Part shown: one piece after another, positions 1 through 32,000 of the stretch | Layout: every line of letters begins with the position of its first letter | How positions within the stretch are numbered: the stretch's first letter is position 1 | Source: Ktedonobacterales bacterium | GTDB taxonomy: Bacteria; Chloroflexota; Ktedonobacteria; Ktedonobacterales; JADMIN01 | Direction of reading: 5' to 3' | Assembly: GCA_030167145.1 (NCBI GenBank) | Contig: CP126532.1 | Coordinates: 4,920,001 to 4,952,000, forward strand | DNA length: 32,000 bases | Notes under the pieces: model-generated | What the model saw: only the letters and a program-made list of their open reading frames with translations | Told to the model about the DNA's origin: nothing | Databases searched by the model: none | Program-made: the position numbers and the translations under genes

Positions 1-1061
1 GCCTCGTCTTCGCCGTGGACCGCCTTGAGCAGGCCGCTCTTGGGGATAGGAATCATCATCACACCTGCCGCCTGCCCCGTGCGGTCGAACGAGGGGATGG
101 CGAAGTTGAGCGCGTGACGCAGGATGATCTCTTCCAGGCACATACCAGAGCCGAATTCGAGGATGGTGGAGCAGAGGCCGCCGATGGAGCGCCCAGCTAT
201 CTCCAGCATCCACGGGCCGCGCGCGTTGACGCGCAACTCCGCATGCACGGGGCCGTCGCGCAGGCCAATGGCTGCCGCTGCCCGTGCCGCGCAGTCCGCG
301 ATGGCTTGCTGGGTGGCATGGGAGAGGCGCGAGGGCGTGACGTAGATCGTCTCCTCGAAGAATGGACCGTCGAGCGGGTCGGGCTTGTCGAAGAGCGCGA
401 GCACGTGCAGCGCGCCGTCGGTGAGCAGCCCTTCGAGCGCAACCTCGCCGCCAGGGATGAAGTCTTCGACCAGGATGTCGGTGGTCTCCGGTGGGTAGCC
501 ATCGCTAAGCAGAATGCGCTTCAGCCGCGCGAACGCAACAGCGAAATCAGCGGGGGTATCGGCGCGAATCACGCCGCGACTGCCGGAGAGCCGCAGCGGC
601 TTGACGACGCAGGGATATCCAACTTGCTCGGCAATCTCATGGAGGTCAGACATGAGTGGGAAGCGGCGAAAGACCGGCGAAGATACGCCATGCTCGGCGA
701 AGAGCGCGCGCATGCTGCCCTTGTCGCGCGCAGCCTCGGCGGCGGCGATGGGATTATGCGGCAGACCAAGCGCGGCGGCGGCGCGGGTGGCGAGAATGGT
801 GGCGCTGTCGTCCACGGCGACAATGGCGTCCACGGGATGCGCAGCGGCGTAGGCGACGATGCGGGGGAGCGCGGCATCAACGTCGGTGAAGTCTACCGCC
901 AGCGGGACATCCCACCATTCGTCGAGACCGGCGGGCACGTCAATGCACTTGACGACCTCCACATCCAGATGCGCCGCCGCTTCGAGGAATGCGCCCGCCC
1001 GATAGGTGTTGGGCGAGAGCAGCAACAACAACCGCTTGCGCCGCGCTTCTATGTTGCTCAT
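1..1061 (-). CDS. ATP-grasp domain protein (N-terminal ~353 aa; 3' end runs off the window)
   Basis: Own translation of the minus strand from the ATG at 1061 gives MSNIEARRKRLLLLLSPNTYRAGAFLEAAAHLDVEVV...YPCVVKPLRLSGSRGVIRA...VEDFIPGGEVALEGL...HAELRVNARGPWMLEIAGRSIGG, open to position 1. The motif pattern (VVKP..GS.G, E.FI.G.E, E..R..GG) fits ATP-grasp ligases. It is missing from the ORF track because there is no in-window stop. Track ORF 15..1091(+) is its antisense shadow. Confidence 0.75.
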   Translation of the reverse strand, partial: MSNIEARRKRLLLLLSPNTYRAGAFLEAAAHLDVEVVKCIDVPAGLDEWWDVPLAVDFTDVDAALPRIVAYAAAHPVDAIVAVDDSATILATRAAAALGLPHNPIAAAEAARDKGSMRALFAEHGVSSPVFRRFPLMSDLHEIAEQVGYPCVVKPLRLSGSRGVIRADTPADFAVAFARLKRILLSDGYPPETTDILVEDFIPGGEVALEGLLTDGALHVLALFDKPDPLDGPFFEETIYVTPSRLSHATQQAIADCAARAAAAIGLRDGPVHAELRVNARGPWMLEIAGRSIGGLCSTILEFGSGMCLEEIILRHALNFAIPSFDRTGQAAGVMMIPIPKSGLLKAVHGEDE

Positions 1062-1085
1062 GGGTTTATGCTCCGGCACGCCGTC

Positions 1086-1865
1086 CTATGACTGATTCAC
1101 CTGGCCACATAATACGTTATCTGCGGCAAAGGTTAGCGAGAGCCACCACGTCTTGGCGTCCAGCGCCTTGAAGGCGGTAGCGTGGTTCTGGTTGACGCTG
1201 CCGCTGGCCACAACGGGACCAGAGCAGTTGCCGGTGTGGACCGCCCAACTGGTGGGCTGGGCGCTGGCGAGGCCGGGGCCGCTGAACGTGATGTGGGTGG
1301 CGAGTATGGGGTCTTGCAGCGCGTTGCCGATGGCGATGCTATTGTTCGCTGGCGGATAAAGATCGAAATATTGCCGCCGTTCGGAGAGCGGGCTGCCGCA
1401 CGCGGCCACGGGCGCGTTGGGGTCATTGGCCTGCGATTGTACAGTGATGTACCACTGCGCGCCAGGGGCGACATCCACATCCGTGCCGCCTGCGGGGTCC
1501 GGCGCGGTCGTCACAGCGTTGACTTCGGAGTTGACCGGCTTGACGCCTGGAGTAGTGCTTGCGCCAACTGGCGCGTTGCCATCGGAGAGCGGGGCGACGA
1601 CGGGGCCAAAGCAACTGCCCTGGCGCAACTGCGCGGGGGTCTGCGTGCCGGTCAGTGGCAGAGGTTGGCCCTTGAAGTAAACCGCGACGTGCGTCGCGTA
1701 GGCAGGCGTGAGACTGGCGGTGATGGTGACACCTGGATCTGCGGCGTTTGTCAGGGTGGCGCGCGCAGATTTGCCCAGCGGTGGGGCATAGCCTTGCGTA
1801 CCACAGGCGGTCAGCATCAGCGCAAGGCAGACAGCACCGAAAAGAGTATAAGAACGCAATCGCAT
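1086..1865 (-). CDS. secreted lipoprotein of unknown function
   Basis: Internal ATG at 1865 of track ORF 1086..2336 gives MRLRSYTLFGAVCLALMLTACGTQG, a signal peptide plus lipobox (L-T-A-C). The upstream part of the track ORF overlaps the DUF512 gene in another frame and is P/S/C-rich junk. Confidence 0.7.
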   Translation of the reverse strand: MRLRSYTLFGAVCLALMLTACGTQGYAPPLGKSARATLTNAADPGVTITASLTPAYATHVAVYFKGQPLPLTGTQTPAQLRQGSCFGPVVAPLSDGNAPVGASTTPGVKPVNSEVNAVTTAPDPAGGTDVDVAPGAQWYITVQSQANDPNAPVAACGSPLSERRQYFDLYPPANNSIAIGNALQDPILATHITFSGPGLASAQPTSWAVHTGNCSGPVVASGSVNQNHATAFKALDAKTWWLSLTFAADNVLCGQVNQS

Positions 1866-1905
1866 AGAACGGTGTTCCTCGAAATCAGGTTGCTTGTGTC
1901 GCGCG

Positions 1906-3309
1906 TTACCCTGCTGCTGTTGGTTCCGGCGCTGGGGCCAGAGTGCATACGGCAGCGGCCAGCGCCGCGGCGTCACGCGCGAAGACGACGCGGCCGGGCG
2001 CACGCGCGATGAAGTCCTCGATGGTGACATCGTCCAGGAAGCGTTTCCCGGCATTATCAAGCATAACGCGGGGGAGCAGCAGCAGGTCGTCGGGGGTAAA
2101 ATCGGGGCAGGAGCGAGCGATTTCGTCCAGCACATCCTGGCCACAGAGGAGTCCGGCAGCGGTGACGATGGGGCCGAAGAAGACGTTGGTGACGGGCAGC
2201 ACGCGCACGTCCAGCCCGGCGATGGCGCGCAGGTCGCGGGCAAGTTTGGTGATGATGGGCGCGGCCATGGCGCTGGTGAGGATAGCCACTTTGCGCGGCT
2301 GTTCGAGGGCGGTGGGCAGGGTGCGCTTTGCCACACGCCAGTCTTCCACCAGCTTGCGTGTCATGCCGACGCCGTTTTCTATCTGGGCGTAGTCGCCGTA
2401 GTGGCGGGCAGGTGGGAACGGCTGGTTTGTGTTGTAGTACCACTCGTCGGAGAGATAGACGAAGGGCAACCCATGCGCCCCTGGCTCGGTTGCGAACTGT
2501 CGCTGCCAGCGTTCAACGCGCGCCATCACATCGCGCGCTTCGTCCAGCCGGAACGGGCGCATCGGCGGAAGCTCACCTGTCTTGAGCAGATTGTTGTATT
2601 TGGTGAGGCCGACCGGCACCACGGAGATGGATTCGACGATGGGCCGCAAGGCGGTGAGGTCGCGTATACTGCGTTCTAGCTCATCGCCATCGTTGATGCC
2701 AGGGCAGAGCACAAGCTGCGTGTGGCAGGTGATGCCCAGGCTGCCGATACGCTGAATCTGCGCGAGGATGTCGCCCGCGCGTGGGCCATCCACCATCTTG
2801 CGCCGCAAGTCGGGGTTGGTGGTATGCACGGAGACGTAGAGCGGGCTGAGACGTTGTTCTTCGAGCCGCTTCCAGTCAAGCTCTTTGAGGTTGGTGAGGG
2901 TGACAAAGTTGCCGAACATGAAACTGTAGCGGTAGTCGTCATCTTTGACGTAGAGCGTATCGCGCATGCCGAGCGGTAGCCCGCGCTGCGGCTGATTGCG
3001 CTTTGGCAGGCCATCTATAAAGCAGAAGATGCACTTGTTGGCGCAGATGCGGATGAAAGGCGCTGGCTCCTCGCCGAAACGAATGCCCATTTCGGCGCCT
3101 GGCTCTTTTGCCACGAGCACGTCTATCGCACGTCCATTACGCTCGATGCCCAGCAGCACCTCTTCGTCGGAGGCGTAGAACTGATAGTCCACGAGATCGC
3201 GTATGGGATTGCCATTGATGGTTTTAAGGAGATCTCCCGATTGAATGCCAGCGAGGTCGGCTGCGCTCTCTGGCACTACCTCGCGGACCCATCCATAGAG
3301 TTTCGGCAT
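1906..3309 (-). CDS. DUF512-family radical SAM protein with N-terminal PDZ domain
   Basis: The product has a PDZ-like N-terminus (AGIQSGDLLKTINGNPIRDLVDYQ) and a CxxxCxxC cluster (CANKCIFC). The remainder (LYVSVHTTNPDLRRKM, VLCPGINDGDELERS) is typical of DUF512. Start placed at ATG 3309 (MPKLYGW); the 24 codons upstream overlap a predicted promoter. Confidence 0.8.
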   Translation of the reverse strand: MPKLYGWVREVVPESAADLAGIQSGDLLKTINGNPIRDLVDYQFYASDEEVLLGIERNGRAIDVLVAKEPGAEMGIRFGEEPAPFIRICANKCIFCFIDGLPKRNQPQRGLPLGMRDTLYVKDDDYRYSFMFGNFVTLTNLKELDWKRLEEQRLSPLYVSVHTTNPDLRRKMVDGPRAGDILAQIQRIGSLGITCHTQLVLCPGINDGDELERSIRDLTALRPIVESISVVPVGLTKYNNLLKTGELPPMRPFRLDEARDVMARVERWQRQFATEPGAHGLPFVYLSDEWYYNTNQPFPPARHYGDYAQIENGVGMTRKLVEDWRVAKRTLPTALEQPRKVAILTSAMAAPIITKLARDLRAIAGLDVRVLPVTNVFFGPIVTAAGLLCGQDVLDEIARSCPDFTPDDLLLLPRVMLDNAGKRFLDDVTIEDFIARAPGRVVFARDAAALAAAVCTLAPAPEPTAAG

Positions 3310-3358
3310 GGCGTGGCTGTCGCTCGATTCGATACTAATGTAAGTGGATAACCTTTGA

Positions 3359-3388
3359 AGTATAGGCAAGGACCGCCACATTCGTCAA
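3359..3388 (-). promoter_or_regulatory. sigma70-like promoter for the DUF512 gene
   Basis: Minus strand reads TTGACG (3388-3383), an 18-nt spacer, then TATACT (3364-3359). It lies about 45 nt upstream of ATG 3309. Confidence 0.45.
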
Positions 3389-3415
3389 CCAGCGTAGCGC
3401 ACATGCGCCGGGTGC

Positions 3416-4561
3416 TTATTGCTGCGCCGCGCGTGTGACGAACGCCACCAAGCTCGCCAGCAGATCGCGCGCCTCATGCGCCTCGTCAGCCGTGCCGGCG
3501 GCGGCGTCCAGCGCGGCCAGGGCGGCGTCGCCTTCGCGCTGAAGTGCCTTGCGCACTCGGTTACGCGCGCCGGTGCGCTCAAGGACCGCCAGGACGTTAG
3601 CCACGTCAGCATCAGTGGCAACCTCTGAGGCGCTATAGAACGCGAGCAGCAGGTCGCGGTCAGCGGCGTTCGCGGTTTCCAGCGCATGAATCACGGGGAG
3701 CGTCATTTTGCGCCGCCGCAGATCGCCCATCGGTGTTTTGCCAAGTTGTTCGGCGGACCAGATGCCTAGCAGATCATCACGAAGCTGGAAGGCCATGCCA
3801 AGCGCGGCGCCGAAGCGGGCAAGCTCGTCGGCGACGGCGTTGAGGTCTGGCGCCGCAATACGCGCTCCCATCTCAGTGGCGCAGGCGATGAGCGCCGCCG
3901 TTTTGCGACGAATCATCTCCAGATACAGCGCGATGGTGACATCGTGTTGTCCTTCGTTCCGCATGTCGAGGTATTGCCCCTCGCACAACTCAAGGCAGGT
4001 GCGATCAAGCAGCGCCGCGAGCCGTACGACAACCACGGGATCCACTCCGTGGTCTACGAGTTTCCATAGGCGCATGCGGGCGAGAGAGAAGAGGCCATCG
4101 CCGCTGTTGATCGCGTGCGGAATGCCCCAGAGCTTCCACATGGTGGGGCGGTGGCGGCGCTCTTCATCGCCGTCTTCGATGTCATCGTGGATCAGCGAGA
4201 AATTGTGCACCAGTTCGATACACGCGGCGGCGGGGAGCGCACGCTCTACGGTATCTGCGCGCTCAGCGTCGCTCATACCCACTCGCCCGCCTGCCAGCTC
4301 ACTTGCCAGTAGCAGCAGGGTAGGGCGCAGCAACTTCCCAGGGTGGCTCTTCGCGGGACTGAAATCGGCATGACGCCATCCCAGATGATACTCGATCTGC
4401 CCCGCGAACTCCGCGAGCGGCTCGGCGACTATCGGGACGTTACCAGTTTGTGCCCAGGCATCGCCCAGAGCGTCACGCAATTCCACTTCTAGCGCGGCCT
4501 GGTAGCGCGCGAGCACTACTTCAGGGTCAGTCCTTTTGGTGGCTCTGCTGGTACTGGTCAC
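3416..4561 (-). CDS. polyprenyl (trans-isoprenyl) diphosphate synthase
   Basis: Both Asp-rich motifs are present (LIHDDIEDGD and FQLRDDLLG). Start placed at GTG 4561, preceded by GAGGAG with 6-nt spacing (gaggagcgaatcGTG). The longer track ORF N-terminus is R/P/A-rich with no supporting start. Confidence 0.85.
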   Translation of the reverse strand: MTSTSRATKRTDPEVVLARYQAALEVELRDALGDAWAQTGNVPIVAEPLAEFAGQIEYHLGWRHADFSPAKSHPGKLLRPTLLLLASELAGGRVGMSDAERADTVERALPAAACIELVHNFSLIHDDIEDGDEERRHRPTMWKLWGIPHAINSGDGLFSLARMRLWKLVDHGVDPVVVVRLAALLDRTCLELCEGQYLDMRNEGQHDVTIALYLEMIRRKTAALIACATEMGARIAAPDLNAVADELARFGAALGMAFQLRDDLLGIWSAEQLGKTPMGDLRRRKMTLPVIHALETANAADRDLLLAFYSASEVATDADVANVLAVLERTGARNRVRKALQREGDAALAALDAAAGTADEAHEARDLLASLVAFVTRAAQQ

Positions 4562-4599
4562 GATTCGCTCCTCGATGTTGTCTTGCGTATTCGGCGCGC

Positions 4600-5076
4600 T
4601 TACCGCACATGCAACAAGAACAGCGCAACGCCTGTCCCCACCGCCAGGACAACGCTTGCCCCACGCGCGGCGCCAAGGAGGCCGCCGATGTGGCGCAGTG
4701 GCGCGCAGACGCGGCAATAGCGCTGCGTTATGTGGTAGCGGTGGCTGCGCAGCCGGTCACGCACCAACTCTGTTTGCTCATCGAGCAGGCTCGTGTGGTG
4801 TTCGGCGCAGATAAACCGGTGGCAGCCCGCGCAGGTACACGAGTCACTGTAGTGCGAAAAGGCCGAGGTTGACCACTGCCTGGGTGTCACTGGCGCCCCA
4901 CAGACATAGCACACCCGCCCCTGTGCGTGAGTGGCGAGGTGCTCGCGGCACGGGTGGTGATCCTGGTAGCCGAAATGATCTACACAGAGATAGCGATGAC
5001 AAGTCCGGCACTGGCCGCCAGCTTCAAGTTTGCACTCGGCGCAGGATGGGATCGCACGTACACCTGGGTATGACAT
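4600..5076 (-). CDS. Cys/His-rich protein with two AN1-like zinc-finger repeats and a C-terminal TM anchor
   Basis: ATG 5076 is preceded by CAGGAG with 9-nt spacing. The motif CxxC-x7-CxxCHRYLCxDH-x5-HHxC is followed by a second CxCxxCHRFICxEH. The C-terminus (GASVVLAVGTGVALFLL) is hydrophobic. Confidence 0.6.
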   Translation of the reverse strand: MSYPGVRAIPSCAECKLEAGGQCRTCHRYLCVDHFGYQDHHPCREHLATHAQGRVCYVCGAPVTPRQWSTSAFSHYSDSCTCAGCHRFICAEHHTSLLDEQTELVRDRLRSHRYHITQRYCRVCAPLRHIGGLLGAARGASVVLAVGTGVALFLLHVR

Positions 5077-5184
5077 CGCAACACGCTCCTGAGAACCGTG
5101 AAGTGCTCGTTTGGGTAGTATATCCGGCGCGGCGCTCGCTGGTCAACGTGCGGGTGCGGTATGCGACGGGCACGACCAATCAGG

Positions 5185-5214
5185 TTGCGGTGACACCTAT
5201 TGCACAGGTATACT
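5185..5214 (+). promoter_or_regulatory. candidate sigma70-like promoter upstream of the DUF47/pit operon
   Basis: TTGCGG (5185-5190), an 18-nt spacer, then TATACT (5209-5214). It is overlapped by an inverted repeat, GGTGACA (5189-5195) and TGTCACC (5229-5235). It would give a ~300-nt leader. Confidence 0.3.
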
Positions 5215-5518
5215 CAAGGTTGTGTGGTTGTCACCTTGCGGCTTTGTGAAAGTATCGCCCCACGATGGGGCCGGACACGAGCAACGAAGGCAACGTCCAT
5301 GCAGGTAGAAACAAGATACATATGCACATCCGAAGCCACGGCCCGTATTGGCCGCGGCTTCTGTTTGCCACTCAGGTCTGCCAACGCTGACAACAGTGGC
5401 ATTTCTGGGGCTTTCTCACCATGAGCGCATGCGTGTCCATGGGTGTCTTGGCCCTTATATTGCGTATGTGCAGTCGCGTATTCTCTGGTTCCGCTCCGCC
5501 GTCGGAGGGAGAGAAGAC

Positions 5519-6142
5519 ATGTCCATCCTACAGCCGCGCGATGACCGCTTCTATGTCCTCTTTGAAGAAGCGGCGGCAAATGTACGGCGCGGCGCTGAGA
5601 TGCTGCTCGCCATGCTCCACGACTACACTGAAGTCGCGGCGAAGGCGAAGGCGATCAAAGATGTGGAGCATCAAGGCGATATTCTGACGCATGAGATGTA
5701 TGAGCATCTCAATAAAGCATTTGTGACTCCACTTGACCGCGAAGATATCGCGGCCATTGCCTCGAAGCTCGATGATGTGCTCGATTTGGTCGAAGCCTCC
5801 GCCGATGATTTCGTGGTCTGCAACGTAGAAAAACCGTTGCCGGCTGCCATTGAAATGGCCGACATCATCGTGCGCTCCACGGTGAAGGTTCAAGAGGCCT
5901 TCTCATATCTGCGCCGTTTGAGCAAAGCGCGCTCGGCGATGCGTGAATGTCTTAGCGACATCAACACGCTCGAAAACGAAGGCGATGCGGTGTATCGTGT
6001 CGCGGTGCAAGACCTCTTTTCGCAACCTGAGCCGATCCTGATTATCAAGTGGAAGCAGATTTACGATCATCAGGAGCGCGCGATTGATATGTGCGAGAAT
6101 GTCGCGGATGTGCTCCAGGGGATGCTGTTGAAGTATGCTTGA
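5519..6142 (+). CDS. DUF47 family (PhoU-like) phosphate-transport accessory protein
   Basis: The product starts MSILQPRDDRFYVLFEEAAANV and contains EHQGDILTHEM and LENEGDAVYR, typical of the YkaA/DUF47 family found next to pit. ATG 5519 is preceded by GGAGGGAGAG. The track ORF start at 5348 is not supported. Confidence 0.85.
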   Translation: MSILQPRDDRFYVLFEEAAANVRRGAEMLLAMLHDYTEVAAKAKAIKDVEHQGDILTHEMYEHLNKAFVTPLDREDIAAIASKLDDVLDLVEASADDFVVCNVEKPLPAAIEMADIIVRSTVKVQEAFSYLRRLSKARSAMRECLSDINTLENEGDAVYRVAVQDLFSQPEPILIIKWKQIYDHQERAIDMCENVADVLQGMLLKYA

Positions 6143-7208
6143 GCTTCATATTCCATCAATCATTCCCGCCATGGGCACGCTTTCACTCGTAGCGGGAAGC
6201 GCGGGAAGCCTGGCGTTTCTGCTGGCCACCATCATTGTGGCAGTCATCTTCGACTTCACGAACGGCTTCCATGATACGGCGAACGCCGTCGCGACCAGCA
6301 TCTCGACACGCGTGCTGCCGCCGCGTGTGGCCATCGCGATGGCGGCGCTGCTCAATTTTCTGGGCGCGTTCATCAGCACGAAGGTGGCGAAAACCATTGG
6401 CACTGATGTCGCTCAACCCAGCGCGCTCATTCCATTAGCGGTGCTGGCGGCGCTGCTGGCAGCGATTTGCTGGAATCTGGTGACGTGGCGCCTTGGTCTG
6501 CCAAGCAGCTCGTCCCACGCGCTGATCGGCGGCCTGATTGGGGCGGTGGTCATCTCGTCACCACTGCACTTTGGCGCGCTGAAAGTTGGCGGCATCCTGA
6601 TTATCGCCCTCTCGCTGGTGCTCTCGCCACTGATCGGATTGGTGGTCGCGTTCGCGATAGGAACGGCTTCTGTCTGGCTATTTCGGCGCTCTACGCCACA
6701 TACCGTCACCAACACGGCGAGCTGGCTGCAACGTCTGACCGCCGCGTTTGTCGCCTTCAGCCACGGCTCAAACGATGCGCAGAAGACGATGGGAGTGATT
6801 ACAGCGGCATTGCTGGCGTATCAGGGTGTTTCAGTTGGGGCGAAGTTTCAGGTGCCATTTTGGGTGATTGTACTGAGCGCCACGGCGATTGCGCTGGGCA
6901 CAAGCGTTGGTGGCTGGCGCATCATCCGCACGATGGGTATGCGGACAGTGAAGCTGCGCCCGCTGGATGGCTTCGCGGCGCAAACCGCTGCGGCGTCGGT
7001 CATTCTCTCGGCGAGCGGTATCGGCTTGCCGGTGAGCACGACACATGTCATCGCGGGGTCGGTGATGGGTGTGGGCGCACGCCAGCGGCTTTCGGCGGTT
7101 CGCTGGGGTGTCGCCGGTAATATGGTGGTAGCGTGGCTGCTTACCGGGCCGATGACCGCCATTCTGGCCGCCTGTATCTGCGGGCTGATGCTCGCGGTGG
7201 GGCTGTAA
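6135..7208 (+). CDS. pit: inorganic phosphate transporter, PiT family
   Basis: Carries both PiT signatures, FDFTNGFHDTANAVATSISTR and a second half with FSHGSNDAQKTMG, and is polytopic. It overlaps the DUF47 stop by 8 nt. An alternative start at ATG 6171 is possible. Confidence 0.9.
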   Translation: MLELHIPSIIPAMGTLSLVAGSAGSLAFLLATIIVAVIFDFTNGFHDTANAVATSISTRVLPPRVAIAMAALLNFLGAFISTKVAKTIGTDVAQPSALIPLAVLAALLAAICWNLVTWRLGLPSSSSHALIGGLIGAVVISSPLHFGALKVGGILIIALSLVLSPLIGLVVAFAIGTASVWLFRRSTPHTVTNTASWLQRLTAAFVAFSHGSNDAQKTMGVITAALLAYQGVSVGAKFQVPFWVIVLSATAIALGTSVGGWRIIRTMGMRTVKLRPLDGFAAQTAAASVILSASGIGLPVSTTHVIAGSVMGVGARQRLSAVRWGVAGNMVVAWLLTGPMTAILAACICGLMLAVGL

Positions 7209-7222
7209 TGCGCGGAAGGGTA

Positions 7223-7252
7223 GGGGCTACAGTCGTGGAAACTTGTGGCCCC
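7223..7252. terminator. hairpin between convergent pit and spoVR
   Basis: GGGGCtACA..TGTgGCCCC stem lies between the stop codons at 7208 and 7259. No clear U-tract on either strand. Confidence 0.3.
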
Positions 7253-7258
7253 ACATGC

Positions 7259-8743
7259 TCATTCCCCTTTGCTCTTGCCCTTGTCCAGCGCCACGCGGCT
7301 GTGCTTCTCGCCGTTGTAGCTGAGACGCACGGCTTGCTCCTCCAAGATGGTTTCGAGGTGAACGGGACGAGACCAGATATACTGGACATATTCCAGCGTC
7401 TTCTGGGCGTAGGATAGATCCAGGTCCTGGCCCTCATGCTGATGGTGCAGTACCAGTTCCGTATTGCCATTGAAATCGGCATCCACCACGGTGATGTAGG
7501 GATAGCCAAAGTTCGTCATGCTGGCGACGAGGCCATCGCGGACTTTTTCCCAGTTCTTTTCGACGATGACCCACTCATCCTCTTCTTTGCGATACAGATA
7601 GAGGTCCAGTTCTTCGACCAGTTCCTTGGTCAGGTAGTTCCGTAGCAGCGAGACATCGCTCTCGGTCTCGCGCACGGCGAAGAGCTTCTCGCGTCCCTTG
7701 CCAGGCTCGCGCCCCAGCTTGACACGCTCCTCTTCCGTCGGGTTGTCCCAGCGGCGCTCAATGTCTTGCAGGATGTGGTAGCCAAGGTGATATGGATTGA
7801 CGCGCATGCGCTGCGGCGCGAGCACCCCGGAGTGCATTTGCGCGAATGCGGCGAATTCGCCATCGGAGAGGTCTAGCTCACGCATCGTGCGTGCATGCCA
7901 ATAGCTGGCCCAGCCTTCGTTTGCTACCTTGGTTTGCATCTGCGGCACGAAGTACTGCATCTCCTCGCGCACGATCATCAGGATGTCGCGCTGCCACTCT
8001 TCGAGATTCGGAGCGTATTGCGCCAGGAACAGCAAGAGGTCTTTTTGTGGCTGGGCAGGGAAGCGGCGGCGGCGGGTGCGCATCCACGCCTGAATGTCCT
8101 CGTCGCGCTTCCGCGCGGCCCGCTCCGCCAGACTCCACAAGTCATCGTATGGCGAGTCAGCGTGCTTCTTGGGTTCATTGTCTTGCTGTGGTGTCGCGCT
8201 TTCGGGCTTGATGCGGAAGTTGGGATCAATGTGCTCTTCGATAGCCAGGACCGCGTCGAGGAAACGTTCAACTGCCGCCTGACCGTGATCGAACTCATAC
8301 TTGCGGATGCGGTCGGCGTTCACGCTGACCTTGTCAATCATGTTGCCGGACGTGTGCTTGAAGTAGGCGTTGTGCTTGAAGAAATCGGTATGTCCGAGGA
8401 CGTGTGCTACCACCACCTTGTTCTGAAGCAGGTCGTTCTGCTCCATGAGAAAGGCGTAGGATGGATTGGTATTGACCACCAATTCGTAAATCTTGCTCAA
8501 GCCATAGTCATATTCGGTCTTCATTCGGTAGTAGGCTTTGCCGCGCGACCAGTGGCTGAAACGTCCGGGCAGACCATAGGAGCCAAACTCATACATGATG
8601 GTAGCTGGGACGAGTTCAAAATTGGTTGGATAGGGGTCAAGTCCGAAGCGCTGGGCAATTTCCCAGATGCGCTCGACGGCGCGTTCCAGTTCCGCGACAT
8701 ACCGCTCATCGTATGTGAGATTGGTATTGGGGTCAGCAGTCAT
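7259..8743 (-). CDS. spoVR: SpoVR/YcgB family protein
   Basis: Full-length similarity to the SpoVR family (VVAHVLGHTDFFKHN, NEGWASYWH, LAPQRMRVNPYHLGY). ATG 8743 is preceded by GGAAGGTGA. The track start at 8752 is a GTG inside the SD. Confidence 0.9.
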   Translation of the reverse strand: MTADPNTNLTYDERYVAELERAVERIWEIAQRFGLDPYPTNFELVPATIMYEFGSYGLPGRFSHWSRGKAYYRMKTEYDYGLSKIYELVVNTNPSYAFLMEQNDLLQNKVVVAHVLGHTDFFKHNAYFKHTSGNMIDKVSVNADRIRKYEFDHGQAAVERFLDAVLAIEEHIDPNFRIKPESATPQQDNEPKKHADSPYDDLWSLAERAARKRDEDIQAWMRTRRRRFPAQPQKDLLLFLAQYAPNLEEWQRDILMIVREEMQYFVPQMQTKVANEGWASYWHARTMRELDLSDGEFAAFAQMHSGVLAPQRMRVNPYHLGYHILQDIERRWDNPTEEERVKLGREPGKGREKLFAVRETESDVSLLRNYLTKELVEELDLYLYRKEEDEWVIVEKNWEKVRDGLVASMTNFGYPYITVVDADFNGNTELVLHHQHEGQDLDLSYAQKTLEYVQYIWSRPVHLETILEEQAVRLSYNGEKHSRVALDKGKSKGE

Positions 8744-8837
8744 TGGGATCACCTTCCGCTGCGGTTGGCTATGGCACGGGATAGGGCAATACGGCGTGTT
8801 CGCACGTCAGGGGCGCTGGCGACAGATGGCCGGTGAC

Positions 8838-9995
8838 TCACGGTAGCGTGGGCACGGCGTCACGGGTGGCGAAGAAGCGCCGGAGCGCTGGATAGACTTC
8901 GGCTTTGTCGGAGATCGTCACGGCGATGAATTTCTCATCTTCGATCTTGGCGAAGGCCGACATCAGCGTGCTTTGCGAGCGATAGTGCCCCTCGCGAATC
9001 TCGCCATAGCCGAAGATGTTGCAGATCTCCATCAGCTTCCGCACTAGCCCCACACACCGCTCGTTATCCCAGGGGAGATTGTCGCCATCCGAGAAGTGGA
9101 AGGGATAGATGTTCCAGTCGTCGGGGTTGTAGCGCTCCTTGATGAGCCGTAGCGCCAACTCATATGCCGAAGAGACCTGGGTGCCACCGCTCTCGCCGTG
9201 GGTGAAGAATTCCTCTTCGGTGACTTCTTTGGCCTCGGTATGGTGGCTGATGAACACGATTTTGACGTTATTGTACTTGGTGCGTAGGAAGCGCACCATC
9301 CAGAAGTAGAAGCTGCGCGCGATGTACTTCTCGAATTCGCCCATGCTCCCCGAAACATCCATCATCGCGATGACGACGGCGTTGGATTGGTAGCGAACGG
9401 TCGGCTCCCAGACTTTGAAGCGAAGGTCGTCGTTTTTCAGGTCATGGAAGCTGGGATCGCCTTTGGCGGCGTTGCGCTTCAGGTTTTCGAGAATGGTGCG
9501 CTTTTTGTCGAGATTGGCGAGCGGCCCAACTTTGCGTACATCGGTGAAGCGAACGGTCTCGGTCTCCATCTCGGCCATCTTCTTCTCTTCGAGGAAGGGC
9601 AGCCCCAAGTCTTCGAAGATCATCGCCGCCAGTTCATCCAGCGTCACTTCGGCCTCGTAGTAATCCACACCTGGCTCTTCGCCCGCCTGGCCGCGTTTGC
9701 CACGTCCGGGGCGCGGGTCCGTGGCGAGTATGTCGCCGACCTGGCTATCGCCGTTGCCCTGGCCGGCATGCTGTTGGCGGCCGGGGTCGAAGCGAAAACG
9801 ATACTCTTCCAGCGAGCGGATGGGGACTTTGACGATCTTTTTGCCATCGGAGAGGATGATGCTTTCCTCGCTGACGATGTCGGCGAGATTCTTCTTGATG
9901 GCTTCGCGAATCTTTTGCTTGTGGCGCTCTTGGTCTGTCTGCCCCTTGCGATGGAGTGACCAGTCGTGTTGCGAGATAGTAGATGTACGATGCAT
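8838..9995 (-). CDS. yhbH: YeaH/YhbH family protein (DUF444, vWA-like)
   Basis: The N-terminus ISQHDWSLHRKGQTDQERHKQKIREAIKKNLADIVSEESII matches the YhbH/YeaH N-terminus. A vWA-like MMDVSGSM motif is present. ATG 9995 is preceded by GGGAGAGG with 6-nt spacing. Confidence 0.9.
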   Translation of the reverse strand: MHRTSTISQHDWSLHRKGQTDQERHKQKIREAIKKNLADIVSEESIILSDGKKIVKVPIRSLEEYRFRFDPGRQQHAGQGNGDSQVGDILATDPRPGRGKRGQAGEEPGVDYYEAEVTLDELAAMIFEDLGLPFLEEKKMAEMETETVRFTDVRKVGPLANLDKKRTILENLKRNAAKGDPSFHDLKNDDLRFKVWEPTVRYQSNAVVIAMMDVSGSMGEFEKYIARSFYFWMVRFLRTKYNNVKIVFISHHTEAKEVTEEEFFTHGESGGTQVSSAYELALRLIKERYNPDDWNIYPFHFSDGDNLPWDNERCVGLVRKLMEICNIFGYGEIREGHYRSQSTLMSAFAKIEDEKFIAVTISDKAEVYPALRRFFATRDAVPTLP

Positions 9996-10106
9996 AACAG
10001 ACCTCTCCCGCGTAGCCATCACATGCCCTTTGAGATGGAATGACGCCGTGCGCGCGCTTCGACTTCCCCACACAACAGCGGTGTACGCCTGGCATCACGA
10101 TTGGCA

Positions 10107-10148
10107 GGCGACAGAGAAACCGTGGCATGAGGCGGCTTCTCTGTCGCC
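10107..10148 (-). other. perfect 12-bp stem hairpin in the prkA-yhbH intergenic spacer
   Basis: GGCGACAGAGAA (10107-10118) pairs with TTCTCTGTCGCC (10137-10148), with an 18-nt loop. It lies 8 nt downstream of the prkA stop. There is no U-tract. Confidence 0.6.
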
Positions 10149-10155
10149 GTGCGGG

Positions 10156-12063
10156 CTAGCGATTCAGTAGCGAGCCGACATACTTGAGCAACTCATTGGC
10201 GCAGACGGGGCAGTAGCCGTGATCCGCTATCAACCGGCTGACCACCTCGTTCGACTTCTTGAGCTGCTCCGCGTCCGGTGTCTTGCTGGACGTGGTGATC
10301 TTCACCACATCGCGCAGGTCGGCGAAGAGCTTCTTCTCAATCGCCTCTTTCAGACGCTCGTGGCTGGTGTAGTCAAAGGCCTGACCACGGCGAGCGAGCG
10401 AAGAAATGCGGATCAAGATCTCCTCGCGGAAGGGCTTCTTCGCATTTTCGGTGATGCCGATCTGCTCTTCGATGGAACGCATCAACTGTTCGTCAGGTTC
10501 CATGTCCTCATCGGTGATGGGATCGCGCACCTTCGTCTTGTTGCAATAGGCTTCGACATTGTCAAGGTAGTTGTTGAGCAATGTCCGCGCCGACTCCTCG
10601 AAGGAGTAGACGAAAGCCCGCTGCACCTCTTTCTTCGCCAATTCGTCGTATTCTTTGCGCACCTCGCTGATGAAGTTGAGATAGCGCTCGCGCTCTTCGC
10701 GGGTGATGCCGGTGTGCTGATCGAGGCCATCGCGCAGCGCCCGTAGCGCATCAATTGGGTTGATGCAGGTGACGTGCTCGCGCACCAGCGCGCTGGAGAG
10801 CCGGTTGATGACGTAACGCGGCGAGATGCCATCCATCCCCTCGCGAAGCGTTTCCTCTTGCAGTTCTTTGATATCCTTCTGCTTGAACTCTTCGAGGTCT
10901 TCGCCATCATAGAGCTTGAGCTTCTTCATCAAGCTCATGCCCGCCTTCTTCGAGCCTTCCAGCCGCGACAGGATGGCGAACATGCTGGCGACGCGCAAGG
11001 TGTATGGCGCGATATGCACATCTTTGAGCGAGCTTTGGCCCAGCAACTTCTCGTAGATTTTGACCTCGTCGGTGACGCGCAGGTTGTACGGCACCTTCAC
11101 CAGAATGATGCGGTCTTGCAGGGCTTCCGACTTGCGATTGCCGACAAACGCCTGGTACTCGTTCTCATTGGTGTGGCTGACGATCACCTCATCGGCGTAG
11201 ATCATCGAGAAGCGCCCGGTCTTGATGTTCTGCTCTTGCGAGAGCGTCAGCAGCACATACAAAAAGCGCTCGTCCACTTTGAGCATTTCGACGAATTCCA
11301 TCAGCCCGCGGTTGGCGATATTGAGTTCGCCATCGAAGCGGTAGGCGCGTGGGTCGCTTTCCACGCCGACTTCGCCAATGGTGGAGAGGTCAATACCACC
11401 TACTAGCTCGCTGATGTCCTGGCTCTTCGGGTCAGACGGCGTAAAGGTGCCGATGCCATTGCGGTGTTTCTCGCTGAACACCATCCGCTTGACGGGCACA
11501 GATTCGATTTTGCCGTCATACTTGTTATCCAGGAGCCACCGGCACTGTGGGCAGAGGTCGCCCTCGATATACAGGCCGAACTCGCTCTCGATATCGCCGC
11601 GCAACTCATTGGGGATCAGATGCAGCGGCTCTTCGTGCATTGGGCATTCTTTGATCGCATACGCGGCTCCGCCGCTCACATCGCTGCGGGTATATTCTTC
11701 CAACCCACGCTTGAGCAAGCTTACAATGGAAGACTTGCCGCCGCCTACCGGCCCCATGAGCAAGAGGATGCGCTTGCGCACTTCGAGGCGCTGCGCGGCG
11801 GAGTGGAAATACTCGACGATTTGCTGGAGTGGCTTCTCCAGGCCGAAGATTTCGCTGTCGAAGAACTTGTAACGCTGATCGCCAAGTCGGTTGGTTTCGG
11901 CGCCAGCAGCCACGATCATGTTATAAATGCGTTCGTGTGAAAGTTGAGACACCGATGGCTGACGTGTGACGATCTCGAAATACTGCCCGAATGTGCCTTC
12001 CCACGACAGCGCCCGCTCGCGTTCCCGATACTCTTCAAGCCGCTTGACCAGATCCATACCCAT
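10156..12063 (-). CDS. prkA: PrkA family serine protein kinase (AAA+ / kinase-like)
   Basis: The N-terminus MDLVKRLEEYRERERALSWEGTFGQYFEIV aligns to the Bacillus PrkA N-terminus. A Walker A motif is present (MGPVGGGKSS). Start is ATG 12063 or 12057, with GGGAAGAGAG upstream. The track start at 12087 lacks an SD. Confidence 0.92.
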   Translation of the reverse strand: MGMDLVKRLEEYRERERALSWEGTFGQYFEIVTRQPSVSQLSHERIYNMIVAAGAETNRLGDQRYKFFDSEIFGLEKPLQQIVEYFHSAAQRLEVRKRILLLMGPVGGGKSSIVSLLKRGLEEYTRSDVSGGAAYAIKECPMHEEPLHLIPNELRGDIESEFGLYIEGDLCPQCRWLLDNKYDGKIESVPVKRMVFSEKHRNGIGTFTPSDPKSQDISELVGGIDLSTIGEVGVESDPRAYRFDGELNIANRGLMEFVEMLKVDERFLYVLLTLSQEQNIKTGRFSMIYADEVIVSHTNENEYQAFVGNRKSEALQDRIILVKVPYNLRVTDEVKIYEKLLGQSSLKDVHIAPYTLRVASMFAILSRLEGSKKAGMSLMKKLKLYDGEDLEEFKQKDIKELQEETLREGMDGISPRYVINRLSSALVREHVTCINPIDALRALRDGLDQHTGITREERERYLNFISEVRKEYDELAKKEVQRAFVYSFEESARTLLNNYLDNVEAYCNKTKVRDPITDEDMEPDEQLMRSIEEQIGITENAKKPFREEILIRISSLARRGQAFDYTSHERLKEAIEKKLFADLRDVVKITTSSKTPDAEQLKKSNEVVSRLIADHGYCPVCANELLKYVGSLLNR

Positions 12064-12087
12064 GCTCTCTTCCCAAGCGCTCGGCAT

Positions 12088-13225
12088 CTAAAGCCGTTAT
12101 GTACACATAAGGCATTCAGCACGAGGCTGAAGATGCCCGATTGCCCATAGTTTTTGCCGATTTCGCTCTCGCGCCACCCGTCCACGTTCACAACCTGAAT
12201 GTTAGATACGGAACAGATAGCCCTTTCAGAACAGTGATCAGTTGACTTCACTGTGCCCAGCCGATCACCAATGCTTCAATCACGCTTCAATGATGTGGCA
12301 GGGCAAACAACGCTCTGCTGGCAGTCTCGCATGCCGGAGCGACGATCAAGCGACGCTCTTCGGTAGCGCAATCGCGATCACGAAAGGGGGAAAGATAACC
12401 CAGGGACCATCAACTACCGCGAGCCGTTCAGGCGTAGGCCTCGCTTAGGGGTGCGAGCCGCTCATACGCGGAACGTCTCAGTCGCGCTCTTCGGCGAGCG
12501 CATGATGGCACTGTCTCTTGCCCATCGAGACGGGTGCTTTGACCGGGAACTCACGCCGGTCACATCTCTCGCAGTGCGAGACGTGACCACTCTACGGCAG
12601 ATCCGTGAGGAGGATCAAACGTGGGCTCGCGTGGGAGAATGTGTACTCTCCCTGAATTGGGCTGTGCGCGAGCGGACGCTCCACTTCACCTGCCGGGCGG
12701 AGTGAGTCGGGTACGTACAAGGCTTGGTAACCTGGCAATACAGTTTGAGGTACGTTTGCCGTTCGTCTATCGTAACCCGGTGTTCGCTGCAAACCGATGC
12801 TCTTTAGTTGGAAAGTTCGCGGACGAGCGTTGCGATACCGCCGCAACACATTCCGCAGCCCTACATGGGTGATATGCGCCTGAACCAGCGGCAAATACAC
12901 CTAGCGGACTATTGCACATTGCGTGCCAGCTTGAGCCGAGCGACGCAGCACATATGTCAACTATATCCCATGTGGCTACAGGCTACCACACTTATGACAG
13001 ACGCGCAAGCGTTCCACGTGGCCCAACAGTATCATTCGTCTATGGCTTGTCGCGACATGTGCCAAGCAAGGTGAGCGTGGCGGCAAGCGGAAGCGTTGCG
13101 AGACGGTGCGTGGGTATTGTCCTATCGGAGTCATGGGCCAGGCCTGTGTTGTACAATGCCAAGGTTACAGCGCCACCAGGGCAGCGCAACGGCGCACACC
13201 CATCATATAGAGGGATTTGCTTATC
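12088..13225. other. 1.1-kb ORF-free, lower-GC, hairpin-dense intergenic region (candidate structured RNA or decayed element)
   Basis: Only short (under 115 aa) ORFs in all six frames, with non-protein-like composition, and none has an SD. There are multiple strong local stems: 12484-12501, 12541-12561, 12558-12588, 12600-12616, and nested 12625-12673. The element cgctcttcgg is duplicated at 12354 and 12485. Confidence 0.55.
12097..12110. promoter_or_regulatory. AT-rich 14-bp palindrome upstream of prkA
   Basis: TTATGT-AC-ACATAA lies 34-47 nt upstream of the prkA start, in an otherwise GC-rich context. Confidence 0.3.
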
Positions 13226-15640
13226 ATGACCACTCCAGGCGGGTCCAGTACGGGCGACGGACTGCTCGAAGGTCTCAACGACCGCCAGCGCCAGGCTGTC
13301 ACCACCACAGAAGGTCCACTGCTCGTCCTCGCTGGGCCAGGGAGCGGCAAGACGCGCGTCATCACCCACCGCATCGCCTACATTCTCGAAGAGCGGAGGG
13401 TTGCTCCCTGGAATATCCTTGCCGTCACGTTCACTAACAAAGCTGCCCGCGAGATGAAAGAGCGGCTCGAACATCTGGTCGGCTCATCCGCGCGCGACCT
13501 GGCCGTCGGTACCTTCCACTCCATCTGCTCGCGCATCCTGCGTCGCGAAGCCGCGCGCGCCGGGCTGGGCCTGGGCGACAATTTCACTATCTATGACGAT
13601 GACGAGCAAACCGCGCTCACCAAGCAGGTGTTGCGCGAGATGGACCTGGATGAGAAGCAGTTCCGGCCCAGCACCATCCACGCGATTATCTCGCGCGCCA
13701 AGAACGACCTGCTCTCGCCCGCCCAATTTGCGGCCAGCGTCAACAAGTACTTCGAGGAGGTCGCCGCGCGGGTCTACAAACGCTACGAAGAATTGTTGCG
13801 CGCCAACAACGCGGCTGACTTCGACGACCTGATCCTGCTGACCTATCAGCTCTGGAAAGACAATCCTGATGTGCTGCGCCAGTACCAGAGCCGCTACCAG
13901 TACATCCACGTGGATGAGTTCCAAGATACCAATAAAGCGCAGTATGAATTGGTGCGACTGCTGGGAGCGGGCACGCCAGAGCAGCGCGGCCAGATGAACG
14001 TCTGCGCTGTCGCCGATGATGACCAGTCCATCTATAGCTGGCGGGGTGCGAATCCGCGTGTGCTGCTGCAGTTCGAGCAGGACTTCCCCAACACGCAGAC
14101 GGTGATTCTGGACCAGAACTACCGCTCGACGCAGGTGATACTGGATGCCGCGCATGGCGTCGTGCGCCAGAACCGCGTTCGCAAGGACAAGCAACTCTGG
14201 ACCAATAAGCATGGTGGCGAGAAGATCACGGTTCACGAAGCCTACAACGAGGAGGAAGAGGCGACCTACGTCGCCAACCAGATTCGCCAGCACGTGGCGC
14301 GTGGGGAGGCGAAGCTGCGCGATTTCGCGGTGATGTATCGCACCAACGCGCAGTCGCGTGCGCTGGAAGAGCAATTTATCCGCAGCGGCACGCCCTATGT
14401 TGTCGTCGGCAGCAAGAAGTTCTACGAGCGCAAAGAAATCAAGGATGTGCTGGCGTATCTGCGGCTGATCGCCAACCCGCAGGATACCATCTCACTGCAG
14501 CGCATCATCAATGTGCCCAACCGCAAGATTGGCCCGAAGACCTTGGCCGAATTCACTTCCTGGGCCGAGCGGCAAGGTATGAGCGTGATGGATGCGCTGC
14601 CCAATGTCGAGGCGCATCCGACGCTGGCCACGGCTGGCAAACGTGCGCTCGCCAGCTTCGCCGCGCTGGTGGCCGATCTGCGCCAGGCAGTGCATGATAT
14701 GCCGCTGCCCAGCCTGATAGACCGCCTGTTGGAGCGCAGCGGCTATGCCGCCGAGCTACGTGATGGCAGTGAAGAGGGGACGGAACGCTGGAACAACGTG
14801 CTGGAGCTGCGCCGCGTCGCCGAAGACTTCTCCGAGATCGAGCCGGAGGTCGCGCTGGCGCTGTTCCTCGAAAACGTGGCGCTGGTGGGCGGCGCGGACA
14901 CCACGCAGACGAGCGAAAGCGGCGGCCTCGTCAGCGGAGAGGTTGACGCCGTTACACTCATCACCCTGCACGCAGCCAAAGGATTGGAGTTCCCGTTCGT
15001 GTTCATCGTCGGGCTGGAAGAGGGTGTGCTGCCGCATTCGCGTTCGCTCGAAAATCAACAGGAGCTTGAGGAAGAGCGCCGCCTGGCGTATGTCGGCATC
15101 ACCCGCGCGATGCGCCAACTGTATCTGACGCGCGCATTCCGGCGCTCGTTCTATGGCGGCAATGCGCTGTTCCAGGAGGCGTCACGCTTTCTGGACGAGA
15201 TTCCGGTTGAACTGATGATCGCCACCCGCCAGCGGAGCCGGAGCAGCAGCGGAGATGGTTCCACCGCGCGCCAGCCGTCCCGCTCTGGTGGTGGCCTCTG
15301 GGGTAGCTCTGGCGCGGGCAGCTCCCGTTCGACTTCGCCCAATGGCTCGCGCTTCACCTCGCCGCCCTCTCGAAGTGGCGCGCCTACGCCCATCTGGACA
15401 CACAGGCCCGCCGCAGCCGCATCTGTGCCGGAGCCAGCCGCGCCGGAAGAGAGCATGCCCGCCGAAAGTGATGAGCCAGTCACGCTCACGCCGGGCGACC
15501 GGGTGCTGCACCGGCTCTTCGGCGAGGGCACGGTGCTGCGCGTCTCGGAGGAATCCGGCTCGACCACGGTGGAGGTGCTGTTCAAGACGGCGGGCAAGAA
15601 GACGCTGGATCTCGCTTTCGCCAAATTGCAGAAGGTTTAA
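13226..15640 (+). CDS. pcrA: ATP-dependent DNA helicase PcrA/UvrD (SF1)
   Basis: Contains the SF1 helicase motifs (AGPGSGKT, FTNKAAREM, VDEFQDTN, QNYRS, TLHAAKGLEF, VGITRA). ATG 13226 is preceded by AGAGGGA. The track start TTG 13217 is too close to the SD. The C-terminus has an S/G/R/P-rich linker and then a small Tudor-like domain (GDRVLHRLFGEGTVL). Confidence 0.92.
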   Translation: MTTPGGSSTGDGLLEGLNDRQRQAVTTTEGPLLVLAGPGSGKTRVITHRIAYILEERRVAPWNILAVTFTNKAAREMKERLEHLVGSSARDLAVGTFHSICSRILRREAARAGLGLGDNFTIYDDDEQTALTKQVLREMDLDEKQFRPSTIHAIISRAKNDLLSPAQFAASVNKYFEEVAARVYKRYEELLRANNAADFDDLILLTYQLWKDNPDVLRQYQSRYQYIHVDEFQDTNKAQYELVRLLGAGTPEQRGQMNVCAVADDDQSIYSWRGANPRVLLQFEQDFPNTQTVILDQNYRSTQVILDAAHGVVRQNRVRKDKQLWTNKHGGEKITVHEAYNEEEEATYVANQIRQHVARGEAKLRDFAVMYRTNAQSRALEEQFIRSGTPYVVVGSKKFYERKEIKDVLAYLRLIANPQDTISLQRIINVPNRKIGPKTLAEFTSWAERQGMSVMDALPNVEAHPTLATAGKRALASFAALVADLRQAVHDMPLPSLIDRLLERSGYAAELRDGSEEGTERWNNVLELRRVAEDFSEIEPEVALALFLENVALVGGADTTQTSESGGLVSGEVDAVTLITLHAAKGLEFPFVFIVGLEEGVLPHSRSLENQQELEEERRLAYVGITRAMRQLYLTRAFRRSFYGGNALFQEASRFLDEIPVELMIATRQRSRSSSGDGSTARQPSRSGGGLWGSSGAGSSRSTSPNGSRFTSPPSRSGAPTPIWTHRPAAAASVPEPAAPEESMPAESDEPVTLTPGDRVLHRLFGEGTVLRVSEESGSTTVEVLFKTAGKKTLDLAFAKLQKV

Positions 15641-16875
15641 GGCGCAGGAGGCCACCAGGGAGCGGATAGCGCAGGGGGCAGGGTAACGGAGCCATCGGCG
15701 CGCTGGCCGTTCTCCAGGATGGCGGCGAGCGTGCGCCCGATGGCCAGCGCCGAGCCGTTCAGCGTGTGCGGATAGCGCGCGCGGCCAGCAGCGGCGGGTT
15801 TGTAGCGAAGGTTCAGGCGTCGCGCCTGGAATGTGCCGCAGTCGCTGACCGAGGATATTTCGACGTATCGGCCCTGCCCAGGCATCCAGACTTCCAGGTC
15901 GCAGGTATACTGGCTGGCGAAGGGCAACTCGCCCGCGCAGAGCGCTACGACGCGATATGGTAGCTCTAGCCGTTGCAGCACCGCTTCGGCGTCGGCCAGC
16001 ACCGTATCGAAGGCAATGTGCGCCGTGTCGGGCGTGGCGATGCGCACCAGTTCCACTTTGTCGAACTGGTGCTGGCGGATCAGGCCGTGCGTGGCGGCGC
16101 GCGATGAGCCAGCCTCGCGGCGGAAGGCGGGCGTGCAGGCGGTATAGGCCAGCGGCAGCCGCGCTTCGGGCAGCGTCTCGCCCGCATGCAGCGCGACAAG
16201 CTGCGCCTCGGCGGTGGGGCTGAGATACAGTCCGTCCCGCAAGAGGGTGTAGAGGTCGTCGGCGTGGCGGGGCAGGTGGCCGGCGCCTTCCAGCGTTTCG
16301 GCGCGCAGCAGATGCGGTGGGGCGACCTCGGTGTAGCCGCGCTCGGCGTGCAATTCTAGCATCAGCGCCGCCAGCGCCCGCGCCAGTCGCGCGCCCGCAC
16401 CCAGCAGCAGCGGGAAGCGCGGCCCGGCGAGCTTCGTCGCTCGTGGGGCGTCGTAGATGCCCAGCGCAGTGGCGAGCGCATCGTGCGGGCGGGGCGTGAA
16501 GTCGAATGCGCGCGGCTGGCCCCAACGCCGCAGTTCCACGTTGTCGGCTGGCCCGTCGCCATCGGGCACGCGGGCGGCGGGCAGGTTGGGCAGTTGCAGC
16601 AATATCCCGCGCGCCTGATCTTCAAGTTTGGCCAGCGCGTCGGTCGCCGTCTGTAGCTCGCGGCTGGCGGTTCGTGCTTCCTCTGTGGGTCGGGTATTGC
16701 CGCTGGCCCGGATAGCGGCGGCGAGCGCATCACGCTGGGCGGCGGCGGCACGGCGGCGCGCGTCCAGCGCCAGCCAGGCATCGAAGGTGCGCACCGCCTC
16801 CGCGCCCGCGTGTCTGCGGTGGAACGCGGCGCGCACGTTGTCGGGATGGTCGCGCAGGTAACGCTCGTTGAGCAT
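15637..16875 (-). CDS. serS: seryl-tRNA synthetase
   Basis: Has the SerRS N-terminal coiled-coil arm (MLNERYLRDHPDNVRAAF) and a class II core (GLIRQHQFDKVE, SSVSDCGTFQARRL). Its stop overlaps the pcrA stop by 4 nt in convergent orientation. Confidence 0.9.
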   Translation of the reverse strand: MLNERYLRDHPDNVRAAFHRRHAGAEAVRTFDAWLALDARRRAAAAQRDALAAAIRASGNTRPTEEARTASRELQTATDALAKLEDQARGILLQLPNLPAARVPDGDGPADNVELRRWGQPRAFDFTPRPHDALATALGIYDAPRATKLAGPRFPLLLGAGARLARALAALMLELHAERGYTEVAPPHLLRAETLEGAGHLPRHADDLYTLLRDGLYLSPTAEAQLVALHAGETLPEARLPLAYTACTPAFRREAGSSRAATHGLIRQHQFDKVELVRIATPDTAHIAFDTVLADAEAVLQRLELPYRVVALCAGELPFASQYTCDLEVWMPGQGRYVEISSVSDCGTFQARRLNLRYKPAAAGRARYPHTLNGSALAIGRTLAAILENGQRADGSVTLPPALSAPWWPPAP

Positions 16876-16883
16876 CGCGCCCG

Positions 16884-18359
16884 CTATTTCACCTCGCGCA
16901 TGGTGGGAAAGAGAATGACTTCGCGGATGGAATCCTGGTTGGTGAGCAGCATCGCCAGCCGATCAATGCCGCCACCGAAGCCACCAGCAGGTGGCAGGCC
17001 GACTTCCAGGGCTTCGATGTAGTCCTCGTCGAGCATCTGCGCCTCGTCGTCGCCGCCCGCGCGCTGTCGCGCCTGATCTTCGAAGCGGGCGCGCTGGTCG
17101 AGCGGGTCGTTGAGTTCGGTGAAGGCGTTGCCTAGCTCCAGGCCACCGGCGAACGCCTGGAAACGCTCGGCGGTGTCGCTTGTGCCGGGCTTCTGCTTGG
17201 CCAGCGGCGAGAGGTCGCGCGGATAGTCGTAGAGGAAGACGGGATCCTTGAGCTTGGCCGTCTCGCCCTTGATGACCGTATCCTTCAGCTCGTCAATCAG
17301 GCGGCCACGCGCGAGCTTCGGGTCCACCGTGTAGCCAGCCTTGCCCATCGCCACCGCCAGCGTGTCGCGGTCGGGATACTGGTCGTAGTCAATGCCGGTG
17401 AATTCGAGAATCGCCTCGCGCAGCGGGATGCGCTTCCACGGCGGTGTGAGGTCAACTGGCACGCCAAGGTAGTCGAACTTTGTCGTGCCGAGCACCTGCT
17501 GCGCGATATAGGCGTACATATCCTCGACCAGGCGCATCACATCCTCGTAGTCGGCGTAGGCCTGATAGCATTCCATCATCGTGAATTCGGGATTGTGGCT
17601 GCGGTCTACGCCTTCGTTGCGGAAGTTGCGGGCAATCTCGTAGACGCGCTCGATGCCGCCGACCAGCAGCCGCTTGAGGTATAGCTCCGGCGCGATACGC
17701 AGGTAGAGGTCGCGGTCCAGCGTGTTGTGATGGGTGATGAAGGGGCGCGCGGTCGCGCCACCATAGAGCGGCTGCAAGATGGGCGTCTCCACCTCCACGA
17801 AGCCGCGTGCGTTGAGGAAGTCGCGCATGGACGCGAGTATCTTGGCCCGCGCCAGGAAGATGGGCACGCCCGTCTCGCGGTTGGCGATGAGGTCAAGATA
17901 GCGCTTGCGCTGGCGCACTTCGGGGTCGAAGAGCTTGAGGTCGCCGCCCGCGCCCTTGGAGGGCAGCGTCGCCAGCGACTTCGCCAGGATGGTGTAGGTG
18001 TCTACGTGCAGCGTCTTCTCGCCGGTGCGCGTGGTGAAGAGCGTGCCGGTGGCTTCGAGAATGTCGCCGAGGTCGAGCAGACGGATGCGCCGGAACGCCT
18101 CGTCGCCAACGGCGTCGCGCTTGATGTAGATCTGGATGCGCCCGGAGCCGTCTTCGAGGTGGGCGAAGGCGGCCTTGCCCATCTCGCGCAGTTGCATCAG
18201 CCGCCCGGCAATAGTGATGGTCTGGCCTTGCAGTTCGTCATAACGGGCCAGCGCGTCGGCGGCCATCGTATCGCGGTGGCTGCGCGTGGGATATGGCTCG
18301 ATGCCCGCTTCGCGCAGCGCGGCCAGCTTCTCCAGCCGGGCCTCTCGTTCGTCAGACAT
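16884..18359 (-). CDS. lysS: lysyl-tRNA synthetase, class II
   Basis: Starts MSDEREARLEKL and contains RYLDLI, FVEVETPILQ, RNEGVDRSHNPEFTMME and GGIDRLAMLL. Start at ATG 18359. The in-frame upstream 197 codons of the track ORF read through the gltX 3' end and are spurious. Confidence 0.93.
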   Translation of the reverse strand: MSDEREARLEKLAALREAGIEPYPTRSHRDTMAADALARYDELQGQTITIAGRLMQLREMGKAAFAHLEDGSGRIQIYIKRDAVGDEAFRRIRLLDLGDILEATGTLFTTRTGEKTLHVDTYTILAKSLATLPSKGAGGDLKLFDPEVRQRKRYLDLIANRETGVPIFLARAKILASMRDFLNARGFVEVETPILQPLYGGATARPFITHHNTLDRDLYLRIAPELYLKRLLVGGIERVYEIARNFRNEGVDRSHNPEFTMMECYQAYADYEDVMRLVEDMYAYIAQQVLGTTKFDYLGVPVDLTPPWKRIPLREAILEFTGIDYDQYPDRDTLAVAMGKAGYTVDPKLARGRLIDELKDTVIKGETAKLKDPVFLYDYPRDLSPLAKQKPGTSDTAERFQAFAGGLELGNAFTELNDPLDQRARFEDQARQRAGGDDEAQMLDEDYIEALEVGLPPAGGFGGGIDRLAMLLTNQDSIREVILFPTMREVK

Positions 18360-18415
18360 GTAGGGGAAACCTCTCGCATTGATGAGTAATATAGTGTGGT
18401 TGATATGTGAGTGGC

Positions 18416-18454
18416 GGGCGTACACGAGACCTGACCAGTATGTAGTGTACGCCC
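18416..18454 (-). other. perfect 10-bp stem hairpin at the gltX stop / lysS upstream region
   Basis: GGGCGTACAC (18416-18425) pairs with GTGTACGCCC (18445-18454), with a 19-nt loop. It abuts the gltX stop codon and is followed on the minus strand by an AT-rich stretch containing TATATT. Confidence 0.55.
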
Positions 18455-19980
18455 TAGCGTTTGCTGGCGAGTTTCTCGGCTGCGGCGGCGAGGCGTGTGA
18501 GGGTGCGCTCTTTGCCCAGCACGGCCAGCATCTCCGGCAGGCCGGGCGTCTCTTTGCGGCCACTGACGGCGACGCGCACCAGCATGAAGACGGGGCCACG
18601 GTCGGCAACCTCGCTGCCATCGGCCTTCTTGCGGATGAAGCCGTGTTGCACGACGAAGCCATCCAGCACATGCAGCAGCGCCTCCGGCGTCCAGTCGCGC
18701 AGGTCGCCCAGCGATGCGGCCAGCGCGGGCAGTGTGGCGGCGGCGCGCTCCGCGTCCAGGTTCTTGCCGAGGAGCAGGCTCGCGTCGTACTCCGGCTGGG
18801 CGACGAAGAAGAACGCGGTGAGGTCGGGCACGACGGCCAGCGTCTTGATGCGCTCCTGATCCAGCGCCAGCACCGCGCGCACATAGGCGCGGTCGAGTGT
18901 GGCGCGGGCGTCTGCGGGCAGTCCCGCGAGCAGGAACGGCCACGCGGCATCAGTCAGTTCGTCGGGCGTCATCTGGCGGATGTATTGCGCGTTGAACCAC
19001 TCTAGCCGTCCGATGTCGAAGATGGAGGGCGAGCTGCCGATGCGGTCCAGCGTGAAGGCGCGCACCAGTTCGTCGCGGGTGAAGAATTCGGCCTTGTCGT
19101 CATACGACCAGCCAAGCAGCACCATGTAGTTCATCAGCGCCTGCGGCAGATAGCCCTGCTCGCGGTAGTCCAGCAGCGGCAGCGCGCCGTGGCGCTTGCT
19201 CAGCTTGCTGCGGTCGGGCGCGAGCACCAGACCGACATGCACCACCTCTGGCTCATCCCAGCCGAAGGCGCGGTAGACCTGGGCGTAGCGTGGCGCGCTG
19301 GGGATATACTCTTCGCCGCGAATGACGTGGGTGATATTCATCAGGTGGTCATCTACGATGTTGGCGAAGTTGTAGGTCGGGTAGCTGTCGGACTTCAGCA
19401 GAATCATGTCGTCTATGGTGCTGTTGTCTATGGTGATGTCGCCGCGCAGCAGGTCGTGATAGGTCGTCTTGCCGGTTTCGGGCGCGGCGAAGCGCACCAC
19501 GGAGGATAGCCCGCGCGCCTCGCGGTCGGCGCGCTGCTCAGGCGAGAGATAGCGGCAGCGGCGGTCGTAGTGCTCCGGCTCTTTGCGCTCGCGCTGCTCA
19601 GCGCGCATCTGCTCGAGCTCGGCTTCGGTGCAATAGCAGCGATACGCCGCGCCCTTCTCTATCAGCATCTCGGCATGCTCGCGGTAGATGTCGAGCCGCT
19701 CGGACTGGAAGTAGGGGCCGACGGGTCCGCCGACCTCTGGCCCTTCATCCCAATCGAGGCCAAGCCAGCGCAGCCCGTCGAGGATGCTCTCTTGCGCGCC
19801 AGGGACCAGCCGCTTGCGGTCGGTGTCTTCGATGCGCACCAGGAATTGCCCGCCGGTATGCCGCGCCCAGAGCCAGGCAAAGATGGCGGTGCGGTAGTTG
19901 CCGATATGCGGCAGGCCGGTGGGGCTGGGCGCGAAACGGGTGCGCGCGGGGCCGGTATGGTTGGATGAGCGGCTGGCCAC
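18454..19980 (-). CDS. gltX: glutamyl-tRNA synthetase
   Basis: Contains RFAPSPTGLPHIGNYRTAIF (HIGH region) and KLSKRHG (KMSKS). GTG 19980 is preceded by GAGGAG with 7-nt spacing. The longer track N-terminus is P/A/R-rich junk. Confidence 0.9.
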   Translation of the reverse strand: MASRSSNHTGPARTRFAPSPTGLPHIGNYRTAIFAWLWARHTGGQFLVRIEDTDRKRLVPGAQESILDGLRWLGLDWDEGPEVGGPVGPYFQSERLDIYREHAEMLIEKGAAYRCYCTEAELEQMRAEQRERKEPEHYDRRCRYLSPEQRADREARGLSSVVRFAAPETGKTTYHDLLRGDITIDNSTIDDMILLKSDSYPTYNFANIVDDHLMNITHVIRGEEYIPSAPRYAQVYRAFGWDEPEVVHVGLVLAPDRSKLSKRHGALPLLDYREQGYLPQALMNYMVLLGWSYDDKAEFFTRDELVRAFTLDRIGSSPSIFDIGRLEWFNAQYIRQMTPDELTDAAWPFLLAGLPADARATLDRAYVRAVLALDQERIKTLAVVPDLTAFFFVAQPEYDASLLLGKNLDAERAAATLPALAASLGDLRDWTPEALLHVLDGFVVQHGFIRKKADGSEVADRGPVFMLVRVAVSGRKETPGLPEMLAVLGKERTLTRLAAAAEKLASKR

Positions 19981-20074
19981 GAGATGACTCCTCAAGATGA
20001 TGTCGCAATGACGCATGCGCCCCATAGCATACCACACGAAGGGGACGGCCCGTGAGCACGGCGGCTCATGGCAG

Positions 20075-21244
20075 TTATGCCTGGGTACGTTTGCGGCGGG
20101 GGCCGCGCCGGACCGTGGCGAACCACACGTACACCGCGCCGACCCAGCCGACGAAGAGGGCGATGATCGTGGTGGCGACGCCGGTGGCGCTGGTCCACGT
20201 GCCGGTGGGCAGCGCGAAGGCGGCGGGGTTGGTGACGGCGGCATAGACGCCGGAGATGCCCAGGATGGTGAAGCCGTTGGCGGCGAGGAGCCAGAGCGTG
20301 ACCCAGTAGGCGAATGCGAGCGATGCGCGACCCCACCAGAGCGCGGCGAGAAGTAGCGCCGCGCCCCCGCCGAGCAGAATCTCTATCGCGTGGAGTCCGG
20401 CGAGGGGATCGAATGCGGTAGTGTTGGCGAGGATGCCGTAGCTGGCGGCACTGCTGTAGGTGATGCCGGTGCAGTGGCCGATGAGCAGTGGCGTAGCGCT
20501 ACAGTTGAGCGTGGCCCAGGGGAAGAGGAACGTGCCAGCCGCCCATAGCGCGATGGCCAGGGTGAGCAAGCTCTTGGCGGCGGCGCGCAACTGGCCGTGT
20601 GGCTGCGCTTCTGTGGTGGTGGGCGTACCCCGGCGGGCGGTCCGCGAAAGGGCTACATCAGCGCCAATCACGAGTGCGGCGAGTAATGTGAGCACTGCAA
20701 TGAAGCCAAGCAACCAATCTGGTGTAAGGAATCGGGGGGTACTGGTAACGTTCAGCGTACTCGGATTGAGATTAGCGTTGAGCGCGAGTGTAGTGCCCGG
20801 TAGTATTGTGTGTGCGTCAAGGGATGTGCCAGAGATAGCTAAACCTATCGCGAAGGCCACATAGCCGAGGAGGCCGAGCAACGTGATAAGAGATCGCCTT
20901 CTGGACCACACCAGCGGCAGCATGAGCAGGCCGAAAACCGTCAGCGCGCTCCAGCCGAACGTGCCCAGGAATGCCCCATCTATATCGCCTGGCGTGAGCC
21001 GCAGCGTATACACCTGTTGCTGGCTGTCGGTTCCGGTGACGACGACGCTGGGCATCCAGGCGACAACAGGCGCGAGGACGGCGGCGCACGTGGCGAGGAG
21101 CAAGCCCACCGCGCGGAAGGGGAAGCGGTGTTTGCGCTCGGCGACGGGCCAGCGCGGCGCGGATGCTTCTACCTGCGTCGCGGGCGGGCGTCCACCGGAC
21201 GCCCCTACCTGTTCGCCGCTCTCGTTGGCGCTCATATCGCTCAT
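20075..21244 (-). CDS. polytopic membrane protein of unknown function
   Basis: ATG 21244 (MSDMSANESG) is preceded by GAGGGGG with 7-nt spacing. The product has at least 8 hydrophobic segments. No family recognised. Confidence 0.65.
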   Translation of the reverse strand: MSDMSANESGEQVGASGGRPPATQVEASAPRWPVAERKHRFPFRAVGLLLATCAAVLAPVVAWMPSVVVTGTDSQQQVYTLRLTPGDIDGAFLGTFGWSALTVFGLLMLPLVWSRRRSLITLLGLLGYVAFAIGLAISGTSLDAHTILPGTTLALNANLNPSTLNVTSTPRFLTPDWLLGFIAVLTLLAALVIGADVALSRTARRGTPTTTEAQPHGQLRAAAKSLLTLAIALWAAGTFLFPWATLNCSATPLLIGHCTGITYSSAASYGILANTTAFDPLAGLHAIEILLGGGAALLLAALWWGRASLAFAYWVTLWLLAANGFTILGISGVYAAVTNPAAFALPTGTWTSATGVATTIIALFVGWVGAVYVWFATVRRGPRRKRTQA

Positions 21245-21375
21245 GGTGTCACCCCCTCTATCCTCCCGCGCGGATACGTCTCGTTGACGTGCGCCACCAG
21301 TGTACACGAGCGGCGGGCGAAATGGTAGGGCGAGGGTGATGAGGACCCATGTTCTGCGTCCCTCCGCACAGCTTC

Positions 21376-21448
21376 CATACATCCGCACAGCTTCCATACA
21401 TCCGCACCTCATGGAGGTGCGTGCCTATGGAGACGTTGCGGATGTATG
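21376..21448. repeat. left 73-bp four-site palindromic module (12-7-12-11-12-7-12)
   Basis: The four sites are CATACATCCGCA (21376-87), CATACATCCGCA (21395-406), TGCGTGCCTATG (21418-29) and TGCGGATGTATG (21437-48). The first two sit in a 19-bp tandem repeat (CATACATCCGCACAGCTTC, 2.7 copies starting at about 21362). The whole folds as an imperfect long hairpin centred on GCACCTC-ATG-GAGGTGC. Confidence 0.85.
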
Positions 21449-21491
21449 AGGAACCGCGCGATCCGCCGCGCTGTCTGGAGCGCTAAGATGT

Positions 21492-23771
21492 CTAGGATGT
21501 CTTCGCCGCACTTTCCGCGACAGGATTGCCGGGCAGCGACAGATACCATGCCCCAGCCCTTCCAAACCCGCGCTGCTCTTTGACGACGGCGAGTTCTTTT
21601 CGCGCCCGCTCCAGTGTTCCATCGCTGATACCCCATGCAGTCGCCTCCGCCAGGACTTCCTTGGCGCTGCGTGGCCCATCCGCCAGCGTTTCGCGCAAGA
21701 ATGCCCTCGCCTGCCCCCGTTTGCTCTCGTCGTCGTTGCCCGCTTCCATCTGCGCGCGCAGGAGCGTATCGGCGCTGAGCGTGACGGCGCCACGCCACTC
21801 GATATGCGGCGCCTCCTCACCCTCCTGTGCATCCTCGGCAGCATCGGCATCCTCGGCAGCATCGGGCGGGGGCGCGCTCACCACCGCATAGCGCCAGGAG
21901 GGCGGGGGCGCGCCCAGGTTGCTCTTGGTGCTGGCCAGGATGCGCTCGTGTTCCGGGTCGTCGGGCGACTTCGCCACCAGCAGCCCCGACCGCGCCGCGC
22001 CGATGATGCCAATCGAGCCGCCGCCGCGATACAGTGCGTTCGCGCCGCCGCCTTTGGTCAGGTGTCGCACCACCACCACAGCGATGCCCAATGCTTCGGC
22101 CATCTGGTTCAGCGGGGCCAGCGCCGCACGTATATCCTGGTCGCGCCACGAGTTCACCCCGCCATCCAGGTACGCCATCAAGGGGTCAATCACCAGCAGC
22201 TTCGCCCCCACGCGCCGGATCTCGCGTTTCAGCCGCGCGATGTCGGTTGGCAGGGTCCAACTGCGCTCGATAACACGCCCACTCACCGGATCGCGCAGGC
22301 GCAGTGTACGCGGCGCGACAATCCGCGTCACATCCGCGCCCGCCGCCTCCAAACGCGGGCGAATCGTGCTGGCCAGGTCGTCTTCGGCGGAGAGCAGCAC
22401 CACCCCCGCTGGCTCGGTCAACCCGACCGTGCCATCGGGCATCGCGCGCCCCGTCGTCACCCGCGCCGCCAGATCGAGCGCCACCAGCGATTTGCCAAGC
22501 CCAGGGTCGCCATCCATCACGGTCAGCTTGCCCAGCGGGATGCGCCCCGGCCACAGCCAGCGCAGCTCCTCCGCCGCCACCTCCGAGACCAGCGGACTCA
22601 CCACATACACGCCGTCGTCCTCGGCTTCGGCATCGGCGTCCGCGCCGACAGACAAGAATGTCTGTCCTACCTGTATCTGCTCAGTGGGGCGGACATTCCT
22701 GTCTGCCTGCTCTCCATGCGCCAGCCCCAACCACGCGCGCACCTGCGCCACAATGCCCGCACCGACAGACACGAATGTCTGTCCTACCTGTGGGGCGGAC
22801 ATTCCTGTCTGCCCGCCACGCAGCCGCTCGGCCAGCCCATGCGCGCCCAGCACCGGCTCGCCGCGTCGCAGCCGCTCGGCGGTGTGTTCCGCCTTGCCAC
22901 CGCGCGCGCGCCACTCCTCATCGCCCGCCACCCGCGCCACCACCCGCACGAACTGATCGGTCTCTGGCACCGACCAGCCGCCCCGCAGCAGCAGGCCGGT
23001 CAGTGCCAGCGCCGCCTCATCGCGGCTGCCCACCCCCGGCCAGTGCCGCGCCAAGAGCGCCGCCGCCGCCACTTTCGCCACCGCCCGCCGCAGCGCCGCG
23101 CCGTCTATCGTCGCCGGGTCGCCGTCCTGCTCCCAGCGCACCCGATCGCCGCTGGGATGCAGCGAGGGCGGGGCCAGCGTCTGGCAGCCGGTGGAGCGCA
23201 GCTCGACGAGCATCGTCTGGTGGCCCACCTCTCCCCCCAGCCCCCTCCCCGGCGCAGGGAGGGGGCGTGCTAGCTCCCCTTCCCTGGTCGGGCCGCGCGG
23301 TGCTAGCTCCCCTTCCCTGGTCGGGAGGGGGTTGGGGGGTAGGTGCTCCCCCATCCAGGCGAACTTGCATGTCAGCGGGGGCAGCCCCTCCTCCGCCGCC
23401 TCGACCTCGCGTTCGACCACATACCAATAGTGGCTGCGTGGCGCGCCCTTGCGCCCCGAAATGCGCGCGGTCGGCGGCAGCAGCGCGGCAGCGGCGTCGG
23501 CGGCCTCCGGCGCATCACAATCCACCTCCACCAACCCGCCGCTTGGCCCGCCCAAGAGCAGCCCCAGGTTGTGCGCCTTCGCGCCCCCCGCGAACCAGCG
23601 CGGTAGCTCTTCGGGAATGAAGCGGGTCTGCGTCCACTTGGCCTGCGCCGGAATCTTCGTGCCGGGCCGCAGCGGAATCACCCGCCAGCCCCACGCCGCA
23701 TACGCCAGCGCCGCCGCCAGCGGGTCGGTCGCGCGCAGCGGCTGCATCCCTGCTGTGTCCTTCGTCTCCAT
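21492..23771 (-). CDS. bifunctional primase-polymerase (PrimPol) / RepA-like AAA_25 helicase / C-terminal wHTH replication protein
   Basis: The N-terminus has PrimPol motifs: AAWGWRVIPLRPGTKIP, the DxD motif LVEVDCD, SGRKGAPRSHYWY and ELRSTGCQTLAPPSLHPSG. The centre has Walker A (DGDPGLGKS), Walker B (LLVIDPL) and VVVVRHLTKGG. The C-terminus is HTH-like (AKEVLAEATAWGISDGTLERARKEL). The ORF is continuous and carries several repeat-derived inserts. Confidence 0.85.
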   Translation of the reverse strand: METKDTAGMQPLRATDPLAAALAYAAWGWRVIPLRPGTKIPAQAKWTQTRFIPEELPRWFAGGAKAHNLGLLLGGPSGGLVEVDCDAPEAADAAAALLPPTARISGRKGAPRSHYWYVVEREVEAAEEGLPPLTCKFAWMGEHLPPNPLPTREGELAPRGPTREGELARPLPAPGRGLGGEVGHQTMLVELRSTGCQTLAPPSLHPSGDRVRWEQDGDPATIDGAALRRAVAKVAAAALLARHWPGVGSRDEAALALTGLLLRGGWSVPETDQFVRVVARVAGDEEWRARGGKAEHTAERLRRGEPVLGAHGLAERLRGGQTGMSAPQVGQTFVSVGAGIVAQVRAWLGLAHGEQADRNVRPTEQIQVGQTFLSVGADADAEAEDDGVYVVSPLVSEVAAEELRWLWPGRIPLGKLTVMDGDPGLGKSLVALDLAARVTTGRAMPDGTVGLTEPAGVVLLSAEDDLASTIRPRLEAAGADVTRIVAPRTLRLRDPVSGRVIERSWTLPTDIARLKREIRRVGAKLLVIDPLMAYLDGGVNSWRDQDIRAALAPLNQMAEALGIAVVVVRHLTKGGGANALYRGGGSIGIIGAARSGLLVAKSPDDPEHERILASTKSNLGAPPPSWRYAVVSAPPPDAAEDADAAEDAQEGEEAPHIEWRGAVTLSADTLLRAQMEAGNDDESKRGQARAFLRETLADGPRSAKEVLAEATAWGISDGTLERARKELAVVKEQRGFGRAGAWYLSLPGNPVAESAAKTS
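21829..21864. repeat. perfect 18-bp tandem duplication inside the replicase gene
   Basis: gcatcctcggcagcatcg occurs twice (21829-46, 21847-64). It is in-frame and encodes DAAEDADAAEDA. Confidence 0.9.
22647..22707. repeat. composite hairpin repeat, copy 1 (hairpin A + hairpin B)
   Basis: Hairpin A is GACAGACA-AGAA-TGTCTGTC (22647-66), followed by CTACCTGT and then an 11-nt insert. Hairpin B is GGCGGACA-TTCC-TGTCTGCC (22688-707). It lies inside the replicase CDS. Confidence 0.85.
22764..22814. repeat. composite hairpin repeat, copy 2
   Basis: Hairpin A is GACAGACA-CGAA-TGTCTGTC (22764-83), followed by CTACCTGT and then hairpin B, GGGGCGGACATTCCTGTCTGCCC (22792-814). It is near-identical to copy 1 but lacks the 11-nt insert. 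Confidence 0.85.
23241..23343. repeat. cluster of G/C-rich palindromic repeats inside the PrimPol domain
   Basis: There is a 9-bp stem, CCCCCTCCC (23241-49) with GGGAGGGGG (23257-65). A 26-bp direct repeat gtgctagctccccttccctggtcggg occurs at 23267-92 and 23300-25, with a 33-nt period. The terminal unit is CTCCCCTTCCCTGGTCGGGAGGGGGTTGGGGGGTAGG (23307-43). Confidence 0.85.
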
Positions 23772-23825
23772 GGCTCATTCCTTCCCCTCACCCAGTCCAC
23801 CCAGTCCACCCATTTCGCGCCCAGT

Positions 23826-23848
23826 GGGGCGGACATTCTTGTCTGCCC
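23826..23848. repeat. hairpin B, copy 3 (intergenic)
   Basis: GGGGCGGACATTCTTGTCTGCCC lies between the small ORF stop (23884) and the replicase start (23771). It is flanked by a 9-nt tandem CCAGTCCAC x2 (23792-23809). Confidence 0.8.
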
Positions 23849-23883
23849 GCCCCCTGCTCGCCTCATGTACTCCGGCAGCCTCC

Positions 23884-24363
23884 CTACGGTGCGCGCAGCC
23901 GTGGACCTTGCATCGAGACGAACAGCTTTTGATCCTTGTCGGAAATCTTGACCATGTCCAAGATGAAGGTGAAATCGCTGAAGTCCGACCACTCATCCCC
24001 TGCTTCGAGCGCCTCAAGCTCCACGCTTGGCTCGGCCCACCCCCGCGGGCCAGCCTTCGGGGGCGTGTAACGGTGCAGCATGAGATTCACCACAGATATC
24101 CTCTTCGTGCTCGGCCCCTGGCGCGAGAGCAGTAGCGCACGCAACGTCACCGCATATGCCATCTCCGCCGCCTCGCGTGCGATCTGCTCCATCCACGGCA
24201 ACACCTCGCGCTTCGCCAGCACCGGCGCCACCCGCGAGTATTCGCTCTTGTACAGATCTCGCCAGGTCGCGCGATGGCGGGGCGGTTTCCCTTTCGCCTG
24301 TGCCCGCCCGCTGCGCTCACGTTGTTGGTTTCGCTCGTCTCGCTCGTCTTGCTCGTTTCGCAT
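23884..24363 (-). CDS. hypothetical 159-aa protein, first gene of the replicase cassette
   Basis: ATG 24363 (MRNEQDERDERNQQRER...) is preceded by AGGAG with 9-nt spacing. It has a charged N-terminus and then a helical region. The track start at 24531 would read through repeat copy Y. No family recognised. Confidence 0.55.
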   Translation of the reverse strand: MRNEQDERDERNQQRERSGRAQAKGKPPRHRATWRDLYKSEYSRVAPVLAKREVLPWMEQIAREAAEMAYAVTLRALLLSRQGPSTKRISVVNLMLHRYTPPKAGPRGWAEPSVELEALEAGDEWSDFSDFTFILDMVKISDKDQKLFVSMQGPRLRAP

Positions 24364-24407
24364 CGCCGTCCACTCCTGTCTCTCACTGGCCCACGCGCGG
24401 CTCTGCT

Positions 24408-24444
24408 CTCCCCTGCCCTCGTAGGGAAGGGGCCGGGGGTTAGG
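24408..24444. repeat. G/C-rich palindromic repeat, dispersed copy
   Basis: CTCCCCTGCCCTCGTAGGGAAGGGGCCGGGGGTTAGG is about 80% identical to 23307-23343. It lies in the predicted 5' leader of the small ORF. Confidence 0.75.
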
Positions 24445-24574
24445 TTCCTCCCGAAAACGACAAAGCGCCGCCCCATCCCCGCAAGAGCCAGGCAGGTAGG
24501 GGCGCATGCCATGCGCCCGCCAGGCCAGCAAGGGATAGAGCGGCGCCTATACTCAGGCTCACCGCGCAAACTTC

Positions 24575-24596
24575 AGCTCACATCAGCATATGAGCT
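24575..24596. promoter_or_regulatory. inverted repeat at the predicted transcription start of the cassette
   Basis: AGCTCA (24575-80) and TGAGCT (24591-96) are separated by a 10-nt spacer, immediately downstream (minus strand) of the predicted -10. Confidence 0.35.
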
Positions 24597-24604
24597 TGCG
24601 AACA

Positions 24605-24633
24605 AGTATAGAACATATTTTCTATTATTTCAA
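24605..24633 (-). promoter_or_regulatory. near-consensus sigma70 promoter in an AT-rich island, driving the small ORF/replicase cassette
   Basis: Minus strand reads TTGAAA (24633-24628), a 17-nt spacer (taatagaaaatatgttc), then TATACT (24610-24605). It is embedded in the most AT-rich ~40 bp of the window. Confidence 0.55.
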
Positions 24634-24675
24634 GTGTGCCCTGGCCATCCGATCAATTTCTGCCCTCGGACACCC

Positions 24676-24748
24676 CATAGGTCCGCAACATCCTCATAGA
24701 CCCGCATGCAGTTGAGATGCGGACCTATGGGGTGGATGCGGACCTATG
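24676..24748. repeat. right 73-bp four-site palindromic module (12-7-12-11-12-7-12)
   Basis: The four sites are CATAGGTCCGCA (24676-87), CATAGACCCGCA (24695-706), TGCGGACCTATG (24718-29) and TGCGGACCTATG (24737-48). The spacing is identical to the left module, and it aligns with the reverse complement of 21361-21455, including the outer TATGGAAG. Confidence 0.85.
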
Positions 24749-24790
24749 GAAGACACATGGAGTTGGCGTGGTCCACAGGTCGGGTTGCGG

Positions 24791-26335
24791 TCAGCCAGGC
24801 AGGCACAGGCCGGGGGCGCAGAGGCCAGGGAACGCCAGCGTGCGCGTCTCGCCGCTGGGCAGGGAGACGACGCGTATCGTGGAGTTATTGGTATCGGCGA
24901 CGTAGAGCGCGCCAGCGGCATAGCTCAGCCCGCCCGGCTCGCTGAAACGCGCGTCACTCGCCGCCCCATCCGCGTCGCCAGGCATGCCCGCGCCCGCCAG
25001 CGTCGTCACCTCGCGCGTGGTGGGATGCAGCAGCTTCAGCTTGTGGTTATACGTATCGGCGATGGCGACGTAGCCGCCACTCGGCGCGCCTTCGGCAATC
25101 CACGCCACACCCAGGGGATGTTGTAGGCGCGCGTAATCGCCCTTGCCGTCGTGGTCGCCGAACTGGAAGAGGTCGCCGCCCGCCAGCGTCCGCACGATGG
25201 GCGGGCCATCCAGCGAAACGGCGCGGATGCTGCTAATCTCACTGTCGGCCACGAAGAGCCGCGCGCCGTCGCTCGCCAGACCGCTGGGCTGGGCCAGCGC
25301 GGCCATCTCCGCTGGGCCGTCGTTGCGCCCCTCCGCGCCGCTGCCCGCGAAGACGCCCACCGTCTCCTCCGCCGGATCGTAGACCCAGATTTGGTGCAGC
25401 CCGGCCATCGCCATGTAGAGCGTGCCATTGACCAGCGCCACGTCCCACGGCGAATTCAGCGGCGTCGCGCGGGCCGCTCCGCTCCCACGGCGCTGGAAGC
25501 CCTGCGCGCCCGTCCCGGCAATCGTCGTGACGGTTCGTGCGCCCAGGTCCACACGGCGCAGCAGATGATTGCCCGTATCCGCGACATAGAGCCAGCCATG
25601 CTCGCTGTCGAGCGCCATCCCCTGCGGCGAGCGGAAGCTGGCCGTATCGTAGTCGCCATCCTCCGCGCCTGGCTCGCTGGAGCCAATCGTCGCGTAGTCC
25701 GTGCCGTCCAGCGCGGCGTGTACCAGCCGGTGATGTCCGGTATCGGCGATGTAGAGGCGTCCACTCGCTTCGTCGGCCAGCGCCTTGCCAGGATAGAGCA
25801 GTGGCGAGAAGGGCGACAGCGCGCCAGTTTCGGCTTCCAGGCGTAGCGGCAGTGGCGTCGCGTCCAGCGCGCCTGCCTCCGCCAGCAAGTCGAGCGCCTG
25901 CCCGATGGCTGTATCCAGCGCATCGCGATGTCCCTCGCCAGACACCTGACCCAAAATGTAGCCGTTGGGGTCAACCAGCACCAGCGTGGGCCAGCCGCGC
26001 ACCGCATAGGCGTCCCAGGTGCGGCGACCGCTATCCAGCACGATCGGATGGGTGATGCCGTAGCGCGCAGTCGCCTGGCGCACGCTCTCGGCGTTGTCTT
26101 CGTTGGTGAATTTCGGGGAGTGGACGCCGACCACAACGAAGGGCCGGTCGGCATATTTGTGTTCGAGATACTTCAGGTCTTCGAGGACGTGCAGGCAATT
26201 GATACAGCAATACGTCCAGAAGTCCAGCAGCACCAGCTTGCCGCGCAGGTCCGCCAGCGTGAGCGGACGTTCAGTATTCAGCCAGGCCGTGCCACGCAAC
26301 TCCGGCGCGCGCACTGGCTCATCTCCCAAAGTCAT
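24791..26335 (-). CDS. thioredoxin-like (redoxin) domain fused to NHL-repeat beta-propeller (NHLRC2-like)
   Basis: The N-terminus has GKLVLLDFWTYCCINCLHV, GVHSPKF and GWPTLVLVD. This is followed by repeated NHL-type units (P.G.A......LYVADTGNH.....). ATG 26335 is preceded by GGAAGGAGG with 6-nt spacing. Confidence 0.85.
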   Translation of the reverse strand: MTLGDEPVRAPELRGTAWLNTERPLTLADLRGKLVLLDFWTYCCINCLHVLEDLKYLEHKYADRPFVVVGVHSPKFTNEDNAESVRQATARYGITHPIVLDSGRRTWDAYAVRGWPTLVLVDPNGYILGQVSGEGHRDALDTAIGQALDLLAEAGALDATPLPLRLEAETGALSPFSPLLYPGKALADEASGRLYIADTGHHRLVHAALDGTDYATIGSSEPGAEDGDYDTASFRSPQGMALDSEHGWLYVADTGNHLLRRVDLGARTVTTIAGTGAQGFQRRGSGAARATPLNSPWDVALVNGTLYMAMAGLHQIWVYDPAEETVGVFAGSGAEGRNDGPAEMAALAQPSGLASDGARLFVADSEISSIRAVSLDGPPIVRTLAGGDLFQFGDHDGKGDYARLQHPLGVAWIAEGAPSGGYVAIADTYNHKLKLLHPTTREVTTLAGAGMPGDADGAASDARFSEPGGLSYAAGALYVADTNNSTIRVVSLPSGETRTLAFPGLCAPGLCLPG

Positions 26336-26405
26336 GTGACGCCTCCTTCCGAAAAACAGTATCGCGCGCCAGGCACTGGAAGCGTCAAGTTACCCCGATC
26401 AGCCC

Positions 26406-27290
26406 TCATTCCGCCAGATACTTGCCCAGCAGCAATCCATACTTCTCGCGCAGCGGCATCGAAATCAGCGCGCGATCCGTCATCAGCGCGTTGGCCAGCG
26501 CCGAGCCGCAGCCACAGGTCAGCGTCGTGCCCGCCTCCGGTATCCGCGCCACCACCTCGCGCAGGATGCGCTGCGCGTTGGCCACGTTGCGCGTCAGATT
26601 CGCCACCACCATCTCCACCGTCACATGCTCCGCGCTCTCGTGCCACACATCATAATCGGTGACGCAGGCGATGGTCGCATAGTGTAGCTCCGCCTCGCGC
26701 GCCAGCTTCGCCTCTGGCAGCGCCGTCATGCCGATCAGATCACAGCCCCACTGGCGGTAGATGCGCGATTCCGCCTTCGTCGAAAAGAGCGGCCCCTCGA
26801 TCACCAGCAGCGTCCCCCCGTTGTGAACCCGCACATCGCCCAGCCCGCGCATCGTCTCCCACAGCAGCCCGCTCAGGTGCGGGCAGAACGGCTCGGCGAA
26901 GCCCACATGCGCCACCACGCCGCCCTCGAAAAAGCTATTCGGGCGGCTCTTGGTGCGGTCGAAGAGCTGGTCCGGTACGACGAGGTCCAGCGGCGCATAG
27001 TCCTCGCGCAGGCTGCCCACCGCGCTCACCGAAATCACCCACTCGACTCCCAAGGTTTTCAGCGCATACATGTTGGCGCGTGAGGGTACTTCGGTCGGCG
27101 TCAGGCGATGGCCCCGCCCATGTCGCGGCAAGAACGCCACCGGCACACCGCTCAGCTCTCCCAGCATGATGGCGTCGCTCGGATCGCCGAACGGCGTCCG
27201 CATGCGCACCTCTTCGATTGCTCTCAGCCCTTCCATCGCATACAGGCCGCTGCCGCCGATCACGCCAATGCGCGCATGTCGCTCCATCAT
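26406..27290 (-). CDS. mtnP: S-methyl-5'-thioadenosine phosphorylase
   Basis: Contains IGVIGGSGLY, FLPRHGRGH, GSLREDY and IGMT..PEAKLAREAE..YA, matching the MTAP/PNP family. ATG 27290 lies downstream of AAGGAG. The track GTG at 27311 sits upstream of that SD. Confidence 0.88.
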   Translation of the reverse strand: MMERHARIGVIGGSGLYAMEGLRAIEEVRMRTPFGDPSDAIMLGELSGVPVAFLPRHGRGHRLTPTEVPSRANMYALKTLGVEWVISVSAVGSLREDYAPLDLVVPDQLFDRTKSRPNSFFEGGVVAHVGFAEPFCPHLSGLLWETMRGLGDVRVHNGGTLLVIEGPLFSTKAESRIYRQWGCDLIGMTALPEAKLAREAELHYATIACVTDYDVWHESAEHVTVEMVVANLTRNVANAQRILREVVARIPEAGTTLTCGCGSALANALMTDRALISMPLREKYGLLLGKYLAE

Positions 27291-27311
27291 CGCCTGCCCA
27301 CTCCTTCTCAC

Positions 27312-28709
27312 TCAATAGCTATCCAGCGCGCCACCGACGCCACGCGGTGGCCGCACGATGAAGCGCACCGGGATGATCTGATCGCCTCCGGTCGTCCGCA
27401 CCGCCACGTGGCAGGTATATGGCCCGTCACGCAGTCCCGTCGTATCCAGCGCGACACGCAGCACATTCGTCTCTGGCGTGATGCTGCGTGGCTCGACGCG
27501 CAGGCACTGATGGTTCGTCTCCGTATGCCCGCTCATCTCGCCGCCGCCGCTATTGGCAATCTCCACCGTCAGCGCCACCAGTTCGTCCATCTCCAGAAAG
27601 CCCGCATCCAGGCGCAGTGGCCGCACCTGCAAACGCGGCGGTATGGGCTGCGTGGTGTGGCGGCGCGCCACTGCCGGACCACTCGTCCCGATATGTCGTG
27701 GCACACCAAATGACGGCGTGGACGCGCTGAGCGGATGCCCTGCCGGAAGCCCCGACTCATGCAGCGGCCCCGACTGTGGGTGCAGCGTCCATTCCAGCGC
27801 CTCGCTAAACTGTGTCGCATGGGCAAAGCGCTCGCGCGCCTGCAATGCTAGCGCCTTCAGCACCACATGTTCCACTGCTTCCGGAACCGCCGGGTTCACC
27901 TCGCGAATCGGCGTCAGCGGTTGGCCCGCCATTCGCGTCGGCGCACCCTCCGGCACGCGCCCGGTCAGCAGATGATACAGCGACGCCCCCAGGGCATAGA
28001 TATCCGAGCGAGGCTCCGAGCGCGCCGTGTATTGTTCCAGCGGCGCATAGCCGTCGGTGCCAAGCTGCGACGTATCACGCGCCCGCGCCGGATAGAGCCA
28101 GCGCGCGATGCCGAAGTCCACCAGCTTCAGCCGCCCCTCCGGCGTGAGCATCACGTTCGCCGGCTTCAGGTCGCGATAGATAATCGGCGGATTCTGATTA
28201 TGCAAGTACCACAGCACATCACAGAGCTGGATACCCCACTGCACCACTCGTCTCCACTCCAACGGCTGCCCAGTGGCGATCAATTCATCTTCGAGATTCC
28301 GTCCCCGAATATACTCCATCACCAAGAAATGCTTCTGGCCTTCGACAAAGCGATCATACACCTTCGTCAGCGCGGGATGATCCAATGAGCGCAGCATCTC
28401 GGCCTCGCGGATGAAGTCATTGATCGCCTTTTCGCGCTCATTCGGCCCCAGATTCGACTCACTCATCTCCTTGAGCGCCCGCTGCGTCCCGCCTTCCAGC
28501 ATATCGCGCACGATATAGAGCGCGCTCTGGCCACCCTGTGCCAGCCGTCGTTCGATCACATAGCGCCCGTGCAATGGCTGGCTAATCGGAAGAAAGCCGG
28601 TGGCGTATCTGCCCGCTCCGCCGTGCAGATCGAAGCCACACGCCGGGCAGAAAGTCGAAGCCGCTGGCACCTCTTGCCGGCAGCGCGCACAGAGTACTGA
28701 CGAGTTCAT
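27312..28709 (-). CDS. Ser/Thr protein kinase with N-terminal zinc ribbon
   Basis: Has CARC..x10..CPAC at the N-terminus, then Hanks kinase motifs (ALKEM, HRDLKPANVM, DFGIAR, GTDGYAPLE). The C-terminal ~130 aa looks like a beta-rich domain. No TM segment is seen. Confidence 0.88.
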   Translation of the reverse strand: MNSSVLCARCRQEVPAASTFCPACGFDLHGGAGRYATGFLPISQPLHGRYVIERRLAQGGQSALYIVRDMLEGGTQRALKEMSESNLGPNEREKAINDFIREAEMLRSLDHPALTKVYDRFVEGQKHFLVMEYIRGRNLEDELIATGQPLEWRRVVQWGIQLCDVLWYLHNQNPPIIYRDLKPANVMLTPEGRLKLVDFGIARWLYPARARDTSQLGTDGYAPLEQYTARSEPRSDIYALGASLYHLLTGRVPEGAPTRMAGQPLTPIREVNPAVPEAVEHVVLKALALQARERFAHATQFSEALEWTLHPQSGPLHESGLPAGHPLSASTPSFGVPRHIGTSGPAVARRHTTQPIPPRLQVRPLRLDAGFLEMDELVALTVEIANSGGGEMSGHTETNHQCLRVEPRSITPETNVLRVALDTTGLRDGPYTCHVAVRTTGGDQIIPVRFIVRPPRGVGGALDSY

Positions 28710-29126
28710 CTAGCCCCTAGCCTCCCGGCGCATCCGCTTGGACATCTCGCGCGTACCATCTGGCGTCCGCACCGCCACCCCCAACGGCGACGCCTTGCGT
28801 TTTGCCCCGCCATTTTACCACAGGCACGCTATCACGCGATACGCTTCTGCTACATACTGCTGTGTCACGCCGCGAATGATGGTCAATCTCACAGTGGCGT
28901 AACTGTGGCGCATGCGACGCCCCACTCCAGTATGCTGTCAATCACACTGAAGGTGTACGTACACAGGGCAGTGCGGATGTACCTCATGCTGCTGCCACTG
29001 CGCTGGCATCCACATGCGAGGGCTACGCGATGCCGCCCGGTTGTCCGTTGCTGGCGATACTGGTGCTCCGTGGTCAGCCACGTGATCCAACGCGGAAAAA
29101 AGGTGGAGCGGGCAGTGAAATGCGGG

Positions 29127-29154
29127 CATGCGGACCGTCGTCAGAGTCCGCATG
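29127..29154 (-). terminator. 9-bp inverted repeat just 3' of tRNA-Leu
   Basis: CATGCGGAC (29127-35) and GTCCGCATG (29146-54) are separated by a 10-nt loop. It lies 18 nt beyond the tRNA 3' end and is followed on the minus strand by CCCGCAUUUC, a weak U-tract. Confidence 0.4.
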
Positions 29155-29171
29155 AATTGAAGATGCAACGG

Positions 29172-29256
29172 GTAGGGCGGGGGGGACTCGAACCCCCACG
29201 CGGCTTTCGCCGCAACGGATTTTAAGTCCGCTGTGTCTGCCATTCCACCACCGCCC
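29172..29256 (-). tRNA. tRNA-Leu (anticodon UAA), class II with long variable arm
   Basis: Hand-folded 85-nt cloverleaf. Acceptor stem is GGGGCGG/CCGCCCU (G1-U72 wobble). D-stem is GTG/CAC, with D-loop GAATGGCAGA. Anticodon stem is GCGGA/TCCGT, with loop CT-TAA-AA. Variable arm is GCGGC-GAAA-GCCGC. T-arm is GGGGG-TTCGAGT-CCCCC. The discriminator is A, and CCA is not encoded. Confidence 0.93.
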
Positions 29257-29443
29257 CGCGGCACAAGCTGTGCGCCATCAGCATAGCACATGGCATGCCC
29301 CCGCGATACCTGCCAGCATGCGCCACATCAGGCAAGAATACTCTGCCACCCTGCACAAACAGCCGCCCCGCGCAAGGCAACGGTACTCCCGTCCCGTGCG
29401 AGTCCTAGCCCCTCTTGCGCTGCGCCGGCTTGCCGTTCCGGCG

Positions 29444-29452
29444 TGGTATACT
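29444..29452 (+). promoter_or_regulatory. extended -10 promoter element upstream of the SNF2 gene
   Basis: TGgTATACT lies about 60 nt upstream of GTG 29511. No good -35 is present, which is acceptable for extended -10 promoters. Confidence 0.35.
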
Positions 29453-29510
29453 CATCCCTGCTGCCACGAGCAGGCGACGTTTATGTCTACTGGCTGGTGA
29501 GGTTGATCTA

Positions 29511-31394
29511 GTGGATTCCCCGACACGCGATAGACCAGCAGATGTGCCAGCGCATCACCAACAGGCCGGAGCCGCGATTCCCATCACCATCGGTTTCCGC
29601 GACCCCAGCGATATGCTCCAGAGGCTTGCCGCGCCCACTCCGCTAGCCACTTCCCCAGCGCTTGACCCAGCGCTTGACCCGGCACTGCCGCGCTGGTATG
29701 CGCTCTTGCTCCGGTCGCATGCGCTGGCGGCGCCCGCCACGTTCGACACCCTGCTCGCCCCGTCGGTCCTCTATGATCGTGTGCGCCCCCATCCCTATCA
29801 ATTGCGCGTGGTGGAGCAAGTGCTGCGCGAAAAGGCGCCAGCGGCGATCCTCGCCGACGAGGTAGGCCTGGGCAAGACCATCGAGGCCGGACTGATCTAC
29901 AAGGAGTTGGCGTTGCGTGGCCTTGTCTCCTCGGTGCTGGTGCTCGCGCCCAAGGCGTTGCTCAGCCAGTGGCAGGACGAATTGCGTGAGCGCTTCGACG
30001 AAGACTTCGTGCTCACCGACGAAAAACGCTTCAGCGGCTTCGACCGCGAGCCGCGCATTATCTGCTCGCTGCCGCAGTTCGTGCGCTCCTTCGATCACAT
30101 CGCCATACGCTCCTGGGACATGGTGATTGTAGACGAGGCGCACCTGCTCGCCAATCCGGAGTCGAAGCGACGCCGCTGTGCCGGGCTGCTGCGCGCGCGC
30201 TGGCGGCTGTTGCTCACCGCCACACCGGTCGCCAACAAAGTCACCGACCTGTATAGCCTCATAGACCTCGTTGCACCCGGAAAACTCGGCACACGCCGCG
30301 AATTTGAGAATGAATTCGTCGCCGATGCTGCCACCTGTCGTATTGTGCGGCCCGACCGCCTTGCCGAACTACGCGCCATCGTCGCCCAGGTAAGCTGTCG
30401 TACCCGCCGCGCCGACGCCGAGATTCCATTCGCCGGTCGCACAGTCTATACCCGCGATATTGCTCCCACGTCCGCCGAAGACGCGCTCATCAGCGACGTC
30501 ACCAATTATCTGCGTGCGCTCTACCGCCGTCTGCCAGCACCAGCCCGCAACCAGCGTGGGCGCACGTCGGCGCCTGCCGCGGAGCGCAGCGGCCCACGTA
30601 TCAACCGTGGGGCGGTGATCCGCGAGATTATGGCGTTGCAACAATCGCTCAGCAGCCATCCACGCGCCATCGAACAATCGCTACGCCGCCGAGCCGAAAG
30701 CCATGCCGATGAGCGCGATATCCTGCTCGCGCTCGCGGACCGCTGCCAGACGGCGGCCAGCGCAAAAGAGCGATTGCTGCATGAGGTGCTTGCCGACCTC
30801 AAGGGCGAGCCAGCGCTTATTTTCACCCTGCGGCTCGAAACCGCCGCACATCTGCGTGAGGCCATCCGTGCCCGTGGCAGTACCGCCGAATGCTACATCG
30901 GCGCGCTGAGCCGCCTGGAACGCGAAGCGCTGGTGGCGCGCTTCAACGCCGGTGAAATCAGCGCGTTGATCGCCACCGACGCGGGCGCGGAAGGGTTGAA
31001 CTTGCAGCAGCGCTGCCATGTCGTCGTGAACTATGACCTGCACTGGAACCCAATGCGCATCGAGCAGCGCATCGGGCGTGTTCACCGCCTGGGGCAATCG
31101 CGCGATGTCTCGGTCTACAATTTCGCGCTCAGCGACACCATTGACGACTACGTGCTGCGACTGCTCTATCAGAAGATCAATCTCTTCACCATGACCGTCG
31201 GCGCGCTGGAGACGGTGCTCTCTGAAGTGCAGGAAGGCGAGCTTGACCTCGAAGAGCGCATCCTCGACGCGCTGCTGCGCGCCGACTCGCCAGACGCTAT
31301 ACGTCGCGAAGTAGAGGCCCTCGGCGACGAGCTAGTCGGTGCGGACCAGCGGCAACACGAAGCCATATCGTTCACCGAGAGGGTACTCGCATGA
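29511..31394 (+). CDS. SNF2/RapA-like SF2 helicase
   Basis: Contains PYQLRVVEQVL, ILADEVGLGKTIEAG, VIVDEAH, LLLTATPVANK and HWNPMRIEQRIGRVHRLGQ. Start is uncertain. GTG 29511 follows GGTGAGG with 8-nt spacing and lies downstream of the predicted promoter. ATG 29613 is an alternative. The track TTG at 29415 lies upstream of the promoter. Confidence 0.85.
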   Translation: MDSPTRDRPADVPAHHQQAGAAIPITIGFRDPSDMLQRLAAPTPLATSPALDPALDPALPRWYALLLRSHALAAPATFDTLLAPSVLYDRVRPHPYQLRVVEQVLREKAPAAILADEVGLGKTIEAGLIYKELALRGLVSSVLVLAPKALLSQWQDELRERFDEDFVLTDEKRFSGFDREPRIICSLPQFVRSFDHIAIRSWDMVIVDEAHLLANPESKRRRCAGLLRARWRLLLTATPVANKVTDLYSLIDLVAPGKLGTRREFENEFVADAATCRIVRPDRLAELRAIVAQVSCRTRRADAEIPFAGRTVYTRDIAPTSAEDALISDVTNYLRALYRRLPAPARNQRGRTSAPAAERSGPRINRGAVIREIMALQQSLSSHPRAIEQSLRRRAESHADERDILLALADRCQTAASAKERLLHEVLADLKGEPALIFTLRLETAAHLREAIRARGSTAECYIGALSRLEREALVARFNAGEISALIATDAGAEGLNLQQRCHVVVNYDLHWNPMRIEQRIGRVHRLGQSRDVSVYNFALSDTIDDYVLRLLYQKINLFTMTVGALETVLSEVQEGELDLEERILDALLRADSPDAIRREVEALGDELVGADQRQHEAISFTERVLA

Positions 31395-32000
31395 AGTGGC
31401 TGTTCAAGTGGCGTAAGAAAGACGCACGCGAGCCAGATACACCCAGGAGCGCCGCTCCCAGCTCTTCGGCGGCAAAGCGCTCAAGTGAACGGTCCGGCGG
31501 CATCAGCGCCGCCAGCCCACTACTCCAATTCGCTGGTGAGGCTCTCATCTTGCGTGGCGCACGTGTGCGTGTCGAAGATGCCGATCTGCTCTTCGCCGTG
31601 CTGCCCGACGGAGCCACCCTGCGCTACACCGACTTCGCTCCACGGGCGCGCGAGAGCCAAGATATACAGCTCCTCGCCCCTGGCAGCGCCGCGCTCGCCG
31701 ACCTGCTCGCCGAGACCGCACGACACGGCGCGTTGGGCGCATTCGAGCTTCCCGCCTCGGCTGACCCTATTGAGCGCGCCCGCACTGGCTGCGGCGACAT
31801 CCCCACTGCCTGTGGCCGCTGTGTCGCGAAGAACGCCGAAGACGCCATTCCGCCCGCCCTCTGCGAAGTCTGTCCATTGCGTGCGGGTCGCCTCGGTGTT
31901 CTCGGGCTGGGACGTATCCGCGACGTGCGCGAAGTGCGGCGCTGGCAGGCTCAGAGCGTTGAGTTGACGTTTCGCGTGACCTACCGTGACCGCCACGGAC
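31391..32000 (+). CDS. hypothetical protein with Cys-cluster, translationally coupled to the SNF2 helicase (5' partial view; runs off the window)
   Basis: Own translation from ATG 31391, which overlaps the SNF2 stop as ATGA: MKWLFKWRKKDAREPDTPRS...LLQFAGEALILRGARVRVEDADLLFAVLPDGATLRYTDF...CGDIPTACGRCVAKNAEDAIPPALCEVCPLRAG...VELTFRVTYRDRHG. It has no stop through 32000 and is absent from the track because it is open-ended. Confidence 0.6.
   Translation, partial: MKWLFKWRKKDAREPDTPRSAAPSSSAAKRSSERSGGISAASPLLQFAGEALILRGARVRVEDADLLFAVLPDGATLRYTDFAPRARESQDIQLLAPGSAALADLLAETARHGALGAFELPASADPIERARTGCGDIPTACGRCVAKNAEDAIPPALCEVCPLRAGRLGVLGLGRIRDVREVRRWQAQSVELTFRVTYRDRHG

What the first reader, a model, noticed from the sequence alone, without database searches (positions are those of the whole stretch)
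21361..24748. Two-gene PrimPol/helicase cassette bracketed by matching palindromic modules: candidate integrated mini-replicon or novel mobile element
A 159-aa ORF and a 759-aa PrimPol + RepA-like (AAA_25) helicase + wHTH protein form one minus-strand unit. It is driven by a near-consensus promoter in an AT-rich island. The unit is bracketed by two 73-bp modules with identical 12-7-12-11-12-7-12 site architecture in inverted orientation. No integrase or transposase is present. As I recall it, the layout resembles the archaeal pRN1 replication operon: a small DNA-binding protein, then a prim-pol/helicase/wH replicase, with a stem-loop origin just downstream of the replicase. Here the left module is an imperfect ~90-nt hairpin 44 bp after the replicase stop. 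The segment is also the only part of the window loaded with small palindromic repeats. Flanking genes are housekeeping. The cassette could be a domesticated or decaying plasmid or satellite replicon, or an element type mobilised in trans.
Basis: partly seen in the sequence, partly recalled or inferred. Interest (0 to 1): 0.8.

Follow-up and report, generated by a model that had tools for sequence, protein, structure and literature searches.

The report
SOS-controlled primase-helicase replication cassette
A chromosome segment of a Ktedonobacterales bacterium carries a compact plasmid- or satellite-style replication unit: a DNA-damage-controlled promoter, a fused primase-helicase, and two arrays of its probable binding sites. 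The two flanking "modules" belong to that replication machinery and do not mark the ends of a jumping element.

Summary
Window 21492-23771(-) encodes a Prim-Pol + AAA_25 (RSF1010 RepA-like) helicase with a predicted C-terminal winged helix. It is preceded by a 159-aa ORFan and a TTGAAA-17-TATACT promoter, and flanked by two 75-bp arrays (21375-21449, 24675-24749). Each array has four YCATA-N4-CGCA 13-mers arranged -> -> (11 nt) <- <-.

New results:
- Six other distinct Ktedonobacterales loci (L001, L002, L005, L014, L108, L110) share the same promoter with a LexA-type GAAC-N4-GTTC box abutting the -10. All also share a conserved terminator-like leader hairpin.
- Each of these loci carries arrays of the same architecture built from locus-specific but related 13-mers. 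Five have two clear arrays; the second in L002 is weak. The arrays usually lie inside the gene (interdomain linker and 3' tail). Phage-like contigs have one directly after the helicase/wH region.

The modules are therefore most likely cognate iteron/origin arrays, as in SaPI pri-rep-ori, pRN1 and P4. They are not element termini.

No integrase, att site, dif site or target duplication was found. Mobility and autonomous replication remain untested: the source genome was absent from both scannable collections, and synteny with relatives is gone. Verdict: new variant of a known kind, moderately interesting.

The parts
24675..24749 (.). Right (promoter-proximal) iteron array. Sites: CCATAGGTCCGCA, TCATAGACCCGCA, then inverted CCATAGGTCCGCA x2. 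It ends 41 nt after the NHL-thioredoxin gene stop and lies about 40 bp upstream of the -35.
24605..24633 (-). Promoter TTGAAA-17-TATACT. A LexA (Cheo)-type box GAAAATATGTTC (24611-24622) abuts the -10.
   Evidence: promoter; the same box in the same register in L001, L002, L005, L014, L108 and L110. In the regex it occurred nowhere else in the 1.5 Mb of loci held at that point.
24451..24563 (-). Conserved leader: GGTGAGCC-GAA, then a long GC-rich hairpin, then a U-run (terminator/attenuator-like).
   Evidence: G.U pairs fit only the sense RNA. In L002 only 25 nt separate the hairpin from the PrimPol ATG.
24405..24440 (.). REP-type small hairpin (CCCCTGCCCTCGTAGGGAAGGGG) between the leader and ORF159.
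   Evidence: I6, I22
23884..24363 (-). ORF159, a small fast-evolving ORF. It is an ORFan. Relatives have an ORF of 134-150 aa in the same position with only marginal similarity.
23824..23850 (.). Single REPIN-type element (GTGGGGCGGACATTCTTGTCTGCC) in the ORF159-PrimPol intergenic region.
21492..23771 (-). 759-aa replicase. Domains: AEP Prim-Pol (aa 21-220), helical domain (aa ~224-316), linker, RecA/RepA-like AAA_25 helicase (aa ~400-650), and predicted winged helix (aa ~685-745). Catalytic D84/D86, S113/H114, and Walker A (G421-K427) and Walker B (D529) residues are conserved.
   Evidence: RSF1010 RepA 1nlf, TMt 0.64
22640..22813 (.). Two tandem REPIN-like doublets (GACAGACAnGAATGTCTGTC / GGCGGACATTCCTGTCTGCC) inserted in frame in the primase-helicase linker. 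Relatives carry their mid-gene iteron array at this position.
   Evidence: (D1, D4); low-pLDDT segments 321-333 and 353-392
23233..23340 (.). REP-type hairpins inserted in frame in a loop of the AEP domain.
   Evidence: D8, I13; low-pLDDT segment 144-182
21375..21449 (.). Left (replicase 3') iteron array. Sites: CCATACATCCGCA x2, then inverted CCATAGGCACGCA and TCATACATCCGCA. It starts 42 nt after the replicase stop and folds as a 75-95-nt hairpin.

Best explanation
The segment is a self-contained replication module of the plasmid/phage-satellite kind, embedded in the chromosome of a Ktedonobacterales bacterium.

Proposed mechanism:
- Transcription starts at a strong promoter whose -10 is abutted by a LexA-type operator, so it is repressed until DNA damage (inferred).
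- It must then read through a conserved terminator-like leader hairpin (inferred attenuation).
- The product is a small variable protein and a fused primase-polymerase / RepA-like hexameric helicase with a C-terminal winged helix.
- The two 75-bp modules are the cognate iteron arrays of this protein. Two 13-mers on each side point in opposite directions, the geometry on which self-loading initiator helicases (SaPI Rep) are thought to load one hexamer per side. The PrimPol domain would then prime.
- One array, directly 3' of the gene, corresponds to the ori of SaPI and pRN1. The second would be a second or auxiliary origin (P4 crr-like) or an autoregulatory site beside the promoter.

The arrays belong to the replicase and do not mark element ends.

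Shown: the domain architecture; conservation of the promoter, LexA-type box and leader in 7 distinct loci; and co-occurrence and positional conservation of the four-site arrays with this protein family.

Inferred: LexA binding, attenuation, winged-helix-iteron binding, origin firing, and whether the unit still replicates.
For: Domains.

Promoter, box and leader.
- The promoter with the GAAC-N4-GTTC-type box abutting the -10, and the leader, are conserved in the window, L001, L002, L005, L014, L108 and L110.
- The exact box is otherwise almost absent from the loci held at that point.
- GAAC-N4-GTTC is the LexA motif of Firmicutes and Actinobacteria (PMC3323433).

Arrays.
- A blind scan of 1.4 Mb for the -> -> gap <- <- 13-mer architecture hit the window's promoter-side array, one or two arrays in each of the six relatives, and viral contigs L030, L043 and L061. 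Other hits of comparable or lower score were a collagen-like tandem repeat (L067) and a few weaker matches elsewhere. The window's 3' array fell below that scan's threshold and is established.
- A per-locus census shows sites with at least 11/13 identity clustered in two arrays per locus in the window, L001, L005, L014, L108 and L110; L002's second array is only partial.
- A lower-threshold scan of 35 viral loci gave 12 hits. Six of them (L030, L032, L037, L045, L043, L061; L037 and L045 carry the same array) lie within -17 to +129 nt of the end of the helicase/wH homology.
- By my own alignment of the-85 sites, the 13-mers form one family, roughly CRWAGRnSCKCA.
- In L005 the direct sites of the two arrays fall in different reading frames, and inverted copies cannot encode the same peptide. 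The conservation is therefore at DNA level.

Precedents.
- SaPI Reps use a C-terminal winged helix to bind iterons lying immediately downstream of rep, with at least two on each side pointing in opposite directions (PMC9371898).
- The pRN1 origin is a stem-loop 54 bp after the replicase stop (PMC4234260).
- P4 alpha has the primase-helicase-winged-helix layout (PMC2777425).
Against: - No binding, induction or replication data exist.
- The 11-bp centres of the arrays are not AT-rich (CCTCATGGAGG, TGCAGTTGAGA), unlike SaPI ori.
- The left array is the most degenerate of all arrays found.
- No integrase, partition or packaging gene is in the window, so the unit may be a relic or a domesticated host gene.
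- The role of the second array is unexplained.
- The window's arrangement (both arrays outside the ORF, one upstream of the promoter) is unique among the 7 loci.
- Other copies of the array elsewhere in the 5.07-Mb source genome could not be excluded.
- Most viral relatives scanned (about 29 of 35) show no array of this architecture next to the helicase gene.
- A similar array in viral contig L111 has no helicase homolog within 8 kb.
Confidence: 0.6

Rival explanations
1. The modules are recombination sites or termini of an integrase-less mobile element mobilised in trans. This would be IMEX-like (using host Xer), or a mini-plasmid integrated through its origin array so that the two arrays act as attL and attR.
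For: The two arrays bracket exactly the foreign-looking operon, and no recombinase is encoded. GC skew flips sign at the left array, a terminus-like pattern. The window arrangement is a circular permutation of the L001 arrangement (array - cargo - array).
Against: In five relatives both arrays lie inside the replicase ORF. Such a position cannot be an element end. No dif-like sequence was found. No target duplication was seen by inspection of the flanks. The arrays are not hybrids of each other: the centre tetranucleotides are module-specific and the spacers are unrelated. The strong skew of the cassette is intrinsic to the gene in all loci.
Confidence: 0.1
2. The arrays are transcriptional operators rather than origins. 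The winged helix of the replicase, or ORF159, would bind them to autoregulate the operon (right array beside the promoter). At the 3' end binding would terminate or roadblock transcription and regulate the downstream membrane-protein gene.
For: The right array lies about 40 bp upstream of the -35. The left array lies about 130 nt upstream of the next gene's start at 21244. Both ORF159 and the exact 13-mers are lineage-specific.
Against: In relatives the arrays lie within coding sequence, far from promoters. L002 has no small ORF at all, yet it has an array. The four-site inverted geometry directly after a helicase-winged-helix gene is the hallmark of initiator-helicase origins.
Confidence: 0.15
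3. The modules are ordinary genome-wide REP/REPIN-type palindromes, or U-less terminator hairpins, that happen to flank the cassette.
For: Both lie 41-42 nt after the stop codon of a minus-strand gene and fold stably as RNA. The cassette is a hotspot for other REP-type insertions.
Against: The similarity between the two modules is confined to the 13-mers and their spacing, and the spacers are unrelated. The same architecture travels with the helicase gene across distant genomes and viral contigs. There are no other copies in the 32-kb window. Neither has a U-run, and the terminator scan found nothing.
Confidence: 0.05
4. The cassette is a domesticated host SOS gene: a damage-induced repriming primase-helicase that no longer functions as a replicon. 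The arrays would be evolutionary leftovers or play another role.
For: Seven distinct loci all lack integrase and structural genes, yet keep an intact ORF, the LexA-type box and the leader at about 50% protein identity.
Against: The arrays are maintained in every locus, each with locus-specific 13-mers (five of the seven as clear pairs), which argues for ongoing selection on protein-site recognition. TerL and defence-type genes accompany the gene in four relatives. The closest annotated relatives are phage and plasmid replication proteins.
Confidence: 0.1

Closest known systems
SaPI/PICI replication module (pri-rep-ori; PriRep5 of SaPI5)
   Same: Primase fused or adjacent to a self-loading initiator helicase with a C-terminal winged helix. 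Iterons lie immediately downstream of the rep ORF, with at least two on each side pointing in opposite directions. Iteron specificity is element-specific (PMC9371898).
   Different: - The SaPI paper compares its Reps with the MCM group and the SF3/SF6 helicases; here the helicase is RecA/RepA-like AAA_25.
- The primase here is an AEP Prim-Pol.
- Iterons are 13-mers, not 5-6-mers.
- There is no AT-rich centre.
- A second array is present.
- There is no integrase, Stl-type repressor or packaging gene in the window.
- The control element looks LexA-type.
pRN1 minimal replicon (orf56/orf904 + 3' stem-loop origin)
   Same: A small upstream ORF co-transcribed with a Prim-Pol/helicase/winged-helix replicase, a short essential promoter region, and a ~100-nt stem-loop about 50 bp after the stop that acts as origin. 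Total size is about 3.1 kb, versus 3.4 kb here (PMC4234260).
   Different: - The pRN1 helicase is SF3 (D5_N/COG3378) (PMC2777425); here it is AAA_25.
- The pRN1 stem-loop has no recognisable iterons.
- pRN1 is a free archaeal plasmid.
- ORF159 has no detectable similarity to any protein, including CopG-like ORF56.
Satellite phage P4 alpha protein with ori and crr
   Same: Primase-helicase-winged-helix in one polypeptide (PMC2777425). From my own knowledge, not checked here: two separated iteron clusters (ori and crr) several kb apart are bound by the C-terminal domain, and the alpha operon is controlled by premature transcription termination in its leader.
   Different: P4 has a DnaG-type primase and an SF3 helicase. 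It also has an integrase, immunity RNA and capsid-size genes. No sequence similarity to P4 alpha was detected.
Lambda O/ori (origin iterons inside the initiator gene's linker)
   Same: In five relatives an iteron array sits in the coding region for a flexible interdomain linker of the initiator. From my own knowledge, the lambda origin has four iterons inside gene O.
   Different: In the window both arrays are outside the ORF. O is not a helicase.
RSF1010 RepA helicase
   Same: It gave the highest target-normalised TM-score among the listed structural matches to the helicase domain (1nlf, TMt 0.64, E 3.8e-9), and the domain matches Pfam AAA_25.
   Different: From my own knowledge, RSF1010 has separate RepB' primase and RepC initiator proteins, and ssi hairpins in oriV.

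Membership tests
PICI/SaPI-type satellite | Primase plus initiator helicase with a C-terminal winged helix | tested here: met
   Prim-Pol + AAA_25. Winged-helix topology in the AF2 model at aa 685-745. The fold classes differ from SaPI Rep.
PICI/SaPI-type satellite | Iteron ori immediately 3' of rep, with at least 2 iterons on each side in opposite orientation | tested here: met
   The left array starts 42 nt after the stop, with 2+2 inverted 13-mers.
PICI/SaPI-type satellite | AT-rich melting region at the centre of the ori | tested here: not met
   The central spacers are 11 bp, CCTCATGGAGG and TGCAGTTGAGA.
PICI/SaPI-type satellite | Integrase and att sites; excision | tested here: not met
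   No integrase or recombinase domain in the ORFs tested in the 32-kb window. No direct repeats flank the segment beyond the arrays.
PICI/SaPI-type satellite | Packaging/capsid-redirection genes and helper-phage induction | tested here: not met
   None in the window. TerL is present near homologs in L001, L014, L015 and L108. Induction is not testable.
pRN1-type replicon | Prim-Pol (PF09250) N-terminal domain | tested here: met
pRN1-type replicon | SF3 (D5_N/COG3378) helicase | tested here: not met
   The helicase is AAA_25, RecA/RepA-like.
pRN1-type replicon | Large stem-loop about 50 bp downstream of the replicase stop, required for replication | tested here: inconclusive
   A hairpin is present at the right place (z -7.3). 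Whether it is required is not testable.
pRN1-type replicon | Co-transcribed small repressor (ORF56, CopG-like) | tested here: inconclusive
   A small ORF is present but is an ORFan. The AF2 model has pLDDT 44.
IMEX (Xer-dependent integrated element) | Flanked by dif-like 28-bp XerC/XerD sites | tested here: not met
   No dif-like sequence was found. The 13-mers are arranged 13-11-13, not 11-6-11.
IMEX (Xer-dependent integrated element) | Located at the replication terminus | tested here: inconclusive
   A skew flip from + to - occurs at about 21.3 kb. Only 32 kb is visible, and the cassette's own skew is intrinsic to the gene.
LexA (SOS) regulon, Gram-positive-type box | GAAC-N4-GTTC palindrome overlapping the promoter | tested here: met
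   The window has GAAAATATGTTC, one mismatch. The box is exact in L001, L002 and L108, and sits in the same register in all 7 loci. The motif is defined in PMC3323433.
LexA (SOS) regulon, Gram-positive-type box | LexA binding and damage induction | not testable with these tools
   No lexA or recA locus of this genome was available for motif comparison.
REP/REPIN dispersed repeats | Many dispersed copies per genome | not testable with these tools
   The source contig is absent from genome contigs and metagenome contigs. Both scans returned only unrelated 19-nt tandem repeats. There are two copies in the 32-kb window.

The most novel reading that the evidence does not exclude
The cassette represents an integrase-less family of SOS-triggered in-situ replicons in Ktedonobacterales. 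On DNA damage the primase-helicase would fire at its own arrays within the chromosome and over-replicate the locus. In relatives that also carry TerL and defence genes, this would amplify the adjacent cargo or feed headful packaging, in a lateral-transduction-like way. The window copy could be a 3.3-kb pRN1-sized mini-plasmid that entered the chromosome through its origin array, leaving one array at each end.
Probability: 0.2. Interest if true: 0.85.

Novelty: new variant of a known kind. Interest (0 to 1): 0.6.

Why it matters
If the reading is right, Ktedonobacterales chromosomes carry a recurrent minimal replication unit with four parts: an SOS-type operator, a leader attenuator, a primase-helicase, and usually paired iteron arrays. 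It has no integrase.

This gives a simple, testable system in a little-studied phylum. Two questions become testable: how a RepA-type helicase self-loads on a 2+2 inverted iteron array, and whether chromosomal loci can be locally over-replicated on DNA damage.

It also gives a practical annotation rule. A four-site 13-mer array with roughly 19-nt period, in or just after the gene, marks the probable origin for this AAA_25 + winged-helix family. That includes some phage and satellite contigs.

Tried and rejected
- Further copies of the modules. The pattern YCATARVHHCGCA-N6-YCATARVHHCGCA was scanned in genome contigs and metagenome contigs. Each returned 8 hits, all unrelated 19-nt tandem repeats without inverted partners.
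- Empty-site comparison. The nearest NHL-thioredoxin orthologs (70-75% identity) have entirely different neighbours (L025-L027). No empty site is available, and 'different locus in each genome' is weak evidence for mobility.
- ORF159. Exhaustive phmmer finds only itself. There are no Pfam, PHROG, NCBIfam or PADLOC hits. Single-sequence AF2 gives pLDDT 44. Similarity to the small ORFs in the same position is marginal.
- dif/Xer idea: no dif-like site.
- Rfam: no family for the leader or the modules.
- Solved structures by sequence: only weak RadA matches.
- Simple 9-mer repeat search in the flanks of homologs found no modules. This was misleading, because the arrays lie inside the genes and are imperfect. 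The architecture-based scan found them.
- Module orientation (direct versus inverted): indeterminate.
- CATAG-type iteron pair scanned in viral contigs: one hit (L111) with no helicase homolog within 8 kb. Uninformative.
- Anti-phage defence reading of the replicase: only a weak PADLOC hit (mad8, 2.5e-5, 53 aa). Rejected.

Full report
**What is there.** The window comes from a 5.07-Mb contig of a Ktedonobacterales MAG (JGI 3300045419, Ga0494333_323). On the minus strand, between a thioredoxin-NHL gene (24791-26335) and a 389-aa membrane-protein gene (20075-21244), lie two genes:
- a 159-aa ORF (23884-24363);
- a 759-aa ORF (21492-23771).

The large protein matches Prim-Pol (PF09250, 9.4e-23) and AAA_25 (PF13481, 1.7e-34). 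It also matches phage 'DNA polymerase/primase' PHROGs. An alignment with 21 homologs shows the AEP acidic and histidine motifs and the Walker A and B residues to be invariant.

An AlphaFold model built on that alignment has mean pLDDT 78.6. It shows an AEP domain, a helical domain, a RecA-type core and a C-terminal helix-helix-helix-strand-strand unit at 685-745, which is a winged-helix topology. Foldseek places the core with RAD51/RadA/DnaB, and RSF1010 RepA gives the highest target-normalised score (1nlf, TMt 0.64).

The only sigma-70-like promoter in 20900-25000 is TTGAAA-17-TATACT at 24633-24605. None of the large ORFs tested in the 32-kb window has an integrase or transposase domain. The neighbours are tRNA synthetases, PcrA/UvrD, PrkA/SpoVR, MTAP, a kinase and similar genes.

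**The modules.** The left module is 21375-21449 and the right module is 24675-24749.
- Each consists of four 13-mers YCATA-N4-CGCA: two direct, an 11-nt gap, then two inverted. The start-to-start spacing is 19 nt.
- The eight sites are the only matches with 0-1 mismatch in the window.
- Similarity between the two modules is confined to the 13-mers (42/52) and their spacing. The spacers match at chance level.
- The relative orientation cannot be told: 48/75 identities direct versus 50/75 inverted.
- Each module folds into a long hairpin (z -5.5 to -7.3).

Conserved sites and geometry with free spacers are what a protein-binding array looks like. A recently copied repeat would also share its spacers.

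**The cassette belongs to a family.** The best homologs are only about 50% identical and come from Ktedonobacterales MAGs. I fetched the contexts of seven of them. In six distinct loci (L001, L002, L005, L014, L108, L110) the gene sits among metabolic or housekeeping genes with no integrase. In all six, as in the window, it is preceded by the same promoter.

In that promoter a GAAC-N4-GTTC-type palindrome directly abuts the -10:
- window: GAAAATATGTTC-TATACT;
- L001: GAACGTTTGTTC-TATAGT;
- L002: GAACGCACGTTC-TATAGT;
- L108: GAACCCATGTTC-TATAGT;
- one-mismatch variants in L005, L014 and L110.

The box-plus-TATA pattern occurs nowhere else in the 1.5 Mb of loci held at that point, and the exact box is otherwise almost absent. 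GAAC-N4-GTTC is the LexA operator of Firmicutes and Actinobacteria (PMC3323433). From memory, the same motif was reported for a Chloroflexi LexA. SOS control is therefore the parsimonious reading, but it is inferred.

**The leader.** It begins 19-59 nt after the -10. It has the form GGTGAGCC-GAA, then a long GC-rich hairpin, then a U-run. Its sequence is conserved more strongly than ~50% protein identity would predict. Several stem positions are G.U pairs that work only in the sense RNA. In L002 just 25 nt separate it from the PrimPol ATG. Transcripts must therefore read through a terminator-like structure. No Rfam family matches it.

**The small ORF.** A small ORF follows in the window (159 aa), L001 (134 aa), L014 (146 aa) and L108 (150 aa). 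No comparable gene was called between the leader and PrimPol in L002 or L110, and L005 has only a doubtful 80-aa call.
- The L014 and L108 ORFs align closely with each other in a multiple alignment; L001 is marginally similar to the window's (E 8e-4) and to L014's (E 0.003); the window's and L014's ORFs show no detectable similarity.
- ORF159 has coding-type codon-position GC.
- It has no homolog among 1.84 billion representative proteins.
- Its structure model is uninformative.

**The key comparative result.** A first search for repeated 9-mers in the flanks of the homologs found nothing. A scan for the architecture itself looked for four 13-mers arranged -> -> gap <- <- with a period of 18-20 nt, over 1.4 Mb of fetched loci. 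It hit the window's promoter-side array, one or two arrays in each of the six relatives, and viral contigs L030, L043 and L061. The other hits of comparable or lower score were a collagen-like tandem repeat (L067) and a few weaker matches elsewhere. The window's left array fell below that scan's threshold and rests.

A census with locus-specific 13-mers shows that sites with at least 11/13 identity cluster in two arrays in six of the seven loci:

| Locus | Array positions |
|---|---|
| L005, L014, L108, L110 | One array in the region coding for the primase-helicase linker; the other in the 3' tail just after the winged-helix coding region |
| L002 | Clear 3' array at 12175-12245; only a partial mid-gene cluster |
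| L001 (closest homolog; its protein also lacks the C-terminal tail) | One array 26 nt after the stop; the other 3.8 kb further on, so that the pair brackets a Type ISP restriction gene just upstream of a terminase gene |
| Window | One array 42 nt after the stop; the other upstream of the promoter |

A lower-threshold scan of 35 viral contigs carrying the helicase + winged-helix part gave 12 hits. Six of them (L030, L032, L037, L045, L043, L061; L037 and L045 carry the same array) lie within -17 to +129 nt of the end of the homology. The other six lie elsewhere in those contigs.

By my own alignment, the 13-mers are related, with a consensus of roughly CRWAGRnSCKCA. L110 has CCATAGGCGCTCA against CCATAGGTCCGCA in the window. 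In L005 the direct sites of the two arrays fall in different reading frames, and inverted copies cannot encode the same peptide. The conservation is therefore at DNA level.

The arrays thus travel with the protein and occupy a fixed position relative to its DNA-binding domain. Their sequence varies while their geometry is kept. These are the properties of cognate iterons.

**Mechanism.** The geometry matches what is described for SaPI replication (PMC9371898):
- the Rep initiator helicase recognises iterons through a C-terminal winged helix;
- the iterons lie immediately downstream of the rep ORF;
- at least two on each side point in opposite directions;
- the proposed model loads one hexamer on each side;
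- in SaPI5 the primase and Rep are fused.

P4 alpha shares the primase-helicase-winged-helix layout (PMC2777425). From my own knowledge, P4 also has two separated iteron clusters, ori and crr.

I therefore read the left array as the origin. The right array would be a second or auxiliary origin, or an autoregulatory site. The whole unit would be an SOS-gated, attenuator-controlled replication module.

Differences from the models:
- a RecA/RepA-type rather than SF3 or AAA+ helicase;
- 13-mer iterons;
- no AT-rich centre;
- paired arrays;
- no integrase.

**What the modules are not.**
- They are not element termini, because in most relatives they lie inside the ORF.
- They do not contain a dif-like site.
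- They are not hybrids of one another.
- Neither has a U-run, and the terminator scan found nothing there.
- A REP/REPIN origin is unlikely for the reasons above. It could not be excluded by a genome-wide count, because the source contig is in neither scannable collection.

**Mobility and status.**
- The nearest orthologs of the flanking NHL-thioredoxin gene (70-75% identity) have different neighbours in every case. No empty site exists for comparison, and the different locations of the cassette in different genomes carry little weight.
- In four relatives a large-terminase gene lies 1-7 kb downstream, with TIR, TPR/NB-ARC or Type ISP restriction genes between.
- Viral contig L032 shows a fuller relative, with a repeat unit of about 10.3 kb: capsid, serine integrase, AAA_25 helicase with the array in its 3' tail, TerL and portal.

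The Ktedonobacterales cassettes therefore look like reduced derivatives of small phage- or satellite-type elements. Yet the reduced form itself is conserved: promoter, LexA-type box, leader, intact ORF and arrays. That argues for a maintained function rather than random decay. Whether that function is autonomous or in-situ replication, or a domesticated damage response, cannot be decided here.

**Verdict.** Its unusual features are the SOS-type control, the leader attenuator, the paired arrays that are often embedded in coding linkers, and the absence of an integrase.

Noticed in passing
window ~21200-21400 (whole-window trend 1-32000): GC skew of the + strand switches from positive to negative at the left array, giving a cumulative maximum (terminus-like pattern). 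Genes on both sides are on the minus strand. The replicase gene has an intrinsically high coding-strand skew in all 8 loci (0.09-0.19). Other loci show only a weak tendency for upstream skew to exceed downstream skew.
   Followed up: partly
window 22640-22813 and 23824-23850: There are five copies of a REPIN-like element (GACAGACAnGAATGTCTGTC / GGCAGACAGGAATGTCCGCC). All lie inside the cassette. Four are inserted in frame in the primase-helicase linker, where relatives carry their mid-gene iteron array. There are none elsewhere in the window or in the 109 loci from other genomes held at that point (only the source's own copy, L016, matched).
   Followed up: partly
window 23233-23340 and 24405-24440; L001 9752-9800, 11069-11589; L002 9720-9775, 12410-12440: REP-type 'CCCCTCCCC...GGGGAGGGG' hairpins are inserted in frame in loops and linkers of the replicase and in its flanks. 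The inserted segments coincide with low-pLDDT stretches of the model.
   Followed up: partly
L001 12679-18145; L014 12913-14844; L015 12976-20882; L108 10055-13064: In relatives a Terminase_6N (TerL) gene lies 1-7 kb downstream of the PrimPol-helicase. Between them are TIR, TPR/NB-ARC or Type ISP restriction-modification genes, which looks like a defence-cargo hotspot. In L001 the two iteron arrays bracket the restriction gene.
   Followed up: partly
L032 5742-16966: This viral contig has a repeat unit of about 10.3 kb: capsid, large serine recombinase, AAA_25 helicase with a perfect 4 x CGAAGGTGCTCAC array in its 3' tail, TerL and portal. It is a small phage or capsid-forming-satellite-like relative of the cassette.
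   Followed up: partly
L111 1680-1780: A low-GC viral contig carries CATAGATGCTCA x2 plus inverted copies next to a LexA-like AGAACATATGTTA. RecT/exonuclease-like genes are nearby, judged by eye from the translations rather than tested. No helicase homolog lies within 8 kb.
   Followed up: partly
window 12088-13216: A gap of about 1.1 kb without any ORF of 150 aa or more lies upstream of the pcrA/uvrD-like gene. It was not examined.
   Followed up: no
L005 9533-9646 (-): A SAM riboswitch (71 bits) lies about 500 nt upstream of a metX/metY-like fusion gene. That is an unusually long distance.
   Followed up: no
window 29173-29257 (-): A tRNA gene lies 4.4 kb from the cassette. It is not adjacent, so it is not an obvious integration target.
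   Followed up: no

Follow-up and report, generated by a model that had tools for sequence, protein, structure and literature searches.

A four-site array downstream of a chromosomal PrimPol-helicase gene in Ktedonobacterales is a candidate origin of a compact replication cassette

The alpha protein of phage P4 combines a Toprim primase, an SF3 helicase and a C-terminal winged helix, and binds octamer repeats located in both ori and crr. Site II of SV40 large T antigen and the sites of papillomavirus E1 follow the layout -> -> <- <-, which nucleates two opposed helicase hexamers via the origin-binding domain. In phage lambda, the origin lies in frame inside the gene of the initiator O. Closer in design to the locus described here, SaPI Rep uses its C-terminal winged helix to bind iterons located immediately downstream of rep, with at least two iterons on each side in opposite directions (PMC9371898). 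The 3.1-kb minimal replicon of pRN1 comprises a small ORF (orf56), orf904, which encodes a PrimPol-SF3 helicase-winged helix protein, and an essential 100-nt stem-loop located 3' of orf904 (PMC4234260). RepAM of pMEA300 recognizes identical, hairpin-forming repeats situated in the 3' end of the gene that encodes it (PMC2440964). Origins built on such arrays are known from phage satellites and small plasmids, and are apparently undescribed for the helicases that join an AAA_25/RepA-type ATPase to a winged helix; in the literature searched, of incomplete coverage, we came across no account of an origin for this family.

The window analysed here, a stretch of 32,000 nucleotides, belongs to the 5.07-Mb chromosome contig of a Ktedonobacterales MAG in which a replication cassette is resident (Table 1). 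Two four-site arrays bracket this 3.4-kb unit, which reads on the minus strand as upstream (right) array, promoter, leader hairpin, 159-aa ORF, replicase gene and downstream (left) array. An iteron-like, hairpin-forming module had been proposed to lie between the stop codon of the replicase gene (21492) and the start of the next gene (21244). This placement is correct; the left array starts 44 nt past the replicase stop codon.

Table 1. Coordinates of the features of the replication cassette within the 32-kb window.
Feature	Position	Strand	Description
Replicase gene, 759 aa	21492..23771	(-)	Prim-Pol aa 21-220, AAA_25 ATPase aa 400-575, C-terminal winged helix
Winged-helix coding region	21528..21734	(-)	About aa 680-748, ends in family motif W.(W/Y).LP
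Left (downstream) four-site array	21376..21448	.	Consensus CATAnnnCCGCA, layout 12-7-12-11-12-7-12
Left-array site 1	21376-21387	(+)	CATACATCCGCA
Left-array site 2	21395-21406	(+)	CATACATCCGCA
Left-array site 3	21418-21429	(-)	CATAGGCACGCA
Left-array site 4	21437-21448	(-)	CATACATCCGCA
Degenerate fifth site	21357-21368	(+)	CGTCCCTCCGCA, 9/12 matches, in 19-bp phase
19-bp tandem repeat	21363..21407	.	2.4 copies, 100% identical (Tandem Repeats Finder)
Central palindrome	21404..21420	.	GCACCTC-ATG-GAGGTGC, spans the 11-nt centre between the inner sites
Operon's first gene, 159 aa	23884..24363	(-)	No family found, not conserved among relatives
Conserved leader hairpin with T-rich tail	24453..24553	(-)	Promoter-gene interval; terminator-like or attenuator-like
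AT-rich stretch	24540..24660	.	54% A+T versus about 35% in the genome; adjoins right array, includes promoter
Sigma-70-type promoter	24605..24633	(-)	TTGAAA-17-TATACT
LexA-box-like element	24610-24623		AGAAAATATGTTCT, inside the promoter spacer
Right (upstream) four-site array	24676..24748	.	19/23/19 geometry, identical to left array
Right-array sites	24676, 24695, 24718, 24737	(+), (+), (-), (-)	CATAGGTCCGCA, CATAGACCCGCA, CATAGGTCCGCA, CATAGGTCCGCA

The helicase domain of the replicase corresponds to Pfam AAA_25, of the RepA/RecA type, and its Prim-Pol domain is weakly related in sequence to PDB 1rni (E = 0.006). A profile search of the PDB returned matches to RadA and RSF1010 RepA, and among the matches listed no chain was named SaPI Rep. 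The AlphaFold2 model reached a mean pLDDT of 85.8, with values of 94-98 over the winged-helix domain, and the best PDB fold matches of the C-terminal domain were all wHTH regulators (PadR, ArsR/SmtB and MarR). A classical iteron origin of the Rep_3/RepA type was considered and rejected: the Pfam search of the replicase cassette gave no match to Rep_3, and the locus holds only two to three direct and two inverted copies of the site.

The remainder of the cassette offered few recognizable genes. No Pfam or PHROGs family was found for the 159-aa protein, and comparison by eye revealed no obvious similarity between the small upstream ORFs of the window and of the homologous loci L003 and L006. When the genes of the cassette and those next to it were searched against Pfam and PHROGs, no integrase, transposase or recombinase was detected in the unit or in the 10 kb around it. 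The neighbouring 389-aa membrane protein is an orphan, matched only by itself and by one 78% relative on a 1.4-kb contig; therefore, the insertion boundaries are not definable via an empty site. The replication cassette is probably SOS-inducible. Because it is chromosomal, devoid of an integrase and stably resident in related genomes, it may also be inactive or co-opted.

The left array is composed of four 12-bp sites arranged as -> -> <- <- with start-to-start spacings of 19, 23 and 19, three of the sites being CATACATCCGCA and one CATAGGCACGCA. All elements announced by the original prediction were recovered: four 12-bp sites with 19-bp phasing (starts at 21376, 21395, 21418 and 21437), the two inverted sites TGCGTGCCTATG (21418-21429) and TGCGGATGTATG (21437-21448), and the palindrome GCACCTC-ATG-GAGGTGC at 21404-21420, which overlaps the 11-nt centre CCTCATGGAGG. 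The 19-bp tandem repeat is also real and results from the two direct sites together with the spacer between them, whereas its copy number had been set slightly high, at 2.7 instead of the 2.4 returned by Tandem Repeats Finder with a period of 19. When up to two mismatches were allowed, the 12-mer CATACATCCGCA occurred 10 times in the 32-kb window versus 2.9 times expected, a count reached by none of 100 shuffles, and 7 of these 10 matches fell into two clusters. Both arrays share the site consensus CATAnnnCCGCA, and no further four-site array was detected in the 32-kb window beyond the left and right ones.

Through its inverted arms (21376-21410 and 21414-21448, 35 nt, 77% complementary, 3-nt loop), the left module is able to fold on itself. 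We folded it both as ssDNA and as RNA of the gene strand, and obtained structures far more stable than those of shuffled sequences (-32.2 kcal/mol, z -5.3, and -66.2 kcal/mol, z -6.6, respectively; 0/200 shuffles as good in either case). The long hairpin or cruciform that had been proposed is thus a real fold; as a selected structure it did not hold up, as it looks like a by-product of the inverted site copies, for reasons given below.

Helicases of the AAA_25/RepA type with a winged helix are found in Chloroflexota, Actinomycetota, Acidobacteriota, Nitrospirota and other phyla. The closest homologues of the replicase are approximately 50% identical and come from Ktedonobacterales, where they occupy unrelated housekeeping contexts. 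Homologous loci were scanned for sets of four 12-mers that resemble one another and follow the -> -> <- <- order. Each of the four Ktedonobacterales homologues that we looked at first had an array of the same geometry beside it, none being found in shuffled sequence, and each array carried locus-specific sites, GCAAGnnnnCCA, CGAAGnnCGCCA or CAGTTnTGGCCA; arrays of CGAAGATGCTCA represent one of the other locus types. A wider survey covered 80 loci from many phyla (983 kb scanned) and yielded 33 strict arrays, 27 of which fell into the zone from -80 to +160 nt relative to the point where the helicase match ends. This zone makes up 1.9% of the sequence scanned (binomial P about 4e-41). Four of the remaining six lay in the primase-helicase linker, just before the start of the conserved helicase domain, and two after cargo genes. 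Shuffled sequences contained 0 to 1 arrays per Mb. Furthermore, 48 testable loci had no strict array; in 33 of them, at least four copies of a 10-mer were nevertheless present directly behind the gene, nearly always in both orientations, versus usually 2 copies in shuffles (range 1-4). The geometry of the family is one of four 12-bp sites spaced 19-20/22-25/19-20 at the end of the helicase gene. The sites themselves form one loose family, roughly C-N-A/T-A-G-N-N-G/C-G/C-C/T-C-A, the sequence of which varies from locus to locus. These observations lend comparative support to the iteron-like reading of the original prediction, given that the same four-site geometry recurs at helicase-gene 3' ends across phyla with locus-specific sequences.

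The array usually begins within a few codons of W.W.LP, the motif that ends the winged helix. The frame of the gene was open through the array in 24 of 28 loci, as opposed to 17 of 56 cases in the two alternative frames (Fisher P = 2e-6); therefore, the array is normally part of the coding sequence. The peptide that it encodes is not conserved across loci, indicating that the constraint bears on the DNA. The window is an exception, since the replicase stop codon precedes its array. Most homologous loci contain a single array, and in most relatives the 3' array sits just ahead of a translationally coupled downstream gene. Loci that include a tyrosine integrase have it approximately 2 kb from the array.

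Two syntenic genomes with flanking proteins 82-93% identical carry a much more diverged replicase at the same locus, and their arrays contain different site sequences that have switched together in all arrays. Among distant relatives, the circular 8.5-kb plasmid OY725856 (33% identity) displays a pair of direct sites, an AT-rich centre and copies in inverted orientation just past its stop codon, and both the gene and the array recur on the C. coli plasmid pCOS502. In CP108844, a relative on a Streptomyces plasmid, the gene is followed by a plain perfect hairpin and no four-site array, hence the architecture is not universal among distant relatives. A search of metagenome and viral contigs for CATAN3CCGCA-N7-CATAN3CCGCA returned 55 and 9 stretches, respectively, none of which encoded a relative of the replicase, and the stretches that triggered the array scanner in these contigs consisted of tandem arrays or low-complexity DNA.

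A single partner accompanies the array throughout, namely the AAA_25 helicase and its C-terminal winged-helix domain. The type of primase fused to its N terminus varies (Prim-Pol, Toprim, PriCT, DnaB_N or zf-CHC2), and both the small upstream ORFs and the downstream genes differ between loci. Across 29 loci, the sequence of the sites correlated weakly with that of the C-terminal domain (Mantel r = 0.18, P = 0.045), a correlation that was not significant once ATPase divergence had been removed (partial Mantel, same 29 loci). We infer that the winged helix of the replicase reads the 12-bp sites of both arrays.

Taken together, the sequence and its comparison with homologous loci lead us to propose, with a probability of roughly 0.6, that the 73-bp left module is a winged-helix docking or loading array and the cognate origin of a self-loading PrimPol-helicase. 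The four duplex sites (-> -> <- <-) would be bound by the C-terminal winged helix of the adjacent PrimPol-helicase, and the opposed pairs of sites would place two helicase rings or assemblies on either side of the 11-nt centre, in a back-to-back or head-to-head arrangement. The DNA at the centre would next be melted by the enzyme, which would load itself and prime synthesis, so that replication presumably starts at the array. In this view, a small chromosomal replication cassette would have the left array as its cognate origin or as one of two bound regions; the right array, presumably bound by the same protein, could be an operator or, as with P4 ori and crr, provide a second region with origin or enhancer function. 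The left array lacks an AT-rich centre, and its flanks contain about 36% A+T; in 35 arrays, the centres had 47% A+T versus 45% for the sites. Of the two arrays, the right one alone borders an AT-rich stretch (54%), on one side; this stretch (24540..24660) is a possible unwinding region.

The main rival to the origin reading invokes the same binding. Recognized by the winged helix, the arrays could serve as operators or copy-control sites, through handcuffing or through autoregulation of the operon or of the downstream gene, with the origin located elsewhere, for example within 24540-24660. The right array lies approximately 37 nt upstream of the -35 hexamer of the operon promoter, the order of array then LexA-box promoter is also seen in L012-L014, the 3' array of most relatives directly precedes a translationally coupled gene, and the binding site of RepAM has likewise been credited with a possible regulatory role (PMC2440964). 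However, what the family conserves is a position at the 3' end of the gene, not at the promoter, most loci have no promoter-proximal array, and a two-plus-two opposed layout is a feature of self-loading helicase origins. We thus regard an exclusively regulatory function as unlikely, the two roles not being mutually exclusive. A function of the hairpin itself, either as an RNA 3' stem-loop (terminator, attenuator or mRNA stabiliser) or as a ssDNA or cruciform signal for primosome assembly or priming, would account for the very stable folds predicted, which no shuffle equalled. The pattern of conservation speaks for something else. In 35 distinct arrays, all six pairings of sites were equally alike (1.4-1.8 mismatches per 12), and sites that face each other in the hairpin resembled each other no more closely than did those of one arm; the equal-pairing result is biased by the scanner, which required all four sites to be alike, a requirement that leaves unaffected the complementarity of the 7-8-nt spacers between the arms, 30% versus 25% by chance. 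A selected stem would not need identical halves on one arm and would keep its spacers paired. The pattern is that to be expected of protein-site copies, and what is conserved is four copies of one site and no stem, because partners are no better matched and spacers are unpaired. From these sequence comparisons, the hairpin looks like a by-product of four inverted and direct copies of a duplex protein site. A scan of 20800-21900 for terminators and promoters around the left array found neither a promoter nor a GC-rich stem followed by a T/U run, and an intrinsic terminator was rejected. Furthermore, the frame of the gene stays open through the array in 24 of 28 relatives and the next gene is translationally coupled, which implies that transcription is not stopped there. 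Rfam searches at gathering and permissive thresholds returned only tRNA and sub-threshold hairpin look-alikes, with no family above threshold. All this makes a functional hairpin distinctly improbable.

The arrays could also be regarded as delimiting a mobile cassette, as its ends or as recombination sites, handled by a recombinase or transposase or exchanged in the manner of integron attC sites. Their position on both sides of the 3.4-kb cassette fits this idea, as do the two arrays that bracket a Type ISP restriction-modification gene in L003/L008, the third array that follows four host-like genes in L015, and several loci in which arrays bracket exactly the helicase-winged helix part of the gene. 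Multi-site recombinase or transposase ends were in fact the second reading offered by the original prediction, which our results do not support: there is no recombinase or transposase in the cassette and 10 kb on either side, and most homologous loci have a single array at the 3' end of the gene, usually in frame inside it. Tyrosine integrases, where present, lie about 2 kb from the array, the replicase occupies an unchanged chromosomal locus in the two syntenic genomes, and no helicase-linked copy of the window site pattern was found in metagenome and viral contigs. Mobile ends are accordingly very unlikely. Still less credible, to the point of being nearly negligible, is a palindromic repeat of the genome-wide dispersed kind (REP- or MITE-like), or a repeat that arose by chance, unlinked to the replicase. 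REP-like palindromes do occur in the host genome, even within the replicase linker, but only two arrays exist in the 32 kb, both flanking the replicase operon, homologous loci each have their own site sequence beside the helicase gene, and shuffles give the 0 to 1 arrays per Mb mentioned above. The reading of the array as a winged-helix loading site and origin is the one that we retain.

If the arrays are origins, they provide an origin marker readable from sequence for a very widespread family of mobile-element replicases, namely four 12-bp sites, spaced 19-20/22-25/19-20, where the helicase gene ends. The two-plus-two geometry, being rigid, also yields a testable prediction for the placement of two helicase rings on DNA. 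An in-frame origin inside the initiator gene, known from phage lambda O and from RepAM of pMEA300, would here, if true, be a rule across phyla. Moreover, the window would then contain a complete and compact 3.4-kb replication cassette, chromosomal and free of an integrase, which raises the question of whether it is still firing. A bolder extension, which we consider a long shot, is that four-site arrays are also the junctions of a portable array-helicase-winged helix-array unit and that the Ktedonobacterales cassettes are resident accessory origins controlled by LexA. Recombination or replication restart would then take place at the in-frame arrays that mark the domain boundaries, in the primase-helicase linker and in the 3' tail; helicase, DNA reader and origin would move together between primase genes and might capture cargo genes. 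Such a unit, if real, would explain how a helicase half approximately 50% identical across phyla came to be fused to at least five kinds of primases.

The locus shares part of its organization with each of several known systems. With P4 alpha, the likeness resides in the repeats present in two separate regions of the replicon, comparable to the two arrays of the window, one at each end of the operon; the P4 octamer repeats differ from the window sites in number and arrangement, and the protein is of the Toprim/SF3 type instead of Prim-Pol/AAA_25. The SV40 and papillomavirus origins have the same four sites in -> -> <- <- order. In contrast to the window, they belong to eukaryotic viral SF3 helicases, their sites are of 5-6 bp and closely packed, and their origin-binding domain is not a winged helix.

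RepAM, from integrative elements of actinomycetes, has its array where most relatives of the window gene have theirs. In contrast, the window array lies after the stop codon, the RepAM repeats are of 8 bp, and a pC194-like nick site was proposed for that system. RepAM belongs to an unrelated family, DUF3631, for which Pfam gave no match in the window replicase; it was thus rejected as a relative and is considered an analogue. The resemblance to pRN1 extends to the whole replicon, with a small first ORF, a PrimPol-helicase-winged helix gene and a long imperfect stem-loop downstream, all within about 3.1-3.4 kb. However, the pRN1 helicase is of the SF3 type whereas that of the window is AAA_25, of the RecA/RepA type, and pRN1 is archaeal and episomal, unlike the window cassette. 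Furthermore, the stem of pRN plasmids is conserved as a structure with little conservation of sequence, whereas here four site copies are conserved and the stem is not selected.

SaPI/PICI Rep (PriRep) and its ori likewise associate a primase-helicase bearing a C-terminal winged helix with short sites immediately 3' of the gene, at least two opposed sites per side and a site sequence specific to each element. The helicase of the window is a RecA/RepA-type AAA_25 and not a SaPI Rep type, Rep2 having been assigned to SF6 (PMC9371898). The window has only four sites, of 12 bp and rigidly phased at a two-turn spacing of 19-20 bp, versus sites of 5-6 bp in SaPI, and the 11-nt centre of its left array is not AT-rich, unlike SaPI origins. 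The arrays of its relatives are mostly inside the coding sequence, with extra arrays in the linker or upstream of the promoter, which also departs from SaPI/PICI. By analogy, then, the array of the window would work like the origins of self-loading primase-helicases; it resembles those of SaPI, pRN1, P4 and RepAM in design, with no sign of kinship by descent.

Four of the loci that carry homologous helicase genes (L009, L010, L015 and L035) contain a second, in-frame array of four 12-bp sites, located 15-20 codons ahead of the conserved start of the helicase domain (V.WLW.GRIPLG), and partial linker arrays were found in three others (L007, L011 and L018). Because this array lies in the linker 5' of the helicase domain, the part of the gene encoding the helicase and winged helix has an array on either side. 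Between phyla, the helicase half shares about 50% identity, and the primase domain fused to it is of at least five kinds.

In the window replicase, the position occupied by the four-site array in relatives coincides with the primase-helicase linker site at which REP-like palindromes of the form GGCAGACA-nnnn-TGTCYGCC (two units of about 110 bp each) are inserted in frame. A further copy directly precedes the start codon. The Prim-Pol domain contains two copies of a 26-nt repeat located 33 nt apart as well as G/P-rich repeat insertions, and the replicase ORF runs uninterrupted across all of these insertions.

Comparison of two syntenic Chloroflexota MAGs (L007 and L015) revealed 82-93% protein identity for the flanking genes and far greater divergence for the PrimPol-helicase gene located between ddl and the HD gene. 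The array sites also differ in sequence between the two. This gene is either a fast-evolving resident cassette or a cassette replaced in place.

Arrays were also observed to bracket cargo genes. In L003/L008, two arrays flank a Type ISP restriction-modification gene, after which comes a large terminase gene; in L011, a terminase lies 1.4 kb past the array; and in L015, a third array follows HD and enolase-like genes. Directly downstream of the window array, the 389-aa membrane protein is an orphan with a single relative (78%) among 5.8 billion clustered proteins, and may be part of the island and not of the host. Translational coupling of the gene after the array (ATGA or GTGA overlap) was seen in many relatives. 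The product of this gene in L053 is a small protein that has a TubC_N docking-like domain; the corresponding proteins in L017 and L026 start, as judged by eye, with a similar peptide.

The GC skew profile of the whole window switches from positive to negative values around 21 kb, adjoining the array, although the genes on either side are both on the minus strand. A switch in this direction would be expected where forks converge, not at an origin, and it may simply reflect island composition.

Coordinates of features in the window and in related loci
Feature	Locus	Position	Strand	Remark
Operon promoter	Window	24605-24633	-	TTGAAA-17-TATACT; AGAAAATATGTTCT in spacer, box at 24610-24623
Conserved leader hairpin	Window	24453-24553	-	Between promoter and replicase operon
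Leader hairpin	L004	5907-5969
Leader hairpin	L006	5827-5882
389-aa membrane protein gene	Window	20075-21244	-
REP-like palindromes and repeat insertions	Window	22640-22846, 23824-23850, 23267-23325, 24410-24440		
Arrays bracketing cargo genes	L003/L008	8492-12337
Array and following terminase gene	L011	10100-12972
Third array, after HD and enolase-like genes	L015	14161-14235
Gene after array	L053	7051-7524

The leader hairpin (A-ACGGCGCCACGCT-TCC ... GGGATGGTGGGGCGCCGTTTTTT), also present in L004, L006, L009, L011-L015 and L018, shows little covariation and corresponds to no Rfam family; it resembles a terminator or attenuator. Upstream of the operon in six related loci (L003, L004, L012, L013, L014 and L020), a perfect GAAC-N4-GTTC, the LexA box of the Gram-positive type, with a background frequency of 0.022 per kb, adjoins the -10 element at the same position as the window box. 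The replicase operon is probably SOS-inducible.

Follow-up and report, generated by a model that had tools for sequence, protein, structure and literature searches.

Paired four-site palindromic arrays around a primase–helicase gene in a Ktedonobacterales chromosome as candidate Rep-binding origin sites

The window analysed here, a 32,000-nucleotide stretch of a Ktedonobacterales chromosome, contains an array of four short sites at 24676–24748 (no strand assigned), and the locus raises the question of what these sites are for. A second array, likewise with no strand assigned, lies at 21376–21448, and a primase–helicase gene, rep, lies between the two. In our reading the right module is probably one of two arrays for the winged helix of the Rep protein and, with the left module, provides the origin sites of a replication cassette derived from a phage or a phage satellite. 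We infer Rep binding, action as an origin and the reason for two arrays from comparative evidence only. Most likely, phage satellites and small plasmids already offer examples of this kind of site, and its layout in a Ktedonobacterales chromosome is new.

Geometry and sequence of the two arrays

The right array is composed of two forward sites, CATAGGTCCGCA (24676–24687) and CATAGACCCGCA (24695–24706), and two reverse sites that both read TGCGGACCTATG (24718–24729 and 24737–24748). The sites and their spacers of 7, 11 and 7 bp are exactly as a first-pass annotation of this DNA had described them, and the 43 bp it gave between module and promoter was measured as 42–43 bp upstream of the cassette −35 element (TTGAAA at 24633..24628, minus strand). 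On its other side the array lies 42 bp past the stop of an NHL/thioredoxin gene. The left array has the same geometry (spacers 7/11/7; sites at 21376–21387, 21395–21406, 21418–21429 and 21437–21448), carries CATACATCCGCA at three sites and CATAGGCACGCA at one (21418–21429), and starts 44 bp past the rep stop codon. Both arrays thus consist of two direct 12-bp sites, an 11-bp centre and two inverted sites, and the start-to-start distance from left to right is exactly 3300 bp.

The left array is directly preceded by a degenerate third direct unit (21357..21375, plus strand; CGTCCCTCCGCA followed by CAGCTTC), which is identical to the 19-bp repeat at 16 of 19 positions. Further out, TGAGGACCCATG at 21340–21351, 24 bp left of the array, has two mismatches to the right-module site TGCGGACCTATG and may be a decayed extra site. 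The 11-bp centres, CCTCATGGAGG and TGCAGTTGAGA, are 45–64% GC, and no AT-rich unwinding stretch was found inside either window array. An AT-rich patch occurs near the right array only and is the cassette promoter. The flanking tetramer that had been described as facing outward, CTTC/GAAG, is present, but it flanks three of the eight sites of the two modules, others as well as outermost ones.

With up to one mismatch allowed, the consensus CATA[CG][AG][TC]CCGCA was matched eight times in the 32-kb window against 1.5 expected. None of 100 shuffles reached eight, and all eight matches fall inside the two modules. In 2.4 Mb of other, unrelated loci, CATANNNCCGCA occurred at chance (13 seen, about 15 expected).

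The pairwise alignment against shuffles that the first-pass annotation had proposed placed the resemblance of the two modules far above chance: the local alignment score was 24–25 compared with 8.1 ± 1.5 for shuffled sequence (z 11.5), and none of 2000 dinucleotide shuffles reached it. The right module matches the reverse complement of the left at 49 of 73 positions, as the earlier estimate of about two-thirds identity had it, but the direct orientation is equally good with 47 of 73 (64–67% in all). The best other 73-mer of the window scored 35/73. The self-complementarity of the modules is 54/73 and 52/73; each being palindromic, direct and inverted alignments are equivalent and an orientation as "inverted ends" is not assignable. 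It is the sites that carry the identity between the modules (40/48); the spacers match no better than chance (7–9/25). This argues that neither module is a recent copy of the other and that only the sites have been conserved. The claim of functional sites without a recent duplication is borne out by this pattern and by the recurrence of the geometry around every close homologue. The four-site palindromic block is real, and the evidence supports sites that are selected and functional, the putative function being read from sequence comparison.

A further claim, that each end keeps a site "flavour" of its own by coordinate change, was not supported. The left site at 21418–21429 (CATAGGCACGCA) is of the right flavour plus one mismatch, so the flavours are not cleanly module-specific, and in a permutation test of grouping by module in the window 5 of 35 splits were as good or better (p = 0.14). 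The difference (CAT versus GGT/GAC/GGC) lies in the centre of the site, which tolerates variation. When all sites from ten related elements were aligned, the central 3–4 positions varied within nine of the ten elements (1–4 central positions within an element), and the 4–5 bp on each side were nearly invariant. Permutation tests gave no significant module-specific flavour in any relative, and such a flavour was ruled out as a family trait. The arrays of one relative, L004, have centre flavours of the same kind as the window (GGCG/GGCA versus ATGC).

Signs of local repetition are seen in the identical 19-bp units of the left module, its decayed third unit and the 15-bp units of the right module. 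The identical 19-bp and 15-bp units point to local slippage or conversion; selection for distinct site specificities is not indicated. The flavour would then be drift in a centre that is not read, made uniform locally through slippage or conversion among adjacent repeats.

The cassette between the arrays and its surroundings

The arrays enclose no genes other than rep and ORF159, and no transposase or integrase gene was found in the cassette. The rep gene (21492..23771, minus strand) encodes a 759-aa protein in which Pfam detected a Prim-Pol domain (PF09250, residues 21–220, E = 9e-23) and an AAA_25/RepA-like helicase (residues 400–575, E = 2e-34). The nearest solved relatives of the helicase part are RadA; it matches AAA_25 and is not a superfamily 3 helicase of the D5/P4-alpha type. 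PHROG matches were to phage primase/polymerase and primase/helicase families. The winged-helix segment (21534..21734, minus strand; about residues 680–746) is the proposed reader of the sites. AlphaFold modelled the last 109 residues of Rep as a winged helix (pLDDT 86) with H-H-H-strand-strand topology, and the top Foldseek matches of this C-terminal model were the DNA-binding domains of PadR, ArsR and MarR.

ORF159 (23884..24363, minus strand; 159 codons) lies between the promoter and rep. Its GC content by codon position (0.66/0.46/0.77) shows a coding-like GC3 pattern. No Pfam or PHROG match was obtained for it, and no homologue among the related loci or in 1.84 billion representative proteins. 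ORFs of about 150 aa that precede rep at the same position in L004, L248 and L249 gave no convincing alignment with ORF159.

The cassette promoter (24605..24633, minus strand) is near-consensus, TTGAAA-17-TATACT, and its spacer holds a LexA-type box, GAACATATTTTC, at 24611–24622. The box (GAAAATATGTTC) has one mismatch to GAAC-N4-GTTC, which is the Gram-positive-type LexA box (PMC3323433). The motif count in the window alone was at chance (7 against 9.2 expected), so that the case for the box rests on conservation across relatives. GAAC-N4-GTTC with 0–1 mismatches was found between −35 and −10 in ten of ten related rep promoters, those of the window and of L003 (4821), L004 (4168), L005 (4631), L006 (4723), L007 (4215), L010 (4293), L027 (4744), L083 (4510) and L085 (1229). 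This suggests that the primase–helicase is SOS-induced through the LexA-type box.

A dif/Xer site was considered at 24614–24635 (CATAT-TTTCTA-TTATTTCAAGT), the only dif-like match of the window, with two mismatches to a generic Xer-site consensus. It was rejected: it coincides with the AT-rich promoter, is not conserved in the relatives and is probably coincidental.

REP-like hairpin repeats of the GACAGACAnGAATGTCTGTC and GGCAGACAGGAATGTCCGCC types occur at 22644–22670, 22684–22740, 22764–22783, 22790–22846 and 23824–23880. They stand twice in frame in the linker that joins the Prim-Pol domain of rep to the helicase domain, where they encode GQTF(V/L)SVGA peptides; this linker is the place of the first site array in the relatives. 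The copy at 23824–23880 lies between ORF159 and rep. A G+C-rich short repeat containing CCCTGCCCTCGTAGGGAAGGGGCCGGGGGTTAGG, at about 24396–24447, recurs in L003, L006, L007, L008, L010 and L027. It was found in both orientations among Ktedonobacterales loci and has the look of a dispersed REP-like element.

The cassette is flanked by Ktedonobacterales housekeeping genes, with NHL/thioredoxin, MTA phosphorylase and kinase genes on one side and a membrane-protein gene, gltX, aspS and serS on the other. The modules sit at the outermost limits of the non-host DNA: 42 bp separate the right one from the NHL stop codon, and 131 bp the left one from the start of the membrane-protein gene. No target-site duplication is visible beside the arrays, and no empty site was available for comparison: for the membrane-protein gene a single relative was found, on a contig of 1.4 kb, and the closest NHL orthologues (73–75% identity) are not syntenic. 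No integrase or structural genes were found within 10 kb. With excision and packaging genes absent, the cassette is solitary and the sites could be relics, although the rep ORF is intact.

GC skew was analysed over about 38 kb (1906–38570 in window coordinates, with L250). It switches sharply from plus to minus at the cassette, at about 21.2–26.4 kb, independently of gene orientation and resolved to about 5 kb only. Measured at third positions on the plus strand, 10 of 11 genes left of the cassette show positive skew, against 11 of 13 with negative skew on its right. At other cassettes the switch is weak or absent and inconsistent. It may mark the terminus of the chromosome or the breakpoint of an inversion, or it may have arisen by chance. 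Because the polarity is that of a terminus and not of an origin, the skew gives no sign that the cassette origin drives chromosome replication.

Arrays in related elements and the candidate reader

Homologous loci were found by a profile scan; a genome scan with the single protein had given no match. Homologues about 50% identical to the window Rep occur in Ktedonobacterales MAGs and metagenomes, and every close homologue examined carries arrays (L003–L008, L010, L083–L085, L088 and L249). These again comprise two direct and two inverted sites, with a period of 18–20 bp and a 9–13-bp centre. The site is 12–14 bp long and its sequence is element-specific: CGAAGnnCGCCAA in L003 and L010, GCAAGnnnnCCAT in L004, CCATAGGnGCTCA in L005, CAGTTnTGGCCAA in L006, CCAAGnnGCTCAT in L007, CTCAAGnnGGCCA in L083, CCAGTTTTGCCC in L085, CCATGnnTGCCCT in L084 and CATnnnTGCCCAT in L249. 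Scanning each site consensus against each locus gave a strongly diagonal matrix.

Most close relatives have two arrays, and in L088 one was found. One array always lies just past the winged-helix segment, either inside the ORF, where it is placed ahead of a Cys-rich tail, or at most 48 bp beyond the stop. The second usually lies 1.1–1.3 kb upstream within the same ORF, in the Prim-Pol/helicase linker. Arrays inside the rep ORF are found in L003, L005, L006, L007, L083, L085 and L249. L004, like the window, has no linker array; its arrays (7426–7497 and 11199–11271) bracket a 1133-aa N6_Mtase/Type_ISP_C gene, the second lying 3.8 kb downstream, beyond this N6-methyltransferase gene. An array upstream of the promoter was seen in none of the nine relatives with a mapped promoter, and the position of the right array is unique to the window. 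No low-GC patch was found at the arrays of the relatives.

The ORFs of L003, L005, L006, L010, L083 and L085 continue past the second array into the conserved Cys-rich tail (…RCPVTGxPHEYAxxRDxxGRxxCVEC…). The window Rep has no such tail and stops 44 bp before the left array.

Among 174 more distant loci (Planctomycetota, Acidobacteriota, Firmicutes and viral contigs), clusters of direct-plus-inverted repeats were concentrated at the 3′ end of the gene; in the interval from +2.0 to +3.0 kb, counted from the gene start, their density was about nine times that of the flanks. In some of these loci, for example L029 and L017, an AT-rich centre is flanked on both sides by several iterons.

A Terminase_6N-type gene (terminase-large-subunit-like) follows rep in L248 and L249, and also in L004, L027 and L083. 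In the islands of L248 (9577–15038) and L249 (7382–13064), TIR_2-domain genes lie between rep and this gene, and host genes follow downstream of the islands. No integrase, portal or capsid genes were found near the rep and terminase-like genes of the relatives, and the neighbourhood may be an integrase-less satellite-like island. L006, L007 and L060 come from one MAG, so that several cassettes per genome are possible.

ORF159 is absent from array-bearing relatives. It was therefore ruled out as a family-wide binder of the sites, and the conserved candidate reader is the winged helix of Rep. Two pairs of syntenic elements with different sites, L006/L010 and L003/L085, bear on this assignment. 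Their nucleotide identity is 65–72% over the Prim-Pol and helicase segments, 36–45% at both arrays and 49–51% over the winged-helix segment, and it recovers in the C-terminal tail. In L003/L010, which share a common site, identity of 79–88% is kept at the arrays and the winged-helix region. The co-variation is suggestive of the predicted co-evolution of reader and site; it falls short of proof, since a winged helix that generally evolves more quickly than the enzymatic domains would give a similar picture.

A mechanism consistent with these observations can be proposed. Each 12–13-bp site would be bipartite, with yCATA, three unread bases and CCGCA, and would bind one winged helix. The two sites per side face the 11-bp centre, and two Rep assemblies could thereby be loaded head-to-head. 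The RepA-like helicase would open the DNA, the fused Prim-Pol would prime, and the host polymerase would take over. Rep would be made only on release of the LexA-type box in the promoter, i.e. after DNA damage.

Alternative roles and known replicons

The arrays may instead be regulatory, an unlikely reading although one compatible with an origin. Rep or another factor at the right module would then act as an operator or UAS, and the left module would serve looping or handcuffing. The short distance from the right array to the −35 element fits this role, as does the bracketing of the operon by two arrays; P1 repA and F repE are flanked by iteron sets. Nevertheless, the right array does not overlap the rep promoter, the arrays of the promoter-mapped relatives lie in or after the gene (0/9 upstream), and the conserved promoter element is the LexA-type box. 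Moreover, the cassette differs from iteron plasmids of the P1/F type, whose origin iterons overlap the rep promoter and allow autorepression, in this separation of array and promoter and in the absence of a Rep_3-type initiator, for which Pfam gave no match in the cassette.

It is quite unlikely that the modules function as hairpins, either recognised by the primase in a folded strand (as with ssiA/ssiB of RSF1010) or acting as U-less terminators or insulators after the NHL gene and rep. Both do form two-tier folds as DNA, at about −24 (left, −24.1) and −27 kcal/mol (z −6.3 and −7.6), the arrays of the relatives fold likewise, and each module follows closely on the 3′ end of a gene, on the transcribed strand. 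In RSF1010, RepB′ priming uses two 40-nt inverted repeats (PMC8567376). However, a hairpin needs neither direct copies nor a sequence common to both modules, yet the sequence is shared in every element. A protein site present in repeats, on the other hand, should show identical direct copies inside a module, and these copies support Rep sites. The 7-nt spacers never pair, and divergence of the array sequence goes along with a conserved Prim-Pol domain. Most relatives have their arrays within the rep ORF, and a terminator at such a position would truncate the transcript. No site resembling a terminator was found in the window, and no Rfam family was matched, only sub-threshold look-alikes of microRNA hairpins.

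A quite improbable extension is a free-standing chromosomal initiator triggered by damage. Rep would load at its own arrays and start or block replication in situ, and the position at the skew switch would be functional (a restart origin or a fork trap at the terminus) and no mere by-product of a decaying prophage. The rep, TIR-domain and terminase-like genes of the relatives would then define an integrase-less satellite family of Chloroflexota.

That the modules are element ends is very unlikely. They would be terminal repeats or recombination sites, or one origin of a 3.4-kb circle split by an integrating crossover. Their place at the very edges of the non-host DNA agrees with this, as do the L004 arrays that bracket a cargo methyltransferase. 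The cassette carries no transposase or integrase, no target duplication is visible beside the arrays, and palindromic modules define no polarity. The term "ends", used in the first-pass annotation, is not supported in the transposon sense: the relatives mostly carry both arrays within rep, one in the domain linker and one past the winged-helix segment.

In Bacillus subtilis, RTP arrests forks at inverted Ter sites next to rtp. A replication fork trap formed by opposed winged-helix site pairs would suit the orientation-independent, terminus-polarity skew switch, but it is extremely improbable given that the host switch is resolved to about 5 kb only, other cassettes mostly have no such switch, several cassettes can occur in one genome and the arrays track rep and not a terminator protein.

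Taken as origin sites for Rep, the arrays can be compared with those of known replicons. In SaPI, the C-terminal winged helix of Rep recognises iterons that lie directly 3′ of its own gene, two or more per side and oppositely oriented, and SaPI/PICI initiators are self-loading helicases, sometimes fused to a primase, with repeats of island-specific sequence (PMC9371898). The window is alike in the repeats directly downstream of rep (the left array), in the two forward and two reverse sites of both arrays, in a predicted C-terminal winged helix and in element-specific sites. Binding of Rep to its own repeats is a prediction from these element-specific sites and from the co-variation of the arrays with the winged-helix segment. 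SaPI sites are 5–6 bp long around an AT-rich centre, whereas those of the window are 12–13 bp, bipartite and arranged around an 11-bp centre that is not AT-rich. The window also differs in having two separate arrays, an AEP Prim-Pol and an AAA_25/RepA-like helicase (as assigned by Pfam), and in having no integrase or packaging genes.

The origin of the Sulfolobus plasmid pRN1 is a stem-loop of about 100 bp that lies 3′ of a gene for a Prim-Pol–helicase–winged-helix protein and works when displaced (PMC4234260). Replication depends on this palindromic element, whose sequence shows little conservation among relatives and which has similar counterparts in some phages (PMC4234260, PMC2777425). Like ORF904 of pRN1, the window Rep combines Prim-Pol (PF09250), helicase and winged helix in one polypeptide, and the left array is a long palindromic stem-loop 3′ of rep. 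Unlike the window, pRN1 has a superfamily 3 helicase (P4-alpha/D5 type) and no iterons recognised in its stem-loop; discrete repeated sites, a second array and predicted bacterial SOS control distinguish the window.

The alpha protein of phage P4 needs two separated cis sites, ori and crr, that bear the same repeats. It is a primase–helicase–winged-helix fusion with the same domain order (PMC2777425). In contrast to the window, its primase is DnaG-type, its helicase is SF3, each repeat is an octamer, and neither ori nor crr is a palindromic 2+2 array. In ori-lambda, the repeats bound by O lie within the linker of gene O and change with the DNA-binding domain among related phages. Most relatives of the cassette likewise carry repeats (period about 19 bp) in the interdomain linker of the initiator gene. 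However, lambda O is neither a helicase nor a primase, all four of its repeats have the same direction, and both window arrays are outside the gene. Site II of SV40 large T and the papillomavirus E1 origin have four short sites in two opposed pairs that load two helicase hexamers head-to-head. The 2+2 arrangement is shared with the window; the differences are that these viruses infect eukaryotes, that their sites are pentanucleotides and that their DNA-binding domain is unrelated.

The locus carries a warning for annotation, in that palindromic repeat blocks around a gene are not necessarily transposon ends. If Rep loads at the arrays, they would constitute a compact, sequence-defined origin of four bipartite sites with no AT-rich core. 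The conserved LexA-type box would tie this replication module to the SOS response. The Prim-Pol/RepA-like/winged-helix initiators form a widespread, unstudied family in Chloroflexota, Planctomycetota, Acidobacteriota and their phages, and the many pairings of site and domain found in nature could be a source from which to derive a recognition code of winged helices or orthogonal replicons for organisms without genetic tools.
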